DNA from: Lepidodermella squamata
Lineage: Eukaryota; Animalia; Gastrotricha
Assembly (NCBI GenBank): GCA_047495785.1
Contig: JBLDXI010000017.1
Location: 3,224,001-3,288,000, forward strand
Reading direction: 5' to 3'
Length of the DNA stretch: 64,000 bases
Part shown: piece by piece, positions 1-64,000 of the stretch
Numbering within the stretch: position 1 is the stretch's first letter
Layout of the letters: each line of letters begins with the position of its first letter
Translations under genes and position numbers: made by a program
The notes under the pieces: model-generated
Seen by the model: the letters and a program-made list of their open reading frames with translations, nothing else
The model's database searches: none
Told to the model about the DNA's origin: nothing

Positions 1-2517
1 AAAAACCAAGGCAGGCGGCGGCTGTTGCAATTGTTGCGACAGGGCAGAGCGCGCGCGCGTTCTGTGGTGTCATTATAGCTTACTACCAAAACCGCGCTGC
101 CTTAATAATATCATCATTATTAGGTAGGTTTTGTCCGATGCGCGCATCGCCATTGCGCAGAGTGTTTTGCCGCCACAGCGTTGCACCGGCTAGAGCGGAA
201 GGCGAACCTCATCGTGAACGCAGCCAAAAAGAACGTATTAGTCGAGCCGTCGAGAGGCTAGATGGTAACAACTAGCGTCAAAACCCTGTGACGCCACTTC
301 GCTAGCAGTGGACGGCTCAGGTGAGTTGGCGGCGATAACCCCGAAACAACGGCGGCTCACTTTCTGCCGCGCTCGACTAATAGCTCGGCGCTCGAATTAG
401 CCTTCCTATCTCCTCAGCCTATAACGGGTATCACAGTCGTTCATTCTCGCATTAAGAGGCTATATGAAAGAAAAGCGTCGTTTGTTGAACGTGCGACAGC
501 TCACCGGTTGCGGCGAAAAACGGCACGTGAAAAAACACCGGCGGAACACCTGGCGGCGGTGGCGGCTTTATTATTTTAAACCCAAACATCGTTGCAAACA
601 AAGCCGCGCGTTTTGTTATTTTACGCTAAAAAGCGCGACGATGGCGATGCATACGTGAGAAATGGTCGCAAACACGGCCGGGCGATGCCCATTGCCGTTG
701 CAAATCCGCTGCAATTGTCGACATTATCCGCAAAAATTGACAGGCCGTAACAGTTGCGATGAAAAACGGCAGCGTCCGCGTGAAAAAAATAACATGGAAT
801 GGTATATCACGGAGACAATAATATTAACGCAAGGCGAGATTGTTGGTGATGAAAGAAAAGCAAGGCGCTTTTTCAATTAACTCGTACGTGTCTTGTGGCG
901 TGGTCAAGAAAATGTCGCCGTCGCCTTCTTGCCCAGCGAGAGAGCTATCACTGTTGAGTGCATGCGTGCGACGCCATGTTTCTAGGGCAATTCATCGGCT
1001 TTAGCGCCAATGTGACTTGTAATAATATTGTGATTAGCGCTGAAATGTAGCTGTTACAAAACGCGGTGGCATCAGTGCGATCGAGCAATAAACACGGTCT
1101 TGTAAAATAATTCTGACATCGCAGCAGAAGCCGCAAGCGCATCGTTTATGTAACAAAATCACCTCAGTTGACCCCGGCGCGTAAAAAGCGGCACCGCGCG
1201 CTGGCCCCGCCGCCATCGCGCGGGGACACACAGCCGTCGCAATATAAATTAGTAGGCCGTGTCGCACCATATGAGGAAGGTATCAATCGGTTCACACTTT
1301 AAACACGAGGCTCATTAACGGTCTAATCGCACGCAAAACGCTCGCGCTTGTACACAAAATTTTTGCATTGCAAATCGGCGCCCAACAGCTTTAGGTGCAT
1401 TTCGGCTAGGTGCTGCCGGGCCAACGCCTAATATCGGCCAGAAATAATGTGGAACCTATCCGCGACCAAAACTAATAGCGACAAATCAAGCCTGTCGACA
1501 ATTAGTATTCCTTCTTATTTAGACCGAGACTCTTCTCAACTGACCGCATTTTAGGCAAGGTAATAATAAAATCACAATCTATTAAGCAAACATATATATT
1601 GGTAATTAAAACGAAAGGCTAGGGTAATTTGTTGCGTGTTTGGCTTATTGCGGTTTTTCATCTTAAAATTTCATGAGAGGGCGTCTGAAATTAATAAATA
1701 ATGACAATTCGGCTGAAGAAAAGTGATCAGCTAAGGTTAACCCGGCGCGTGCCTCTGAGTGATGCCGAAGCACGCAATATCTCGATTGGAACTCGAAAAA
1801 CAGGTTACACGATTTGTTTACAAGCCGAATAAACGTTGTAATAAGTCAACAGTATGAAATGTTTATTGTTCTCTGGTATATATCAGGTAAAATTTCTCAT
1901 CAAATTTTTTTTACTGTTTATAGCGTCAATTTTCCGTAGATTATTAATACGTTAGCATTTTGTAACATAAGATGAGCACAATTTTATTCAGAAGATATTG
2001 TCATCTTTCTTCAACATAATCCTGTGGACTTGTTCTTTAACTCTTGATAACAATATCCCGATGAAAAGTGGTACTTGTTTTTGTTTATATTACTCTACTA
2101 AATATTAGTTGAGAATCTGTTATATATACAATAGCACACGGAGATTTCAGCTAATTTGATGATGAAATAAAATAAACAGTTTTTCCTGTTTTTCTTTTGC
2201 GATAATATAATAATTTTTTATTTCTACAAGAGAGTAATTAAGAATGAAAGCATCGCGCGCCACCATCAAATCACACGTGACTTCACTGTACAGATTTCAT
2301 CGGCTCAGTTCAAAAATTATTTCGAATGACAAACAAAGTGAAAGCAGAACCAAACGCCGTGAATATCGGTTTTTCACAAGAGAGTCCACCATCCGTCTCT
2401 GAGTTCATTCTGCACAAAGGACAACGAGCTTTTATCGACTAGAAGAACCCGATCTCACGTTTCGTCGAAATTTGCAATATTAAAATTATGATAGTCAATT
2501 TTTGTATGAATCCCCGA

Positions 2518-3790
2518 TCAATCTTCTTTGCGGACGAGGCTGCTGTCGATAAAAGTGCTGTCGCTTTCATCGGTCAGCAGCAGATCGTCGTCGATCCGAG
2601 ATTGCTTGGTCAGCTGGCCCTTGACTGCGAGCACGGGCGAAGATTCGGCCGAGGATGAGCTCATCGAAGGCAACGAAGTCGAGTCTGACGAGGCGAGGCC
2701 GGAGTCGGACAGCTCGTCCTTTGGCAGGCGCTTCACACGCGAGTGGATTCCAACAGCTGGATCGGTAGCGAAATCGAACAGAACTTTTGTCCACGAGCGG
2801 TAACTCGGTAGATTTTCGTAAAATTCAGGCGCTGTCTTCGTGACAGCAGGCAGAAGCCGACCGGGCACATTCGGGAAATCGTGATGCTCGTTGTGATAAC
2901 CGACGTTGTACGTTAGGAAGTTCAGCGGCCCGTAATACGAATAGGTCTCAATACCCTTCACGAACATGTAATGCTCAGCGATGAAATGGCCTGAAATCGG
3001 GTGAAATCCATAACCGAACAAGGTCCCAGCAATCAAGTAGACGATCGATTTCCATGAGCCGATATAAATCAACGCGGCATTGAAAGCAAACTAAAAAATA
3101 CAGAAAATCAATTGAAATTCGACTTGACATTACCGGTGAACAAACCTGAACCAAGACGTTTTGGACTTCAAAACGAGTAACAGGACGAGGGTAGGCAAAC
3201 AGGGGTCTCAAACTGTAGAAAAAGGGCTGAAGAGACATCCAAACGAGTTTGCCGATAGTTGAGCGGAACAGTCGAGCTTCGAATTGCGTCGGCAAGTCAG
3301 CGTCTAGTACTGAATTGCCTTGATATTTGTGATGTTCGAGGTGGTACTTTTTGAACGAAGATGCAGCTGGCAGGCCGATCGGCAAGTTGGCGATCCACGC
3401 CAGCCATCTGTTCGCCGTACAGTGAAGGAAGCCGAATGCGAGGTTGTGGCTCAGTTCGTGCATAGCCAGGGCTAGGGAGTGGTTGCAAGTTCCGCCGATG
3501 CAGTAGGCAGCCAGCAGGAGAGGGCCCCAGTCGGCAGATCGCATGATCCACGCGACTGTGATTTGAATAACGACGAGACTCGCCACCCAGTAGCTCAGCG
3601 TCCAGTCCGAGCCCATCAAACTGCGTAGTTTTGGTGCATAATCTTTGGCTTAAATTACAAATTTAGGTAACAATAAAATGTCTCAAATTAATCGCTTACT
3701 CAGCATAATTTTACGACGAGTGGCATGAGGTTCGTCCGTTGTAACCCATTCAAAATCCTGTTGTGGCTGCTCAACTCTGGCAGCTACCAT
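2518..3790 (-). CDS. DEGS1: Sphingolipid delta(4)-desaturase (DES1/DEGS family), 3 exons
   Basis: Exon 1 [30 protein letters not shown] matches the DES1 N-terminus; His boxes HELSH, HLEHH, HNEHH; [10 protein letters not shown]; introns about 3649-3699 and 3091-3146. Confidence 0.93.
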
Positions 3791-5883
3791 TTTATCGAAA
3801 AAAATGAACCGGACACTAAAAACAGGGAAAGTTGAAATATAATAAAATTAGGTGAACAGCAAAATGCGTCTTGATCAAGAGAAATGCAATCGAACAGCTG
3901 CTTTGCGAGTGTGCGTGCGTTCAATGAGAAGCAAAAACATAAAAAATGTTACGAATAAGCCACGCCACATTGGCACGCGCTTATGAAACCAGCAGCTGAC
4001 CTCATTCACAAAGCTGGCTCAGCGGGAAATTTCAGCTCAGTTTGACAAAAACACAGCTCGGAAGTCACGTTTTTACCAACCACTGTTTGCTGCCAAAATC
4101 GATGACTCGATAGTGATTTTCCATCAAGCCGGGCAGGCTGGTAAATAAGCCGGTTTTTCTTCAAATAATAATGCAGAATAAATACCTGCAAGCGCAGCGA
4201 GGCAAACTCGAAGTAAGAAGAAGAAAATTATAAACATGGAAGGCGAAGTTTTTGCTGAGATCCAGCATTTTATAGAACACGACAGGTGTATTTATCGTGC
4301 TACGACGTGCCCTTGAAATAATAGGCGAATGCAAGCCAAGCATTGCTGTCCCGGAAAAAAAACTACCATAACAAGATCAGCACGACTAATTAGAATAATT
4401 ACTGAATGGCGACTGAGACAAAGCATAATAGCATTCAGGGTGATGCTTTCGAAGCCTACATTTTAGCAGCCTCGCCTTTAATTATTTTGCATAAATGGCT
4501 GTTGCTGCTGCCGCTGCTGCCATCTAACAAAAGCCGAAATTAATAATTAAGAGGCAGAAAAGTTGCGTCATGGCAGCTCCTTTGTTTGGCGCCATGGGTC
4601 TCGCATTTTGCATCAAGCAATACGCTAGTCCAACACTGTGCACCTGCCTAAATATCGATGCTGTCTGGACGACGGCAATTCGCTCACGTGGGGTAGTAAA
4701 TGATAGAATAGCTTGTAGAATTTTTAAGCACGATTTGGCATTCATTTCGGCAATATTTCCTTGCGCTTTACGCGTGGAGAATGCCTTTCCGTCAAAGCTT
4801 AGTACCGCACTTTTATTGCTTTATTGATAAATAATGAGAATACAAGAACGAGTACTTTAGGTTCCATATTTTGAAACTGACGAATAACTAGAAGAGAAAT
4901 AAAATATAAAATAAAATAAAAAAATTAGTCATCGGTTTGAAAACATTGAGGAGCTTTGAAAAATGGATAGGATAAATCGTGCATGCATCTCAGAGAAGCA
5001 AGAATTTTCAATTTTCAGCAGGGCAAAGATGCATTTTTTCTGCGAATTAAGTATGAGCCAGACTGTGGGGCTTAATCAGCTTACTCAATCGCAGCATTAT
5101 TATGCAACAGATTGTCTGAAAATAAAGAGTATTGAAATGAAAAAATCAAATTAATTGGGTTGTTGCCGATTTTCCCATAAATTCTCCTGCTATTTTGATA
5201 CCTATACTGCTAATACCTCTTTCTTCACAACTAGTCACTTAATTCAGGGAATTTATCTCTTTTAATAAGGAAATACATATAGACAACCTAATTTGGCCAT
5301 TGGCTATAACCCCGAAGCTGATATTAGTAAGTCGCCGTGATTTTTTAGTACTTGCAGCCGGTAATTGCGCCGGATTACTCTCGTAAGGTACCTTTGGTCG
5401 TATTAAGAGGCTGAATGGGATTATAGTATTCGGTCAGTGCTTCGTTTTACATAGGTAAATATTTAAATCGACTATTTTTGCAATACTGCATACAGAGCGG
5501 AGAAAAAACTATAGACATATGCGAGCAATTACGATAAAGCCTTCCTACGATGCAGCACAGCATTCTCTAGCTTTTTATGTGTTCCTAGACTGTCATATTC
5601 GAGTGCCTGCAGTAAGCGGAGCACATCACGATATTGTTTGATATAAAAGCTCACAGGTGAGCACGCGCGAAATATCGATGAAACGCTTTCGCGCAGTATC
5701 ACTCAACTGAGGCTAAGACACACGTGAAAAGTCAAATTAAAGCTATGTTTTTTTTAAACATTATTATTATAACATCCGCTTCAAGTCAATTTTCAGAAAT
5801 TTATTAATGACAGATGTTCTAGCTTCTTGAGCTTGAGCTTGTTTGAAATTCGCGTCAAACATTTGGAATAATTACTCGCCGGA

Positions 5884-6486
5884 TCATGACGCGTAGGGTA
5901 GGTGAGGTTCATAAATAACAGATGATGAGGAAATTATGACGGTAAAATAAGAGTCTTTTGCTGCCAGAGCAAAATTTGGAATAGGCCTCGTGACAGTTGC
6001 AGAACGTGATAGGTCGTCTGAGAACTTTTCAGCAATTTGTGCCATCTCTTTAGATAGGACGTGATCGCCTTTGATTATCTTACGCTCGAGAAAATTGTCA
6101 TCAGCTCGGCGACCTTCAATATTATATTTTCCACGCATCCCATCTCCACGTAGTTTTTTTATTATTTGATCATTAACATCGATTCTCTTCGGCTTTAAAT
6201 AGGGTTCATCGCCCGGCAGGGGAATAATTTTCGTTTGGGAACCCCAAAAGTTTTCGTAAACAGCGAAGCCTACAATTGCAATCACGGCTCCGAGGAGCGC
6301 GCCAAGTGTCGCTTTACCAAATCCTTTCAAGCCGTAGTCATGTGTATCGAAATCGAAACAACAGCCAACGTACGGTTTGTTCTCCAGCATGTCGTAGTCA
6401 GGTTTCGCACCGGCTGAACACTGCAGAAACTGAGCTTCCAGGACGATGCAGCAGAGAAATACAGCTAATCTAGCGGGGCGCGTCAT
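5884..6486 (-). CDS. Orphan predicted single-pass membrane protein, tandem paralog A
   Basis: Intronless 200-codon ORF with signal-peptide-like N-terminus, VGCC, a hydrophobic segment, and clear protein-level similarity to 6882-7466. Confidence 0.75.
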   Translation of the reverse strand: MTRPARLAVFLCCIVLEAQFLQCSAGAKPDYDMLENKPYVGCCFDFDTHDYGLKGFGKATLGALLGAVIAIVGFAVYENFWGSQTKIIPLPGDEPYLKPKRIDVNDQIIKKLRGDGMRGKYNIEGRRADDNFLERKIIKGDHVLSKEMAQIAEKFSDDLSRSATVTRPIPNFALAAKDSYFTVIISSSSVIYEPHLPYAS

Positions 6487-6881
6487 ACGGATGGTCTCGA
6501 TCCCCAACAAAATCTAGATAAACAAATCATGAGATCATCAGGATTGGAACTCGATCATAGGCCAGATGATAGAAATTAACTTTGCAAATACCTATTGCTA
6601 ATATTAAGGTGGAAGTTTTTTTTATAATGCGAACATAAATTTTTCGAGTCAAAGCACCATAGTTTTTTTTTAAATATCATGTTTTATTTGGGTAAGCACT
6701 ATAGTTCGATTCCCAAAATTGCTTATTAGACTACGACACATATGCTGTGTAAAAGTTTTATTTGCATTTATTTTGCGAATGATGAAAAAAGTTTTTGCGG
6801 TTATATTCTATAGCATACGCTATCTATGCGATAGTCAGCTATAAATCAGCTGAAATGTTACATCATTTGTTTTATTTTTGA

Positions 6882-7466
6882 TCATGACGTGTCGGCTAGG
6901 TGTGGTTCATAAATAGCAGATGATGAAATGATGACGGTAAAATAAGCGTCTTTGGCTGCTAGATCGATCTTTGGAATAGGCCTCGTGACGCTCGCAGAAC
7001 GCGAAAAGTCGTCTGAGAACTTGTCTGCAATTGGTGTCATGTCTTTAGCTAGGTCGTTGTCGCTCTCGATAATCTTACGTGCCAGCGAATTGTCATCAGC
7101 AAGGCGGCCTTCAACAGAATTTTGCTGTCTTAGCCCATCCCCAAGTAGCTTCAACATTCTGTAATCATTATCGATTTTCTTCGGTTTCATATAGGGTTCG
7201 TCTGCCGGCAAGTAAATCATTGTCGGCTTCCGAACTGCCTCGCTAATAGCGAAAATTCCGACGATGAAAATGGCTCCAAGGAGCGACCCAAATAGTGTTC
7301 CAAGGGCTCCTCTCCATGTACGGTCAAAGGTACCACTCAAACAACAGCCAACGTTCGGGTCATTTTCTACTATGTCGGAGTCAGGTAGCGAACCAGCTGA
7401 ATAACATTGCGGAAATTGAGCTTTCAGGATGATAAAGCAGAAAAATAAAGCCAATTTGCGCTTCAT
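6882..7466 (-). CDS. Orphan predicted single-pass membrane protein, tandem paralog B
   Basis: Shares VGCC, DEPYxKPKxID, EGRxADDNxLxRKII, KFSDDxSRSAxVTRPIP, AAKDxYFTVIISSS and IYEPHL with paralog A; frame preserved in both. Confidence 0.75.
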   Translation of the reverse strand: MKRKLALFFCFIILKAQFPQCYSAGSLPDSDIVENDPNVGCCLSGTFDRTWRGALGTLFGSLLGAIFIVGIFAISEAVRKPTMIYLPADEPYMKPKKIDNDYRMLKLLGDGLRQQNSVEGRLADDNSLARKIIESDNDLAKDMTPIADKFSDDFSRSASVTRPIPKIDLAAKDAYFTVIISSSAIYEPHLADTS

Positions 7467-8145
7467 TCCTTCACTGATCTTGATCCCCAATAAAATCAAT
7501 AGATCCTTAGATCATCAACACCGTTAGCTTCATTTCAAAACCTGAGATCAACTTCCAAATCGTCAACTTCCAAAACATTGTTAAGGTGGAAGTTTTTTAA
7601 TCATTATTCGCGACAAAATCGTTGTTTATCTAAATTTCAGCATCCACGCGATTTTTAGCTAAAATCAGCTGCGAATTCCTACGCCATTTTATTGTGATCG
7701 CGTTCCATTTTTTTCTTGATTTTGTTTTTCATATTATTTCGATAAAGAGTAAAAGGCTTAATCGGATGGAAACATCGTCGTTCATTTTTTCAAACCAACT
7801 CTTCTCACGACGAGAGAAGGGTTTCCCTGTTAAGACACATATAGGAATATTCCTATCTCGTTTCGGACGTTTATATTACCATTAGGATTGTTTAGTAAAA
7901 TTTTCATAGCTACAGCCGGCGTCACAGCTGGACACACACTATACGTTGACAAGGATTGGCATGAAAACATTAGATGTATAGCCCACTAGTGTTTTTTAAC
8001 TTATTTACTACGGTCCGCTTTAACTTTTTCACTCGACCAAATTGGTGAAAAAAATATAGGAGGCAAGGTCTTACGATTGAGTTCAAAGGTCAAAGAGCAC
8101 TTGACACTATCATTTTCGTTATTCTAGATTCATTTTAATTGAAAC

Positions 8146-9414
8146 ATGACTGAGCTATCCAATCCGCACAAGGTCGCCTTAATCGTCGGCATCGGCAGCA
8201 GGCGAAGCATTGCCCTGGCGAAATTGCTGTCGCGTGACGACAACAACTACCAGGTTCACGCTCTAGTCCAATGGCAAGACGTTGAGCGCCTTCGACAACT
8301 GCTGGCAGATAGCAATGTACGTGTGATGCTTCACACCCCGAATATGAGCGACTCGAACGAGCTGGTCGAACTTTTTCGAGACGAACTATTTGACTCGGGC
8401 AAATTTGGTGAGTTGAAAGAAAATTTCGTAATTTTCAATTCTCATGTTCCATTTACAGAGGTATACAATCTGATCAATAGCAGCTCCCAGCCATCTAGCT
8501 CTGACGATTCCAACTTGATTACCTTGCGTGTGCTTGAGGCATTACGGCTTGCTGGTCTTGCGGGGAAGGCCCGGTATTTCCAGGAGCAGCGCATCACCGA
8601 CGTGAGCAGTTTGCTGGTTCAACAATCGCCCGAAAAGCCGTGCCGCTTTGACACCCCTAACTCGTGCTCAAAACTCTTCTCATTCCGAACCGTGCGCCAT
8701 TACCGAGAAAATCACGGTTTCTTCGCCGTAAATGGGTCATTCCTGGAAAAGGTTCTCGCTTGCGATGAAGAGCACCCGGCTTCAATGTTTGTTGACGACA
8801 TTTGCCAACGCCTGGCCTTAGAGCTTGCCGATGTTAAACGAGGCGGACGTAAAACGGCTCATCTGGAGTTGCACGATAATGAAACCACTGGGGCTGTTAG
8901 TTTGGATGCTATATTAGACCGAAGTTACGAATGGTCGCACCCTGATGATCTGGCTGAGTTGACGTGGCTGGCTCTGCAAAGCAATGACACCGCTAAGGCC
9001 GATTTCTTTTATGCTACTCGCCAACACTACTCTTTGCGCAATTTCTGCGAAGAGGCTTTGTCGCAAATCAATGGAAAATCGCCGATCAATTGGTCTTCAG
9101 CTACAAATGGCCAAATCACCGCCAATGTCGGAAATAGCGGCATTGTTCTCCACATCAAAAGTGCTCATGATCTGCTGCCAACATCTGGTGGTCCTGATGG
9201 TAGTTATGATAGCTTCAAGTTGGCCGATGAAGAAGCTAGAAAAACTTGGGCATTTTTCAATAATTGGAAGCCGAAGCATGACTTCTCACACATCGTTGCG
9301 GAGTATATGAAATACGCTGAATTGCAACTTTCGCGCTCTGATCCCCGAGTTTTCGAACCGAATCCTGATGTTCCTGTCAATGTTGCAGCCAATCTAATTG
9401 ATTTGGAGGAGTAA
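8146..9414 (+). CDS. Divergent GDP-mannose 4,6-dehydratase-like extended SDR, probably catalytically inactive
   Basis: Colinear with GMDS: KVALIVGI, YQVHALV, EVYNL, TLRVLEALRLAGL, YRENHGFFAVNG, EWSHPDD, TWLALQ, YSLRNFCEEA; probable 51-nt in-frame intron 8408-8458. Confidence 0.8.
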   Translation: MTELSNPHKVALIVGIGSRRSIALAKLLSRDDNNYQVHALVQWQDVERLRQLLADSNVRVMLHTPNMSDSNELVELFRDELFDSGKFGELKENFVIFNSHVPFTEVYNLINSSSQPSSSDDSNLITLRVLEALRLAGLAGKARYFQEQRITDVSSLLVQQSPEKPCRFDTPNSCSKLFSFRTVRHYRENHGFFAVNGSFLEKVLACDEEHPASMFVDDICQRLALELADVKRGGRKTAHLELHDNETTGAVSLDAILDRSYEWSHPDDLAELTWLALQSNDTAKADFFYATRQHYSLRNFCEEALSQINGKSPINWSSATNGQITANVGNSGIVLHIKSAHDLLPTSGGPDGSYDSFKLADEEARKTWAFFNNWKPKHDFSHIVAEYMKYAELQLSRSDPRVFEPNPDVPVNVAANLIDLEE

Positions 9415-12065
9415 AGCTGCGCATTACCCGGCAAAATCATCTGATGAAAGCACTTTTTTCGGACTCTTTTTTTCCTTCTTTGTCGCTTTTTAACGGCATA
9501 TAAAAGCGAAATAAAATTAGACAAAATGTATGACCAAAACTTTTCTTTATTTTGGCTGCCTCTTTGATTTTGAACCTGTTTACAATTATATCGATGAAAA
9601 ATAGCTGCTACAAAATTATTTCATATTTGCACGCTGGTAAATGAGGCGGAACCGACTCTAGCTAACGCAATGCGTGATCCATGTTAGCATATATAGGCTC
9701 TTGTTGCTCTTTATTCCCGCAATGTGTAGACGGAACTTTTCAACCATCCACACAACTGCGAATGTTCAGATTGCGAGCAAGAGATATCGGAGCTTCGATT
9801 CATACGAGTAACAGCAGAATTTTGAGAGCAAATGGCTAAAAAACGTACATATATTACACCGAACCGGCTCTTAAGCTGCACGAGTTAACGTAAACGAAAC
9901 TAATTTCTGCCGCTCTTGAGCTGCCATCTGCGGTGTTTTTTTCCGCCCGCCCGCTATGGCTAATGTGCGCTGCGTGTCTTGGATATCTCGGAATCGCGCT
10001 CATTTCCAAGCGTGTTACTACCTTCAAGCAAAAAATGAGGCTAAAACATATTGCACAAGGCGGAGTTGCTTAGGAACTAAAACAACCCGATGCCGTTTTA
10101 CCTGAATATAGACGCTCATGCTGACATACCCTCAACCGCAATGCCGCGCCACCGTAAGATGCGTTTTATTATGATATTCTCAATAATGGCTGCATTTGAA
10201 GATGGCGCGCCTTCCTAAGACTGCTATGTTCTATTACCGCCAAAATAAACAGCTCTCTGCGCGTTTATGAAGCCGGCTCAAAGTATCCTGTACTTGAAAT
10301 TTTCGTTCCGTTATTTGCCATCTCAGCTTCGTATAGCGCACATAGCCGTTGATTTCTTTTGACTGTATAGTTAACCTATATGGGTGGCATGATGGGTGGC
10401 GTCAAGATATAATATTTAACGGGGTACCAGCCTAGTCCAGTATAATAATGACCAAATATTCAAACGTTGCTCTCTCTGAAGTAGTTGCCTTTTGTATTAG
10501 GCACAGGTTTCTGTGTGTATTTTGTGCTGCGACATGCTATTTTAGGTATAGATATCAATTCACCCATTCAGGTTTAAGTAACCCATTTAATATAGGATTT
10601 ATGTCGTAATTCATTAGCCTTGTTTCACCCAACTATATAAAGCTCCTTCGCAATATGCTATCAAATAATATCCTGATTGCCTAAATATTTCTAAAAATAT
10701 TTTGTTTTTTTGCTGCGCGCTATAATTCTCAGAACACTGAAAGGAACGATCGCTCGTAAGCATTTTAATTTTCGTCGATATTAAAAAACGACATTCTACA
10801 TTTTTCGTTAAATTTAATTTTCATAAAAACTTGAGCCTTTAGATTCTCCAAGAATGATTATTTATTAGCTGCAAATTTGTTTTCCGTCTCTTGAGCCTTT
10901 TATATTTTTTCAGCGCTAAATATGAGACGAGATGTTGCCAGATGCAGCTTGTTGGAAAAAAGGGCGATCGATGAGAATAAAAAAAGATCGGAGTAATATT
11001 TAATTCCCAGCATTACTATAAAATATTATTGAATTCGAATTCGCTGCTTACATTATTAACGCACAGCGCCGAAGTTTTTTTACACGCGCAGCGCATGCAG
11101 TTTCTTACTCGCAAGCTGCTTTTTAGATGATTGCTTTCATTGTTCAGCGGGAAATCTATATACTATACTACTAGGCAAACTATGTATATGCGCAGCCTAT
11201 AGCACGAGCGATCGACTGCAATGTACGCACAATTCCGCTATCAATTTTTGCATGATGCGTAATGTGGTTTTTTGTAAAAACTGACCCCAATAGCCGCGCA
11301 CGTGCGAAGTAAAATACAAGCGCGAGGTGATCGTGGCTTCTACGTGTCCAAGCAAGCGCGGCGGCGCTTTAAAAATAAAATAACCACTGCGCGGTCTTTG
11401 CATCATTTATTAGTCGATACAGACGTCGTCGCGCTTTTCGATAAATATCCATGACCGGCGGCTGTAATGAAAACCTTTTTTTTAATACACTTTGTAGCAT
11501 TAAAATCGCATATAAGAAGAAACACGAATATGATTCCGCTATATGAATAGCTATTTAATAACTAGTCTGCTATATGCTTTCATCCAGAGAAATCTCGTTT
11601 ATAATAGGCCCATTGAAATGCTCAATTTTTATCCTAGTACATATTTTTTAACGAAATATAAAAGCAGGCGGTAGATGGGTTATGAGGTGAATAAATTAGT
11701 CGATGGGGAGGGAGATGTGCGCGAACTTTTTTGCCTTTGTTTGCTACTCGGCGAGCCGCCGACTCCGACGTGAGTATAAGAAGGGAGATATGAAGAGGGG
11801 ACAAAATCAATATTCATTTGCTGTTTTATAGTATTTCGATGCATCACATCTATGATGTACGCGCGGCTTCTCAAGATTTTCATCAGTGTCTAATAGCAGC
11901 AGCGACAGGGAAAATATGAATTTTTATATGCTACTTGAGCCTTCCCATACTATTTTGGCATGTCGCGGGTACATTCTGCTAGGTACCTTAATCTTATTTT
12001 TTAGTAATTTATCTAGGTATTTTTAACTAAAAACACGTGTTTTAGAATATTCGTCTCATCGTTAT

Positions 12066-14214
12066 ATGAATAGAAATCATCTGGAAACGGACGCAGGTGG
12101 CGGTTCTAATAACGAGTGTTTGTCGAACGGCGATGCGCCAATTAAAATGGCGACATTGTCCCTGCCGTTGAACGGCAATGTGGAACCACACATACACAAA
12201 CGACATAGCTCGAACGTACACTCGCATCACGGCAACGATGCGAGTGACGGCGAAGATGCGCCAGAATCGCTGCGAATCCCGCGGTCGATGGGCCTACACC
12301 ATGCTATTGCCATGGTCATGGGCATCGTCATCGGCTCGGGAATTTTCGTTTCACCCGTCGGTGTGCTCAAATTCGCTGGGTCGTTCGGTGCCGCACTCCT
12401 CATCTGGGCTGGTTGCGGCTTCGTTGCCACTGTTGGCGGCCTTTGTTACATCGAGTTGGCCACAATGATTCAACTGTCAGGCGGTGATTATGCCTACATT
12501 TACCACGCCTTCGGACCACTTGTGTCTTTTCTGTACATCTGGGTGGTACTAGTTATCATATTGCCCTCGGCTATTGCTGTCCTAGCGCAGACGTTCTCGA
12601 TCTACCTCATCAGATCGATCCAGGAATCCGATACTTGCCCTCAAGGAGGTAATATCAACGACACTTGGGCGCCGACATACCTATCCCTTGTATGCGTCTG
12701 TAAGTCACTATCATTTTAATTATTAATAAATGTATAATAATTTTTGGTTTGGTTAGTCTTCCTGATAGCCATTAATACCTTGGAGACGAAATGGGCCAAC
12801 AGAGTTCAGTTTGTCTTCACCGGGGCTAAGGTGGCAGCTCTCGTGGCCATCATTGGCGTCGGTGTCTACAATTCGGTTGTAAACTATGCTGAGTTCAAAA
12901 ATATTTGGAGCACAGCATTCGAAGGTTCGTCATTAAGGCCAGCTGACTATGCACTCTCCTTTTACGTTGGAATCTTCTCATATTCTGGATGGTTTGTTTC
13001 TTGTGTTCTTCGTAAAATTATCAGATAGATCGTTTGAATTTTTACAGGAACAGCGTTACATACGTCACGGAGGAAATTAAGAAGCCTGAGAGGTAACTTT
13101 CATCATCCATGTTTATGATTTTATTGCTAGTCATTTCTAGAAACATGCCAAGAGCTATACTATTGGGACTTCCCCTAATCACTTTGTTCTACGTTGCTGT
13201 CAATATGGCATATTTCTCTTCACTAACTTTCAACGAACTTGTTTCCTCCGACGCCGTCGCTGTGGTAAGCTATATAAGAGCAGTTGTCTCGAAATTAGAA
13301 CCTATTTTTGGTTGATCAAGACTCTTGGCTCGAAAATCAGCCCAGTTTTAGGCCGACTCTTTTCGGCAGCTGTGATGTTGTCCACCTTCGGCGCCATCAA
13401 CGGTTGCATATTTGTGACCTCAAGGTAGAACACCGGTAACTCTTGATATGAAAAACGCTCAAAATCGGACATTTTCACTTAGACTTTTCTTCGTCGGGGC
13501 ACGAAGTGGATGCCTGCCTTCAGTGTTCGCCCTCATTCAACTTCAACGGAAAACGCCGATAACTGCACTCATTACCTTGGTTTGAGCGGAGCTTCTAAAA
13601 TATCACAAATTATTAATGTTACGGCTTATTTCCAATTTCAGGGTCTGCTGTCAGCAGTTTATATCATGCTCGGCTCATCGATTGAGCAGCTGATGAAGTA
13701 TGAATCTTTCGTTGAATTGTCTTTCATTGGGGTAACAATTGCCGGCTTGATGTATCTCCGTCGAAAGTGGCCGAAGAAACGACGACCTTTCAGGGTAATT
13801 TTGCTCAATTATTGCCACAATGCTCTTTAATCCCCAACTATTTAGGTTCCCCTCGCTCTGCCAATCATTTTCCTTGTTATTACAGCCTTCTTCATGATAA
13901 TTTCCCTCGCTTACTCAACCAGTGAATCGCTATGGGGCTTGAGCCTTATCGCGTCTGGAATTCCTGTATATTATTTGCAAATTCGAGCCAGAAAAAGCCA
14001 CTCTTGCAACCGAGTGGCAGCAAGTATCTACCTCTTTGCTCAAAAGCTGTTCCTGGCAGCGCCAGAGGAAGATGTACCGTCCAGCCCTCGCAAAAATCCA
14101 AATCGTCCTATGCCTCCGTCGACGCAAGTTAGCACGACAGCGGTGCCTCTGATTTCGGCCATTGTGCAAGCCGCCGATGACGAAAATTCCGTCTCAGAAG
14201 CAGATGCCCAGTGA
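12066..14214 (+). CDS. SLC7 (LAT/y+LAT/b0,+AT-type) amino acid transporter light chain, 8 exons
   Basis: IVIGSGIFVSP, CYIELATMIQLSGGDYAY, FSYSGWN, EEIKKPERNMPRAI; Cys in the TM3-4 loop (DTCP) at the heavy-chain disulfide position; GT-AG introns join the ORFs in frame. Confidence 0.92.
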
Positions 14215-16499
14215 GAAATTCTTACAAACCTATTTGAACCGGTCATTTACTCGTTAAGGCATTCCTGCCGTGTGATTGCAAATCTCGGTCTGGGACGATT
14301 TTGAAATATAGTTGAAACATTGTCGATATTAGCCAGAGGAGGGAGAAGAAGCCGATACATCCGAATTAGAAGGCCCTATCTTTCATGAGTCAAGTTTGAG
14401 CCAATTGAAGAAGTTATTAGGTGATGCCTTCTAATTCAGCAGTAAATCTATTAGGAAATTTAACAGTGCATATTCGATTAATCCTGAATTCTCCCATGTA
14501 TATGTTGAAAATTCTCAAAAAAAGTGTGAAGCTGCTCCCTTTTATTTATCGGCGCTTTCTGACAATGACGGCTACGTTTTTGTCCGGTGTTCCTTCTTTT
14601 TTTACTCAGATATTACGTAGCCCTTATAACATCCAGGATTTTATCACCTTGAAAGATATTCCTGATATTCATAAGAATTAATTGAATACATTGGCTGTTA
14701 GATTTCTTAGTCGTATCTCGCACAGGACGCAACTTATTCCCGGTTAGCTGCCTAACAGTGCGTACGTGTTCACCATAGAAGGCTCTGAGCATTCTCACAT
14801 CTCTCAATATCGGAGAGCCGTGAGAACTTGGTGATTTATGGATGAAATTTGTATGCCATGTCGTTGTTAGCTCGCGATTTTATTTAAAGAAATGCATATT
14901 CTTGATTTATTTTATCAGAACTTGAAAGATAATAAAGAAAGATGAGAGTTTATTCTTGTTTGAAGTTCAAGTTACGTATAGGTTGGTTGGACCTTCGTCT
15001 GAACCGCCACCTTACAATCGCAAGTCAATTGTACTGGCGCAGAATCGCTGATGTTACTAATCACCAATCAATAAGATTTGCACTAGCCCCGGTATCACTC
15101 GTCGAGTCTCGCATCATTCCGCATATTACTGTACTTTTACCCCACGTGAACTGAGAGTCGTTCAACGTTCCACGCGTAACAACAGACAATGATCAGATTC
15201 TGAGTAATCGGATTCATTATTTCTCTGCCGACTCCATGAGGGCTACATGAATGCCTTTGCCACGAACGAGACTTCAACTTTTAGAATTATAAATAGGTAA
15301 CTAATCGACATTCCAGGGTCCCGAAAGAGGCTTTCTCCTCCGACTGCCGCCGCTCATCGTCGCGAAAGAACAGTATTCCCTGCAGCAAAGTTAAGCGCAA
15401 ATAATTTAATTGAGAATTTAAATAAATATATATTAGTGTTTTAATAAATAATTTGCTGTAAACAGTATTTTAGAATTTCACCTTGAAGCTTATTTTGGCG
15501 GGAGTGCCGCCGGAGTGGGGGCCCGCCGAGCAGCGTTTTCGCCGTCGCTTCCAAGCCGCTGTTTGCCGCATTTCTTGCCACCCTTGGACGAAGGCTTGAA
15601 AGACTCGCTGAGACCACTTAACGCAACTAGAGACTAGAGCTATTCCACTTTGACACCAGGTTTCATAGGCGCAATTTTGCTTCATTTCGAAGACTTCGGA
15701 TATATGCCCAATACGCTCAAGCTCTCCCCTGCCGAAAATATGGGCACACTGGCTTTCTACCTTCTATTGAACGCATGTTTTGTAGTCGTTTGCCAGGTTC
15801 ATTCATCTGCTGCGTAATATATTGGGTCCAGTCTTCTCATTGTTTTTATTGTTGCGATATGCGATATTCGATATGCTTTTTTCGCGTTAGTTAACATTAT
15901 GCCTCAACGATTTTGACGAACTCTTATTGATACTTTATCTACACCGTAATGTTTGCTAACCACTATCGTTATTGCATGCCATGTGGCCATTTGATGTTAT
16001 ATTATTCTAGCTATATTGAAGAGAATTCGTTCCAAAAGAGCAAAATGAGATTAAGAGGGGAGGGCGGTTAGCGATGGCCTCAGTCAAGGAAAACTTAATC
16101 TTTAGGAGCTGGCGTCAATACCGTGCGCGCACCTGTTGAAACAGGGCTCGTTCTGGCAGCGTGACTATTGACTTGATTACTGATTGCGACCGTTTTAATC
16201 GGCGAGTAATTAAGATTAGAAACTATAGCACTTGGCACATGGATGGATGGATGGATTTATAAGCCCAATCGCCAGTTGCCCGACGATATGCTTGGGCATC
16301 AGTTTGAGAGTTTAGCACCCGAGGCACCGCGGTAGCGATGTTTTACACGGGCCAAGTGGCCATGGAAAATCAGGCTGATTTTTTGTCGCCCAACGTGTCC
16401 AACTATTATTCAGCTCTCCATATCACATATAACGGATTTTCATTTATGTGCTCATTTTGCTTTTTATTTTACCTAGGCACGTTAAATAATGTTTGCTTG

Positions 16500-18279
16500 A
16501 TGCGCTTTTCTACAAGATTGAGGCTTATTTTGCATCGTGAGTTTGCGTATAGGAATTTTTCCTCATTCGGAAGCATGCAGCCAACGAAGCAAAATCACGT
16601 TTCTTTCAAATTGGAAGATGGTCGTATCACTCCGCAATCCGCAGAAACGCCTTCTACTCGAGAACCTAGCCCAATACAGCCGGCAATCCAATACACCGGG
16701 AGAGTTTCAGTCGCAATTTTGATCATCGGTGACGAAATTTTGAAGGGCCAAGTTATGGACACGAACTCTCACTTTCTGTGCCAACGCATGGCTTCGTTAG
16801 GTGCGATCGTCAAAAAAATTGTGGTCGTTCCGGACAACAAAGAAGCTATTGCTGATGAGATAAAAAATCTAACCACAAAAGTGCGCTGGATTGTGACTGC
16901 TGGAGGAGTAGGTCCAACTCACGATGATATCACATACGAAGCTATTGCCAGCGCGTTTAACAAATCTCTTGAGAAAAATTCCGTTTTGGAAAGTATGGTC
17001 CGAAAGCACTTTATGAAACCGGCGGAATCAGAGCTCACATTTGCAGAAGAAAGGTTAACTCTTGTCCCAGAGGGCTCTACGATATTATTTGATGACCCAC
17101 GAACCTCTAAGTCTCCTGCAAAACTTGATTCCGGTATGCAAACGAATCTCAAATCTAGTGGTTTTCCTGTTGTGAAAACCAAGAATGTGTTGATCCTTCC
17201 CGGCATTCCAATATTGCTACAAAAAGCATTCAATGCTATTGGACATCTGTTTGAAAGCGAAGATGGCGCATTATTACATCGTTGTATTTACGTGACGATA
17301 GACGAGCTGAGCTTTGCCGAACTTTTAACTCGCGTGGCTGAATCTTGCAAGTCATCAGTTATCATCGGATCATATCCCGACTGGACCAATAATTACTATC
17401 GCGTTAAAATAACTTTCGAGTCCGCTGATAATGATGCACTGGAATCGGCCATGTCCGCGTTCATTTCAGAAATGCCGCCCAACACAACCATTTTGGACCG
17501 GGACTTGCCTGGAGATGTAATTGGAGAAGCTGAAGATAGAGTCTACAACTTCTCTCATCCCTCGGCGGAACTTTGTGCCAAAGTTGCACATGCTCGCGAA
17601 ATAACTGAAAATGTAGTAAGGCAGTATGGCATTGACGGAATAGCCATTTGTTTTACTGGTGGCAAAGATTGCACCGTTGTCTTGCACATTTTATACGCGG
17701 TCATCAAGCGTTTATTCCCAAATAAGCCCTCTCATCTGCTTGCAATGCAACTGTCTACCTTTGAGCCGTTCGCGGAGGTCGACAGATTTATTGCTGAGAC
17801 GAAGAACCATTATGGATTTCAGTTTGAGTCTTACGTTGGTTCAGGAATGAAGGAATCTTTGAACAAATTTGTCGATGAACATCCTCTGGTAAGATGACAG
17901 CTTCAAAAACTGCAATTTTGTTAATATTTTGATTGATCTGCAGATCAAGGCAGTGTTTATGGGTACACGCCGAAATGATCCAAGTGCTTCGAAGCTTGCC
18001 TTTGTGCAGAAAACCGATCCGGGCTGGCCGGAACTTATGCGGGCGTCGCCAATTTTAGACTGGTCGTATTCTGATGTTTGGACCTTCATTCGACATTTGC
18101 ACTTGCCTTACTGTTCGCTATATGATCGCGGGTACACCTCACTTGGCAACCCAAGTAGCACTCATCCGAATCGCCTTCTGCTGATGAAATCGCCCAGTGG
18201 ACTACTCCGCTACCGCCCCGCTTACGAGCTTGAAGATGAGTCAACCGAGCGATCTGGTCGTGATACCCCGAAATTATAA
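16500..18279 (+). CDS. FLAD1: FAD synthase (molybdopterin-binding/CinA-like plus PAPS-reductase-like domains), 2 exons
   Basis: IIGDEILKGQVMDTNSHFL, GGVGPTHDDIT, FTGGKDCTV, MGTRRNDP, LYDRGYTSLG; intron about 17889-17943; start at 16500 inferred from the upstream acceptor. Confidence 0.93.
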
Positions 18280-18541
18280 ATGTAAAACCATTATGTGTGG
18301 AACCTTTTATTGTGGGTGCCCGTTTTGTTTTCTTCTGAGTGAAAGTATTTTTTTGTCTTGATAAATGTTGAGACTAAAATCGCAGAACTGCTCTCATCTT
18401 TCATGGCAATCGATTGTTTTGACTGTACCACGTATTGTTGAATTAGCTGAAGCTATTTTAAATCATGGAATATACTTATTGAAATCAAATTGAATAAAAG
18501 TAAATATTTATGCCTAATTCGATCAGTAGAATTTTAACGCG

Positions 18542-21500
18542 ATGTCCCGAGGCGGCGGAGGTAATCGGGGAAGAGGAGGGTGGTCTGGCTATCGGCGGCC
18601 TTGGGGCCGAGGTAGGGGTAATCGCGGCGGAAATAACAATCAAGCCGGTCGCGGTAGGGGCCGCGGCGCTGCAGCCCAACCTATCGGCGACGAAGGCTTT
18701 GAAAACGATATGCTGCAGAACGACGATAATTTGAACGAAAACGCAGAAGATAACGAGAATATTGTAAACGGCAATGATGCCAGACGCCAATTTCAAAAAC
18801 GAAACCGTGGCAGGCGGGGTGGTAACAATGGCCCGGGCTCAGCTGTTAATCGTCAAGATTCAAGCAGCAGCAGCGACGATGATGATCCCGCTCCCCGGGG
18901 AAAGCGTGCCAAGTTGAAACACTGCTGCCCCGATTGGTCCGACTATTTACCTGCTACCAAGTACAAAAAAGGGTGCTACGCTGAGAAAGCTATGAACGCG
19001 TTTACAATCTATCTTAAAAAGCATAATGAATGGAAAAAATCAGCTCTTCAATCCGGTTATTTTTTCGTCGATTTCGAAGCCGTGACGTCGGATCCAGACA
19101 TCACGGCTGACGAGGCACTGGGGCCTAGTTTCGCCACCACCTTCAAGGACAATCCTACCGACATTCTCGGCGCGATTGGCTTGGCAGGTCATCAAATTTT
19201 GATGGCTGAGCGCAATATTGAGATGACGGTTTCCAACAAGAACCAGGCCATCTGCGAAGGAACTTACCCCCTGATGGCTCGGCTTATTAACTTCGCCAGT
19301 CCTATGCCATTCAGAACCCTCCATGCCGATTCGTACGCTCGGCTGGCGACTGTTTGCGGTACAGTTGTTCGAATGTCATCTATTCGACCTACTTGCGTAG
19401 AACTAGGTTAATTTTATTCCTTAACTTCGTTAATTTCGAGCCTTATCTCTTATCTCTTAATTTTAGCATTCAAATGTCTCGGCTGCGGCAAAGAAACTTC
19501 GATTCCGTATGGTGAAAGTGCGGGCGTTGGTGACAAAACTCAGCCGACGAAATGCCGACCGGTTGATGGCACGAGCCGGTGTTTAGGGCGCACGTTTGTC
19601 GCCTGTCCGCATTCGCCAAACACGTTATACGTCGACTCGCGAACAATCCGCATTCAGGAGGTGACCAACAGCGACGATGAAGCCCGCGACGCTATTCCCC
19701 GCTGCATCGATGTCGAACTGCAACGAGAACTCGCAGACCGGTGTTCGCCTGGTGACGTCATAACCGTTTGCGGAATCGTTCGCTTACGACCAGCCAAAGA
19801 AAACTCTGGTCGAGCAGTTGACGACAGTAGTGAATTCAAGCTCTACATTGATGCCAACTCATTGAAACACCACTCCGACGCTGCCGCAGCTCAATCCGGG
19901 GTAACGTCGAGCCAACAGCAAGATATTGCTGGCCATGATCAAAACAAACAGCTGTTCTCAGAATCAGATCTCGAGGCTTTTCGCGAAATCAAATCCGACC
20001 GAAATGTGTTCCGTCTCCTCGTTCAATCGCTGTGTCCCGAAATTTACGGTCACGAACTCATTAAAGCTGGTACGGTTCAAAACTTTATAAAATTTGCATG
20101 TTTTGAATGCTGTTTCAGGTCTTGTTTTGGCGCTATTTGCCGGTCGTACAGAAGGAAATTCTCAGTCTCATGCGCCGGATTCGCAGGCTACAACTGTAAT
20201 GTCTGATTCAGCATCTGGCGAGGAAACGATGAACCCGACTGCATCTCACCATGCCACCCGACCGAATATCCACGTCCTGCTGGTCGGTGACCCCGGTCTC
20301 GGCAAAAGCCAATTGTTGCGATCACTCAGCGACTGCGCTCCCCGCGTTGTCTACGTCTGCGGCAGCTCAGCTTCGGTAGCTGGTCTCGGCGTGGCTGTCA
20401 ACCGAGACCGCTCAACCCTACAAGCCGGCGCCCTTGTCCTAGCCGATCGCGGCATTTGCTGCATCGACGAGTTGGACAAAATGGGCGGGCAAGAGGCCGT
20501 TTTGCTCGAGGTCATGGAGCAGCAGACGTTGAGTGTTGCCAAGGCTGGTTTCGTCTGCAGTCTGCCCGCGCGTTGCTCGATCATAGCTGCGGCTAACCCT
20601 CACGGCGGTCGCTACAACCACGAGCGGTCAGTTGCCGAAAACATTCGACTACCCGGCGCCGGGGCGTTGCTGTCTCGTTTCGACTTGGTTTTCTGCATTT
20701 TGGACCAGCATGACGTCGAACACGATCGAATGCTTTCCGAACACGTCATTGCTGCCTACGGCAATGTAGATAAAAGTATCTAAATTTTCTCGAGGGTTGT
20801 TTTTATTCAAAGCAAAATATCCTTTAGGTAAAAACGGGCGAGCTTCAGCGTCGTTTCATGCGAATACGATGTCTTCGCAATGCTTGTCTCAACCTGGCGG
20901 AAAAGCTTTGCAACGCCGGCTGATGGCGACAGAAGAGCTCGATATTCTACCGCATTCACTGTTTCGAAAATACGTTAACTACGCTATTCAAACCGTTCAA
21001 CCAAAGTTGACGCCAAAGGCGGCAGTTTTGCTCAAGGTCCGAATTTTCGATTTCTCTCTTCAAAAGATGCCTAATTTATTTGCTCTAGAATTATTATCTG
21101 GATATGCGGCAGAAGGCTTCGGCGTTTGCAGATGCGCCAATCACTACGCGCCAGTTGGAAAGCATGATTCGGCTAGCGGAATGCCGAGCTCGCCTTGAGC
21201 TCCGCGAGGATGTGACTGATAGCGACGCTCGAGACGTAATTGACCTAATGACCGGAACCCTGGCTGATGTTTTTGCCAACAAAACCGGAGATCTGGTCCA
21301 GGTTCGTTCAAGCGGCGGGGGTACGGCGAGTCGGCAAACTGTTGCGAAACGGCTCGTGCCGCTTCTTCAGAAGTACTGCGAGCAAAATGGGTCGAACGCT
21401 TTATCTTCCGATGATATCGCTGTCGCAGCTGGTCCTATGCGGCTTGCCAAGGATAAATTAGCAGAGGCCATCGAGCTTCTCAACTCTCAAGGTTACGTCA

Positions 21501-21544
21501 TCAAACGAAATGGCAAATACCAATTTCAATCCTCTACTTTCTAA
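18542..21544 (+). CDS. MCM8: DNA helicase MCM8, 5 exons
   Basis: RG-rich N-terminus, C4 zinc finger, SLCPEIYGHELIKAG, Walker A GDPGLGKSQ, Walker B IDELDKM, arginine finger SRFD, ITTRQLESMIRL. Confidence 0.9.
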
Positions 21545-21744
21545 CGCATTATTATTTTATTGATTGGTTGGATACAAAATAGTAAAACTGCTATTATCGA
21601 AAATGTTGAGTTTTATTGTCAGATCGAATTTCGGTTAGAAAAAATCATCATTTGAGGCAGGATAAGACTTGAAAATAAACATGCAAAAACTGCAACAAGG
21701 TCCAAACTCATCACAATGAGAGATATAAATGGTCATAAGGAGAA

Positions 21745-23077
21745 TCATATAACATATGGCAGGATGGATTCTGCCGGGTTGTTGGCCAATAAGGATTCGA
21801 GGGGCTTCATAGCGATGAATTCGAGAACGCAAGGAGGCAGTTCAAGACTGTAGGTCTTCCGAGATACATTACGGCCGAGACATCGCCGAATAACGTTGCG
21901 ACACTGTATTTGGAGGGCGAGCGGCCGAATTTGAGCAAGTGGCAGCAGTCTGACCCAAGGTTGAACCTTGCTACGAGTATAATTCGTCTCTTCCAGAGCG
22001 GCGGCTAGATGCTGCCGATCAACGCCGGCGTAAATGAGAGCGACAGCGTATGCGAATTCGTTATTCCTTAAAAAATAAAAATAAAATTAGCATAATGTCG
22101 CATATTCTATCAAAATAGCTTACATGACAGCAAGGTAAAGAGGGCTAACAGTAGAACGCGGACTGCGAGGAATCTCACAGCTTTCCAGTAAAATAGTAAC
22201 TAAAGAGGCGAACTGCTTGTGGTGAAGGGTCAACGCGAGAATAGACAGCCCATTTTGATCGAAAACAGCTATTTCAGCGCCAACTGCAAGCAAGGCTTTC
22301 ACCGAGGAAACGTGACCTTGGATCGCCGAATAAGTCAGCGCTGTGTGGCCAAATAGGTCTTTGATGTTTGGATCCTTAGTTTTCGTTGCCATCAAATCCA
22401 CAGCGCGGTCGAAGCCTTCGATGCAAGCCGCCATGAGTGGGGTGGAACCGGATGAAAAATCAACCGTGTCAGTCGAAGCGCCGGCCTCCAGCAGCATCGA
22501 CACGCCAATGGCCGACTTCGCCGCGTAAAACAGCGGAGTCCGACCCAATTCATCCGCAATGTTTACGGAGGCGCCGAGGTGTAGTAGCCTTCGAATCACT
22601 GACGTGTCGTTACATTTCGCGGCAACAACCAATGGCGGTGGTCCACTTCCGCCGGCGTTGGGATCAGCGTTGTTTTCCAAGAGCTTCAACGCGCACTCCG
22701 TAGAATTATTCAAAATAGCAACTGTTAAGGCGGTTCGGCCCGACGGATCAAGTGCATTCGCAGTGCATATTCCGGTTTTCAGCACCAATTCGACAGCTTC
22801 AGGAAAATCGTCTATAAGAAGAAAGAATGGAATTGTTTGAACTTGATTTGGCACAGAGCTTTCACTCACTTTTTATCGACAGGAAAAGTAGGTTCATATT
22901 GCAAGAAAGAATGTGCTCCTTGTCAGCATTATCAAGCACCGCTTTGAGTATAAGAAAGTTTTTCTTCTCAATAGACCTAATCAACAGCTCTTTGATTGAG
23001 TTCGGTCTGCGGTGAATGATGTCATGGACATAGCCGTTGACCAAAACCGGCGATGATAAGGTCGTCAAATAGTCCAT
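21745..23077 (-). CDS. Ankyrin repeat and SOCS box protein (ASB-like), 3 exons
   Basis: Several ankyrin repeats (GRTAL, GRTPL, GSTPL, GHTAL); last exon, absent from the ORF track, reads PLALQIQCRNVIRRCL...LELPPCVLEFI, a SOCS box. Confidence 0.85.
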
Positions 23078-23172
23078 ACCCACAGTGTAAATTCAAGTCA
23101 TTGTAATAATTCAACTACAAAAAATGGAAATATGGCTGTTAAATGAACTCATTTTTAAAACCGCAACAAATT

Positions 23173-24321
23173 TCAATTGTGAGATTGAGTATTTTCAGCG
23201 ATAACCGGATTTTCAGAGGCAGCTAAGCTGGCTTGAGCTGCCGCTTTTTCGGCTCCCTTGAGGACGAGCTCGTAGAAGGCCACGCCTAAAAGAAAGGCTA
23301 TGTTAAAGCTTTCGCGTTCGATATCACCGACTTGGCGATACCGAGCCAATGCGCTCGGATTAATTTCAACAGTGAATTGCTCAGGTGGACTGCTCGCTTC
23401 GGTTGCATCTCCGACGGTTTCAATCGGCCGCCTTTCGATAGCGGATTCGACTATACGATGTCCGGAAACTCGCTCGTTTCCAATCGAGAGTCCAAATAGA
23501 CGGGTCACAGCAGACGGGCGCAATTTGAAAACCCTATGGAGCTGTTGATGAGCATTATATGTTTGAGCGTTCAGCAGCGTTAATAGCACTGTCTCTGCAA
23601 CGGTTTGATTCACGACAAGCGGCATAAATTTGAGGCTTGGACACCGCATTCTCTTGAATTCTGCGATGTAGCAGTCAACGTTATTAGGCAAATGTTTCTG
23701 GACAACTTCGCACATTTTTTCATGCAAAGTGGCATGAGAATGTTTGGTGGCGACGAAAGGAGTTTCCAAAAACTGGGTGCGATTCCAATCATTCACGATT
23801 AAGGTACTGTTCGGCTTGGAAAGGTCTCGATGCATAGAACACCAAGTCACTTGGTTTTGCCCAACGTCCAGAGCAGCAAACGAGCCGATGGAGAGTGCTC
23901 GGTTTAACGGCAATCTTGGAATACAGCCGGATAGAGACGCGCTGTACTTTTTGTCCACATCTTCAGCTGAATCGTCCATCATCTCATCGCCCAGCAAATG
24001 TCGACACAATTTCTCGGCAAGAGTATGGCCAACTCCGGTGATCTTCAAGACGTCGGAAACTTTGCGGAAACCACCCAAGCTATCACGCCAGCGACAGAGC
24101 GATATCGCTTTTGCCACGCTGACCAGCTCTGTTTTGGCAAACTCGTCAGCCGACATCGAATTCAAAAGGGTCAGAATAGTTTTTGTCTGCTCGTCATCGA
24201 AGCCGGAATCGATATCGTTTTTTATTTTATCTGATGAAAGGCCTCGCACGATATGCACAACACGAAGGTTGTTTAACGCTTCGCTTAGCAAAGCCTTACT
24301 TCTCATAAGAGCCAGGATCAT
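23173..24321 (-). CDS. TEFM: Mitochondrial transcription elongation factor
   Basis: Basic presequence-like N-terminus, helix-hairpin-helix (GGFRKVSDVLKITGVG), RuvC-like domain with VTRLFGLSIGNERVSG; intronless. Confidence 0.85.
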   Translation of the reverse strand: MILALMRSKALLSEALNNLRVVHIVRGLSSDKIKNDIDSGFDDEQTKTILTLLNSMSADEFAKTELVSVAKAISLCRWRDSLGGFRKVSDVLKITGVGHTLAEKLCRHLLGDEMMDDSAEDVDKKYSASLSGCIPRLPLNRALSIGSFAALDVGQNQVTWCSMHRDLSKPNSTLIVNDWNRTQFLETPFVATKHSHATLHEKMCEVVQKHLPNNVDCYIAEFKRMRCPSLKFMPLVVNQTVAETVLLTLLNAQTYNAHQQLHRVFKLRPSAVTRLFGLSIGNERVSGHRIVESAIERRPIETVGDATEASSPPEQFTVEINPSALARYRQVGDIERESFNIAFLLGVAFYELVLKGAEKAAAQASLAASENPVIAENTQSHN

Positions 24322-24789
24322 TCTAAAAAAATCTACAATTCCAAATCTCTGGACCGTTACACAAAGCGATAATAGTTGACCAATAAGCCGAGTACATAGT
24401 CATTGAAGTGGATAAGGAAACACAGCCACGGCCAGCTATTTCAATGTAAAAAAAAACGCCAAAAAACCTTATTCATAATTTGGGAACAATGTAAAAAACG
24501 ACCTCTTTACGATTTACGAAGAAGGATCTGAAATCCGAGAAAGCAATAAAGGAGGAGTAGCAGAGATCAGAGATCCAGCGTAGAACATTCAAATATGATT
24601 TATCATTCAAAACATGAGCCTCGCTTTAACCTCCAACAGCTTAAATTGAATATTGAATGAGTCAAGCGTAAGGACAGTATTTTTTCATATGCACATCGGC
24701 ACACAACGAAGACATCGGCTCGGCCAATTGGTCAATGATATCGCATTTCAGAAGACTTGAGTCTAGAAGTTAGAGAAGAGCTAGAGCTA

Positions 24790-25000
24790 GTCTAGAGACT
24801 GGAGATGAAGGAAAAAGAAAGTTTTAACACAAGTAATAGACCTGCGGAAATAAGCGCTACAGAATACACTTTTTGGCGTTGAGGATGTGAGATCCTTCGA
24901 ACGAGAAGGCCGTAACTCCTTCACCCAAAAGAACTGGAAAACTTCAACAAGGCAAAGAGGCAAAATGGGACAAGCTTACGCACTGTCATTGGATGAATGA
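24790..25000 (+). mobile_element. Possible decayed RTE-type LINE 3' end
   Basis: Reads NWKTSTRQRGKMGQAYALSLDE* followed by tgaatgaat, resembling RTE ORF termini; no TSD found. Confidence 0.3.
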
Positions 25001-25430
25001 ATTATTGCAGTCATTATATCGGAAAATATTAGATCGGCTACTCAAAAACATTGCGAGTAATTTGAGTACATACTCGCATCACAGGCAAATATTTTTGAAC
25101 CAATTTTTATGGCGGAACACTTGGAAACCCTCAAGGATCCAAGGAAGCTGTGAAAGTGGTGCAGGAGATGGAGTCCTGGAAACCTCTTCTGAGAGTTCTG
25201 AGTTCTGAGTTGCTGAGTTGCTGTTATAATCGTTAAAAAAATTTATTTACTAAATCCACTGCTATTGCTACTGTCTTGAACTAAAGGTTATAGGTTACTT
25301 ATATACTAAATCCACCCTGCTGCTTCTTTAAGGGCCAGCGGTGTTATTCGTTACACTCACGTTGCACTCATGCGCGGCGTATCGCAATAAGGCAACAATT
25401 AAATTTCTTGAAAATCGGGAGTTTTTTAGA

Positions 25431-26473
25431 ATGGTTCAAGTATGTGTCATCGGCGCAGGAGTTGTTGGTTTGTCCACCGCTTGGCAGTTACTGGAGCAAA
25501 TGGCAGATGTGTCAGTGACTATTTATGCCGACAAGTTTACTTTGCATACAACCAGTCACGGTGCCGCTGGAATATTTCAACCTCAGCCCGGCGCAACGAA
25601 TGTCAATGATTTGGACAGAATTTGCTCCGAAAGCTGGCATTTTTATGACTCCATCGTTAGATCTGAAGAAGCGCGAGAAGCTGGAATTAGCGTTATTGAT
25701 GGCTATCAACTGTATACTCACCGAATGCCGCTCGAAGAGGAAAATTATCGAAAATTTGTTTATCAATTTGCTGAAGTTGATCCCAAAACATTAACGTTTC
25801 TGCCCGATGTGTCTGGCATTGTTCAGGCGTATCACTATACCACTTTGCTGGTCGAATGTCGCCGTTATTTGCCATGGTTAATGAGAAAACTTGAGCAAAA
25901 GGGCGTCAAAATTATACAGCGTTCATTAAGTGCGCTTGAAGATGTATCTTCTGAGGACTTTGATATTATTTTCAATTGCGCTGGTCTTGGAAACATCCAG
26001 TTGACGAAAGACAATAGAATGAAACCTGTTCAGGGGCAACTAGTCCGCGTTCATGCTCCCTGGGTGAAACAATTTTACAGGCTTGACAACCACACATACA
26101 TATATCCGGGTCAAGATTTAGTAGTTCTCGGCGGCACACGTGAAGTTGGAGAGGCAAGCACTTATCCGAAGTCAGATGTTACGGCTTCGATCGTTTCACG
26201 CTGTTGCAAGCTGGTTCCCAGCCTTTCCGAAGCTAAAATCGACCATGTATGGGTAGGCTTGCGTCCTTACCGAGACGAGGTGCGCATTGAAGAAGGTACA
26301 CCGTTGTTCAACCCCAAAACTAACAGAGAAATTCGCGTAGTTCATAATTATGGGTAATGTTTTACATGTTTCTACTTTATTAATCATCCTCAATTTTCCT
26401 CAGCCACGGATCGAACGGTGTCGGATTATCGATGGGCTCTGCTGTCATTGCCGTATCACGAGTGTCCACGTAA
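25431..26473 (+). CDS. DDO: D-aspartate oxidase-like, copy 1 (2 exons)
   Basis: GAGVVG FAD-binding motif, TTSHGAAG, APWVKQFYR, YIYPG, GGTR, VGLRPYR, HNYG|HGSNG; ends SRVST*. Confidence 0.9.
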
Positions 26474-26583
26474 CTGCACTATAGCTCTTCCTTACATGAC
26501 ATCAAATGTTATAGAAAAATCGCGATATTTATTCGGAATGCTCTATATTTTCTGATTAACTGAACTATCATAGGTTAGTTAGG

Positions 26584-27654
26584 ATGGTTAAAGTCTGTAT
26601 CGTTGGTGCCGGCGTCGTTGGATTGTCGACAGCCTGGGAAGTCCTTGAGAAAATCAAAGACGCAGATGTTGTTGTTTATGCCGACAAGTTTACGGTTGAA
26701 ACCACGAGCCACGGCGCTGCGGGTATTTTCCAGCCGCAGGCCGGCTTGACAAAAGCCGCTGATTTCGGCAAAATTTGCTCGGATAGCTGGACATTTTTTG
26801 ACAGCCTTGTACGATCTAGCGAAGCTCGTAATGCCGGCATTGGCGTCATTGATGGATACCAATTGAATGAAGATGTAAGACCTGTGGAGGATGAAGCCTA
26901 TCGGAATTATGTCTATCACTTCGCGGAGGTCAAGCCCGAAAGCTTAAAATTTTTGCCCGAGGATGCGAGAAAGAAAATTGTTCAAGCGTTTCACTACACG
27001 ACGCTAATGATCGAATGTCGACGGTATTTGCCGTGGATGATGAAAAACCTGGAAATTCGAGGCGTTAAATTTCAACGCCGGTTTTTGTCGTCGTTAAACG
27101 AGCTAGCTTGTGAAAACTTTGACATTGTTTTCAATTGCGCTGGTCTTGGAAATCAGGCTTTGACAAACGACGCTCAAATGTACCCGATTCGTGGTCAAGT
27201 CATCAGGGTTAACGCGCCTTGGGTGAAACAGTTCTTTATACTAGGCGATTGGACTTACATGTTTCCCGGGCAAGATTTATTAGTCCTCGGCGGTGTTTAC
27301 CAGGAAAAGAACTACAATAGACAAGTCGACGCCACCGATTCGGCTTCGATCTGGGAACGCTGTAAACGGATCGTTCCTAGCATTGCCATGGCTACCGTTG
27401 ATCATGAATGGGTCGGATTGAGGCCTTATCGCTCGGAGATTCGCATTGAGGAGGGTTTGTCTATGATAAATCCGGCTAACAATCACAAAACACGTGTCAT
27501 TCATAATTATGGGTATTAATCTTAGAATTGTTGATTACTTCGAACTACTCCGGTATTTTTGCGTTTTAGCCATGGGTCAAATGGCGTTGGTCTTTCTATG
27601 GGAACTGCTGTTGCTGCAGTTAAATTGGCATGCGATGCGAAATCAATGCTATGA
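26584..27654 (+). CDS. D-aspartate/D-amino-acid oxidase family, copy 2 (2 exons)
   Basis: Same motifs and intron position as copy 1; ends AKSML*. Confidence 0.9.
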
Positions 27655-27777
27655 TTCTATCAAACCGAATTTTTTTTGATTGCGCTATTTATCAATCTTC
27701 AGTAACCTTTTCTTTGATTGAAAAATGGATTTAGCTGCTAAAATTACCCATGTCTAGTTATCTAGTTGAATTTTATA

Positions 27778-28847
27778 ATGGTTAAAGTTTGTGTTGTTGG
27801 CGCTGGGGTAGTCGGCCTTTCGACCGCTTGGCAAGTTATGGAGCAATTTAAAGACGCTTCCGTTGTCATTTACGCAGACAAATTTACGACACAAACAACA
27901 AGTCACGGCGCCGCTGGAATTTTCCAACCGCAACCTGGGTTGACGAAAGCGGCTGATTTCGATAAAATATGCGCCGATAGTTGGGCATTTTGCGACAGTA
28001 TTGTTCGCTCGAGTGAGGCCCGGAATGCTGGCATTAGCGTCATCGATGGCTACCAAATGTACGATAAACGTGTTCCTCTCGAGGAGGAAAATTATCGAAA
28101 ATTTGTTTATAACTTTTCGGAGGTGAATCCTCAGTCTTTGACCATGATACCCGAAGCTACTCGTGCTAAGATCGTGCAAGCGTATCATTATACGACTTTG
28201 CTCATCGAATGTCGCAGATATTTGCCTTGGCTAATGAAGAAACTTGAGCAGAGAGGCGTGGAAATAAGACAGCGGCTGTTGAATTCATTGGATGAACTCG
28301 CTAATGAAGACTTTGATTTAGTTTTCAATTGCGCTGGACTTGGTAACCTGAACCTAACCAAAGATGTTCGGATGTTTCCGATTCGTGGTCAGCTGATTAG
28401 AGTTAACGCTCCATGGGTGAAACAGTTCTTCTTTTTGGGTGACTCGACGTACATTTTCCCGGGCCAGGATCATTTGATACTGGGTGGCTGTCGTCAAAAG
28501 GGTAATTACAGCACGAAAATAGACGAAAATGATTCGCAGGCGATATGGAAGCGATGCAAAGAACTTGTTCCAAGTCTGTCCAGTGCCACCGTTGACCATG
28601 AATGGGCTGGCCTGAGACCTTACCGTGATGAAATTCGGATCGAAGAGGGTTCTTACTTGGTTAATAGCACAAATGGCCGCAAAATTCGTGTGATTCATAA
28701 CTACGGGTACAATATTCCCACTTATTGGATGAACGCCTTTTACTTATTCTGTAATCTTCTAGCCATGGGTCTAATGGCGTTGGTTGCTCCATGGGTTCCG
28801 CAGCGGCCGCCGTTGCTTTGGCTAAAAATCCAACCTCTAAGCTGTAA
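27778..28847 (+). CDS. D-aspartate/D-amino-acid oxidase family, copy 3 (2 exons)
   Basis: Same motifs and intron position; spliced product ends NPTSKL* (PTS1). Confidence 0.9.
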
Positions 28848-29212
28848 ACACTAGACATCAATATAATGGAAATTGATTCTGAAAATGGTCCTTTAGACTT
28901 GCCAAACATGCTTTTAGCTGACATGATTGACCCGGTTTTTATTAGCTATTTTAGGCCCGTCACTAATTTGACCGGTGCAAATATTTTTTGGTGGAAGTTG
29001 AATCTGCTTTATAGCTCATAATTATTTTTTTGAAACCGATGCGCTCTTTCTATGCTATTTTGTTGGGGATGCTTTTTACAAAATATCGAATTCGTTTATT
29101 ATATATTTACACATATTATTATATTTTACTATTTACCACATTTACTACACGATTAAATTCCGTTTCTGATAGGTGGTTGTTAAATGAACAGTGGTTTACA
29201 TGAGCTTCGATC

Positions 29213-29489
29213 ATGCTCATTCAGAAGTGCATTCGCCCAACCTGGATGTGGCTCAAAGCTAAACTGGCTCGATGCTACTACATTTACAACATTGAATCCT
29301 GTTGCTACTGTTTGGAACCGTGGGAAGCTTGCCTTTTCAGTAAGTTGAAATTAAATACCAAATTTTCAATAATGAAACATCCATCTCTTTTTATCTTTTC
29401 TAGATGTCATGGCATTAGTATTTTTTTGCATGATATGCGCATCGTCCTATTGGATTCTCCTGACCGCCTTTGCTAACATCGCCGGCTGA
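29213..29489 (+). CDS. Serine palmitoyltransferase small subunit (ssSPT family), 2 exons
   Basis: YYIYNIESCCYCLEPWEACLF|NVMALVFFCMICASSYW matches the ssSPT LEPWE motif followed by a TM helix; intron 29340-29403. Confidence 0.85.
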
Positions 29490-30000
29490 AATTCACGCCG
29501 TCGGTTGTGCTTCGCTCAAATTAGCAGCTATTTTATATTATTATGAAAACGACAAAGAACGATATCTACTTCTCATGATTAGTCAAATCGCATCTTCCAT
29601 CTTTTTGCACTCATTTTTGTTGCAGACGGATACTTATTTTTTCTGATTCAACTAGTCTGATATTTTTACACCTATTCTTCAAAATCTCGTCATTGTTATA
29701 GCCATGTCCGCATCGGTGCAAAATGTGCCTCATGAGTTTTTTCGTATTAATTTTCGACACGATATTAAAGTTATTTATGAATATTCGATTTTATACTCCA
29801 AATAAACTTCATTTGGTTTTATATTTCGTTTCCCTGGGTAGCAAACAGAAGGGAGGCCAGCTTCGTACAAAGAATTCGAAATGCTGTTGAGCTGATATTA
29901 AGCAGAAATTTCGTGAGAATGACAAAAGATCGAGATTTCCGCTTTATTAATTAAATCTCTAGATGCATCTATGCAACAATAAACGAGATGAGAAAGAATG

Positions 30001-30737
30001 TTAATAGGGTCGCTTGATCACAACAAGCCCGTCGACAACGTCGAGACTAAAATCAGGACCCGCGGTCATTTGAAGCAATTCCAGGTACCCGCTAGCGCCG
30101 TAACGTTGCGGCGAAATACGAGAAATATTTGGGTGTTTCATCTCCATCAAATCGTCCAGCGGTAGAGAAGATGCACCATTCGCAATCGCATCTTCGAGGC
30201 AAGTTCGAACGGCCTCGCGAAATAGTTTCAGCTGGGGCGTGTCCAGCGGTTGCACGTTCGAGACAGGCGCTTGGTTCGCCGAAGTATGGCCGCGGCTGTT
30301 TGAGCCGTAGTAATTGTTTCGCCCTATAAATTTTCCACAATTAATTTCGAGGCCTGACTGATAAAATTACCTTCCCGTTTCTGAGCCGCTCTTTCATTCC
30401 ACTTGGCCAGCGTTTCGCCTTGTTCAGACGCATGCTGAAGCGCGAAAACTTCGTAGTCGAAGCCATTAGCCATCGGGCGAAGTTCGAAATAACTTGGTGA
30501 TAGCATGAGGATGTCGTACAGAGACCTCATGCCACACCGAGGCACAGGTGTCCCCATATAACTTTCGTACTTAAGAAACAACGCACATTTTTTTATTCGA
30601 ATGATGAGAAATAATTTCCTACTGACTTGTCGCTCCAACCTTCTGACTGTTGATTTGCACCCCGGCTCGGAATCTAAAATGGAGATTATCGCCATGGTAA
30701 CCTCTTCGAACTGTTCCGCCTCAGATTTAGACGTCAT
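30001..30737 (-). CDS. Small protein with two LOTUS (OST-HTH) domains, 3 exons, about 210 aa
   Basis: IISILDS...RLERQYESYMGTPVP..GMRSLYDIL and VRTCL...LPLDDL...ISPQRYGASGYLELLQ fit the LOTUS pattern; introns 30570-30626 and 30324-30370 keep frame. Confidence 0.75.
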
Positions 30738-31231
30738 TTGAATTCAGCAAAGTAATGACTAATTATTGAAAGTCAAAATAGCGATCATGTATTTCAATTC
30801 GTTGTTTTATTCAAAAGAAATAAGCAACGCACCAATTCTTCAAAAAACAGCAATAATGTTCACATGTTCATGATACAAACTAAATCACATCATAGCACTC
30901 TATCTGAAAGGATAAACGACCAACAGAGCGCATTGTTACTACAGGCGGGTAAGTATTCCCAAATAAGGCAGCGAAAGTTGACCCCGCAGAACCAAAAAAA
31001 CATAAAATTCAATGAAACCAAGCTTGCGGATACACTTCGGCACCTCTACGTTATTGTTGCAACTGTCGTCGTTTTACAAGAAAGCATATTCACTAACCTC
31101 GCATTAGCAGGAGAAGATGGGTAATCGAAAAATACCCGAGCATGCTCACAACAATCAGTGGAATGTTCAAAGTTTAAAAATGTGAGCGCTCGTGATTTTA
31201 TTTGCAATATAGCCACGGCACGACGCCTCCA

Positions 31232-32490
31232 TTACTGGAGACGATCAGGCACAAGGGTGACCCAGGCCATGGTCGCAACGGTGCCCGCAATAGCAGACCA
31301 TTTGTAAATCGACCGACCCGTGTCGGTGGCGACCAGCAGAACAGTGAGCCCGACCGAGACGATCAGGTAAGGCAAGGTGTGGCGGAAGGGGGCTAGTTGC
31401 GAAGGCTGAGGTCGGCGAGTTCCGTCAAGTGAACCGCCGTTGGTGTAGAATTTTCGAAGCATGCTGAAATAAAATGATAAAAGGTTGATCGTAAAAACTC
31501 ATGAAATGCTCACTCATTCTTGACTCGGAATCGATCACACAACCAGGCCGCAAAGCCAGACTCTTCATTCGGAATGGTGCTGCGAGGGATGCGAGCCATA
31601 TGAATGTGAACGCGACCAGCAGAGCCAACCAGGTAGCTAGCCATGCTGGGGGTTTTCGGCTGCGACCCATCTGGCACCCAGTTGGGCGGTTCGTAGGCCA
31701 CGGTGACGTCATACACCGCATCAACGTTCGGGCCTAGACTTTGCATGGCGTGGTAAAATCCGCGATGTTTCGGCGTCAGCACTAGGTCAAAAGTCGGAAG
31801 ACCGTACTTGTCAGCGTACTTCTGATTCACCTCGACAGCTTTCTTGTTCGAAGCCCTAAACCGAGTACCCTCGGGGAAAATGACCAGCCAAAACACCCCT
31901 CGTCTAGCCAAGCTCTGCAGCTGTTCCCGGTACGAATCAGCGTCGTATCCGCCTCTTTTAACGTATACACAACCATGCTGCTTGAAATAGTAACCATACA
32001 TTGGAATATAGCGAAGAGAATTTTTCAGGACGTAGCGTAGGTTGCCGAGACACTGTTGCCGAACAGCCACGATGTCGGCGATAATCCAGTCGAAAGAGCA
32101 CTGGTGATTGCAAATAAAGACAACGCTCTCTCGGTCTGGTTGACTGCCGTCCGAGTGAGCAGCCGCGTCTCCGTATAAATAAATCTCGGTCGGAGTCCAA
32201 TTCTCGGCGAAAAATAGAATCACCCGCTGGTACGATGACCAAATAAACTCGTCGAATCTGATGAACCAGCGTCGAGTTGGCGGCGTTAGGCACGTCAACG
32301 CCTTCATTCCGAGCCATGCGAATAAAAAAGTCGGCGCGACCGAAAACAACAAAGCGAGGGGAATGCCACAGCTGAAAACGTAACGAAACGGCTTCGCAAA
32401 AGCTTCGCTGAGAGAAGTAGGCGGTTTAATCAGCGCTTTCTGCTGTCTCTCGGCCGGACTTTCGAATCGCCCCGTTGTCGTGGCGTCCAT
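31232..32490 (-). CDS. AGPAT5: 1-acylglycerol-3-phosphate acyltransferase epsilon, 2 exons
   Basis: NHQCSFDW (HxxxxD), RYVLKNSL, QHGCVYVKR, IFPEGTRF, DAVYDVTVAY; C-terminal exon 31232-about 31463. Confidence 0.9.
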
Positions 32491-32619
32491 CACAATATGT
32501 TAAAACTACTACAAAAATCGAAGGAAAACACGTTGTTGAATAATGAAACCATTAAATATATTCGTATATAAAGCCCGTTCCACGAGTTTGAAGACTTCAA
32601 CAATGTTATGAGCAGTATT

Positions 32620-35049
32620 TCAAGCAAAAACAGGCCTAGCTTTAGCCGGCTTCTTTTTCGACTTCTTGTTATTGCTATTATTACCATTGGAAACAGCAGC
32701 ACCATCTTTCTGTATGAAGCGATCTTTAGTGTACTTGAACTTAACCGGATCAAGACCGAATGCCTTGACTCGCTCGTCAGTGAAACCGAGCAACGGACCA
32801 CTTTCAGCACCTTTGTTGTGCTTTTTGTTCTTTTTCTTCGCGGTTTTCGGCTGAGCAGTATTATTTTGCTCAGCCTTCTTCGCCTCGGCTTGCTCGGCCA
32901 AGCTCGGCAAAACTTTGAGCTTTTTGTGAAGGTTTTGAGCTTTCTGTTCGTATCTACGCTTGTCCTTCAAGTCATCCTCTGGTCGTCTGTCAAATGAAAC
33001 AGCATGGTAAGAAATTGAAGGAAATTTTTAAAATTTACCTGTATTGAACGACTCTTTTCACTGAGACCCAACTATTCAACTCTTTATCACGAGCTTTCAA
33101 GACTTCTTTTGCTTCGAGACCGAAATCAATCGGCTCTACCTTGCGATATTTGAATCGGCAAGGCAGGCCGCCGACTACGTCCTCGTAATCCAGCTTATAA
33201 TATTCGTCCAAATAGTCGTCGAAGGTTTTTTCTTCTGGGTTAAACACAGGCTTCTCTTTGGCTAGCTCTTGAGCAGCACGCGACTTTTTCCTTCGCCAGG
33301 GCCTCTCGCCGCCCGCCTTTTCGGGCTCTTCGGAGGTGCCTGGCTTCTCATCGTCGGCTGCTTCTACAGGCTCGGCGTCTTCTTCCCAGTCACTTCCAGC
33401 TTCGGCTGTAAGTTGAAATCAAGGTAGAATATTAGGTATTGTACAACAAATTAAACCTTTGATTTCCTCGGCGTATTCCTTAAATTCTTCATCATCAATT
33501 GTCACGTCAGGCCGAGCTTCTTCCGCAACATTGTAATAATCATCATTGAAAACCCTTTCAAGCATTTTAGCATGAGCCTCTGGGTCGTAATCGGCGTCAA
33601 GATCTTCAGGTTTAAAAGCGCCGAATGCGCCTTCATCCTCTTCCTCCTCCTCGCCAGCGCCCGCGATCTTACGAAGCTTTTTCAACTTCTCCGATATTTC
33701 CATCCGTTTTAACCGTTTGAGGTGACGCAGCTCCTCGCGCCGTTCGACTTCTTCCTGCTGCTTTCGCTTTTTCCTATCTTCGCGCTTCTTCGCCCGAGAT
33801 TCGTCTTTCTTCCTCAGCGAATCATTAACGGTGCGAGGGTAGCTCTTAATCTGCAACAATGAATTATGATATCTGGCTTTTCAGCGAAAAAAATCCGCCT
33901 TACGAATTCTGGATCTGGTTCCTCGAAACGGAAATTGTATTTGTGTTCAAAATGATCTTGCTTTTCAACTTCAGCTTCATCGGCCTCCAAATCAACATCA
34001 CCATCGTCGGGGATTTTCTCCGCTGGGTCAGTCCCGTCATCAACTTTGCCAGTAAGGATGAAATCGCGGAGAAATTTTTCGTTTTCAGGCAGCTTTGGAT
34101 CATTCCAGTACTTTTTCAAAGGATCGAGGTCTTTGGCCTCCTCAGGGTCGACCTCGGCGGACGGCTGGCCCTTCAACCACTGAAGATAGGCTGCTTCCTC
34201 CGCGGTCTGTGCGAAAATAATCCGAGTAAAAAATTGAAAATTACATATATTAACAATGGCTACCTGTTCTTCAGTAGTTTTGGCTTTCTTAATCAATAAA
34301 GGCTCATCTTCCTCGTCGTCATCGTCATTCAAAAACTGTTTGAAGCTTTCTTTCAATTTTTTCTGCTCTTCGTTGTAAACCAGAGGCGTGTCGTCGTCGA
34401 CTATGCGCTTACCAGTATCGATTTCATCGTCATCAATTGGTTTCCTTTGGACGCACACAATAATATGAAAATCGGAAGATTTCAAATTGATGACTTACCC
34501 TCCAGCCTCGAGAATCATCTTTCGCTCGTAGTCTCGCAAATACATCGGCGCTTCTTTTTTCTTTTTATCTTTCTTGCTATCTAAACATTAAATGACAGGT
34601 AAATTCGTCAAAATAACAAATTTGCTTTACTTACCTTTCTTATCAGCGTCAGTATCTTCTTCTGTCGCGCTGTATAAGCTGAACTTAGGATCATAAATCC
34701 TTGGATCCTTCGACTTGATCATAGCTAAAGTACGCAGCCAGTCTTTGTCAGTTGCAAGGATTTCTGGTTCTCCCTCTTCTTCAGATGATGCCGATTCTGA
34801 ATCTGAGCCCGCCTCGCTGCCATCCCCAAGCTCAGCATCTTCTCCGTACTTGTCCTTCACTGCATGAGATCAATTTAGCAACACGTAAATAAACTTATAT
34901 TAGTTACACCCACATTTTCGGAGTTCCTCGCCAGCTCGCCACTTCTCGTATTTTTTCGCGTATTCTTCGTTGATTTTCAGCTCCAAGTCATCAGACTTCT
35001 CGCTTACGCTGTCATCATCTTTTTCATCAAATAATTTCGCTTTACCCAT
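32620..35049 (-). CDS. KRI1: KRI1 homolog (40S biogenesis), 8 exons
   Basis: LKINEEYA, KDKYG, KSKDPRIYD, YNFRFEEPD, SYPR, LDYEDVVGGLPCRFKYR, ELNSWVSVK. Confidence 0.93.
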
Positions 35050-35201
35050 TTTTCTTCAAGAATAAAGCATCTAAATACAATTTAAAATGATAGGAATTAT
35101 TGTATTGATCGATAAAATCACTCAAGTGTATAAAATTATAGAAAATATCACAGTGTAAAGTTTCGGAAGACGGAATGTTAAAGAAAGATGTAAATATATG
35201 A

Positions 35202-37679
35202 TCAATCTCGCGGAGTATTAGAAATTTTCACAGTTGGCTTCAAATAATTGTAATAGTTTGCATAGTTCGGGTTCATTTTCTGCTTTGCCTCAACTTGGGC
35301 TTGTGAATGCGTAGCGAGGCGAAAAAATAATTCAGCTCGGTGATACTGGTTCAAATTTTGCATCTCTGTCGTGCTTATTGCTGTCTCGACTGGCACATTA
35401 CGAAGGGCCACGCGCCATCTCCCAGATTTCACGCGAAGTTTCTCATCAAATACATCCAGCTTAACCCAAGCTTTCGATGTTAGAGGGCCACTTGCAATTG
35501 AAAGATGAACTTCGGCGATTATTGATAAATCAGCAGATGGTTCGCAGCCAGGAATTTGTTGCATCATTGACATCATGGCAATTCTATAAAAACATTCAAG
35601 TTGTACTAAACAACTGTCATCTCAATATGTCGATCAATAACCTCATATTGTAAGGAAAGAAAGTGGATTCAGGTAACACCGATGTATAAAATACTGGTAG
35701 AGATGTGGGACGGCCCAAAGCGTATACATCGTTGTACAATGCAGAATGCAGACGAACGGCAGTTGTTTCTTGAGGGAGTCCGATGATAAAATCCCAGAAT
35801 ATGTACATTCCAGCCGTCGATGTTTCCGTCTGATCAGGATAAAGCGGAGGGAAATCAATTGTTGGCCCAACAACCGGCCTAAAAGACGGTGCAGGAGGAA
35901 TGCTTTTGTCTGAGTACATGACGTTGCTATCGCCAACGTTGCAATGAGTGCACTATAAGAATTGGATAAGTTTGATCATACATTATTTTAGATCAAAATT
36001 TACCTGCGGACCGTGAGGACATGCTGACATGACTATAGGTGGTTGAAGATGTTGACCCATAGGCCGGTCTTGCCTCGTCGCAAAGTCATCAGCTGTCATA
36101 GTCATAGAGGCTAATCGTTGTTTATCCTCATTGTGAGTAATTCCCAATTTCAAGTTGTTAGATTCGCGCTCTAATTGAGCGATTTTTCGGACATATTCCA
36201 TGTGACGCCGCTCAAGCTCTTCTGATGCTTTGTTAGTCATGTTAGCTTGGATGGATTGCTGATGCAACAGGTTTATTTCGCGGGTCAAGCGATCGTTTTC
36301 AACTTCAATTGACTTCAGAGTGCTCTCCAGTCGAACATTAGCAGCTGGAAATTATCAAGTTGAATCTCAAGTCAAAAGAAAATTGAATACCGGTCGTTGA
36401 GAATGTTAGCGTCAAATGTTTAACAAGCCAACTAATAAGCAGTGGGATGAAAGCATGGAGTCTATGGCTATAGAGAGTTGACTCAAACAGCTCAACGGCG
36501 ACCGGTTTCAATCGAACTGAAAAATAGCTTACATTTCGGCTTACGCCTATGGTGGCAGCGTTTGGTCTTGGAGCAATTATTATCGCCAATATTGCGTGCT
36601 TCTCGCTCGAGCTCTGCCAAAGAAAACAGCATGTCCCCATCTCCACCTCCATGCTGAGTGTAGGCATGGCGGAGAGCTTCGATTTCTCCAATAATGCTGC
36701 CGGCGCCACCGATGTACATGAAAGGTCTCGGGGCAGGTGGAGGAGGCGGCATGGTGATCACCGTAGGAGCAGGCTTCACAGCTGGAGGATTTATGATTAT
36801 AGGCGGTTCGGGCCTTGGCAGTAAAATCGGAGGCTGGGGAGATGGCACGATTATTGGGGGTGGGGTTTGTTTTCGAGCGCTCTCTTCTATTTGCTTCAGT
36901 AAAGACTGCAAGTCTCGCATGCTAGATTGGTGAACAGCATCTTGGTCCCTGATCTGCTGTAACAGCAATAAATGAGTTGGATCGACCCCTGGTCCATTAG
37001 ATGAACTAGGTGGAGGTTGAATAATTGGGGGCGGCGGAGGAAGAGGAGGATAGGTGGGCGGTTGGCCATGTTGAATAGTTATCACCTGAGGAGGCTGCGC
37101 AGGTGGCGGCTCAATAATTACTGGTGCCTGAGGTGGAACAGGGGGATTCGGAGGAATAATATACGGTTGCCCAGGAGGAATAATGGTAGGAGGTGGCATT
37201 TGCGGAGGAGGAGGGGGAGGTGTGCGTGGCTTCATGGCCTGCATTATTGCCAACATTCCGAGGCTGCCAGTCTGATTTTGGAGTTTGTTCCTCTCCTCAG
37301 CAAGGCGTCGGTCTCTTTCTCGTATCTCAGCCAGCCTTATCTAATGATCAATTTTATTTATTAACAACGCTCCTTGGTCTCAACAAACCTGATGAACTTG
37401 GTCCAATTCGGATATTTGCTTTTGACGTATCTTCCAAAAACTGTCTTCTTCAGAGTTTTTGTTGTTCTTTGATAGCGCCTCAGCCACTCTCATCTCAAGG
37501 CGAAGCAAATCCTCCCGCAATGAATTGTCAGAGCCTTTTTCGATCCGCCTACCCCCACTACTAGGTTGCTCAGCAGTTACGCCAGGACAAAATTTGTGAC
37601 GATGCTTATGCAACAATTGAGCGTCACGAAATGTCATGTTACAGTCAGGACAGCGCAGCACGGAAGCGCTGAAAGCCAT
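35202..37679 (-). CDS. CCDC17: CCDC17-like protein
   Basis: N-terminal CxxC..F...LLxxH..KFC zinc finger, Pro-rich middle, ALRHAYTQHGGGD, IFWDFIIGL, AWVKLDVFD, SGRWRV; exon boundaries approximate. Confidence 0.8.
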
Positions 37680-38434
37680 GATGTTGGCTGATGTAAAATT
37701 GAAAAAACCTGCAACGAATAAACAATACTATGATAGTTTGTCTCGTCACAGTAGGAAGGATTAAAAGTTCTAAGTGATAAATAATGGGCCATTTTCTCAT
37801 GGGCCGAGGAGTTCCAGGATCAGAACGCACATGTAGACCGTAATCCCAGCTTTAGCTAGCACTAATTTTGTGGATTCTTCCGCAGGGATATCCTACAGAT
37901 GCTCCTAATTTGTGTTAAGAGCTGAACATTCCCCCTCCCCCTCCCTGGCGTTGCTACCGTGCACAGGGCATAAGCATATGGCAGAGACTTAAGACTTGGA
38001 CTTGCGTAGTTTTTAGGGTTGCATTAATCTCAATTTCAATTCGCGTGCGTCGCATTCCCCGTTGCTCGACAACGGCGGCTTGCGATACCTGGAATTTAAA
38101 GTGAAAATAAAATAAAACTGTATTAATCAATAAAAACATTGTCTGGCGGACATTTATACAAATTTTATGTTTTTATTGCCGCAGTAAATTTTCTGCTTGA
38201 TTTTTCTGCCCCTGCATCATCCACAGCGAACGGCTTAGCCAGAAATTGAATCCAGCTGTAGAATGGATCTATGCTACGCTGAAGCTTGTGAATTGCGAAA
38301 GTCTTATTTCTTAGATGCCTAAAACTTACGTAAGATTCCTGTCGAGAATCTTAACCGCAACTTTATTTAGATTCTGGCGGCTGGCGGTTTTATGCGTTTA
38401 TTTCACCTAAATCCGCTTCGTTGTACTCGCCGTT

Positions 38435-38596
38435 TCCAATTTCGTTGGTAGAAGCGCCCTCTCAGACGGTCAAGATTAAGGTTAAGGTTAGGTTTCGGTT
38501 TAGGGTTAGGCTTAGGTTTGGGATGGGGGATGGGTTGCCCTCGGAGCCATCTGAGAGGGAGCCCTCTGAAGGGGCACTTCTACCAACGAAATTGGA
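38435..38596. mobile_element. MITE-like element with 32-bp terminal inverted repeats and a degenerate telomere-like core
   Basis: tccaatttcgttggtagaagcgccctctcaga (38435-38466) pairs with 38565-38596 with 3 mismatches; interior ttaagg/ttaggt/ttaggg/ttaggc units. Confidence 0.7.
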
Positions 38597-39168
38597 GGAG
38601 TATTCTCGCGTTATTTGCCCCCAGAGAGTTTCCAAACTGACATCTGCTTGAGCTTGTGATGTGGAAACTGGGCCTGAGCAAACCGTAAATCTGCTTTTTG
38701 CGCATGACCTTCTTTATTTCAATGTCTAAAACATTTAAGACTGAAACTTACTTTGGTTCAATGCATCGTGTTTGTGGGTACGTGTGCTTCTTAGTACTGC
38801 GTACTGCGTACTGCTTCTACATCGTAGAAGTATATAACCTGTAACCTGTCAAGCTTCAATTCATTTTTCTTTCTGCTTGGAATATTTAATGAAGGGCAAA
38901 TGGACTTACCTGACGAGTAATACAATCACTCACATTTATGAGGCTGGGTCCAGGGTCCACTAATTTCAAAGTCAACCTGCGCGCCCACTGGCACTTCGGC
39001 ATATTTTTATTTCCGTATTTATTAAATATATTGTACTGAAATCGTGGGAAAAGAGCTTAATATTGCCCAACCCAGTGACGCATCCAGATCAGTTCTCCAA
39101 GTTCCCTTGCAGAATTTTTTTCAATATTTTAGAATTTTAACACGTACAGTCGAACAAATTACTAAGAA

Positions 39169-40084
39169 ATGGCGTCGGTAAGCAATTTATAGCTACTCTC
39201 ATTTGAATCAACTTAATTGAAATGGTATTTAGAATATTTTCATGGCGCCGACACCCCTAGCTGCTCCTTATTCAGCTGCGCCATCAGTCGGCCCGCAACA
39301 GCCAGCATCTGTCGGTCCTCCTGGGAAAAGTCACGGTGGTATCATGGCGCCAGCATCAGTTCTTGGGCCGGCGCCAACCCCACTGGCAATGCCGTTTACT
39401 CCTCATACACCTTTCCTAGATGAAAGCTTGAGGCCGCAGATTCAGTAAAATTTTCCTTGCTTGGTACCAGGTGAACTATGTTTATTTTCACAAATTTCTT
39501 GCAGAAATATTGTTTGCACCGTAAATCTGGGCTGCAAGTTAATTTTGAAGGACATCGCTTTACAAGCGAGAAATGCCGAGTACAATCCTAAGCGATTCGC
39601 GGCTGTCATCATGAGAATTCGTCAGCCAAGAACCACAGCATTGGTTTTCAGTTCCGGAAAAATGGTTTGCACAGGTGCCAAAAGTATGCGTATTCTCAAA
39701 AAGCCATGATTATCAATTTTTCTAATTGCTATTCTCTTTTTAGGTGAAGAGGAATCGAAGTTGGCTGCACGAAAATTTGCGCGTATCATCCAAAAGCTTG
39801 GGTTCAGTGTTAAATTTTTCGATTTCAAAATTCAAAATATGGTCGGCTCTGTTGATGTGAAGTTCCCTATTCGACTCGAAACACTCGTCGTCACGCACAG
39901 TCAATTTTGCAGTTACGAACCTGAGCTGTTTCCCGGCCTCATCTATCGTATGCTGAAGCCCAAAATGTGTCTTCTCATTTTTGTATCCGGTAAAGTTGTG
40001 CTCACTGGTGCTCGTCAACGTGAAGACATGGACGAGGCTTTTCGACTGATCTATCCCCTGCTGAAATCATTTCGTAAAAAGTAG
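39169..40084 (+). CDS. TBP: TATA-box binding protein, 4 exons
   Basis: PQIQ|[60 protein letters not shown]. Confidence 0.97.
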
Positions 40085-40373
40085 TTACTACATGGTCGTC
40101 TTTGTTTTTTGAAATATTGGTAATAAATCGAAAAAGCACCTGTTCGAATCGTATAAATTCCACTTAATTTCGTCCTGACAATGCTTGTTTCCGTTTTTTA
40201 TTCATCGATCTTCGTAAAAATGTGGGTCAGTGAAAAATAAAATAAGGGATAAATAGAAAGTGACATCACGTTTCATTCCTATTCAAAGCGTGCCTTTTCA
40301 AAAATTTGAAATTTCAGTGCCGTCTAAACAAGAAATCAGCTATGCATTGACAAAAATTGATAATAAGATACTA

Positions 40374-42957
40374 TCAGAGCCAATGAGGCGGAAGTAGGCT
40401 CAAAATAAATTTGGCTAGCGCCTTCAGAAAAACCGGTTCTACGAACGCGTGCAGAATCGGGTTGATCGTCGAATTCGCATAGCCGAGCCATGGCAGTAAA
40501 ATCATTAATTCAACCGGAACTTCGATGAAACAACTGAGAGGATAACAGAAGAAAAACGGTGCCCAACAACCAAGAAAAGTTATAACGGTGGCAAGCCATA
40601 AAGTTGCGGTCCTGCGCTCTTTTCTCCTCAGCGCTTTCATGTAGCTGCGATATTCGCCAATAGCAGAAAGGTGACCTCCGGCATCGACTTGTTTGAGGCG
40701 GGTACTCAACCTGCTGATTTTCCGTCGAATAGAATTGTGATGGACCGGCATATGTGCCACATGAGGATTTAAGAGGCTTTCGCGAGGTTTTTGGTGTGTA
40801 CTTTGACTCTTTATTCTGGAAAGAACTGAAGTTGCCCTGTTGCGAATGCTGCTGCTTCCACCAGTACTTCGGCGAGGCCTGGGTTCCAACATTTGGAACT
40901 CCAGCTGTTCGCGAGGAACCCGATAAGATAGCGTTGGACTAGGCTTGGCGCTTACGCTCCGAAATTCAATCATTCCGTTCGGCCGAAGCTCATTGGAGCC
41001 AGTTACTATGACTCCTGATGGTAAGTTTGGAAGAGGCAACAAATCGGCCATCATTTCCGCCCTTGCGTAGCTTGTAATGGTGCTATCATCAATGTATCGC
41101 AAGGAAATGTCGTCGTAGAAGTTGGGAAAATCAGCAGCATTCCAGGATGGCCTGTGCCTTATAGACGATCTCTGCCTAACCAGGCCGGTGGAAACCCGAG
41201 CGCTAACCGTAGGACATGGGATATTAATATCACAAATAGATCCGTCTCTGCGCTCGCTGAAGCTTGTCTCATCAATGTAACGTATGCTGCTCGGAAAATC
41301 CGACCCGCCACCTTCTCCGTTGAGCGTTGAGCGACGCGTGTACGTTCTTTTTAATTTGCTGTAATGGGAAATGGTGGGACTTGCCTCGCAGCTCAGCTGA
41401 GCCGAGCAGGGATGAGATGAGCGGTTGTTAACTTTCGCGGGACACGTAAGGGTCGCTGTGGTAGGGCCAGGCGCAAGGTTGGCGGGAGTTTGGGAGCCCG
41501 ATTTTTGACCAGATAGGTGAAGCTTCTTAAACCACTGTTCGGGGTGGTGTTTGGCGTAAGCCTCTCCAAAGCTGTGTAGCCGAAAGTTGGCGCGATGAAC
41601 GGCCTCACCGACACTGCCCGTTCTTGCTGATGGTCGACGGTGGGGTGTAGCCGCTAATGCTGCGGCCATCGAGGACACACTGGGATAAGTGACTGTGCTG
41701 TTTTGCGGGACTTCACCAGATCCAGGTGCGACCCCGTCATCCTGCTCGCCAGGAGCAGTTGCGTCGTTTTGTGTGCATGATTCTTCGCTAAAAATTTCAT
41801 CGGCAAATGCAGACTCTGCCGATTGCAGAATACCCGCCCGTCTCGACCCGTGATGTTTGTCAGTATGTTCTCGGGCGCTCTGTTGCTTCCCGACTGCCCG
41901 TAATCCCATCGCCGACCTTCGAGCAGTTTTTGCGCCTCGGCTGCTCAAGCTACGATATTCGTGAAAAGCAGCCTCGTCATCCACTTGACTGCCTTCCCCA
42001 CCGAATTCAGCTTCGTCCCCAGAAGGCTCCAGCTCGCCACCGAGTAAGCTCGTTTTCCGTTTTTTAGCTCTACTTTTCATCATCTTCATACGCTGGGTTG
42101 TAATGCGCTCGTGGCGCGCTAGTGTCAAAGCTGAGATCCACCTGATTTTGCAGCTGAAATAAAGTATAGCCGCAGCTGGAAGGTAGAAGGAAACCATGCC
42201 AGAGTATAAGGCGAAAATGGGATTATTCGTGATTGTGCACTCCTCCTCGACTGATTGACTGGCAGCGTCGGATTCAAGATTCTCAACGTATTCTAACGCT
42301 TGCCTTAGGCTAATATTGCTGAAATTGACCCGCATTGGCCAATCGGCAATAACTTGGTCAAGGTCGGCGTGAAAATCACGAGGTGGCAGTGGTTTCGCGC
42401 GAGCCCAGCCAGAAGCGCCAGCAGAGAATGCCACAAATGTTGCGGTGGCCCACGTTACGCCGACGAAAAGTCGTACCCAACGCAGTCGTTCGCGGCCAAA
42501 ATATCGTGAGGAGTGTATGAGCGAGAAGTACTTGTCGATAGAAATAAACGCAATCGACAAAATTGAAGCAGTGGAACACATAATGTCTGCGCTGATCCAG
42601 AAGTCGCAGACAACTAGTCCCAGTTCCCATGTAATGTTGAATTCGTAATAAAGCGCTAGTGGCATTACAATCTATGAATTGTAAAAACGTAATTTTTAGA
42701 AAAAAACAGCATCCATAATAAAATTAATCCGTTGGCTTACCATTCCTATTAAAAGATCGGCAACAGACATTGAAACGATCTGAAACAAAAGAACAGGATA
42801 ATAATGTCGCAAAAGGAAAAACAATTTTTTTTACCAGAGCAGCTTGTGGAACGTTGCGAACTTCGCGAAAGACAAATGTTAGCGCCACGATGGCACCGTT
42901 TTCGATGATCGTTATTATGGTAACAACGAGCATCGCAAATCTGAACGGCGCGTTCAT
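40374..42957 (-). CDS. Aminergic class A GPCR (dopamine/octopamine/tyramine-like), 3 exons
   Basis: SMSVADLLIG|IVMP, CDFWISADIMCSTASIL (Asp3.32), TM5 YSGMVSFYLP, CWAPFF, WLGYANSTINP; very long ICL3. Confidence 0.88.
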
Positions 42958-44730
42958 AAGGGTAGACCAATAATTTCAAAGGCTTGAACAAAATTGTTAT
43001 GCTGATGGGCTCCACGAAAGGTAAACAGGTGCTCTTTCTCGAAATTCAACCGGCAATAAATAATGCCCCTATCGACTTGAGCTTGAGTAACGCTGTTGCA
43101 TCAAGCATCAGGCCCAAACAGCAAGCTTTTTCCGAAGTGCCGATTGTCAGCCGTTACCTCCCATTATAGTCTGATTAGTTGATTAATGAAATCAGTTTGA
43201 AGTATTAACGTCCTATTCCTATAATCAAACAATAAGTTGCACGAAGCTTAACATCGAAGGTGTTGTAGAGTTGAATCGCATAAAATTCTGGCAAAAATGT
43301 GGTTCACATAGTGTTTTCAAATGTCACGAACATAACTACTTAAAAAATGGGAACTTTGGTAGCTATATACGGAGAATGTCAAATGCCCTGGTTTAAATAG
43401 TTCTACTTATAAGAAGGCTGTTGCGCTATCTGTTTTAACTCATCGATATTAAGAATTTAGTTTCTTGCCGATATACTAAAGTCATCTGCCTATAAGTATC
43501 AGCGTCCATCCTGCATATGCTCGTAGATTTTGCACTTTTTGCAATATTCCATTACCATTATTGCCACGCCAATATGAAAAGGCTTTATGTGCACTCACGA
43601 CGTAGGCTACAATAAGATATGAACAATGATATAGAAGCAAATCACGTCTAGCTACTTTCAGTTTCGGCAAAATCCTCTCTTTTATCGTCAATTGTGTGGG
43701 CTTGCTAGATTTTTTCGACTAACCGTGAATTCAAACTTATTTCTCACGCGCCAGACGTCCGCATATTTTTAGCGATAACTTAGCCAAAAACCTATACTGA
43801 GAATTTCTTATTACTGCGATAATGCAATATATCGTCTTCTCTATCCATCACACTCCGGCTCGTCTTCTCTCTCATTTTTTACTTCAAGGTTCTATTCAAT
43901 ACCGCCAAATCAAATTCGCGGAGCTGTGACCGCAGCTCTAATGCTTTTATAGTGCGATACAGCACGGCGACTCATCGCGTTCTTGTTGCCATCTTCGCAT
44001 AAATATCATACAGTATTTTAGATTTGAATTTTGTGCCAGTAAATTCGCGCTGATGGCGCGGTTTTTCCCTCATTTGAAGTGCTCAATAAGTAATTGGATC
44101 TCCCACTGACTTGCATTTACTGCAGCCCAACATAAATAATCAGGCCGGCTTTATTACGTTACCGTACCGTGCGACTGATGACTACACTCGATCGTTTCTA
44201 GCACTGCATCAGCGGATACAATGCGGCGGCAACTAATAGGAATGTATTAAAATTATTTGAATTGAAACGCGCACTTAAGGGTTTACCGAATCCTCTTTGT
44301 TATTCAAAAATTGTATTATATCTCGTCTTCAAAATTCTCGCCGCCAAGTATTGTTACTTCGTTTGCGCCCCTGGGCTATCAGCTAAAAGTGCATTCCGCG
44401 TTTGAAGATTAGTCATACTATTGATTCGATGCCAATTAAACAACCTTCATGTCATGTGTCATATACACCCACATGATTCCGAGCAGAAATGCTGAGCAGG
44501 TACCATGAAAGGGAGTACATTTTCGAACGAACAATGATTTTATTTTATGTGCGTTACGAAAACTTGACACCATGTTCTCATATTTTTCCACAAAGCAAGA
44601 ATACGGCTTCAATCAATTGATAATAAGACAGGTCCATTTGAAAACGGGGATCAGCGTTATTATATCAATGTTAAACACAGCCTGAGTCTGCGTCGCAATA
44701 TAACGGTATGAATCGGAACATTTAGATTGA

Positions 44731-45947
44731 TCATGAAAACTCAGCTTCGCCAGTGATGCGAGAAAAGAGATATTCGCGTCTACTAGCACCACATTGTAGG
44801 ATGGCATCGCGGAATGAAAATCGCCATTTAGCCTTCGCCCTATTCACCTTGTCGTATTGGCACACCAAAAGGTCAGGACAGTCGAAGACGTCCTCCTAAA
44901 TGATCAAACATTAATGACGATACTGATGTACATCATAAGGGCAAAACAAACCTCAGCTTCAGAAACATCATCTCCCGAGTTTAAGGGATCCTCGTCATCC
45001 AAAGTTCCCGATGGAACAGGGGCATCGTCCCCCACTGCAGCTAAGTCATCAAGTCCTCCAATATCTGAATCGCTCAAATCTGATTCGTCGCTCACAGGCC
45101 CTGCCGCGCCACTGCGAGCGAATTTTTTCTCTGGGGGTTCACGAGATGAAGCACCCCGACCGGCTCCCGAGGCAGCCCCCGACGACGAAGCTTGTCCGTC
45201 GTAGCGTCCATCTAACTGAACGCGTCGCATATTGGGAGGAACAGCTTTCATATCTGAACCTGTGGTTGACTTCGGAACTGGTACAATCACAGCAGATATT
45301 ACATTAGTACCTCGAGCAGCCTGCTGTTGTGCTTGCTGCATCAGCGATTGTCCCCCGGGTAAACCGACGACGTCTAAAGAACATCATGTTTACTCAATGG
45401 CGAAAACTCAAGCAGCTCAAATTAACCTGAAGGTTTTAATTGCTGAGATCGAAGGGTCGATTGGGCTAAGTAAGCCGCTTGAGAAAGAACTTGTGTACCC
45501 GCGGGAAGGCGCTGTTGCCCCATTATCATGGGTTGAAGATTCGGTATCTGCTGAGGCTGTTGCATGGGAATTCTTGACCCACCAGCGCCTGCGATCAAAT
45601 TGTGCTGGCCCTTATGTGCAATGCCTTGCATATAAACTGCGTTTTGTTGAGCTGCTCTACTGGACGCCGTTTGCAGCTGACCAGAGTCTATCATTCTCTG
45701 CCGCCACGCCTTAATTTAAGAATATCGCAATGAATACATTCAGCTATGCGTAGTTACTCAGTACGAACCGCTTTTAGATCGTCAAGAACAGTTTCGTCAA
45801 CTCGCTCGTCGGCAAACATTTCTCGGCAACTGTCAATAACATCGCTAATCACCGACTCGTAGACTGCCGCCTGTGAACAATGTATTAATATTACTCAATT
45901 GCTCTCACTCAATAACATACCAAATCGTTTTGATAGGTGTAGTTCAT
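44731..45947 (-). CDS. GTF2A1: TFIIA large (alpha/beta) subunit, 5 exons
   Basis: VYESVISDVIDSCREMFADERVDETVLDDLK, taspase-type QLDG site, EDPLNSGDDVS, LVCQYDKVNRAKAKWRF, ending GEAEFS*. Confidence 0.92.
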
Positions 45948-47370
45948 TCTCAACAATTCATCATAAACAGATATATCCTATTCAAACAAGAACAGAAATG
46001 TTGAAGCAAGACTTGTTGCATCTAAAACATGGTGATAATTAGCTGATTCAAAAGGTATAAATCGATCGCATTAATCACTGTTTCGTTCTGGACGAGGACT
46101 TCTGGAAGGTCAGAGTGAAATCTTGCCTTCCTGTCTCGGCGCCATTGAATGCGTAATGAAATCATTCCATTCGGTTTATGGCAGTTTCACTGTCATTTTC
46201 ACGATTGACTTGATTTTTTGCTGAATTGATGTTTCGCATAAACTCTCCGTTCAACAAGATTTATTATCAAAGAAACGTGGAACTTTTAATCTAGTCTCTT
46301 GTTGCATGGCACAGAGATCAATGCTCAACAAATGTTTCTCCACCTTGCCAGCCATTTTGACATGGGTTTCATCTGTCGCAATTATAGGAATTGTGGAGCG
46401 ATAATGTCGATAATTTAGGCCCATGAACGCGTAGATTGAAAAATGAAAAATGGCCCCCGTGACAATGACTCATAGCACAGTAATTATATCGGCAGTCGTC
46501 AGGTTATCGAAGGGCTGACACATGGCAATCAGTAATCAGATAATTATTGCAACTTCACGGTACTCGCGTGTTGCGGCTTGCTATTGTTAATTTCGAATTT
46601 CGAACCTAACATTCGAGGCTAGAGAGTTCAGAGGTCAAGAGGTCAAGATACCTAGGAAGTAGGAAGTTAGAATATGGTTGTTCAGAGTGCTATGTGCTAT
46701 GCAATGTTCCATGTTCCACGTAAAGCATCCCCAAGATCAAGTTGCTAATCAGTGGATGGATGGATGGATGTTAGACCCGGACACCAATTCTGGTGATTTA
46801 ACAGGGCTTGGGTTGATAAGTTAGACCTGTCACCGATAATTCGGTGTTAGGCGCAGAGTGGCACAATAGGATACGAAAATAAGTTATAAAAATAGAGCTA
46901 TGATCTATTTGGTCCATTCAGACACCTGCTCAATGAAGAATTGCTGCAGGTAGGCGGCTTTGCGACAGGCTTTCGAGCTAGTAAGCTTACGAATGAAGGG
47001 GTCGGTGTGACTGAGTGAAATGGTTGCTAAAAGTTGCTCACTTTTAGATTTTCGAATTGCGCAAAAAAGCACACATTTCGCTCAAGAATTCCTTGCATTC
47101 TTAAAAAGTAAGCAAAGTTTTAGCGATAGACTGGAATTACAAAAAATTATATTTTCTATGCCGGCGGCTAAAACCAAGTTCTGGATTCCAGCCTTGGGAT
47201 TCTACGCTGAATTTCTAAGTGAAGGTTTGCAGTTTGCCGCAACAACGCGAAATACAATAATTGGCACTGGCACTGGCTTCGGCCTTTAGATTATGAACTG
47301 TGAACCAGATCCCAGATCATCAGACACATCCTTCAGACTTGAAACTTGGAACCAATGAACAACCAAATTC

Positions 47371-47565
47371 GCTGTTGGTTTCGTGATGATGATGGTGATG
47401 ATGACGGCTTTCCACCCAGTTCAGGGTTTCGCCGCTTCCACACCAGAGGCACAGATTCTTTCGGCCAGTTCTCGCCACCAGGTTCTGTTGTTAGCCAGCT
47501 CCCTCAGATGGACGAGGTCTTGGTGGCAGTTCAGACTATGGGGACCCAGGGCTGTTGGTTTCGTG
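47371..47565 (-). mobile_element. 5'-truncated non-LTR retrotransposon (RTE-like 3' end) with 15-bp TSD
   Basis: Exact direct repeat gctgttggtttcgtg at 47371-47385 and 47551-47565; minus strand encodes QDLVHLRELANNRTWWRELAERI...* then a short UTR and a (CAT)n-type tail. Confidence 0.8.
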
Positions 47566-48598
47566 GAAACGGGAAAAATGATTCGCAGCCGGTTTGATTA
47601 AACAATTATTTTGAAAAACGTCAACAATTTTTATATGACATATAATAGTCTTGAAATTGCGAACTAAAAATTGCAAAAAATTTCATAGCATTATCAAAAA
47701 TCTTAAATTGTCACATGTTCGGCCTTTTTCAAGTTTTGCAGTTGGCCTGTTAGAGTCTTCGGAGTCATCGAACGTGAGGTACCAGCGGTCGTGCCGCCAC
47801 CGGTTTGCTGAATCCTGAGCCCTATGTTGCCTTTTTCTACGATTTTGTTTTGAATCGGATTACAAATTAGCTGATTGTTCTAAATGTCTCAGGACATCCT
47901 ACTGGCTTAACGTGAAAATGAGCTTTTCAGGTGTTCTAGGCTGTCTTGCCGGCTTTTCGTTGATAATGCGCCTTGCCTGATGGCCTGCTGCCTGCTGGTG
48001 CAGGAAGAGAGTTATCATCAGCTGCGTCAATTTTGATTAATCTGCAGAGCTCTTGCTCAGGGTTGCGCGTTGTGCCAGAGTCCTCTCTTTCTATGTCATC
48101 GCTTTAATGTTACTTGGACTTGGTTGCAAATCCGCACATTACGTTTGGTAACGTACTTTGCGGTTGTCGAATGAAGTGATGTCTCGATTGACAAATGTGA
48201 AAGACAGCGGAAAGACGCTTTTTAAAAGATATTAAACATGTTATAATTCTGTCTGTCATCCAAGCAGGCAAGAGGCAAACATCAAAGCACTTCCATATAG
48301 GTAAGTGCTGCTAATTGTTTCCAAGCGTCGGATATGTTAACGCTCGCTGATTTCCGCCAACCGTTAGGCTCTTCATCTTTACTAGGTACTTTCATTTACA
48401 TTTATCTTATATATAGGTATATATCATCCTCGTTATTTGCGCATAATACATTTGCTGTCTTCATCGCTATCTACGTTATAGATAGTAGCCAAATTGTGCA
48501 GCATCGATTATGCTTGGAATTTTAATATTTTCTTTTCGTTTCAGCGACTGATTTTATTTGTTATAAATTCTATTTGCCTAGATATTACATATCTTAAC

Positions 48599-49318
48599 AT
48601 GTCTGCGACCAAGGGTCTTAGCGTTAAGGATGTAAGCCCTCATGACTTTGTCAAGTCATTCTCCGCTTTCTTGAAAAAGTTTGTTTTTCACTCGTTCATC
48701 AATTTTAATAAACAATGTACGTCACCAGGAGCGGCAAAGTGCACGTTCCGGATTGGTCCGACGTAATTAAGACCGGCAATTACAAAGAGCTCGCTCCAGT
48801 TGACCAAGACTGGTTTTACGTCCGTGCTGGTGAGTTCCTTTTATTCATATTTTTATAAGTGTCAATGACTTGGCAAATCGTTATTTAGCATCTGTTGCAC
48901 GCCATTTGTACTGCCGTTCGCCCACCGGTGTTGGTGCTTTCACTAAAGTTTACGGTGGCAAGCAGCGGAACGGTTGCCGCCCTCCTAAGTTCACCCGGGG
49001 CTCTTCTTCTGTCGCTCGCAAAGTGCTGCAGGCGTTGGAACAGGCTGGTTATGTCAAGAAACACCCCAATGGGTAATTGTTCCAATTCCATGGTTACATG
49101 TGTATAATTTATCTTTATTATTTCCCAGCGGTCGCACTTTGACCTCGACTGCTCATCGTGACATGGACCGCCTTGCTCAACAAGTGCGCACCCAGTCATT
49201 GGCCAAGGCTGCTGCTGCAGCTGCCGCTGCCTCCGCGGTAGTTATTGCGCCGATCACTGACAAAGAAGAAACCGAGAAGAAAGAGGCTAAGCCCGAAAAG
49301 AAGGGTGGTAAGAAATAA
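48599..49318 (+). CDS. RPS19: 40S ribosomal protein eS19, 4 coding exons
   Basis: [55 protein letters not shown]. Confidence 0.96.
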
Positions 49319-49465
49319 ACACCTGGTTTTTGTAGTGAGGCTATCGCGTTCGTGGGAAGAGAGAGACCGATTCTAAAAAATGAAAAAATAAAGTCTATCA
49401 GCTAATTTTCGTCTTGTTTGTTATCTATAATATAAGCTCACATGTCATTAGAAGATTAATTAAAA

Positions 49466-51811
49466 ATGAGTGGTACAGTGAGTTTCAAGAGGATGGCGGT
49501 GGTACCTGGAACGAAAGATTTCATCGATATAGTGCTGTCGAAGACTCAAAGAAAGACTCCGACTGTTGTTCACAAGCATTATCAAATCTCGCGAATTCGA
49601 AAGTGAGTCCTGCAATATATCACGGTCATGTTTGTTACATCAGTAATGTATCCTAGATTCTACATGCGCAAAGTCAAATTCTGTCAGCAAATGATTCACG
49701 ATCGATTGCATCAAATTATTATCGAGTTTCCCAAGCTGGACGACTTGCATCCATTCTATGCTGATTTGCTCAACGTTCTATATGACAGGGTAACTTGAAT
49801 TATCTTCGACTAATTTTTTATACATTTTCAATTTCCTTTGATAGGACCATTATAAGTTGGCCCTGGGTCAACTGGCTGTTGCAAAGCAATTGGTTGATAA
49901 TGTCGCGAGGGATTACACTCGTTTGCTCAAATACGGGGACTCACTCTACCGCTGCAAGCAGCTTAAACGCGCTGCTCTCGGTCGAATGGTTACCATCCTC
50001 AAGCGCCAGAAAGACGCTTTGGAATATCTTGAACAAGTTCGTCAGCACTTGTCTCGTTTACCGTCAATCGACCCTGCTGGAGGTCGTACCTTGCTGCTTT
50101 GCGGTGCTCCTAACGTCGGCAAATCTTCCTTTATTAACCAGCTTACCCGTGCTGACGTTGATGTTCAGCCTTACCCTTTCACCACCAAATCGCTGTTCGT
50201 TGGTCACATGGACTATCAGTACATGCGCTGGCAGGTTATTGATACACCTGGTTTACTCGATCAAAGGCTTGAGGAGCGCAATACCATTGAAATGCAAGCT
50301 GTCACAGCACTCGCTCATCTCAGATCTGCCATTGTTTACATGCTCGATATCAGTGAGCAGTGTGGCAAAACCGTGGACGAACAGCTTTCGCTGTTCCGCA
50401 GCTTGATGCCGCTGTTTACAAACAAACCTGTTGTAGTTGTTGCGAACAAGGTCGATGTCATCTCAATCGATCAACTTGATCGTGAAAAATTGGCTGCGAT
50501 CAATGAGGCAATCGAGGAGCTGCACAAGCAACAGAAAGCTGCAGATTCCGGCGAAGTCGCGCTTCCTAAACCGATTTTGATGACATCATCAACGCTCACT
50601 GGAGAAGGAATTATGGCTGTGCGCGCGAAAGCGTGTGATGAGCTAATTGCCATGAGAATTGAAACCAAATTGGCGAAAACTTCATCAGAGAAGGACAGTA
50701 GCAAACCTGGCCAGGAAGGTCAACGAAACATTTTGTCAGGCATTCACGTCGCAGTGCCCAAACCTCGCGACTCGAAAGTTCGCCCTGCTATTGTTCCTGA
50801 AGAAATCGCTGTTTTACGTGCTAATGCACCTGAAATTGAGGATATTGGTGATGGGAAGGCAGTTGTTCCCCGCCGGCCTCGCCCTGCCGTGCTAGAGGCA
50901 GACATTCAGCGACAAGAAGCTGCGGACTACTTCCTGGATCTAAGAAGTAGCTTGATCTAATTAATATCTGGTCAAATGTATTAATATTCAAATTTTTTAA
51001 ACAGAACATTACCTTCTTGCGAATCCGGACGAAAAATACGATGTAATCCCAGAAATTTGGGAGGGTCACAATGTTTCAGATTATATTGATCCGCAAATCA
51101 TGGAGGTAAGCAGTGCTTATGAAAAATACAGCATGTACATTTTTATATTTTCAGAAATTGGAGGAGCTGGAGAGAGAAGAGGAAGAGCGAGAAAAGACAG
51201 GATTTTACGATCGAGATGATCTGGTGCCGAAGAAGACGTTGTTGACACCGTCTCAACGCGCTTTAGCCAAACGAATCCGTGAAAAGAAGAAGATAGTTGT
51301 GTTGGAAAGCCGCGAGAAACGTACTCAAAATCGTCCTGAGCTGTCTCGTCCTGATAAGCCGATGGTGATGAAACGCATGCGCAAGGAGCTTGGCGATCTG
51401 GGTATCGACGTTGAAGGAGTCGCTGCCGAACCCCACTCGAACTTGAGCCGCTCGCGAAGCCGCGGTACCAAGGCCGAGCAGCATCGTTCTAGGCTGGCCA
51501 AGCGCACTGCTAGCTTAGCTGCTCGAGCGGCTGATGAATCGATGGAGATCGACGGAGCTAGCCGATCGACCTCACTTGCGAACCGCTCCAAGGTCAGGTC
51601 TGTCAGCCGAGCTCCGAGCCGCGATGTTTCAGGCATGCGCGACGTCAAAATGATCCAACAAGCTCGCAAATTGAAGTCGATGGCGCAGCGCCCGATGCGT
51701 TCGGGTCATAAATCAGGCAAAGCTGGCGAAGCAGATCGTCACATCTGGACAGCGCGACCTCGTCATCTTTTCGCTGGCAAGCGTGGTTCTGGAACCGCGA
51801 ATCGCCGTTAG
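49466..51811 (+). CDS. GTPBP4: Nucleolar GTP-binding protein 1 (NOG1), 5 exons
   Basis: [45 protein letters not shown]. Confidence 0.96.
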
Positions 51812-51971
51812 AAACCTTATTTACGAATTGTTGTGGGCTTAGGGTGTCAATAACAAGCGCGGAAAACATCAAAATAATGTGCAGCATCTTTGATAAAATA
51901 TATTCAAATCCACAACTGCTGAATATCATGCTATTTTATTTTTTTGTAGATTTACTAAATTATTTCTTGTG

Positions 51972-53551
51972 ATGGGAACACCCGTTCGAAATGTTGCGAG
52001 TGGACAACAGTCGATGAAAAACGCTATTGCATTAGCGGCTGAATCAGCTGTGAGTCCGCCTTTCGTGATAGAGTGGCGGCAAAATCGATCTCCCGACGTT
52101 ACGATATCTCCAGCAGATATCGGTAACAAGAAAGTTACCAGTATGCCATTGCGAAACTTGTGAAATGGGTTGCAAGCTTTTTTCCACTAGAACAGACCAG
52201 AGCAAGTATCGCGAAATCAAGGCGGAGCACCGCGTTCAACGAAACTCCTCATCATACTGCGCTGACTTCGACCGCTAAAAACGTTAATACTCCTGATGAC
52301 TTCGATGGACAGGTACCGGCCAAGAAGCCGAAACCTGTTCGGCTCGACACGGTTCGCGAACTAAGATGTAAGTAAATAGTATCTTTTTAGAATAGGTTAA
52401 CTTATCCTAGACCTAATTTTCAGCCGTAGTTAATGCTGCCAAAAAGCATCAACAGCAGCCACCGAGTTTTTCTCCCTCCGTGGAATCTCTACTACCATCT
52501 TCTGCCAGCAACAGGCGATATTCGATCGGCTACAACAACAACGATTCTTTGAATGATGATAGCTACAATCAAATGCTCAGTCAAATCGTCGATTCAGTTT
52601 CGAATTTCTCGGAAGAGCGATCTTCAAACCCATTTCGGTACGTTTGCCTTGCATGCGATTTATCCTCCGGCTAATGCTTTTACTTTATTCAGCTCTCCAA
52701 TTCAAAAGCATCAGCCTTACATGGCTCAACCTACACCATCTGATTCGGCCTTGGATTCGACAACCTCTACTCCGTTGCGCAGAAGCGTGAGAAATGCTGG
52801 GAAGTCAAGCAATGTCACTAAATTGCATGAATTCGACCAGGACGAAAATTTCGTCAAGCCCAATTCCGCGAAATCGAATCAAATGCAAGCGCCCAGTTCC
52901 TCGAGCTCCAATATCAAAGAAAAGGCTGTTCAGCCTGTTGTTAATATTGCTGAGGATGACGACGACGAGGATGATCTGGTATTACTAGCTGCTCTCGAAC
53001 AGGCGGAAGAATCAGTATCAATTGTCCCTCCTAAACCTGTTCAATTGAATCAGCAGCCTGCAACAAACCTTAATAACCAAGCTACACTCGTGTCATCTTC
53101 GCAGCAGAAGCGGCAGTTCACATTCGCGCCCAAAAACACAGGCCCAAGTCAGAATACTGTCAATAAACCGACTGCACCCCCTGTTTTACCTGTAAGAACT
53201 GGCAACTCGACGGTTACCAATATAGCAAATAGCCAAAGTTTCAAAGCACCCAATTCAGTAATCCCGAAGAATGGCCAAAACGCTAAACCTCTCGCGCTTT
53301 CATCTCAAGCATCGTCTTCATCTACCTCGTCTGCGACCAACGGTTTGACCTCCAGTCAAAAAGCTCAGATAGAAGCGAAACGATTGGCGGCTCTTTCGAA
53401 GCTTCATCAGAAAAATCCGAGCTCGTTTGTCGCTCCGCAACCCATGACTGGCAATGCAATGCCTTCCAGACCCGGCGCCCCTGCCATTACGGTGAACAGG
53501 GTGCATATGGGACCTCCGCGACCTCATAATGGATATAATTCCAAAGCATAG
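51972..53551 (+). CDS. Disordered protein with RPA-binding motifs; ETAA1-like candidate, 4 exons
   Basis: Three short GT-AG introns (first 52141-52190) join four ORFs in frame; motifs SP..IEWRQNRSP, DDDDEDDLVLLAALEQAE, LTSSQKAQIEAKRLAALSKL. Confidence 0.7.
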
Positions 53552-54664
53552 AATCGAGTTGTTATAGCTTACGTTTCAGTTCATGATGCTGATGAGTCTT
53601 ATTAATGGTTTTATGTGCACAGCTTACGTATTATTTTCAGCTATATAATTGGTGCGATTGCCATTTTACTTGAAAGCATGGTCATGTGAATCTTGCTCAT
53701 CATTACTCATTTTTACCGACCGATTTCATTATTTGTTGAAATTAAAAAGAAAAATAAACCAGAATTTTTTACGTGAAACTTTTATTTCGCTTTTTTCATT
53801 CATGACAGTAAAAGCAAGTCAGGCAATCATTTCCATTCAGAAACACGCAATTGCACCTTGGCGCTCATCGGACATCACTGTTTCTTCTATAAATTCACGA
53901 TAGGTAGATTTTCATGACAGCAATCTATCGAAGACAGATAGATGTTATAAGGCTCGTTTGTACGTATCATAAGTTCAAATAACTTGGCAAGTGAAACATG
54001 CAAAGTTTAGTTATCCGGATGATGATAATAGCTTCTCACGTGACGATTGTTACTAGGGCTATGACTTCAATTAGAATAGTTGTTGTGGTCTGGATACAAA
54101 GCAATGTTTTCCTATTTTGTCTGCTGCAAATTGGAGTTCAACGATGCGGTTTCGATTCGGTAAACATTCAGTGACTGCTTCATAAATAATTATTATTTCG
54201 GTAAGACCAGAAAAGAGGTATAAGCCCTTAGATGCCAGGCAGGGATAAATTTCAAAGCTGAATGCAGCTACTTATGACTCTCGAAATTTAAACAAACAAG
54301 AAAACAACAGGCGCTGTCATGCTCATCCATCGAGCATATGCCGACTCGGCGTTCTCTCGCGCGAAATATAATCGATTTATGAATATATTTATAATTTCGA
54401 ATAATTCTGCTGATAAGTAAAGTATGAAAGTACACAAAACGCCGATTAGAGATACGTATGGAATAACAACTAATATACAACAATGTACATTGATAATTTT
54501 ACAAATAAGGACGCACAACGTTAGTAGAACGGCAAAAGTATCATCTCCGCGATTAGCCAAAATTAAATCTGCTAATTTTTTAAACAAGATCTAGATAAGA
54601 CCCTTCAAGAGGATGCTTTAAATCATTCACCAGCATTCAACGTCAATCACGGTCGGGGTTGGCT

Positions 54665-55838
54665 TCATACACTTCCGCGGGCTTGTTGAGTACTGACAAA
54701 GCTCACGACGGTTTTCGGCTTTTTGGCGACACTTATAGAATCGCTCGAGTGTACGATGATCTGCGGTTCTCCGGAGCCAGAACCCTCCAAGATACCCGCA
54801 ATCGAAGGAGGCGCGACTCTGAACACATGACCGTTAGAGAGCAGGAGGCCGCCAGAAGCATGGACCTGTTGCTGATGCTGTTGTGATTGATGGGTCGGCT
54901 GCTGCTGTTGAACCGGCTGTAGGGTAACTGATTGGTAACGTTGCTGAGAAGCAGCCTGAGAAGATACCGATCCCTCTTGAGGCGTTTGCTGATGCTGACG
55001 TTCCAATTGCTTTATTTGTTGATCAAGCAGCGCATTCTGTCGGCGAAGCTCGTCAACCTCTTCATTCAAAGACGATGTTTTCCGTTTGATTGCTTGAATG
55101 TATTCCCCAGCTTTTCGGAGAATTTGCGAACGAGATACTTTCTCTCCAACCATACTTGGAATAGCGTCTCTCAAGCCGTTAAATGATGACTTTATGTGCT
55201 CCCTCCGTTTTCTTTCGAGCGAGTTGTGATGTGCACGCCGATCAGCCTAATTTTGAAAATGCCACCGATAATTAAGAGACAAAGTCAATTAATTTCAAAC
55301 CAACCATTGTCAACTGAGCAGAACCAGCCGGGATAACTAATGAGTTAGAAGCTGCAGCAGCAGATGAATTATATGAATTTCGATTGCCCGAAGAACCCAT
55401 TGTGAGAGAAGATAGCAACCCGCTATTAGACTTTCCCGATCGTTTTACGACAGAAGAGGTCGAGTAACTATCGTTGGACAGAGAAGAATCAGCACCATGA
55501 CCACTGATTCCTTCATCGGATTGCTTAAAATTTGAACCATATCAATTTGATCAACAGTAACTAAAGAGCAGTAGAATGCTTACGTTGCTTTCGAGATCAT
55601 ACTCATCATCGTCGTCATTTTCATCTTCGTCTCCGTGAAGCTTCATACTGTTGCTGTAGTTGGCACGGGTTGTGGCTATCACAACAGGCCCTGTGAAACT
55701 GTCCGATATAGCTCCGTTTGATGAGACAACACCGTCTCCTCCCGAAGAGAGGCCATGCAGAATACCGATGTTATCGTTCGACAACAAGCTGTTGTTGTAA
55801 TTGTGCTGCAAAGTCGTATTACACATGAGTACTCCCAT
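54665..55838 (-). CDS. MAX: MAX bHLH-LZ transcription factor, 3 coding exons
   Basis: [47 protein letters not shown], zipper [17 protein letters not shown]; start codon uncertain. Confidence 0.9.
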
Positions 55839-57601
55839 AAACGAGATAATCAATAAAAATATACCTCCTTCTCGTATTTAAGGCGATCAAGTTTCAGACG
55901 CGATGACGGAACAGCGTCCATTTTTAAATGTTTAACATCCACTATGATGGTTTAAAATAGCTTTTATAAGTTTACTTCCATTAAAGAACTCAATAGATGC
56001 GCAATAACAGCAAGGAACAAGGAAGACATCTCAGACCTTACTGCTCCTCCTACGATCAGGCAAGTGAAGGTTGGACAAAGGAAGGTGTTACGGCACCCAT
56101 CACAATTCCATGACACCTCACACCATAGCCCAATTGTCTTCAACTAGGAAAGAAACCTAGTAGTTACTTAGTGGGTACTTATTCAACAGAAAAAAATAGA
56201 AAAAAAATCAGTGACACGGGAAAATGACGATGGAATGAAAAAACTGGCGCCTCCAGGTGATCACTATCTCACGCATCCATATCCCTCCATCTTACCTGTT
56301 ACCTGAGTCACGTGTGATGACAGCACTTAGCACTCAGATTGGTAACCGCAATTCACACGCCGCATAACGACGATGGAAAGCACGTGGATGTGAAAAGCAG
56401 CATGGTTATTGTTTCCCTTTAACCTTGCTCATTCAATAATTTTTACGAAACAATATTTAATACAAATTTAAAATAATGAAATAAAAATAATAAAATAATT
56501 TCGATTCATGCTCGCAAGATGCTGCATTTTTCCGCAGGTTTAAATTTTTTTATTTTCCAAAACACTGCTGCAAAGGCCGCCGGATTTACTGAATATTGCA
56601 AGAACTTGTATTAAAAATTGGCAATATTAAATAAACATTATTTTTCAATATTTATTTGTAAAATAATTTGTGCCGGAATCGTTTAAAGGGATTCTGTCAT
56701 TATGAGAACAAGGGCAATTCCTTAAAAGGTACCGCCGCGACACCTGCCGGTCGCTGATTTTTTTGCGCTCATACAACTGTGGTTCATAAACTGAACTTAT
56801 TAGCTTTTGTCAGCCGATTTTGTCTAGGCTAGTCCGTCTGTTTTTCTTGATTTTTTTCCCGAAAGAGCTCGAACCGCTTGAATCTCTAGTATCTCTAGAA
56901 TCCAAATTATTTCCATTTGAGACCGTCCGCAAGAGAAAAGTGAGGTAATTAACATAAATTGTGGTGCGATGACTCACGATCATAAAACAATTTTTTCTGG
57001 GCTTTTTAAGCCAAAACACCAAATCACGGCTTTTCTTGCGGACGGTCTCATTTGTTTGCCGCAAGGTATGGTATAGTTTTCCGAATACCGGGTATCGTCC
57101 GGACAACGGGTATCCGGCACAGGCGTTAACCGCCCTAATACAAACTTGTTACTCCACTCCATCCAACAGAAAAACTGAAACATGCGAAGAGCGGCCGGTA
57201 TTTTAAGTTATAGCTAGATATTTAAATGTGTTAATTTGGGCTGAAGGCTGAAAATGTGTTCGTATTATCAAGTATTATGCTCAATGCGCATTTCATTCTA
57301 GCATTGTTAGCTGTAAAAAAATCATTTCCTAACTCCATCTATCTTGGCGAACTGTTAATTTCATAGAGTGTTTTAGATCTAATTCTGCCCAACTCGTATC
57401 TGAAATCAACTGGAAATAAATGTTAAATTGCTTACGTGGCTCTTATTCCCTAATCCATATTCCCCTTGAATTATTTGGGGTATGAGGTGCTATAAGCACA
57501 GAAAGCACAGAAAACTCTGAATCGTACGACTTCCGTCATTCGTGGCCGAGAAACCTCGATTTCAAACTTAAAGTGCTGATTTTTCACATAGTTTTATTTT
57601 A

Positions 57602-60600
57602 ATGGCTCAATTTCAGTCACCTAATAAATGGTTGCCGTTGCTGCCGTATAAAGATAAACTCTACCAGGATAGCGATGAATTCTTGAAGTCGATTCTTCAT
57701 AACTTGGCTCTTTCAATACGACGAAGAGACCTTAAGGTTTCCGGCAGCTTTTACATCAGTCAGCTTCAAAGGTACGAAAAAGGACAATTTGCGATTATGG
57801 ATTATGGAATAAAAAATTATTGTTTTTAGATACTACAATCTCTTCCATTTGCGGTTTTCGAAAGAAACGCACATTTCGATTATCAAATTGCTTTATGAAG
57901 TTATCACTTTTCCAAATTTGGAGTTGGTGATAGTGCTAAGGGCATGTAATCTACTATCTGCATTACTGAAGTAAGTAACTTATTGTGATGACGACAATTC
58001 ATTCTATTTTCTTCAATGATTTCTAGGAAGAAAAAGCTTATTACCAGGAATGATCTTCAGTTGGAATGGCGACCACTCTATCAGCTGTGGCGTTTCGTTG
58101 ATTACTCAACGTTTGAAACTTGTGGGCTAATTTACGTGCCCAGTGATATTACGAAGCACGTGAAAAACCTCGTCAAAGCTTGCCGAAGCTATTTTCCGCT
58201 TGAGGCGACCCGAGAGATGCTCGAGGAATGGCGCCCTTGGCTCTGTCCTTACGATACAAAAATGCAAGATGCACTGACTATGATGGATGCCTTCTTGCCA
58301 ACCGACCTTCCTCCAGAACTAGGAAAAATTCATGGATATGGATTATGGCTTGATGAGATAGTTCGGTATTGGTTGACAGTACCATCCAAATTTGGCTGGC
58401 ACTCTCAAGTCATTACTATATTGTCCCGTCTTGCATGGGAGTTATGTGGCTTGATATCCTGGCTCCCATACATGGATTCTATCTTTTCTGATTTGCTATG
58501 CAGCTTTTCCATTCCAGTTGGTAGGTCAAGTGCATTTGAGATTGTGGACCCATATTTAAAATATAATCATAACAGGAACATCGCAGCTAAATGTCACGGT
58601 CAAAGGTCATACCAGCGAACCAGAGACGTTGGCTTACTTCTTATCAGCATTATTAGGTCCACATAGTGATGGTCAAGTTGCCTTCAATCGCCTAGAAAGG
58701 CTTTGCGCTGCAATCAGTACTCATCTCCACCCGTCGAATAGCGGTAAATGGCAGCAAACGATTGTCACATTTCTAGAGCGATTGACTCAGCTGATTTGCA
58801 TGCGGTGGCGCAGAGAGAACCATTGCTCTGACGAGAAAAACTGGTGGTTTGATTATACTCCAGTAGAGGCTCGCCTGACTCAAAAATGCATGGAGCGGTT
58901 GGCAAAATTATTGTTGCCATTGGCAGAATGCGCTGCGTTCTCCAAGTCCGTCCAATCCGACGTTGCTGTCTCACCTCTTGTTAATCTGCTTCAAATGTGC
59001 CCGCATATTGTTATGCCTACAGTCCTCGCCAAGTAAGATTATTCTATTGTTGGAATTTTACATTCACCAAGCCCAATATAAAATATAGCCTGGACTCCTC
59101 ATTGGAGACTTTAACCGAGCCTCATCGACTTTACTCATGCCTTCGAGTTGCCTCTAGTGCCGTCGTTTATTTGGCTTCAGACAAGTGCTCAAATGGCTTG
59201 CAAGTCTCTCCACAAGGTCTCCCGCCTCCTGGGCGGCACATCATCATACCCTTACTCTTGTCGCTACTACCTGGCCTTGACCCGAACGATTTGCGCAAAA
59301 CATATGTATGCTTGTAAATTCTTCCGTGCTCAAGTTTTATTTGATTTTTTTGCAGCTATGTGGTCAAATATTGGCTTTGGTCGTCATGCAAGTTCCCCTT
59401 GTTGACTGTTCACAAGCCACCTCATCCGACGGTTCTTCGGCTGAATTGTTGCAAAGCACTGCTCAGTTTGAGGAGTTCATAACTTCTTTCATGGATAAGT
59501 TCTTCCAACTTGTCGAAGCCGTTGCTCACAGCTCTATCGGAAGCGCTTCTCCTGCAGCGGGCGAACGGCAGTCGATTGAGGAACAAGCTCTTGAAGAAGG
59601 ACTGACGCCTCTCTTGGCTTTAGTAGTTGGCCAAGCGGACGACCGACTGAAGCAGACCGCGGTCGATTATCTTTTCCGGTGGATAATTGAACATCGACTA
59701 GACGCCACTACCAGCGGACGAATCATTGCAAAATTGTGCCAAGCAACTGCATCAGCCGCCCAAGCTATATATGTCAACCGATTTGTGCCATTCTTGATCG
59801 ACAAAGTGGAAGACTATTTCAATGAGCGACCAGGCTTGATGGAAGAGGAGAAACTTGACAACGATTTGTTATGGTTTTTGGCCATTCTTTCTCAGTCGTG
59901 TGCCGTTGATGGAAAGCTCATCCTGCGTCACATCGATGGCATCAAACGGGTTTTGCGACTTACCTTGCTAGCTCGATGCCGAAAAGCATCGGCCATCTCT
60001 GTTGCCATGCTTCGACATGTGCTGAAAGCTCTTACCCGGGAATATCCGATGGAAACCCGAAGCTTGGAGACTGGTGAAATGGAGAAAACTATTGCTGGCT
60101 CTGCGAATTATTGGGGTTATTTCTACCGCCTCAATGAAGTGAACATCAAGTGGCATGTTCCGAGCGAAGAAGAGTTCGCAGCAGCTAAATCACTGATTGA
60201 CGACTTGTTTGTGCCTAGTTTGGACTGGCTGGAAAGCTTTGCGTCCGGGCAGTTCAACGGCTCAGTTCGCCGCGAAGTCCTCGAACAACACATTCGCGTT
60301 ATTAGGTCTTTCGTTCGTAGTCTTGGGCCGTTCCTCCCATTTTGGTCTGCTACAGACAGTGAACCAGGCACTGAAGATGTAGAGCCGTTAGCCAACCTGG
60401 TTGAATCTGCTGTGCCTATGGAGACCTGGCCCATACATGCAGGTTACGATCCGCCGCATACGGCAGCGATGTTCTTACTTCGCGGGAAAAACTTGCGCAG
60501 AACTGTTTTGTTGTTGGCTCACCGACTCATCGAACGCATCCGAACTTCTCACGCCGATTTCGCTAAGCCGCTCATTGAGATCATCGGTCTCATTGAAACT

Positions 60601-63600
60601 ATTCTCTTGGACGGCGGTCAGCAGAAATCAGGTCGAACAGACACTGCTCTGCGTGTCAACGACATGATGTCAAGGTATATGCAGCCTTTCATGCCTCAAC
60701 CAAGCGAGCCGAGGCGCTATCACCGCCTGTGGCTGATCGACCGCGTCGACGTGCAGCATCAGAACATTGTTTCGAACAGCAGACCGCGGATATTCTCGCG
60801 TCTCCACGAAACTGCTATGTTGAATTTGTATCGTCTATCAATGCACACGTACAGTGAGGTGAGAAAGGCCTCACAATCCGCATTGCACTGCTCTCGGGCT
60901 GGTTATCCTTACTCATATCGATGCATCATGGATCCGCTGTGTGACGTTCTCCGAAGAAGTGGCGATTTGACCGACAGTCCATTTGCTCATCTTGCGGGCG
61001 ATGCTGACCCAGATAACAGGCTGAAAGGTGCTTTGTACGACATTCTCGGCTCGGCAGATCAGTGTCTCGTAACGAAGCGCTCCTGGCAAGTGTTAGCCGA
61101 GATTTTACCGTTGTTGATTGAACTTCGCTTGCCTGAGAAACCGTCGCTGCAAGACCTGATAGATAGAATCGTCGACCGATTTGACTCGACTTTCGAGACA
61201 TTCACCCTCACGATGAGCCATCCAGACCGGCTGGTCGATGCAGCCGTTGCGCTCGCACCAGAAGTTGCCAAAGATCCGTTCGATGCGTTTGAATTCGAAA
61301 AACGCAACAACGATTCATGGAAAGGCTCTTATGACTTGCTAAACTCCCGCCTTGCGACGATTCTCGCCAACCCGGCTCTCCCAAGCCGTGCCTTGTTGAT
61401 CGGGCTCGATTTCTTCCGATATTTGCTGCGTTACGATACGCCATGCCCACCCGAGTTGGTGGATGTCGTGTTATCGAGGGCAATCGGAGACACCCCGCAA
61501 CAAGTAACTCTGTGCCTTGATGCGTTGTTGTCGATTTGTCGGCAGATTCGTCGTCGGCCTTCGAAGATCCCCAAGTTATTCAGCGAGACAAGTAAAACTA
61601 ACCCGAAGTTCCAATCGGGCGAAAGACCTGATAACCAAGCGTTCCTCTACAACCCGGCCCAGTCGGAAATCACGACTCTTGAGCAGTGGGAGTCGCAAAT
61701 TTTCATCGACAAGACCTACATTGGTTTCTCTTGTTGGTCGCCAAATCTCGGAGTGTACACCGGTGCAACTACTCTACCGCCTCTCCGCGACGAGAAAGAG
61801 ATGTCACCGACTGAGCATCTGCTCTACTCCTATTTCTGCGGCGGTGGCAAGACAAATGGAACGCCCTCGACCGCTTACCTTCGAACTTTCATCGATCGAA
61901 TTGTTCACCAGGTGCATGCTGGCGATGGCATGACCTTCTTGTGGAAGGTGGTCTACATTTTCAAAACCCTACTTCGAATGTTTTACCCTGTGTTGTTGGA
62001 ACCGGTTCTCGATGAAATCGATCGACTGTTAACTGACGACCAGCCATCGTCCGCTCCCTGCTCGCAAGCGACTGCTGCAGAGTTGTTCGCTGCTGTGATC
62101 AGAGCGTCGAAATTCTGGCCCTACGACGTCATCAAACGAGCTTCAACTCGTCTTATCAGTTCGCTGGAAGTAGCTCTTCGCGACATGACCGCTGATTGGG
62201 AAGACTGCTGGATCAGCTGTTTCTCGACGCTAGCTGTAAGTTACCCGCAATTGATAGCAATAATACGAGAAGAATTAAGGTGGTAGCGTAAGGAATGTAG
62301 CCCGCTGAAATTTCAGACGCGGTTGTTGATGATGATGTATGTTGTTGATTTTGCCCTGCCTTACGTTATGTTAGTCATTTGAGCGATTGTACCGACGATT
62401 CGGTCGTTTGAATCGACACCGAACGATGACGACGCTCATGTCGTTGTCAGCGCGAAACGTTGGCCAACGCCTCGCGCGGGCAATGGGCGGTCGCAGCGGA
62501 CGCCAGGCACAGTTGTTGCGGCGCAGAATTGACGCGTCAACCAAGTCGGTGCACAGCGGGCTCCGGTGCAAGTACTTTGGCATGGTGGCGGTACGTCCTT
62601 CCTTGCTACTTGTTGTCTACGTTCATCATCTTCATGAAATTTATGCTTCGCGCCGCATCTTTTCGGAATTTTGGGTCGCCTAAAACTTGAAAATTCCTAG
62701 TTACATTCATTTATGCTAGTAAAATTCCAGCAGCTTCCGTTTTATTCACCACTTGATTATTTTTAAATTATTTATAATTTGTTATTAAGGGGGATTTAGA
62801 CCCTCGCCGAATCAATTGGTTGATTCAGTGGCTGCTGAATGATTGGCAGAACGGCAGTGCCACGTCGTCGAGTTCCGAGCGTTCGGCGGCTGCCGAGGCA
62901 ACCCGGCTATCACTCCTGCAATCCATCGTGGAACAAACTGAGTGGCGGGCTCCTGCTCTGAAGGCGCTGATGTTCAATAAGCTCATCGCAGGCACTTCCT
63001 CGCCGTACAAAACAGTGCGTCACCGCGCGGGTCAATTCATCGCCAGTATTCTCACCACAGATCCTACCTGGTTTTCTGGTGCTAACTCGATCAGTGTGCT
63101 GCCAACCTGGGAACTCCTCTGCAAACAAGTCGGTGTCCCGATGGCTGAATGGGTCTCAAGTATCGGCTCATCCTCCAGTTCACAAATGCAAGTCGACGGT
63201 GTTGTTACGAGTGCAGAAGCTGTTAAACAGGCAATTTTGACATCCCCGGAATTCTGCCGATGCAAATTACTGATGGAAGTCATTAACGCAAGTGTTGGTG
63301 CTGTCGTCACCAAGATCCCGACATGTCTCCTCGAACTGATGCCTACATTTGTCGCCCTGGATGCAATCGCTATCGGCATCGACGATGAGCTCAGAACTCT
63401 TGCAATAACCAGCAGTGGTGAGATTTTTTAAATTTAAATCCAATTCTGGTTTTACGAAGTTATGAAATTTAGCAATTCTTGGCATGGGCCGCTTGAATGG
63501 CGATGAGTTAAAGGCCAAAGCCTTGGATATTATCGACTCACTGTGCAGAAACCACCCGTCATGGCAAACACGTCGCCAAGCTCTTTGTGTGCTTCAGGTA

Positions 63601-64000
63601 ATTTTATACTTAGCAAATTTTTCCGGATATTCATTTCATTTTATTTTCCAGGTCTCTGTTTTTCACAATTTGTACGAACTGTCGATTACGTCGACATCTG
63701 CTAACAAGATTTGCACACTTCTTGTCGCGTGTTTGGATGACTCGACTGTCGAGGTGCGTGAAATGGCGTCAGTAACCCTCTCCGGGCTGTTGCAGTGCGG
63801 TTTCCTGAAGCCTACCCAGGAGCTGGTGACATCTTTCCACGCGGCCGCGCGTACCAGCGTCGGTCGGATCGGCGAGGCCAATCGTGACGCGGCGATTCGC
63901 CGACGCCACGCCGGGGTCCTCGGCTTAGCAGCTATCATCACGGCGTTCCCGTATTCTGTTCCCAAATTTCTGCCTTCAGTATTGATTTCGCTCACCGATC
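57602..64000 (+). CDS. PSME4: Proteasome activator PA200 (PSME4), 3' end beyond the window
   Basis: LLPY, LEWRPLY, EMLEEWRPWLCP, HPSNSGKW, LTEPHRL, LLPGLDPND, DPRRINWL, VEVREMASVTLSGL, RRHAGVLGL, FPYSVP. Confidence 0.95.

Follow-up and report, generated by a model that had tools for sequence, protein, structure and literature searches.

The described protein closest to the one studied here is the ATR activator ETAA1. In human ETAA1, the activating segment has I105 and W107 flanked by two S-P sites, S95-P and S111-P (PMC6891097, PMC13468113). Both F106 and W107 are required for its function, and CDK targets S95 and S111. Cryo-EM work from 2026 revealed that Ile105 and Trp107, in strand e-beta1, pack on the FAT domain of ATR in the same way as TOPBP1 Ile1143 and Trp1145, and that a phosphomimic at ETAA1 residue 111 nucleates a short helix from Pro112. 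ATR-activation domains (AADs) have almost nothing in common beyond two aromatic residues, the second of which in ETAA1 is Phe198 in helix e-alpha3 (PMC13468113), and weak sequence similarity is therefore expected even for a true AAD. Human ETAA1 also has RPA motifs at residues 599-622 and at about residue 894. In the first of these (RBM1), the residues contacting RPA70N are D606, D607, L609, L610, Y611 and A613, and RPA70N motifs as a whole form a loose acidic-hydrophobic class (PMC10479964).

Disordered activation segments with a critical Trp or other aromatic residue are also found in the AAD of TOPBP1 and in yeast Ddc1, Dna2 and Dpb11. To our knowledge, ETAA1 is the only described wholly disordered protein that has an I-x-W between CDK sites, a helix for RPA70N and a helix for RPA32C in this order. 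The functional work on ETAA1 found in the literature was carried out in human and Xenopus systems, and its wording varies between "vertebrate" and "metazoan." A search of the literature retrieved no description of an invertebrate counterpart.

We analyzed a 64-kb stretch of Lepidodermella squamata DNA (the window). A sequence-only reading had proposed that positions 51972 to 53551 encode a cryptic ETAA1-like ATR activator, quoting three motif strings, all of which we located in plus-strand frames of this interval. The gene model is as follows.

51972..53551, plus strand: coding region of four exons, stop codon included, with a product of 472 aa
51972-52140, 52191-52367, 52424-52637 and 52693-53551, plus strand: exons 1 to 4, from the reading frames and the transcript
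53753-53758, plus strand: AATAAA signal, seen in the sequence, with poly(A) addition at about 53771, where a loose A-run follows in the X2 contig
51940..51949, plus strand: unpaired acceptor-like site (a T-run and then GTAG), seen in the sequence

Translation starts at the ATG at 51972 and stops at 53549-53551 on the plus strand. The three introns (52141-52190, 52368-52423 and 52638-52692) are 50, 56 and 55 nt long, and all are bounded by GT..AG. All three are missing from a transcript contig in an assembly of the public run X2, so the gene is expressed and spliced. The contig also revealed that the intron 1 donor in use is at 52141 and that a more obvious GTAA at 52123 is bypassed; this adds six residues and hence yields 472 aa rather than 466 aa.

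The upstream NOG1-like gene has its poly(A) site at 51923, as judged from the loose end of its transcript, 49 nt 5' of the ATG. The acceptor-like site lies 17 to 26 nt downstream of that poly(A) site and 22 nt upstream of the ATG. Its sequence and position make it a possible candidate for the spliced-leader acceptor of an operon-like pair formed with the NOG1-like gene; no spliced-leader sequence was seen at 51940..51949. Downstream is a Max-like bHLH-Zip gene on the minus strand, and the order of genes in the window is 7tm_1 GPCR, NOG1, the gene studied here, Max and PSME4. An Rfam scan of the 64-kb window detected no family.

Exhaustive HMMER/phmmer searching of 1.84 billion representatives with exon 4 yielded one true relative, P0001 (E value of 3e-6). 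P0001 proved to be the C-terminal piece of a gene on a 40.8-kb metagenome scaffold (L001), on which the gene order is GPCR, NOG1, the gene itself, Max (on the opposite strand) and PSME4, and synteny with the window is therefore kept. In the L001 gene, a single intron separates exons 5299-5638 and 5699-6642, and the product has 427 aa. The two proteins are 36 to 40% identical overall, with the identity concentrated in islands. Cluster look-ups for L001 returned only 99%-identical alleles. Strain differences in the coding region of the window gene number 12, of which 9 are synonymous; the 3 replacements all fall in linkers. The spliced, polyadenylated RNA, the 9:3 ratio of synonymous to replacement differences and the syntenic ortholog with its conserved islands establish that the gene at 51972-53551 is real and constrained.

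Database searches were run with the exons one by one, and the whole spliced protein was used in scripted comparisons. Pfam, at E values up to 10, assigned none of the four exons to a family. Neither phmmer with exon 1 nor two N-terminal profiles matched the ETAA1 AAD chains in the PDB at E values up to 10, and the chains concerned (9zd3_F, 23fe_G and 13de_F) were confirmed to be in the PDB set that was searched. Exon 4, the acidic region and further alignments retrieved nothing relevant from the PDB by phmmer or profile searching. A word-indexed protein search found nothing with exon 4, and with two alignments it retrieved only pieces of L001. An ESM Atlas feature search returned either arthropod clusters at 0.81 or nothing, and BLASTP of short human peptides against the exons produced no alignment, the peptides being too short. 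Two further phmmer matches to exon 4, namely P0003 and the bacterial repeat protein P0002, reflected nothing but low-complexity noise, and two metagenome profile hits (L003 and L004) on an algal contig of high GC content were attributed to chance and discarded. No synteny with the surroundings of vertebrate ETAA1 was found; in the window, the gene is flanked by NOG1, Max, PSME4 and a GPCR. The prediction that BLAST would miss this protein was thus borne out across Pfam, phmmer (1.84 billion representatives) and PDB profiles, none of which linked it to ETAA1, and by the same searches membership of the ETAA1 family is not demonstrated by sequence.

The protein had been described as otherwise low complexity, and this is correct: outside the motifs, half of its residues are S, P, A, N or Q, and disorder is predicted. 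There is a single Trp in the 472 aa. AlphaFold2, run on two-species alignments (window and L001), predicted disorder throughout except for two helices and local bumps in confidence, the latter at the Trp motif (pLDDT of 73) and at the KKPKPVRLDT patch. In exon 4, pLDDT was below 50 at 211 of 285 residues.

Conserved islands were picked with a 9-residue sliding window over the alignment of the window protein with L001, so that conservation here denotes one two-species comparison. The five strongest islands are residues 25-48 (SPPFVIEWRxxRSPDVxSPA), 98-114 (KKPKPVRLDTxxEL), 153-169 (NDSLNDDxYNQxLSQ), 273-296 (an acidic run and LLAALEQAE) and 413-427 (the core of a C-terminal helix). The three motifs singled out beforehand lie in three of these five islands, and within the motif spans 46 of 62 residues are identical (74%, against 36% overall); random segments of equal lengths reached 46/62 in about 9 of 100,000 draws (P of approximately 1e-4). 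Lesser conserved pieces are MGTP[VI]RN at the start, ETPHH, NTPDD, TPSD..STPxRR and KRQFxF. The S/T-P sites (10 of 10) all fall within residues 1-215, and 9 of the 10 are at positions common to L001. The features of the protein are listed below.

52053..52112, plus strand: candidate ATR-activating core, residues 28-47, SPPFVIEWRQNRSPDVTISP, from conservation and pattern
52313..52363, plus strand: conserved basic patch running into a short helix, residues 98-114, VPAKKPKPVRLDTVREL, a conservation island
52534..52584, plus strand: conserved acidic/aromatic island, residues 153-169, NNNDSLNDDSYNQMLSQ, a conservation island
52949..53020, plus strand: acidic run and amphipathic helix, residues 273-296, AEDDDDEDDLVLLAALEQAEESVS, a candidate RPA70N-binding motif
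53108..53125, plus strand: KRQFTF, residues 326-331, between both RPA motifs, with K, R, Q, F and F invariant against L001
53345..53413, plus strand: basic helix, residues 405-427, LTSSQKAQIEAKRLAALSKLHQK, a candidate motif of the SMARCAL1/TIPIN type for binding the winged helix of RPA32C

Motif comparisons were made by Smith-Waterman alignment and shuffling, with peptide sequences taken only from papers or databases. The C-terminal basic helix is identical in L001 at 15 of 23 positions, and AlphaFold2 predicted a helix at residues 407-427 with pLDDT of 84 to 93. The SMARCAL1 5-30 peptide (PMC11109976; identical to PDB 4mqv_B) found its best alignment, 23 residues long and free of gaps, at 405-427 in the window protein (shuffle P of 0.001) and at 352-374 in L001 (shuffle P of 0.0002). 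Human TIPIN 195-219 (sequence from PDB 7pfo_L) aligned to the same residues in both proteins (P of 0.008 for the window and 0.003 for L001). The register common to these helices (ELM LIG_RPA_C) and ours is L-[TS]-x-x-[QE]-[KR]-x-x-I-E-x-[KN]-R-x-x-A-L-x-[KR], with 9 to 10 identities to SMARCAL1 5-30 within its 23 residues. Likeness to RBM2 of ETAA1 was judged via the SMARCAL1 and TIPIN helices. Unlike SMARCAL1 and TIPIN, the window protein is without SNF2/HARP or Swi3, and the docking motif alone is in common.

The acidic helix is identical in L001 at 15 of 19 positions of the candidate motif, and a helix was predicted at residues 279-292 with pLDDT of about 60 (AlphaFold2). The ETAA1 RBM1 peptide (8jzv_B) aligned best on residues 274-286 of the window protein and 247-264 of L001, with shuffle P values of 0.0026 and 0.0004. 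The alignment to L001 is ungapped, is identical at 8 of 18 positions, covers all the contact positions reported for D606-A613 and follows the pattern E-x-D-D-x-D-D-x-hydrophobic-L-x-x-A-x-x-x-x-E. In the window protein, D280, D281, V283, L284, L285 and A287 correspond to D606, D607, L609, L610, Y611 and A613, each being kept or conservatively replaced; W600 of RBM1 has no counterpart. When the query was shuffled instead of the target, P rose to 0.085 for the window and 0.006 for L001, which indicates that part of the RBM1 signal is acidic composition. The position-by-position match to RBM1 thus goes beyond composition in L001, but in the window protein it does so only weakly. An amphipathic helix of some 20 residues preceded by an acidic run is also found in the checkpoint recruitment domain of ATRIP and in BLM, WRN, HelB, RMI1, PrimPol and p53; with the RPA70N helices of the ATRIP/BLM/WRN type, the composition is in common but not the sequence. 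Acidic helices of the RPA70N type also resemble other acidic docking motifs.

Both C-terminal motifs resemble human RPA-binding peptides to a degree that is non-random. The RPA70N- and RPA32C-type motifs read from the sequence alone were well placed: the human peptides align best exactly there, with shuffle P values of 0.0002 to 0.008. The human motifs cited in that reading also agree with published ones, ETAA1 91-115 with PMC6891097 and the RBM1 peptide with 8jzv_B. On the strength of the two motifs, the protein probably docks to RPA through both of them.

The best-conserved block of the protein is the N-terminal core, in which 16 of 20 residues (28-47) are identical in L001, including 9 consecutive ones. 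It holds I33-x-W35 within an invariant PPFVIEW. No Trp other than W35 occurs in the window protein, and S-P sites flank it at S28-P, S40-P and S46-P. I33-E34-W35, S28-P and S40-P are all identical in L001. S28-P precedes the Trp by 7 residues and S40-P follows it by 5, compared with 12 and 4, respectively, in human ETAA1 (PMC6891097). A regular expression for this arrangement, SP..[ILV]xW..SP, occurred in 0.16% of shuffles, but it was composed after the sequence was seen. When human ETAA1 91-115 was compared with the window protein by Smith-Waterman alignment and shuffling, the best alignment fell elsewhere than the Trp motif and was not significant. The I-x-W of the ETAA1 AAD is accordingly present as a pattern only. 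The ATR-activating motif proposed beforehand thus stood in part: the I-x-W and its flanking S-P sites are conserved in L001, the one relative found, whereas the alignment to human 91-115 lacks significance. Its claimed WxQN identity has to be dropped, since the Q-N after the Trp is T-S in L001.

The remaining two of the five islands lie between the core and the acidic helix. The basic patch (residues 98-114), with pLDDT of 69 to 76 and helical turns at its L001 equivalent, resembles a nuclear localization signal and could be part of an extended activation domain. The island at residues 153-169 has an invariant Tyr163 and an S-Q site, had no significant match to anything, and alone comes into question as the second aromatic element that an activation domain would have. 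We could match neither island to the human helices of PMC13468113, and no clear counterpart of Phe198 or of helices e-alpha1 to e-alpha3 was found.

Taken as a set, the motif content and order suggested beforehand (I-x-W between S-P, acidic helix and basic helix) hold, and all of these elements are conserved in L001. Like ETAA1, the protein is predicted to be wholly disordered and has an I-x-W strand between S-P (CDK) sites at its N terminus, a central E-x-DD-x-DD-x-hydrophobic-L-x-x-A helix (as in RBM1, 8JZV) and a basic RPA32C-type helix in its C-terminal part, in the same order. It differs from ETAA1 in being half as long (472 aa), in having the S-P after the Trp one residue further off, in leaving Trp600 unmatched, in its neighbor genes and in its extra islands KKPKPVRLDT, NDSLNDDxYNQxLSQ and KRQFxF. 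With TOPBP1 it has in common the I-x-W strand that in TOPBP1 (Ile1143/Trp1145) pairs with the ATR FAT domain, but it is without BRCT domains and without the strand-turn-helix of TOPBP1, and its recruitment would be by RPA, not by 9-1-1. Other partners of RPA were considered as identities. SMARCAL1, TIPIN, XPA, UNG2, RAD52, RFWD3 and ATRIP contain folded domains. Pfam analysis of all exons revealed no Swi3/TIPIN domain and no HARP or SNF2 ATPase domain, and the protein is predicted to be disordered, so TIPIN and SMARCAL1 were rejected; XPA, UNG2, RAD52, RFWD3 and ATRIP were rejected because Pfam detected no folded domain. We also tried the conserved islands as binding motifs of other kinds. PIP-box and APIM readings misfit the consensuses quoted in PMC8053108. 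The PP1 RVxF and B56 LxxIxE patterns do not fit the sequences of the islands either.

Because only ETAA1 is known to combine these motifs in this order, and because the folded domains of other RPA32C partners were not detected by Pfam, we lean modestly toward an ETAA1-like, RPA-tethered, CDK-regulated activator of ATR, meaning a protein that would work like ETAA1; family membership is not claimed. As judged from its motifs, the 472-aa protein is a credible small counterpart of ETAA1. Orthology with vertebrate ETAA1 is reasonable for a fast-evolving disordered protein but unproven.

Alternatively, the protein might be a disordered adaptor that is tethered to RPA and does not activate ATR, with the N-terminal half bringing a different factor to single-stranded DNA. 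Such a factor could be a reader of the BRCT or Polo-box kind, a phosphatase, or an enzyme of replication or repair. PFVIEW, ETPHH, NTPDD, S-T-P-x-R-R and KKPKPVRLDT would then make up the conserved, CDK-site-rich half concerned. The RPA-motif evidence stands under such a scheme, which would also suit the lack of significant N-terminal similarity to the ETAA1 AAD, the confinement of all ten S/T-P sites (nine common to L001 and one an S-T-P of the Polo-box type) to residues 1-215 and the two further conserved islands that have no counterpart in ETAA1. It is weakened in that, ETAA1 apart, none of the known RPA32C partners combines complete disorder with both an RPA70N motif and an N-terminal I-x-W between S-P, and in that a weak AAD similarity is to be expected where AADs share almost only two aromatics (PMC13468113). 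We regard an RPA-tethered adaptor of this sort as rather unlikely.

A more skeptical view takes it for a disordered nuclear protein confined to its lineage, one that resembles RPA motifs by coincidence and has helices serving other partners, such as Ctf4/AND-1 or transactivation-type docking, with the basic helix being coiled-coil-like. Acidic-hydrophobic helices and helices of K, R, A, L and E are indeed common in disordered proteins, the motif matches are all short, the hypotheses were framed after the sequence was seen, and relatives were found in one species only among the 1.84 billion representatives. Against coincidence, three independent human RPA-binding peptides each align best on conserved islands in both species, the RPA70N contact positions are matched one by one (PMC10479964) and the helix register is common with SMARCAL1 and TIPIN. 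We therefore judge coincidence to be improbable. Low-complexity composition and the absence of a database family might even raise the suspicion of a spurious open reading frame in low-complexity DNA, but the spliced polyadenylated transcript, the syntenic ortholog and the 9:3 synonymous excess contradict this, and we give it practically no credence.

For the ETAA1-like reading, we infer that the protein binds RPA, binds and activates ATR, is controlled by CDK and has an ancestor in common with vertebrate ETAA1. It would be a disordered adaptor that, like human ETAA1, relies on short linear motifs. Its acidic amphipathic helix (residues 275-293) would occupy the RPA70N basic cleft, and the basic helix at residues 405-427 would bind the C-terminal winged helix of RPA32. 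By analogy with ETAA1 e-beta1 (Ile105/Trp107), the PFVIEW strand would add to the ATR FAT domain, and CDK phosphorylation of S28 and S40 would lead to stimulation of ATR-ATRIP.

It is about evenly balanced whether ETAA1 is older than the vertebrates, with distant animals keeping a fast-evolving "mini-ETAA1" that consists of linear motifs alone and is missed by homology searches. Even if RPA binding alone holds, the protein would still be a new RPA-docked, CDK-regulated adaptor. If the ETAA1-like reading is true, the motifs would provide a template for cryptic activators in model invertebrates, namely I-x-W between S-P, then E-x-DD-x-DD-x-hydrophobic-L-x-x-A and then L-T-x-x-Q-K-x-x-I-E-x-K-R-x-x-A-L. 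Being compact, the protein would also offer a natural construct with which to study, by structural and biochemical means, how a strand and phospho-sites switch on ATR. As a natural minimal ETAA1, it would show which parts are essential for TOPBP1-independent activation of ATR, and the second ATR-activation pathway would predate the vertebrates.

The window and L001, the metagenome scaffold that carries the sole ortholog found, share the order rhodopsin-type GPCR, NOG1, ETAA1-like gene, Max and PSME4 (window 40374-62286; L001 1-12642), with Max on the opposite strand in both. On L001, TFIIA and RPS19e genes lie between the GPCR and NOG1. Elsewhere in the window, at 25341-28854, lie three tandem plus-strand ORFs of 338, 311, and 362 aa. 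Every one of them matches Pfam DAO (FAD-dependent oxidoreductase) along its entire length, and the set is a local triplication.

All 10 S/T-P sites of the ETAA1-like protein lie within the N-terminal 215 residues, leaving the C-terminal half devoid of them, and nine occupy positions common to the L001 ortholog. One of the ten, a conserved S-T-P-x-R-R, fits a Polo-box docking site. The sequence elements discussed here and below are as follows.

Features of the ETAA1-like gene and its upstream junction
51940-51949, unpaired acceptor-like site (T-run plus GTAG)
52238-52260, S/T-P-site stretch, residues 73-80, L001 equivalent present
52607-52636, S/T-P-site stretch, residues 177-187, L001 equivalent present

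The metagenome-scan returns L003 and L004 were rejected as relatives. The SPPFVIEW peptide pattern there is a chance match on a high-GC algal metagenome contig, adjoining a starch-synthase-like gene, and is unrelated to the ETAA1-like protein family.

Upstream, the NOG1-like mRNA is polyadenylated at 51923, and both the acceptor-like site and the ATG of the ETAA1-like gene (51972) fall no more than 49 nt beyond this point. The two genes form an operon-like pair (51923-51972); no spliced leader was seen at this junction.

At 52596-52709, a stretch that includes intron 3, run X1 has two contig versions, each at half depth, one of them with seven substitutions and a 1-base deletion. This is a heterozygous or two-haplotype patch with intron 3 at its center. 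Introns 1 (52141-52190) and 3 (52638-52692) are absent from the L001 ortholog (5299-6642), whereas intron 2, the only one kept there, has an identical codon phase. Introns have thus been gained or lost between two animals that are fairly closely related.
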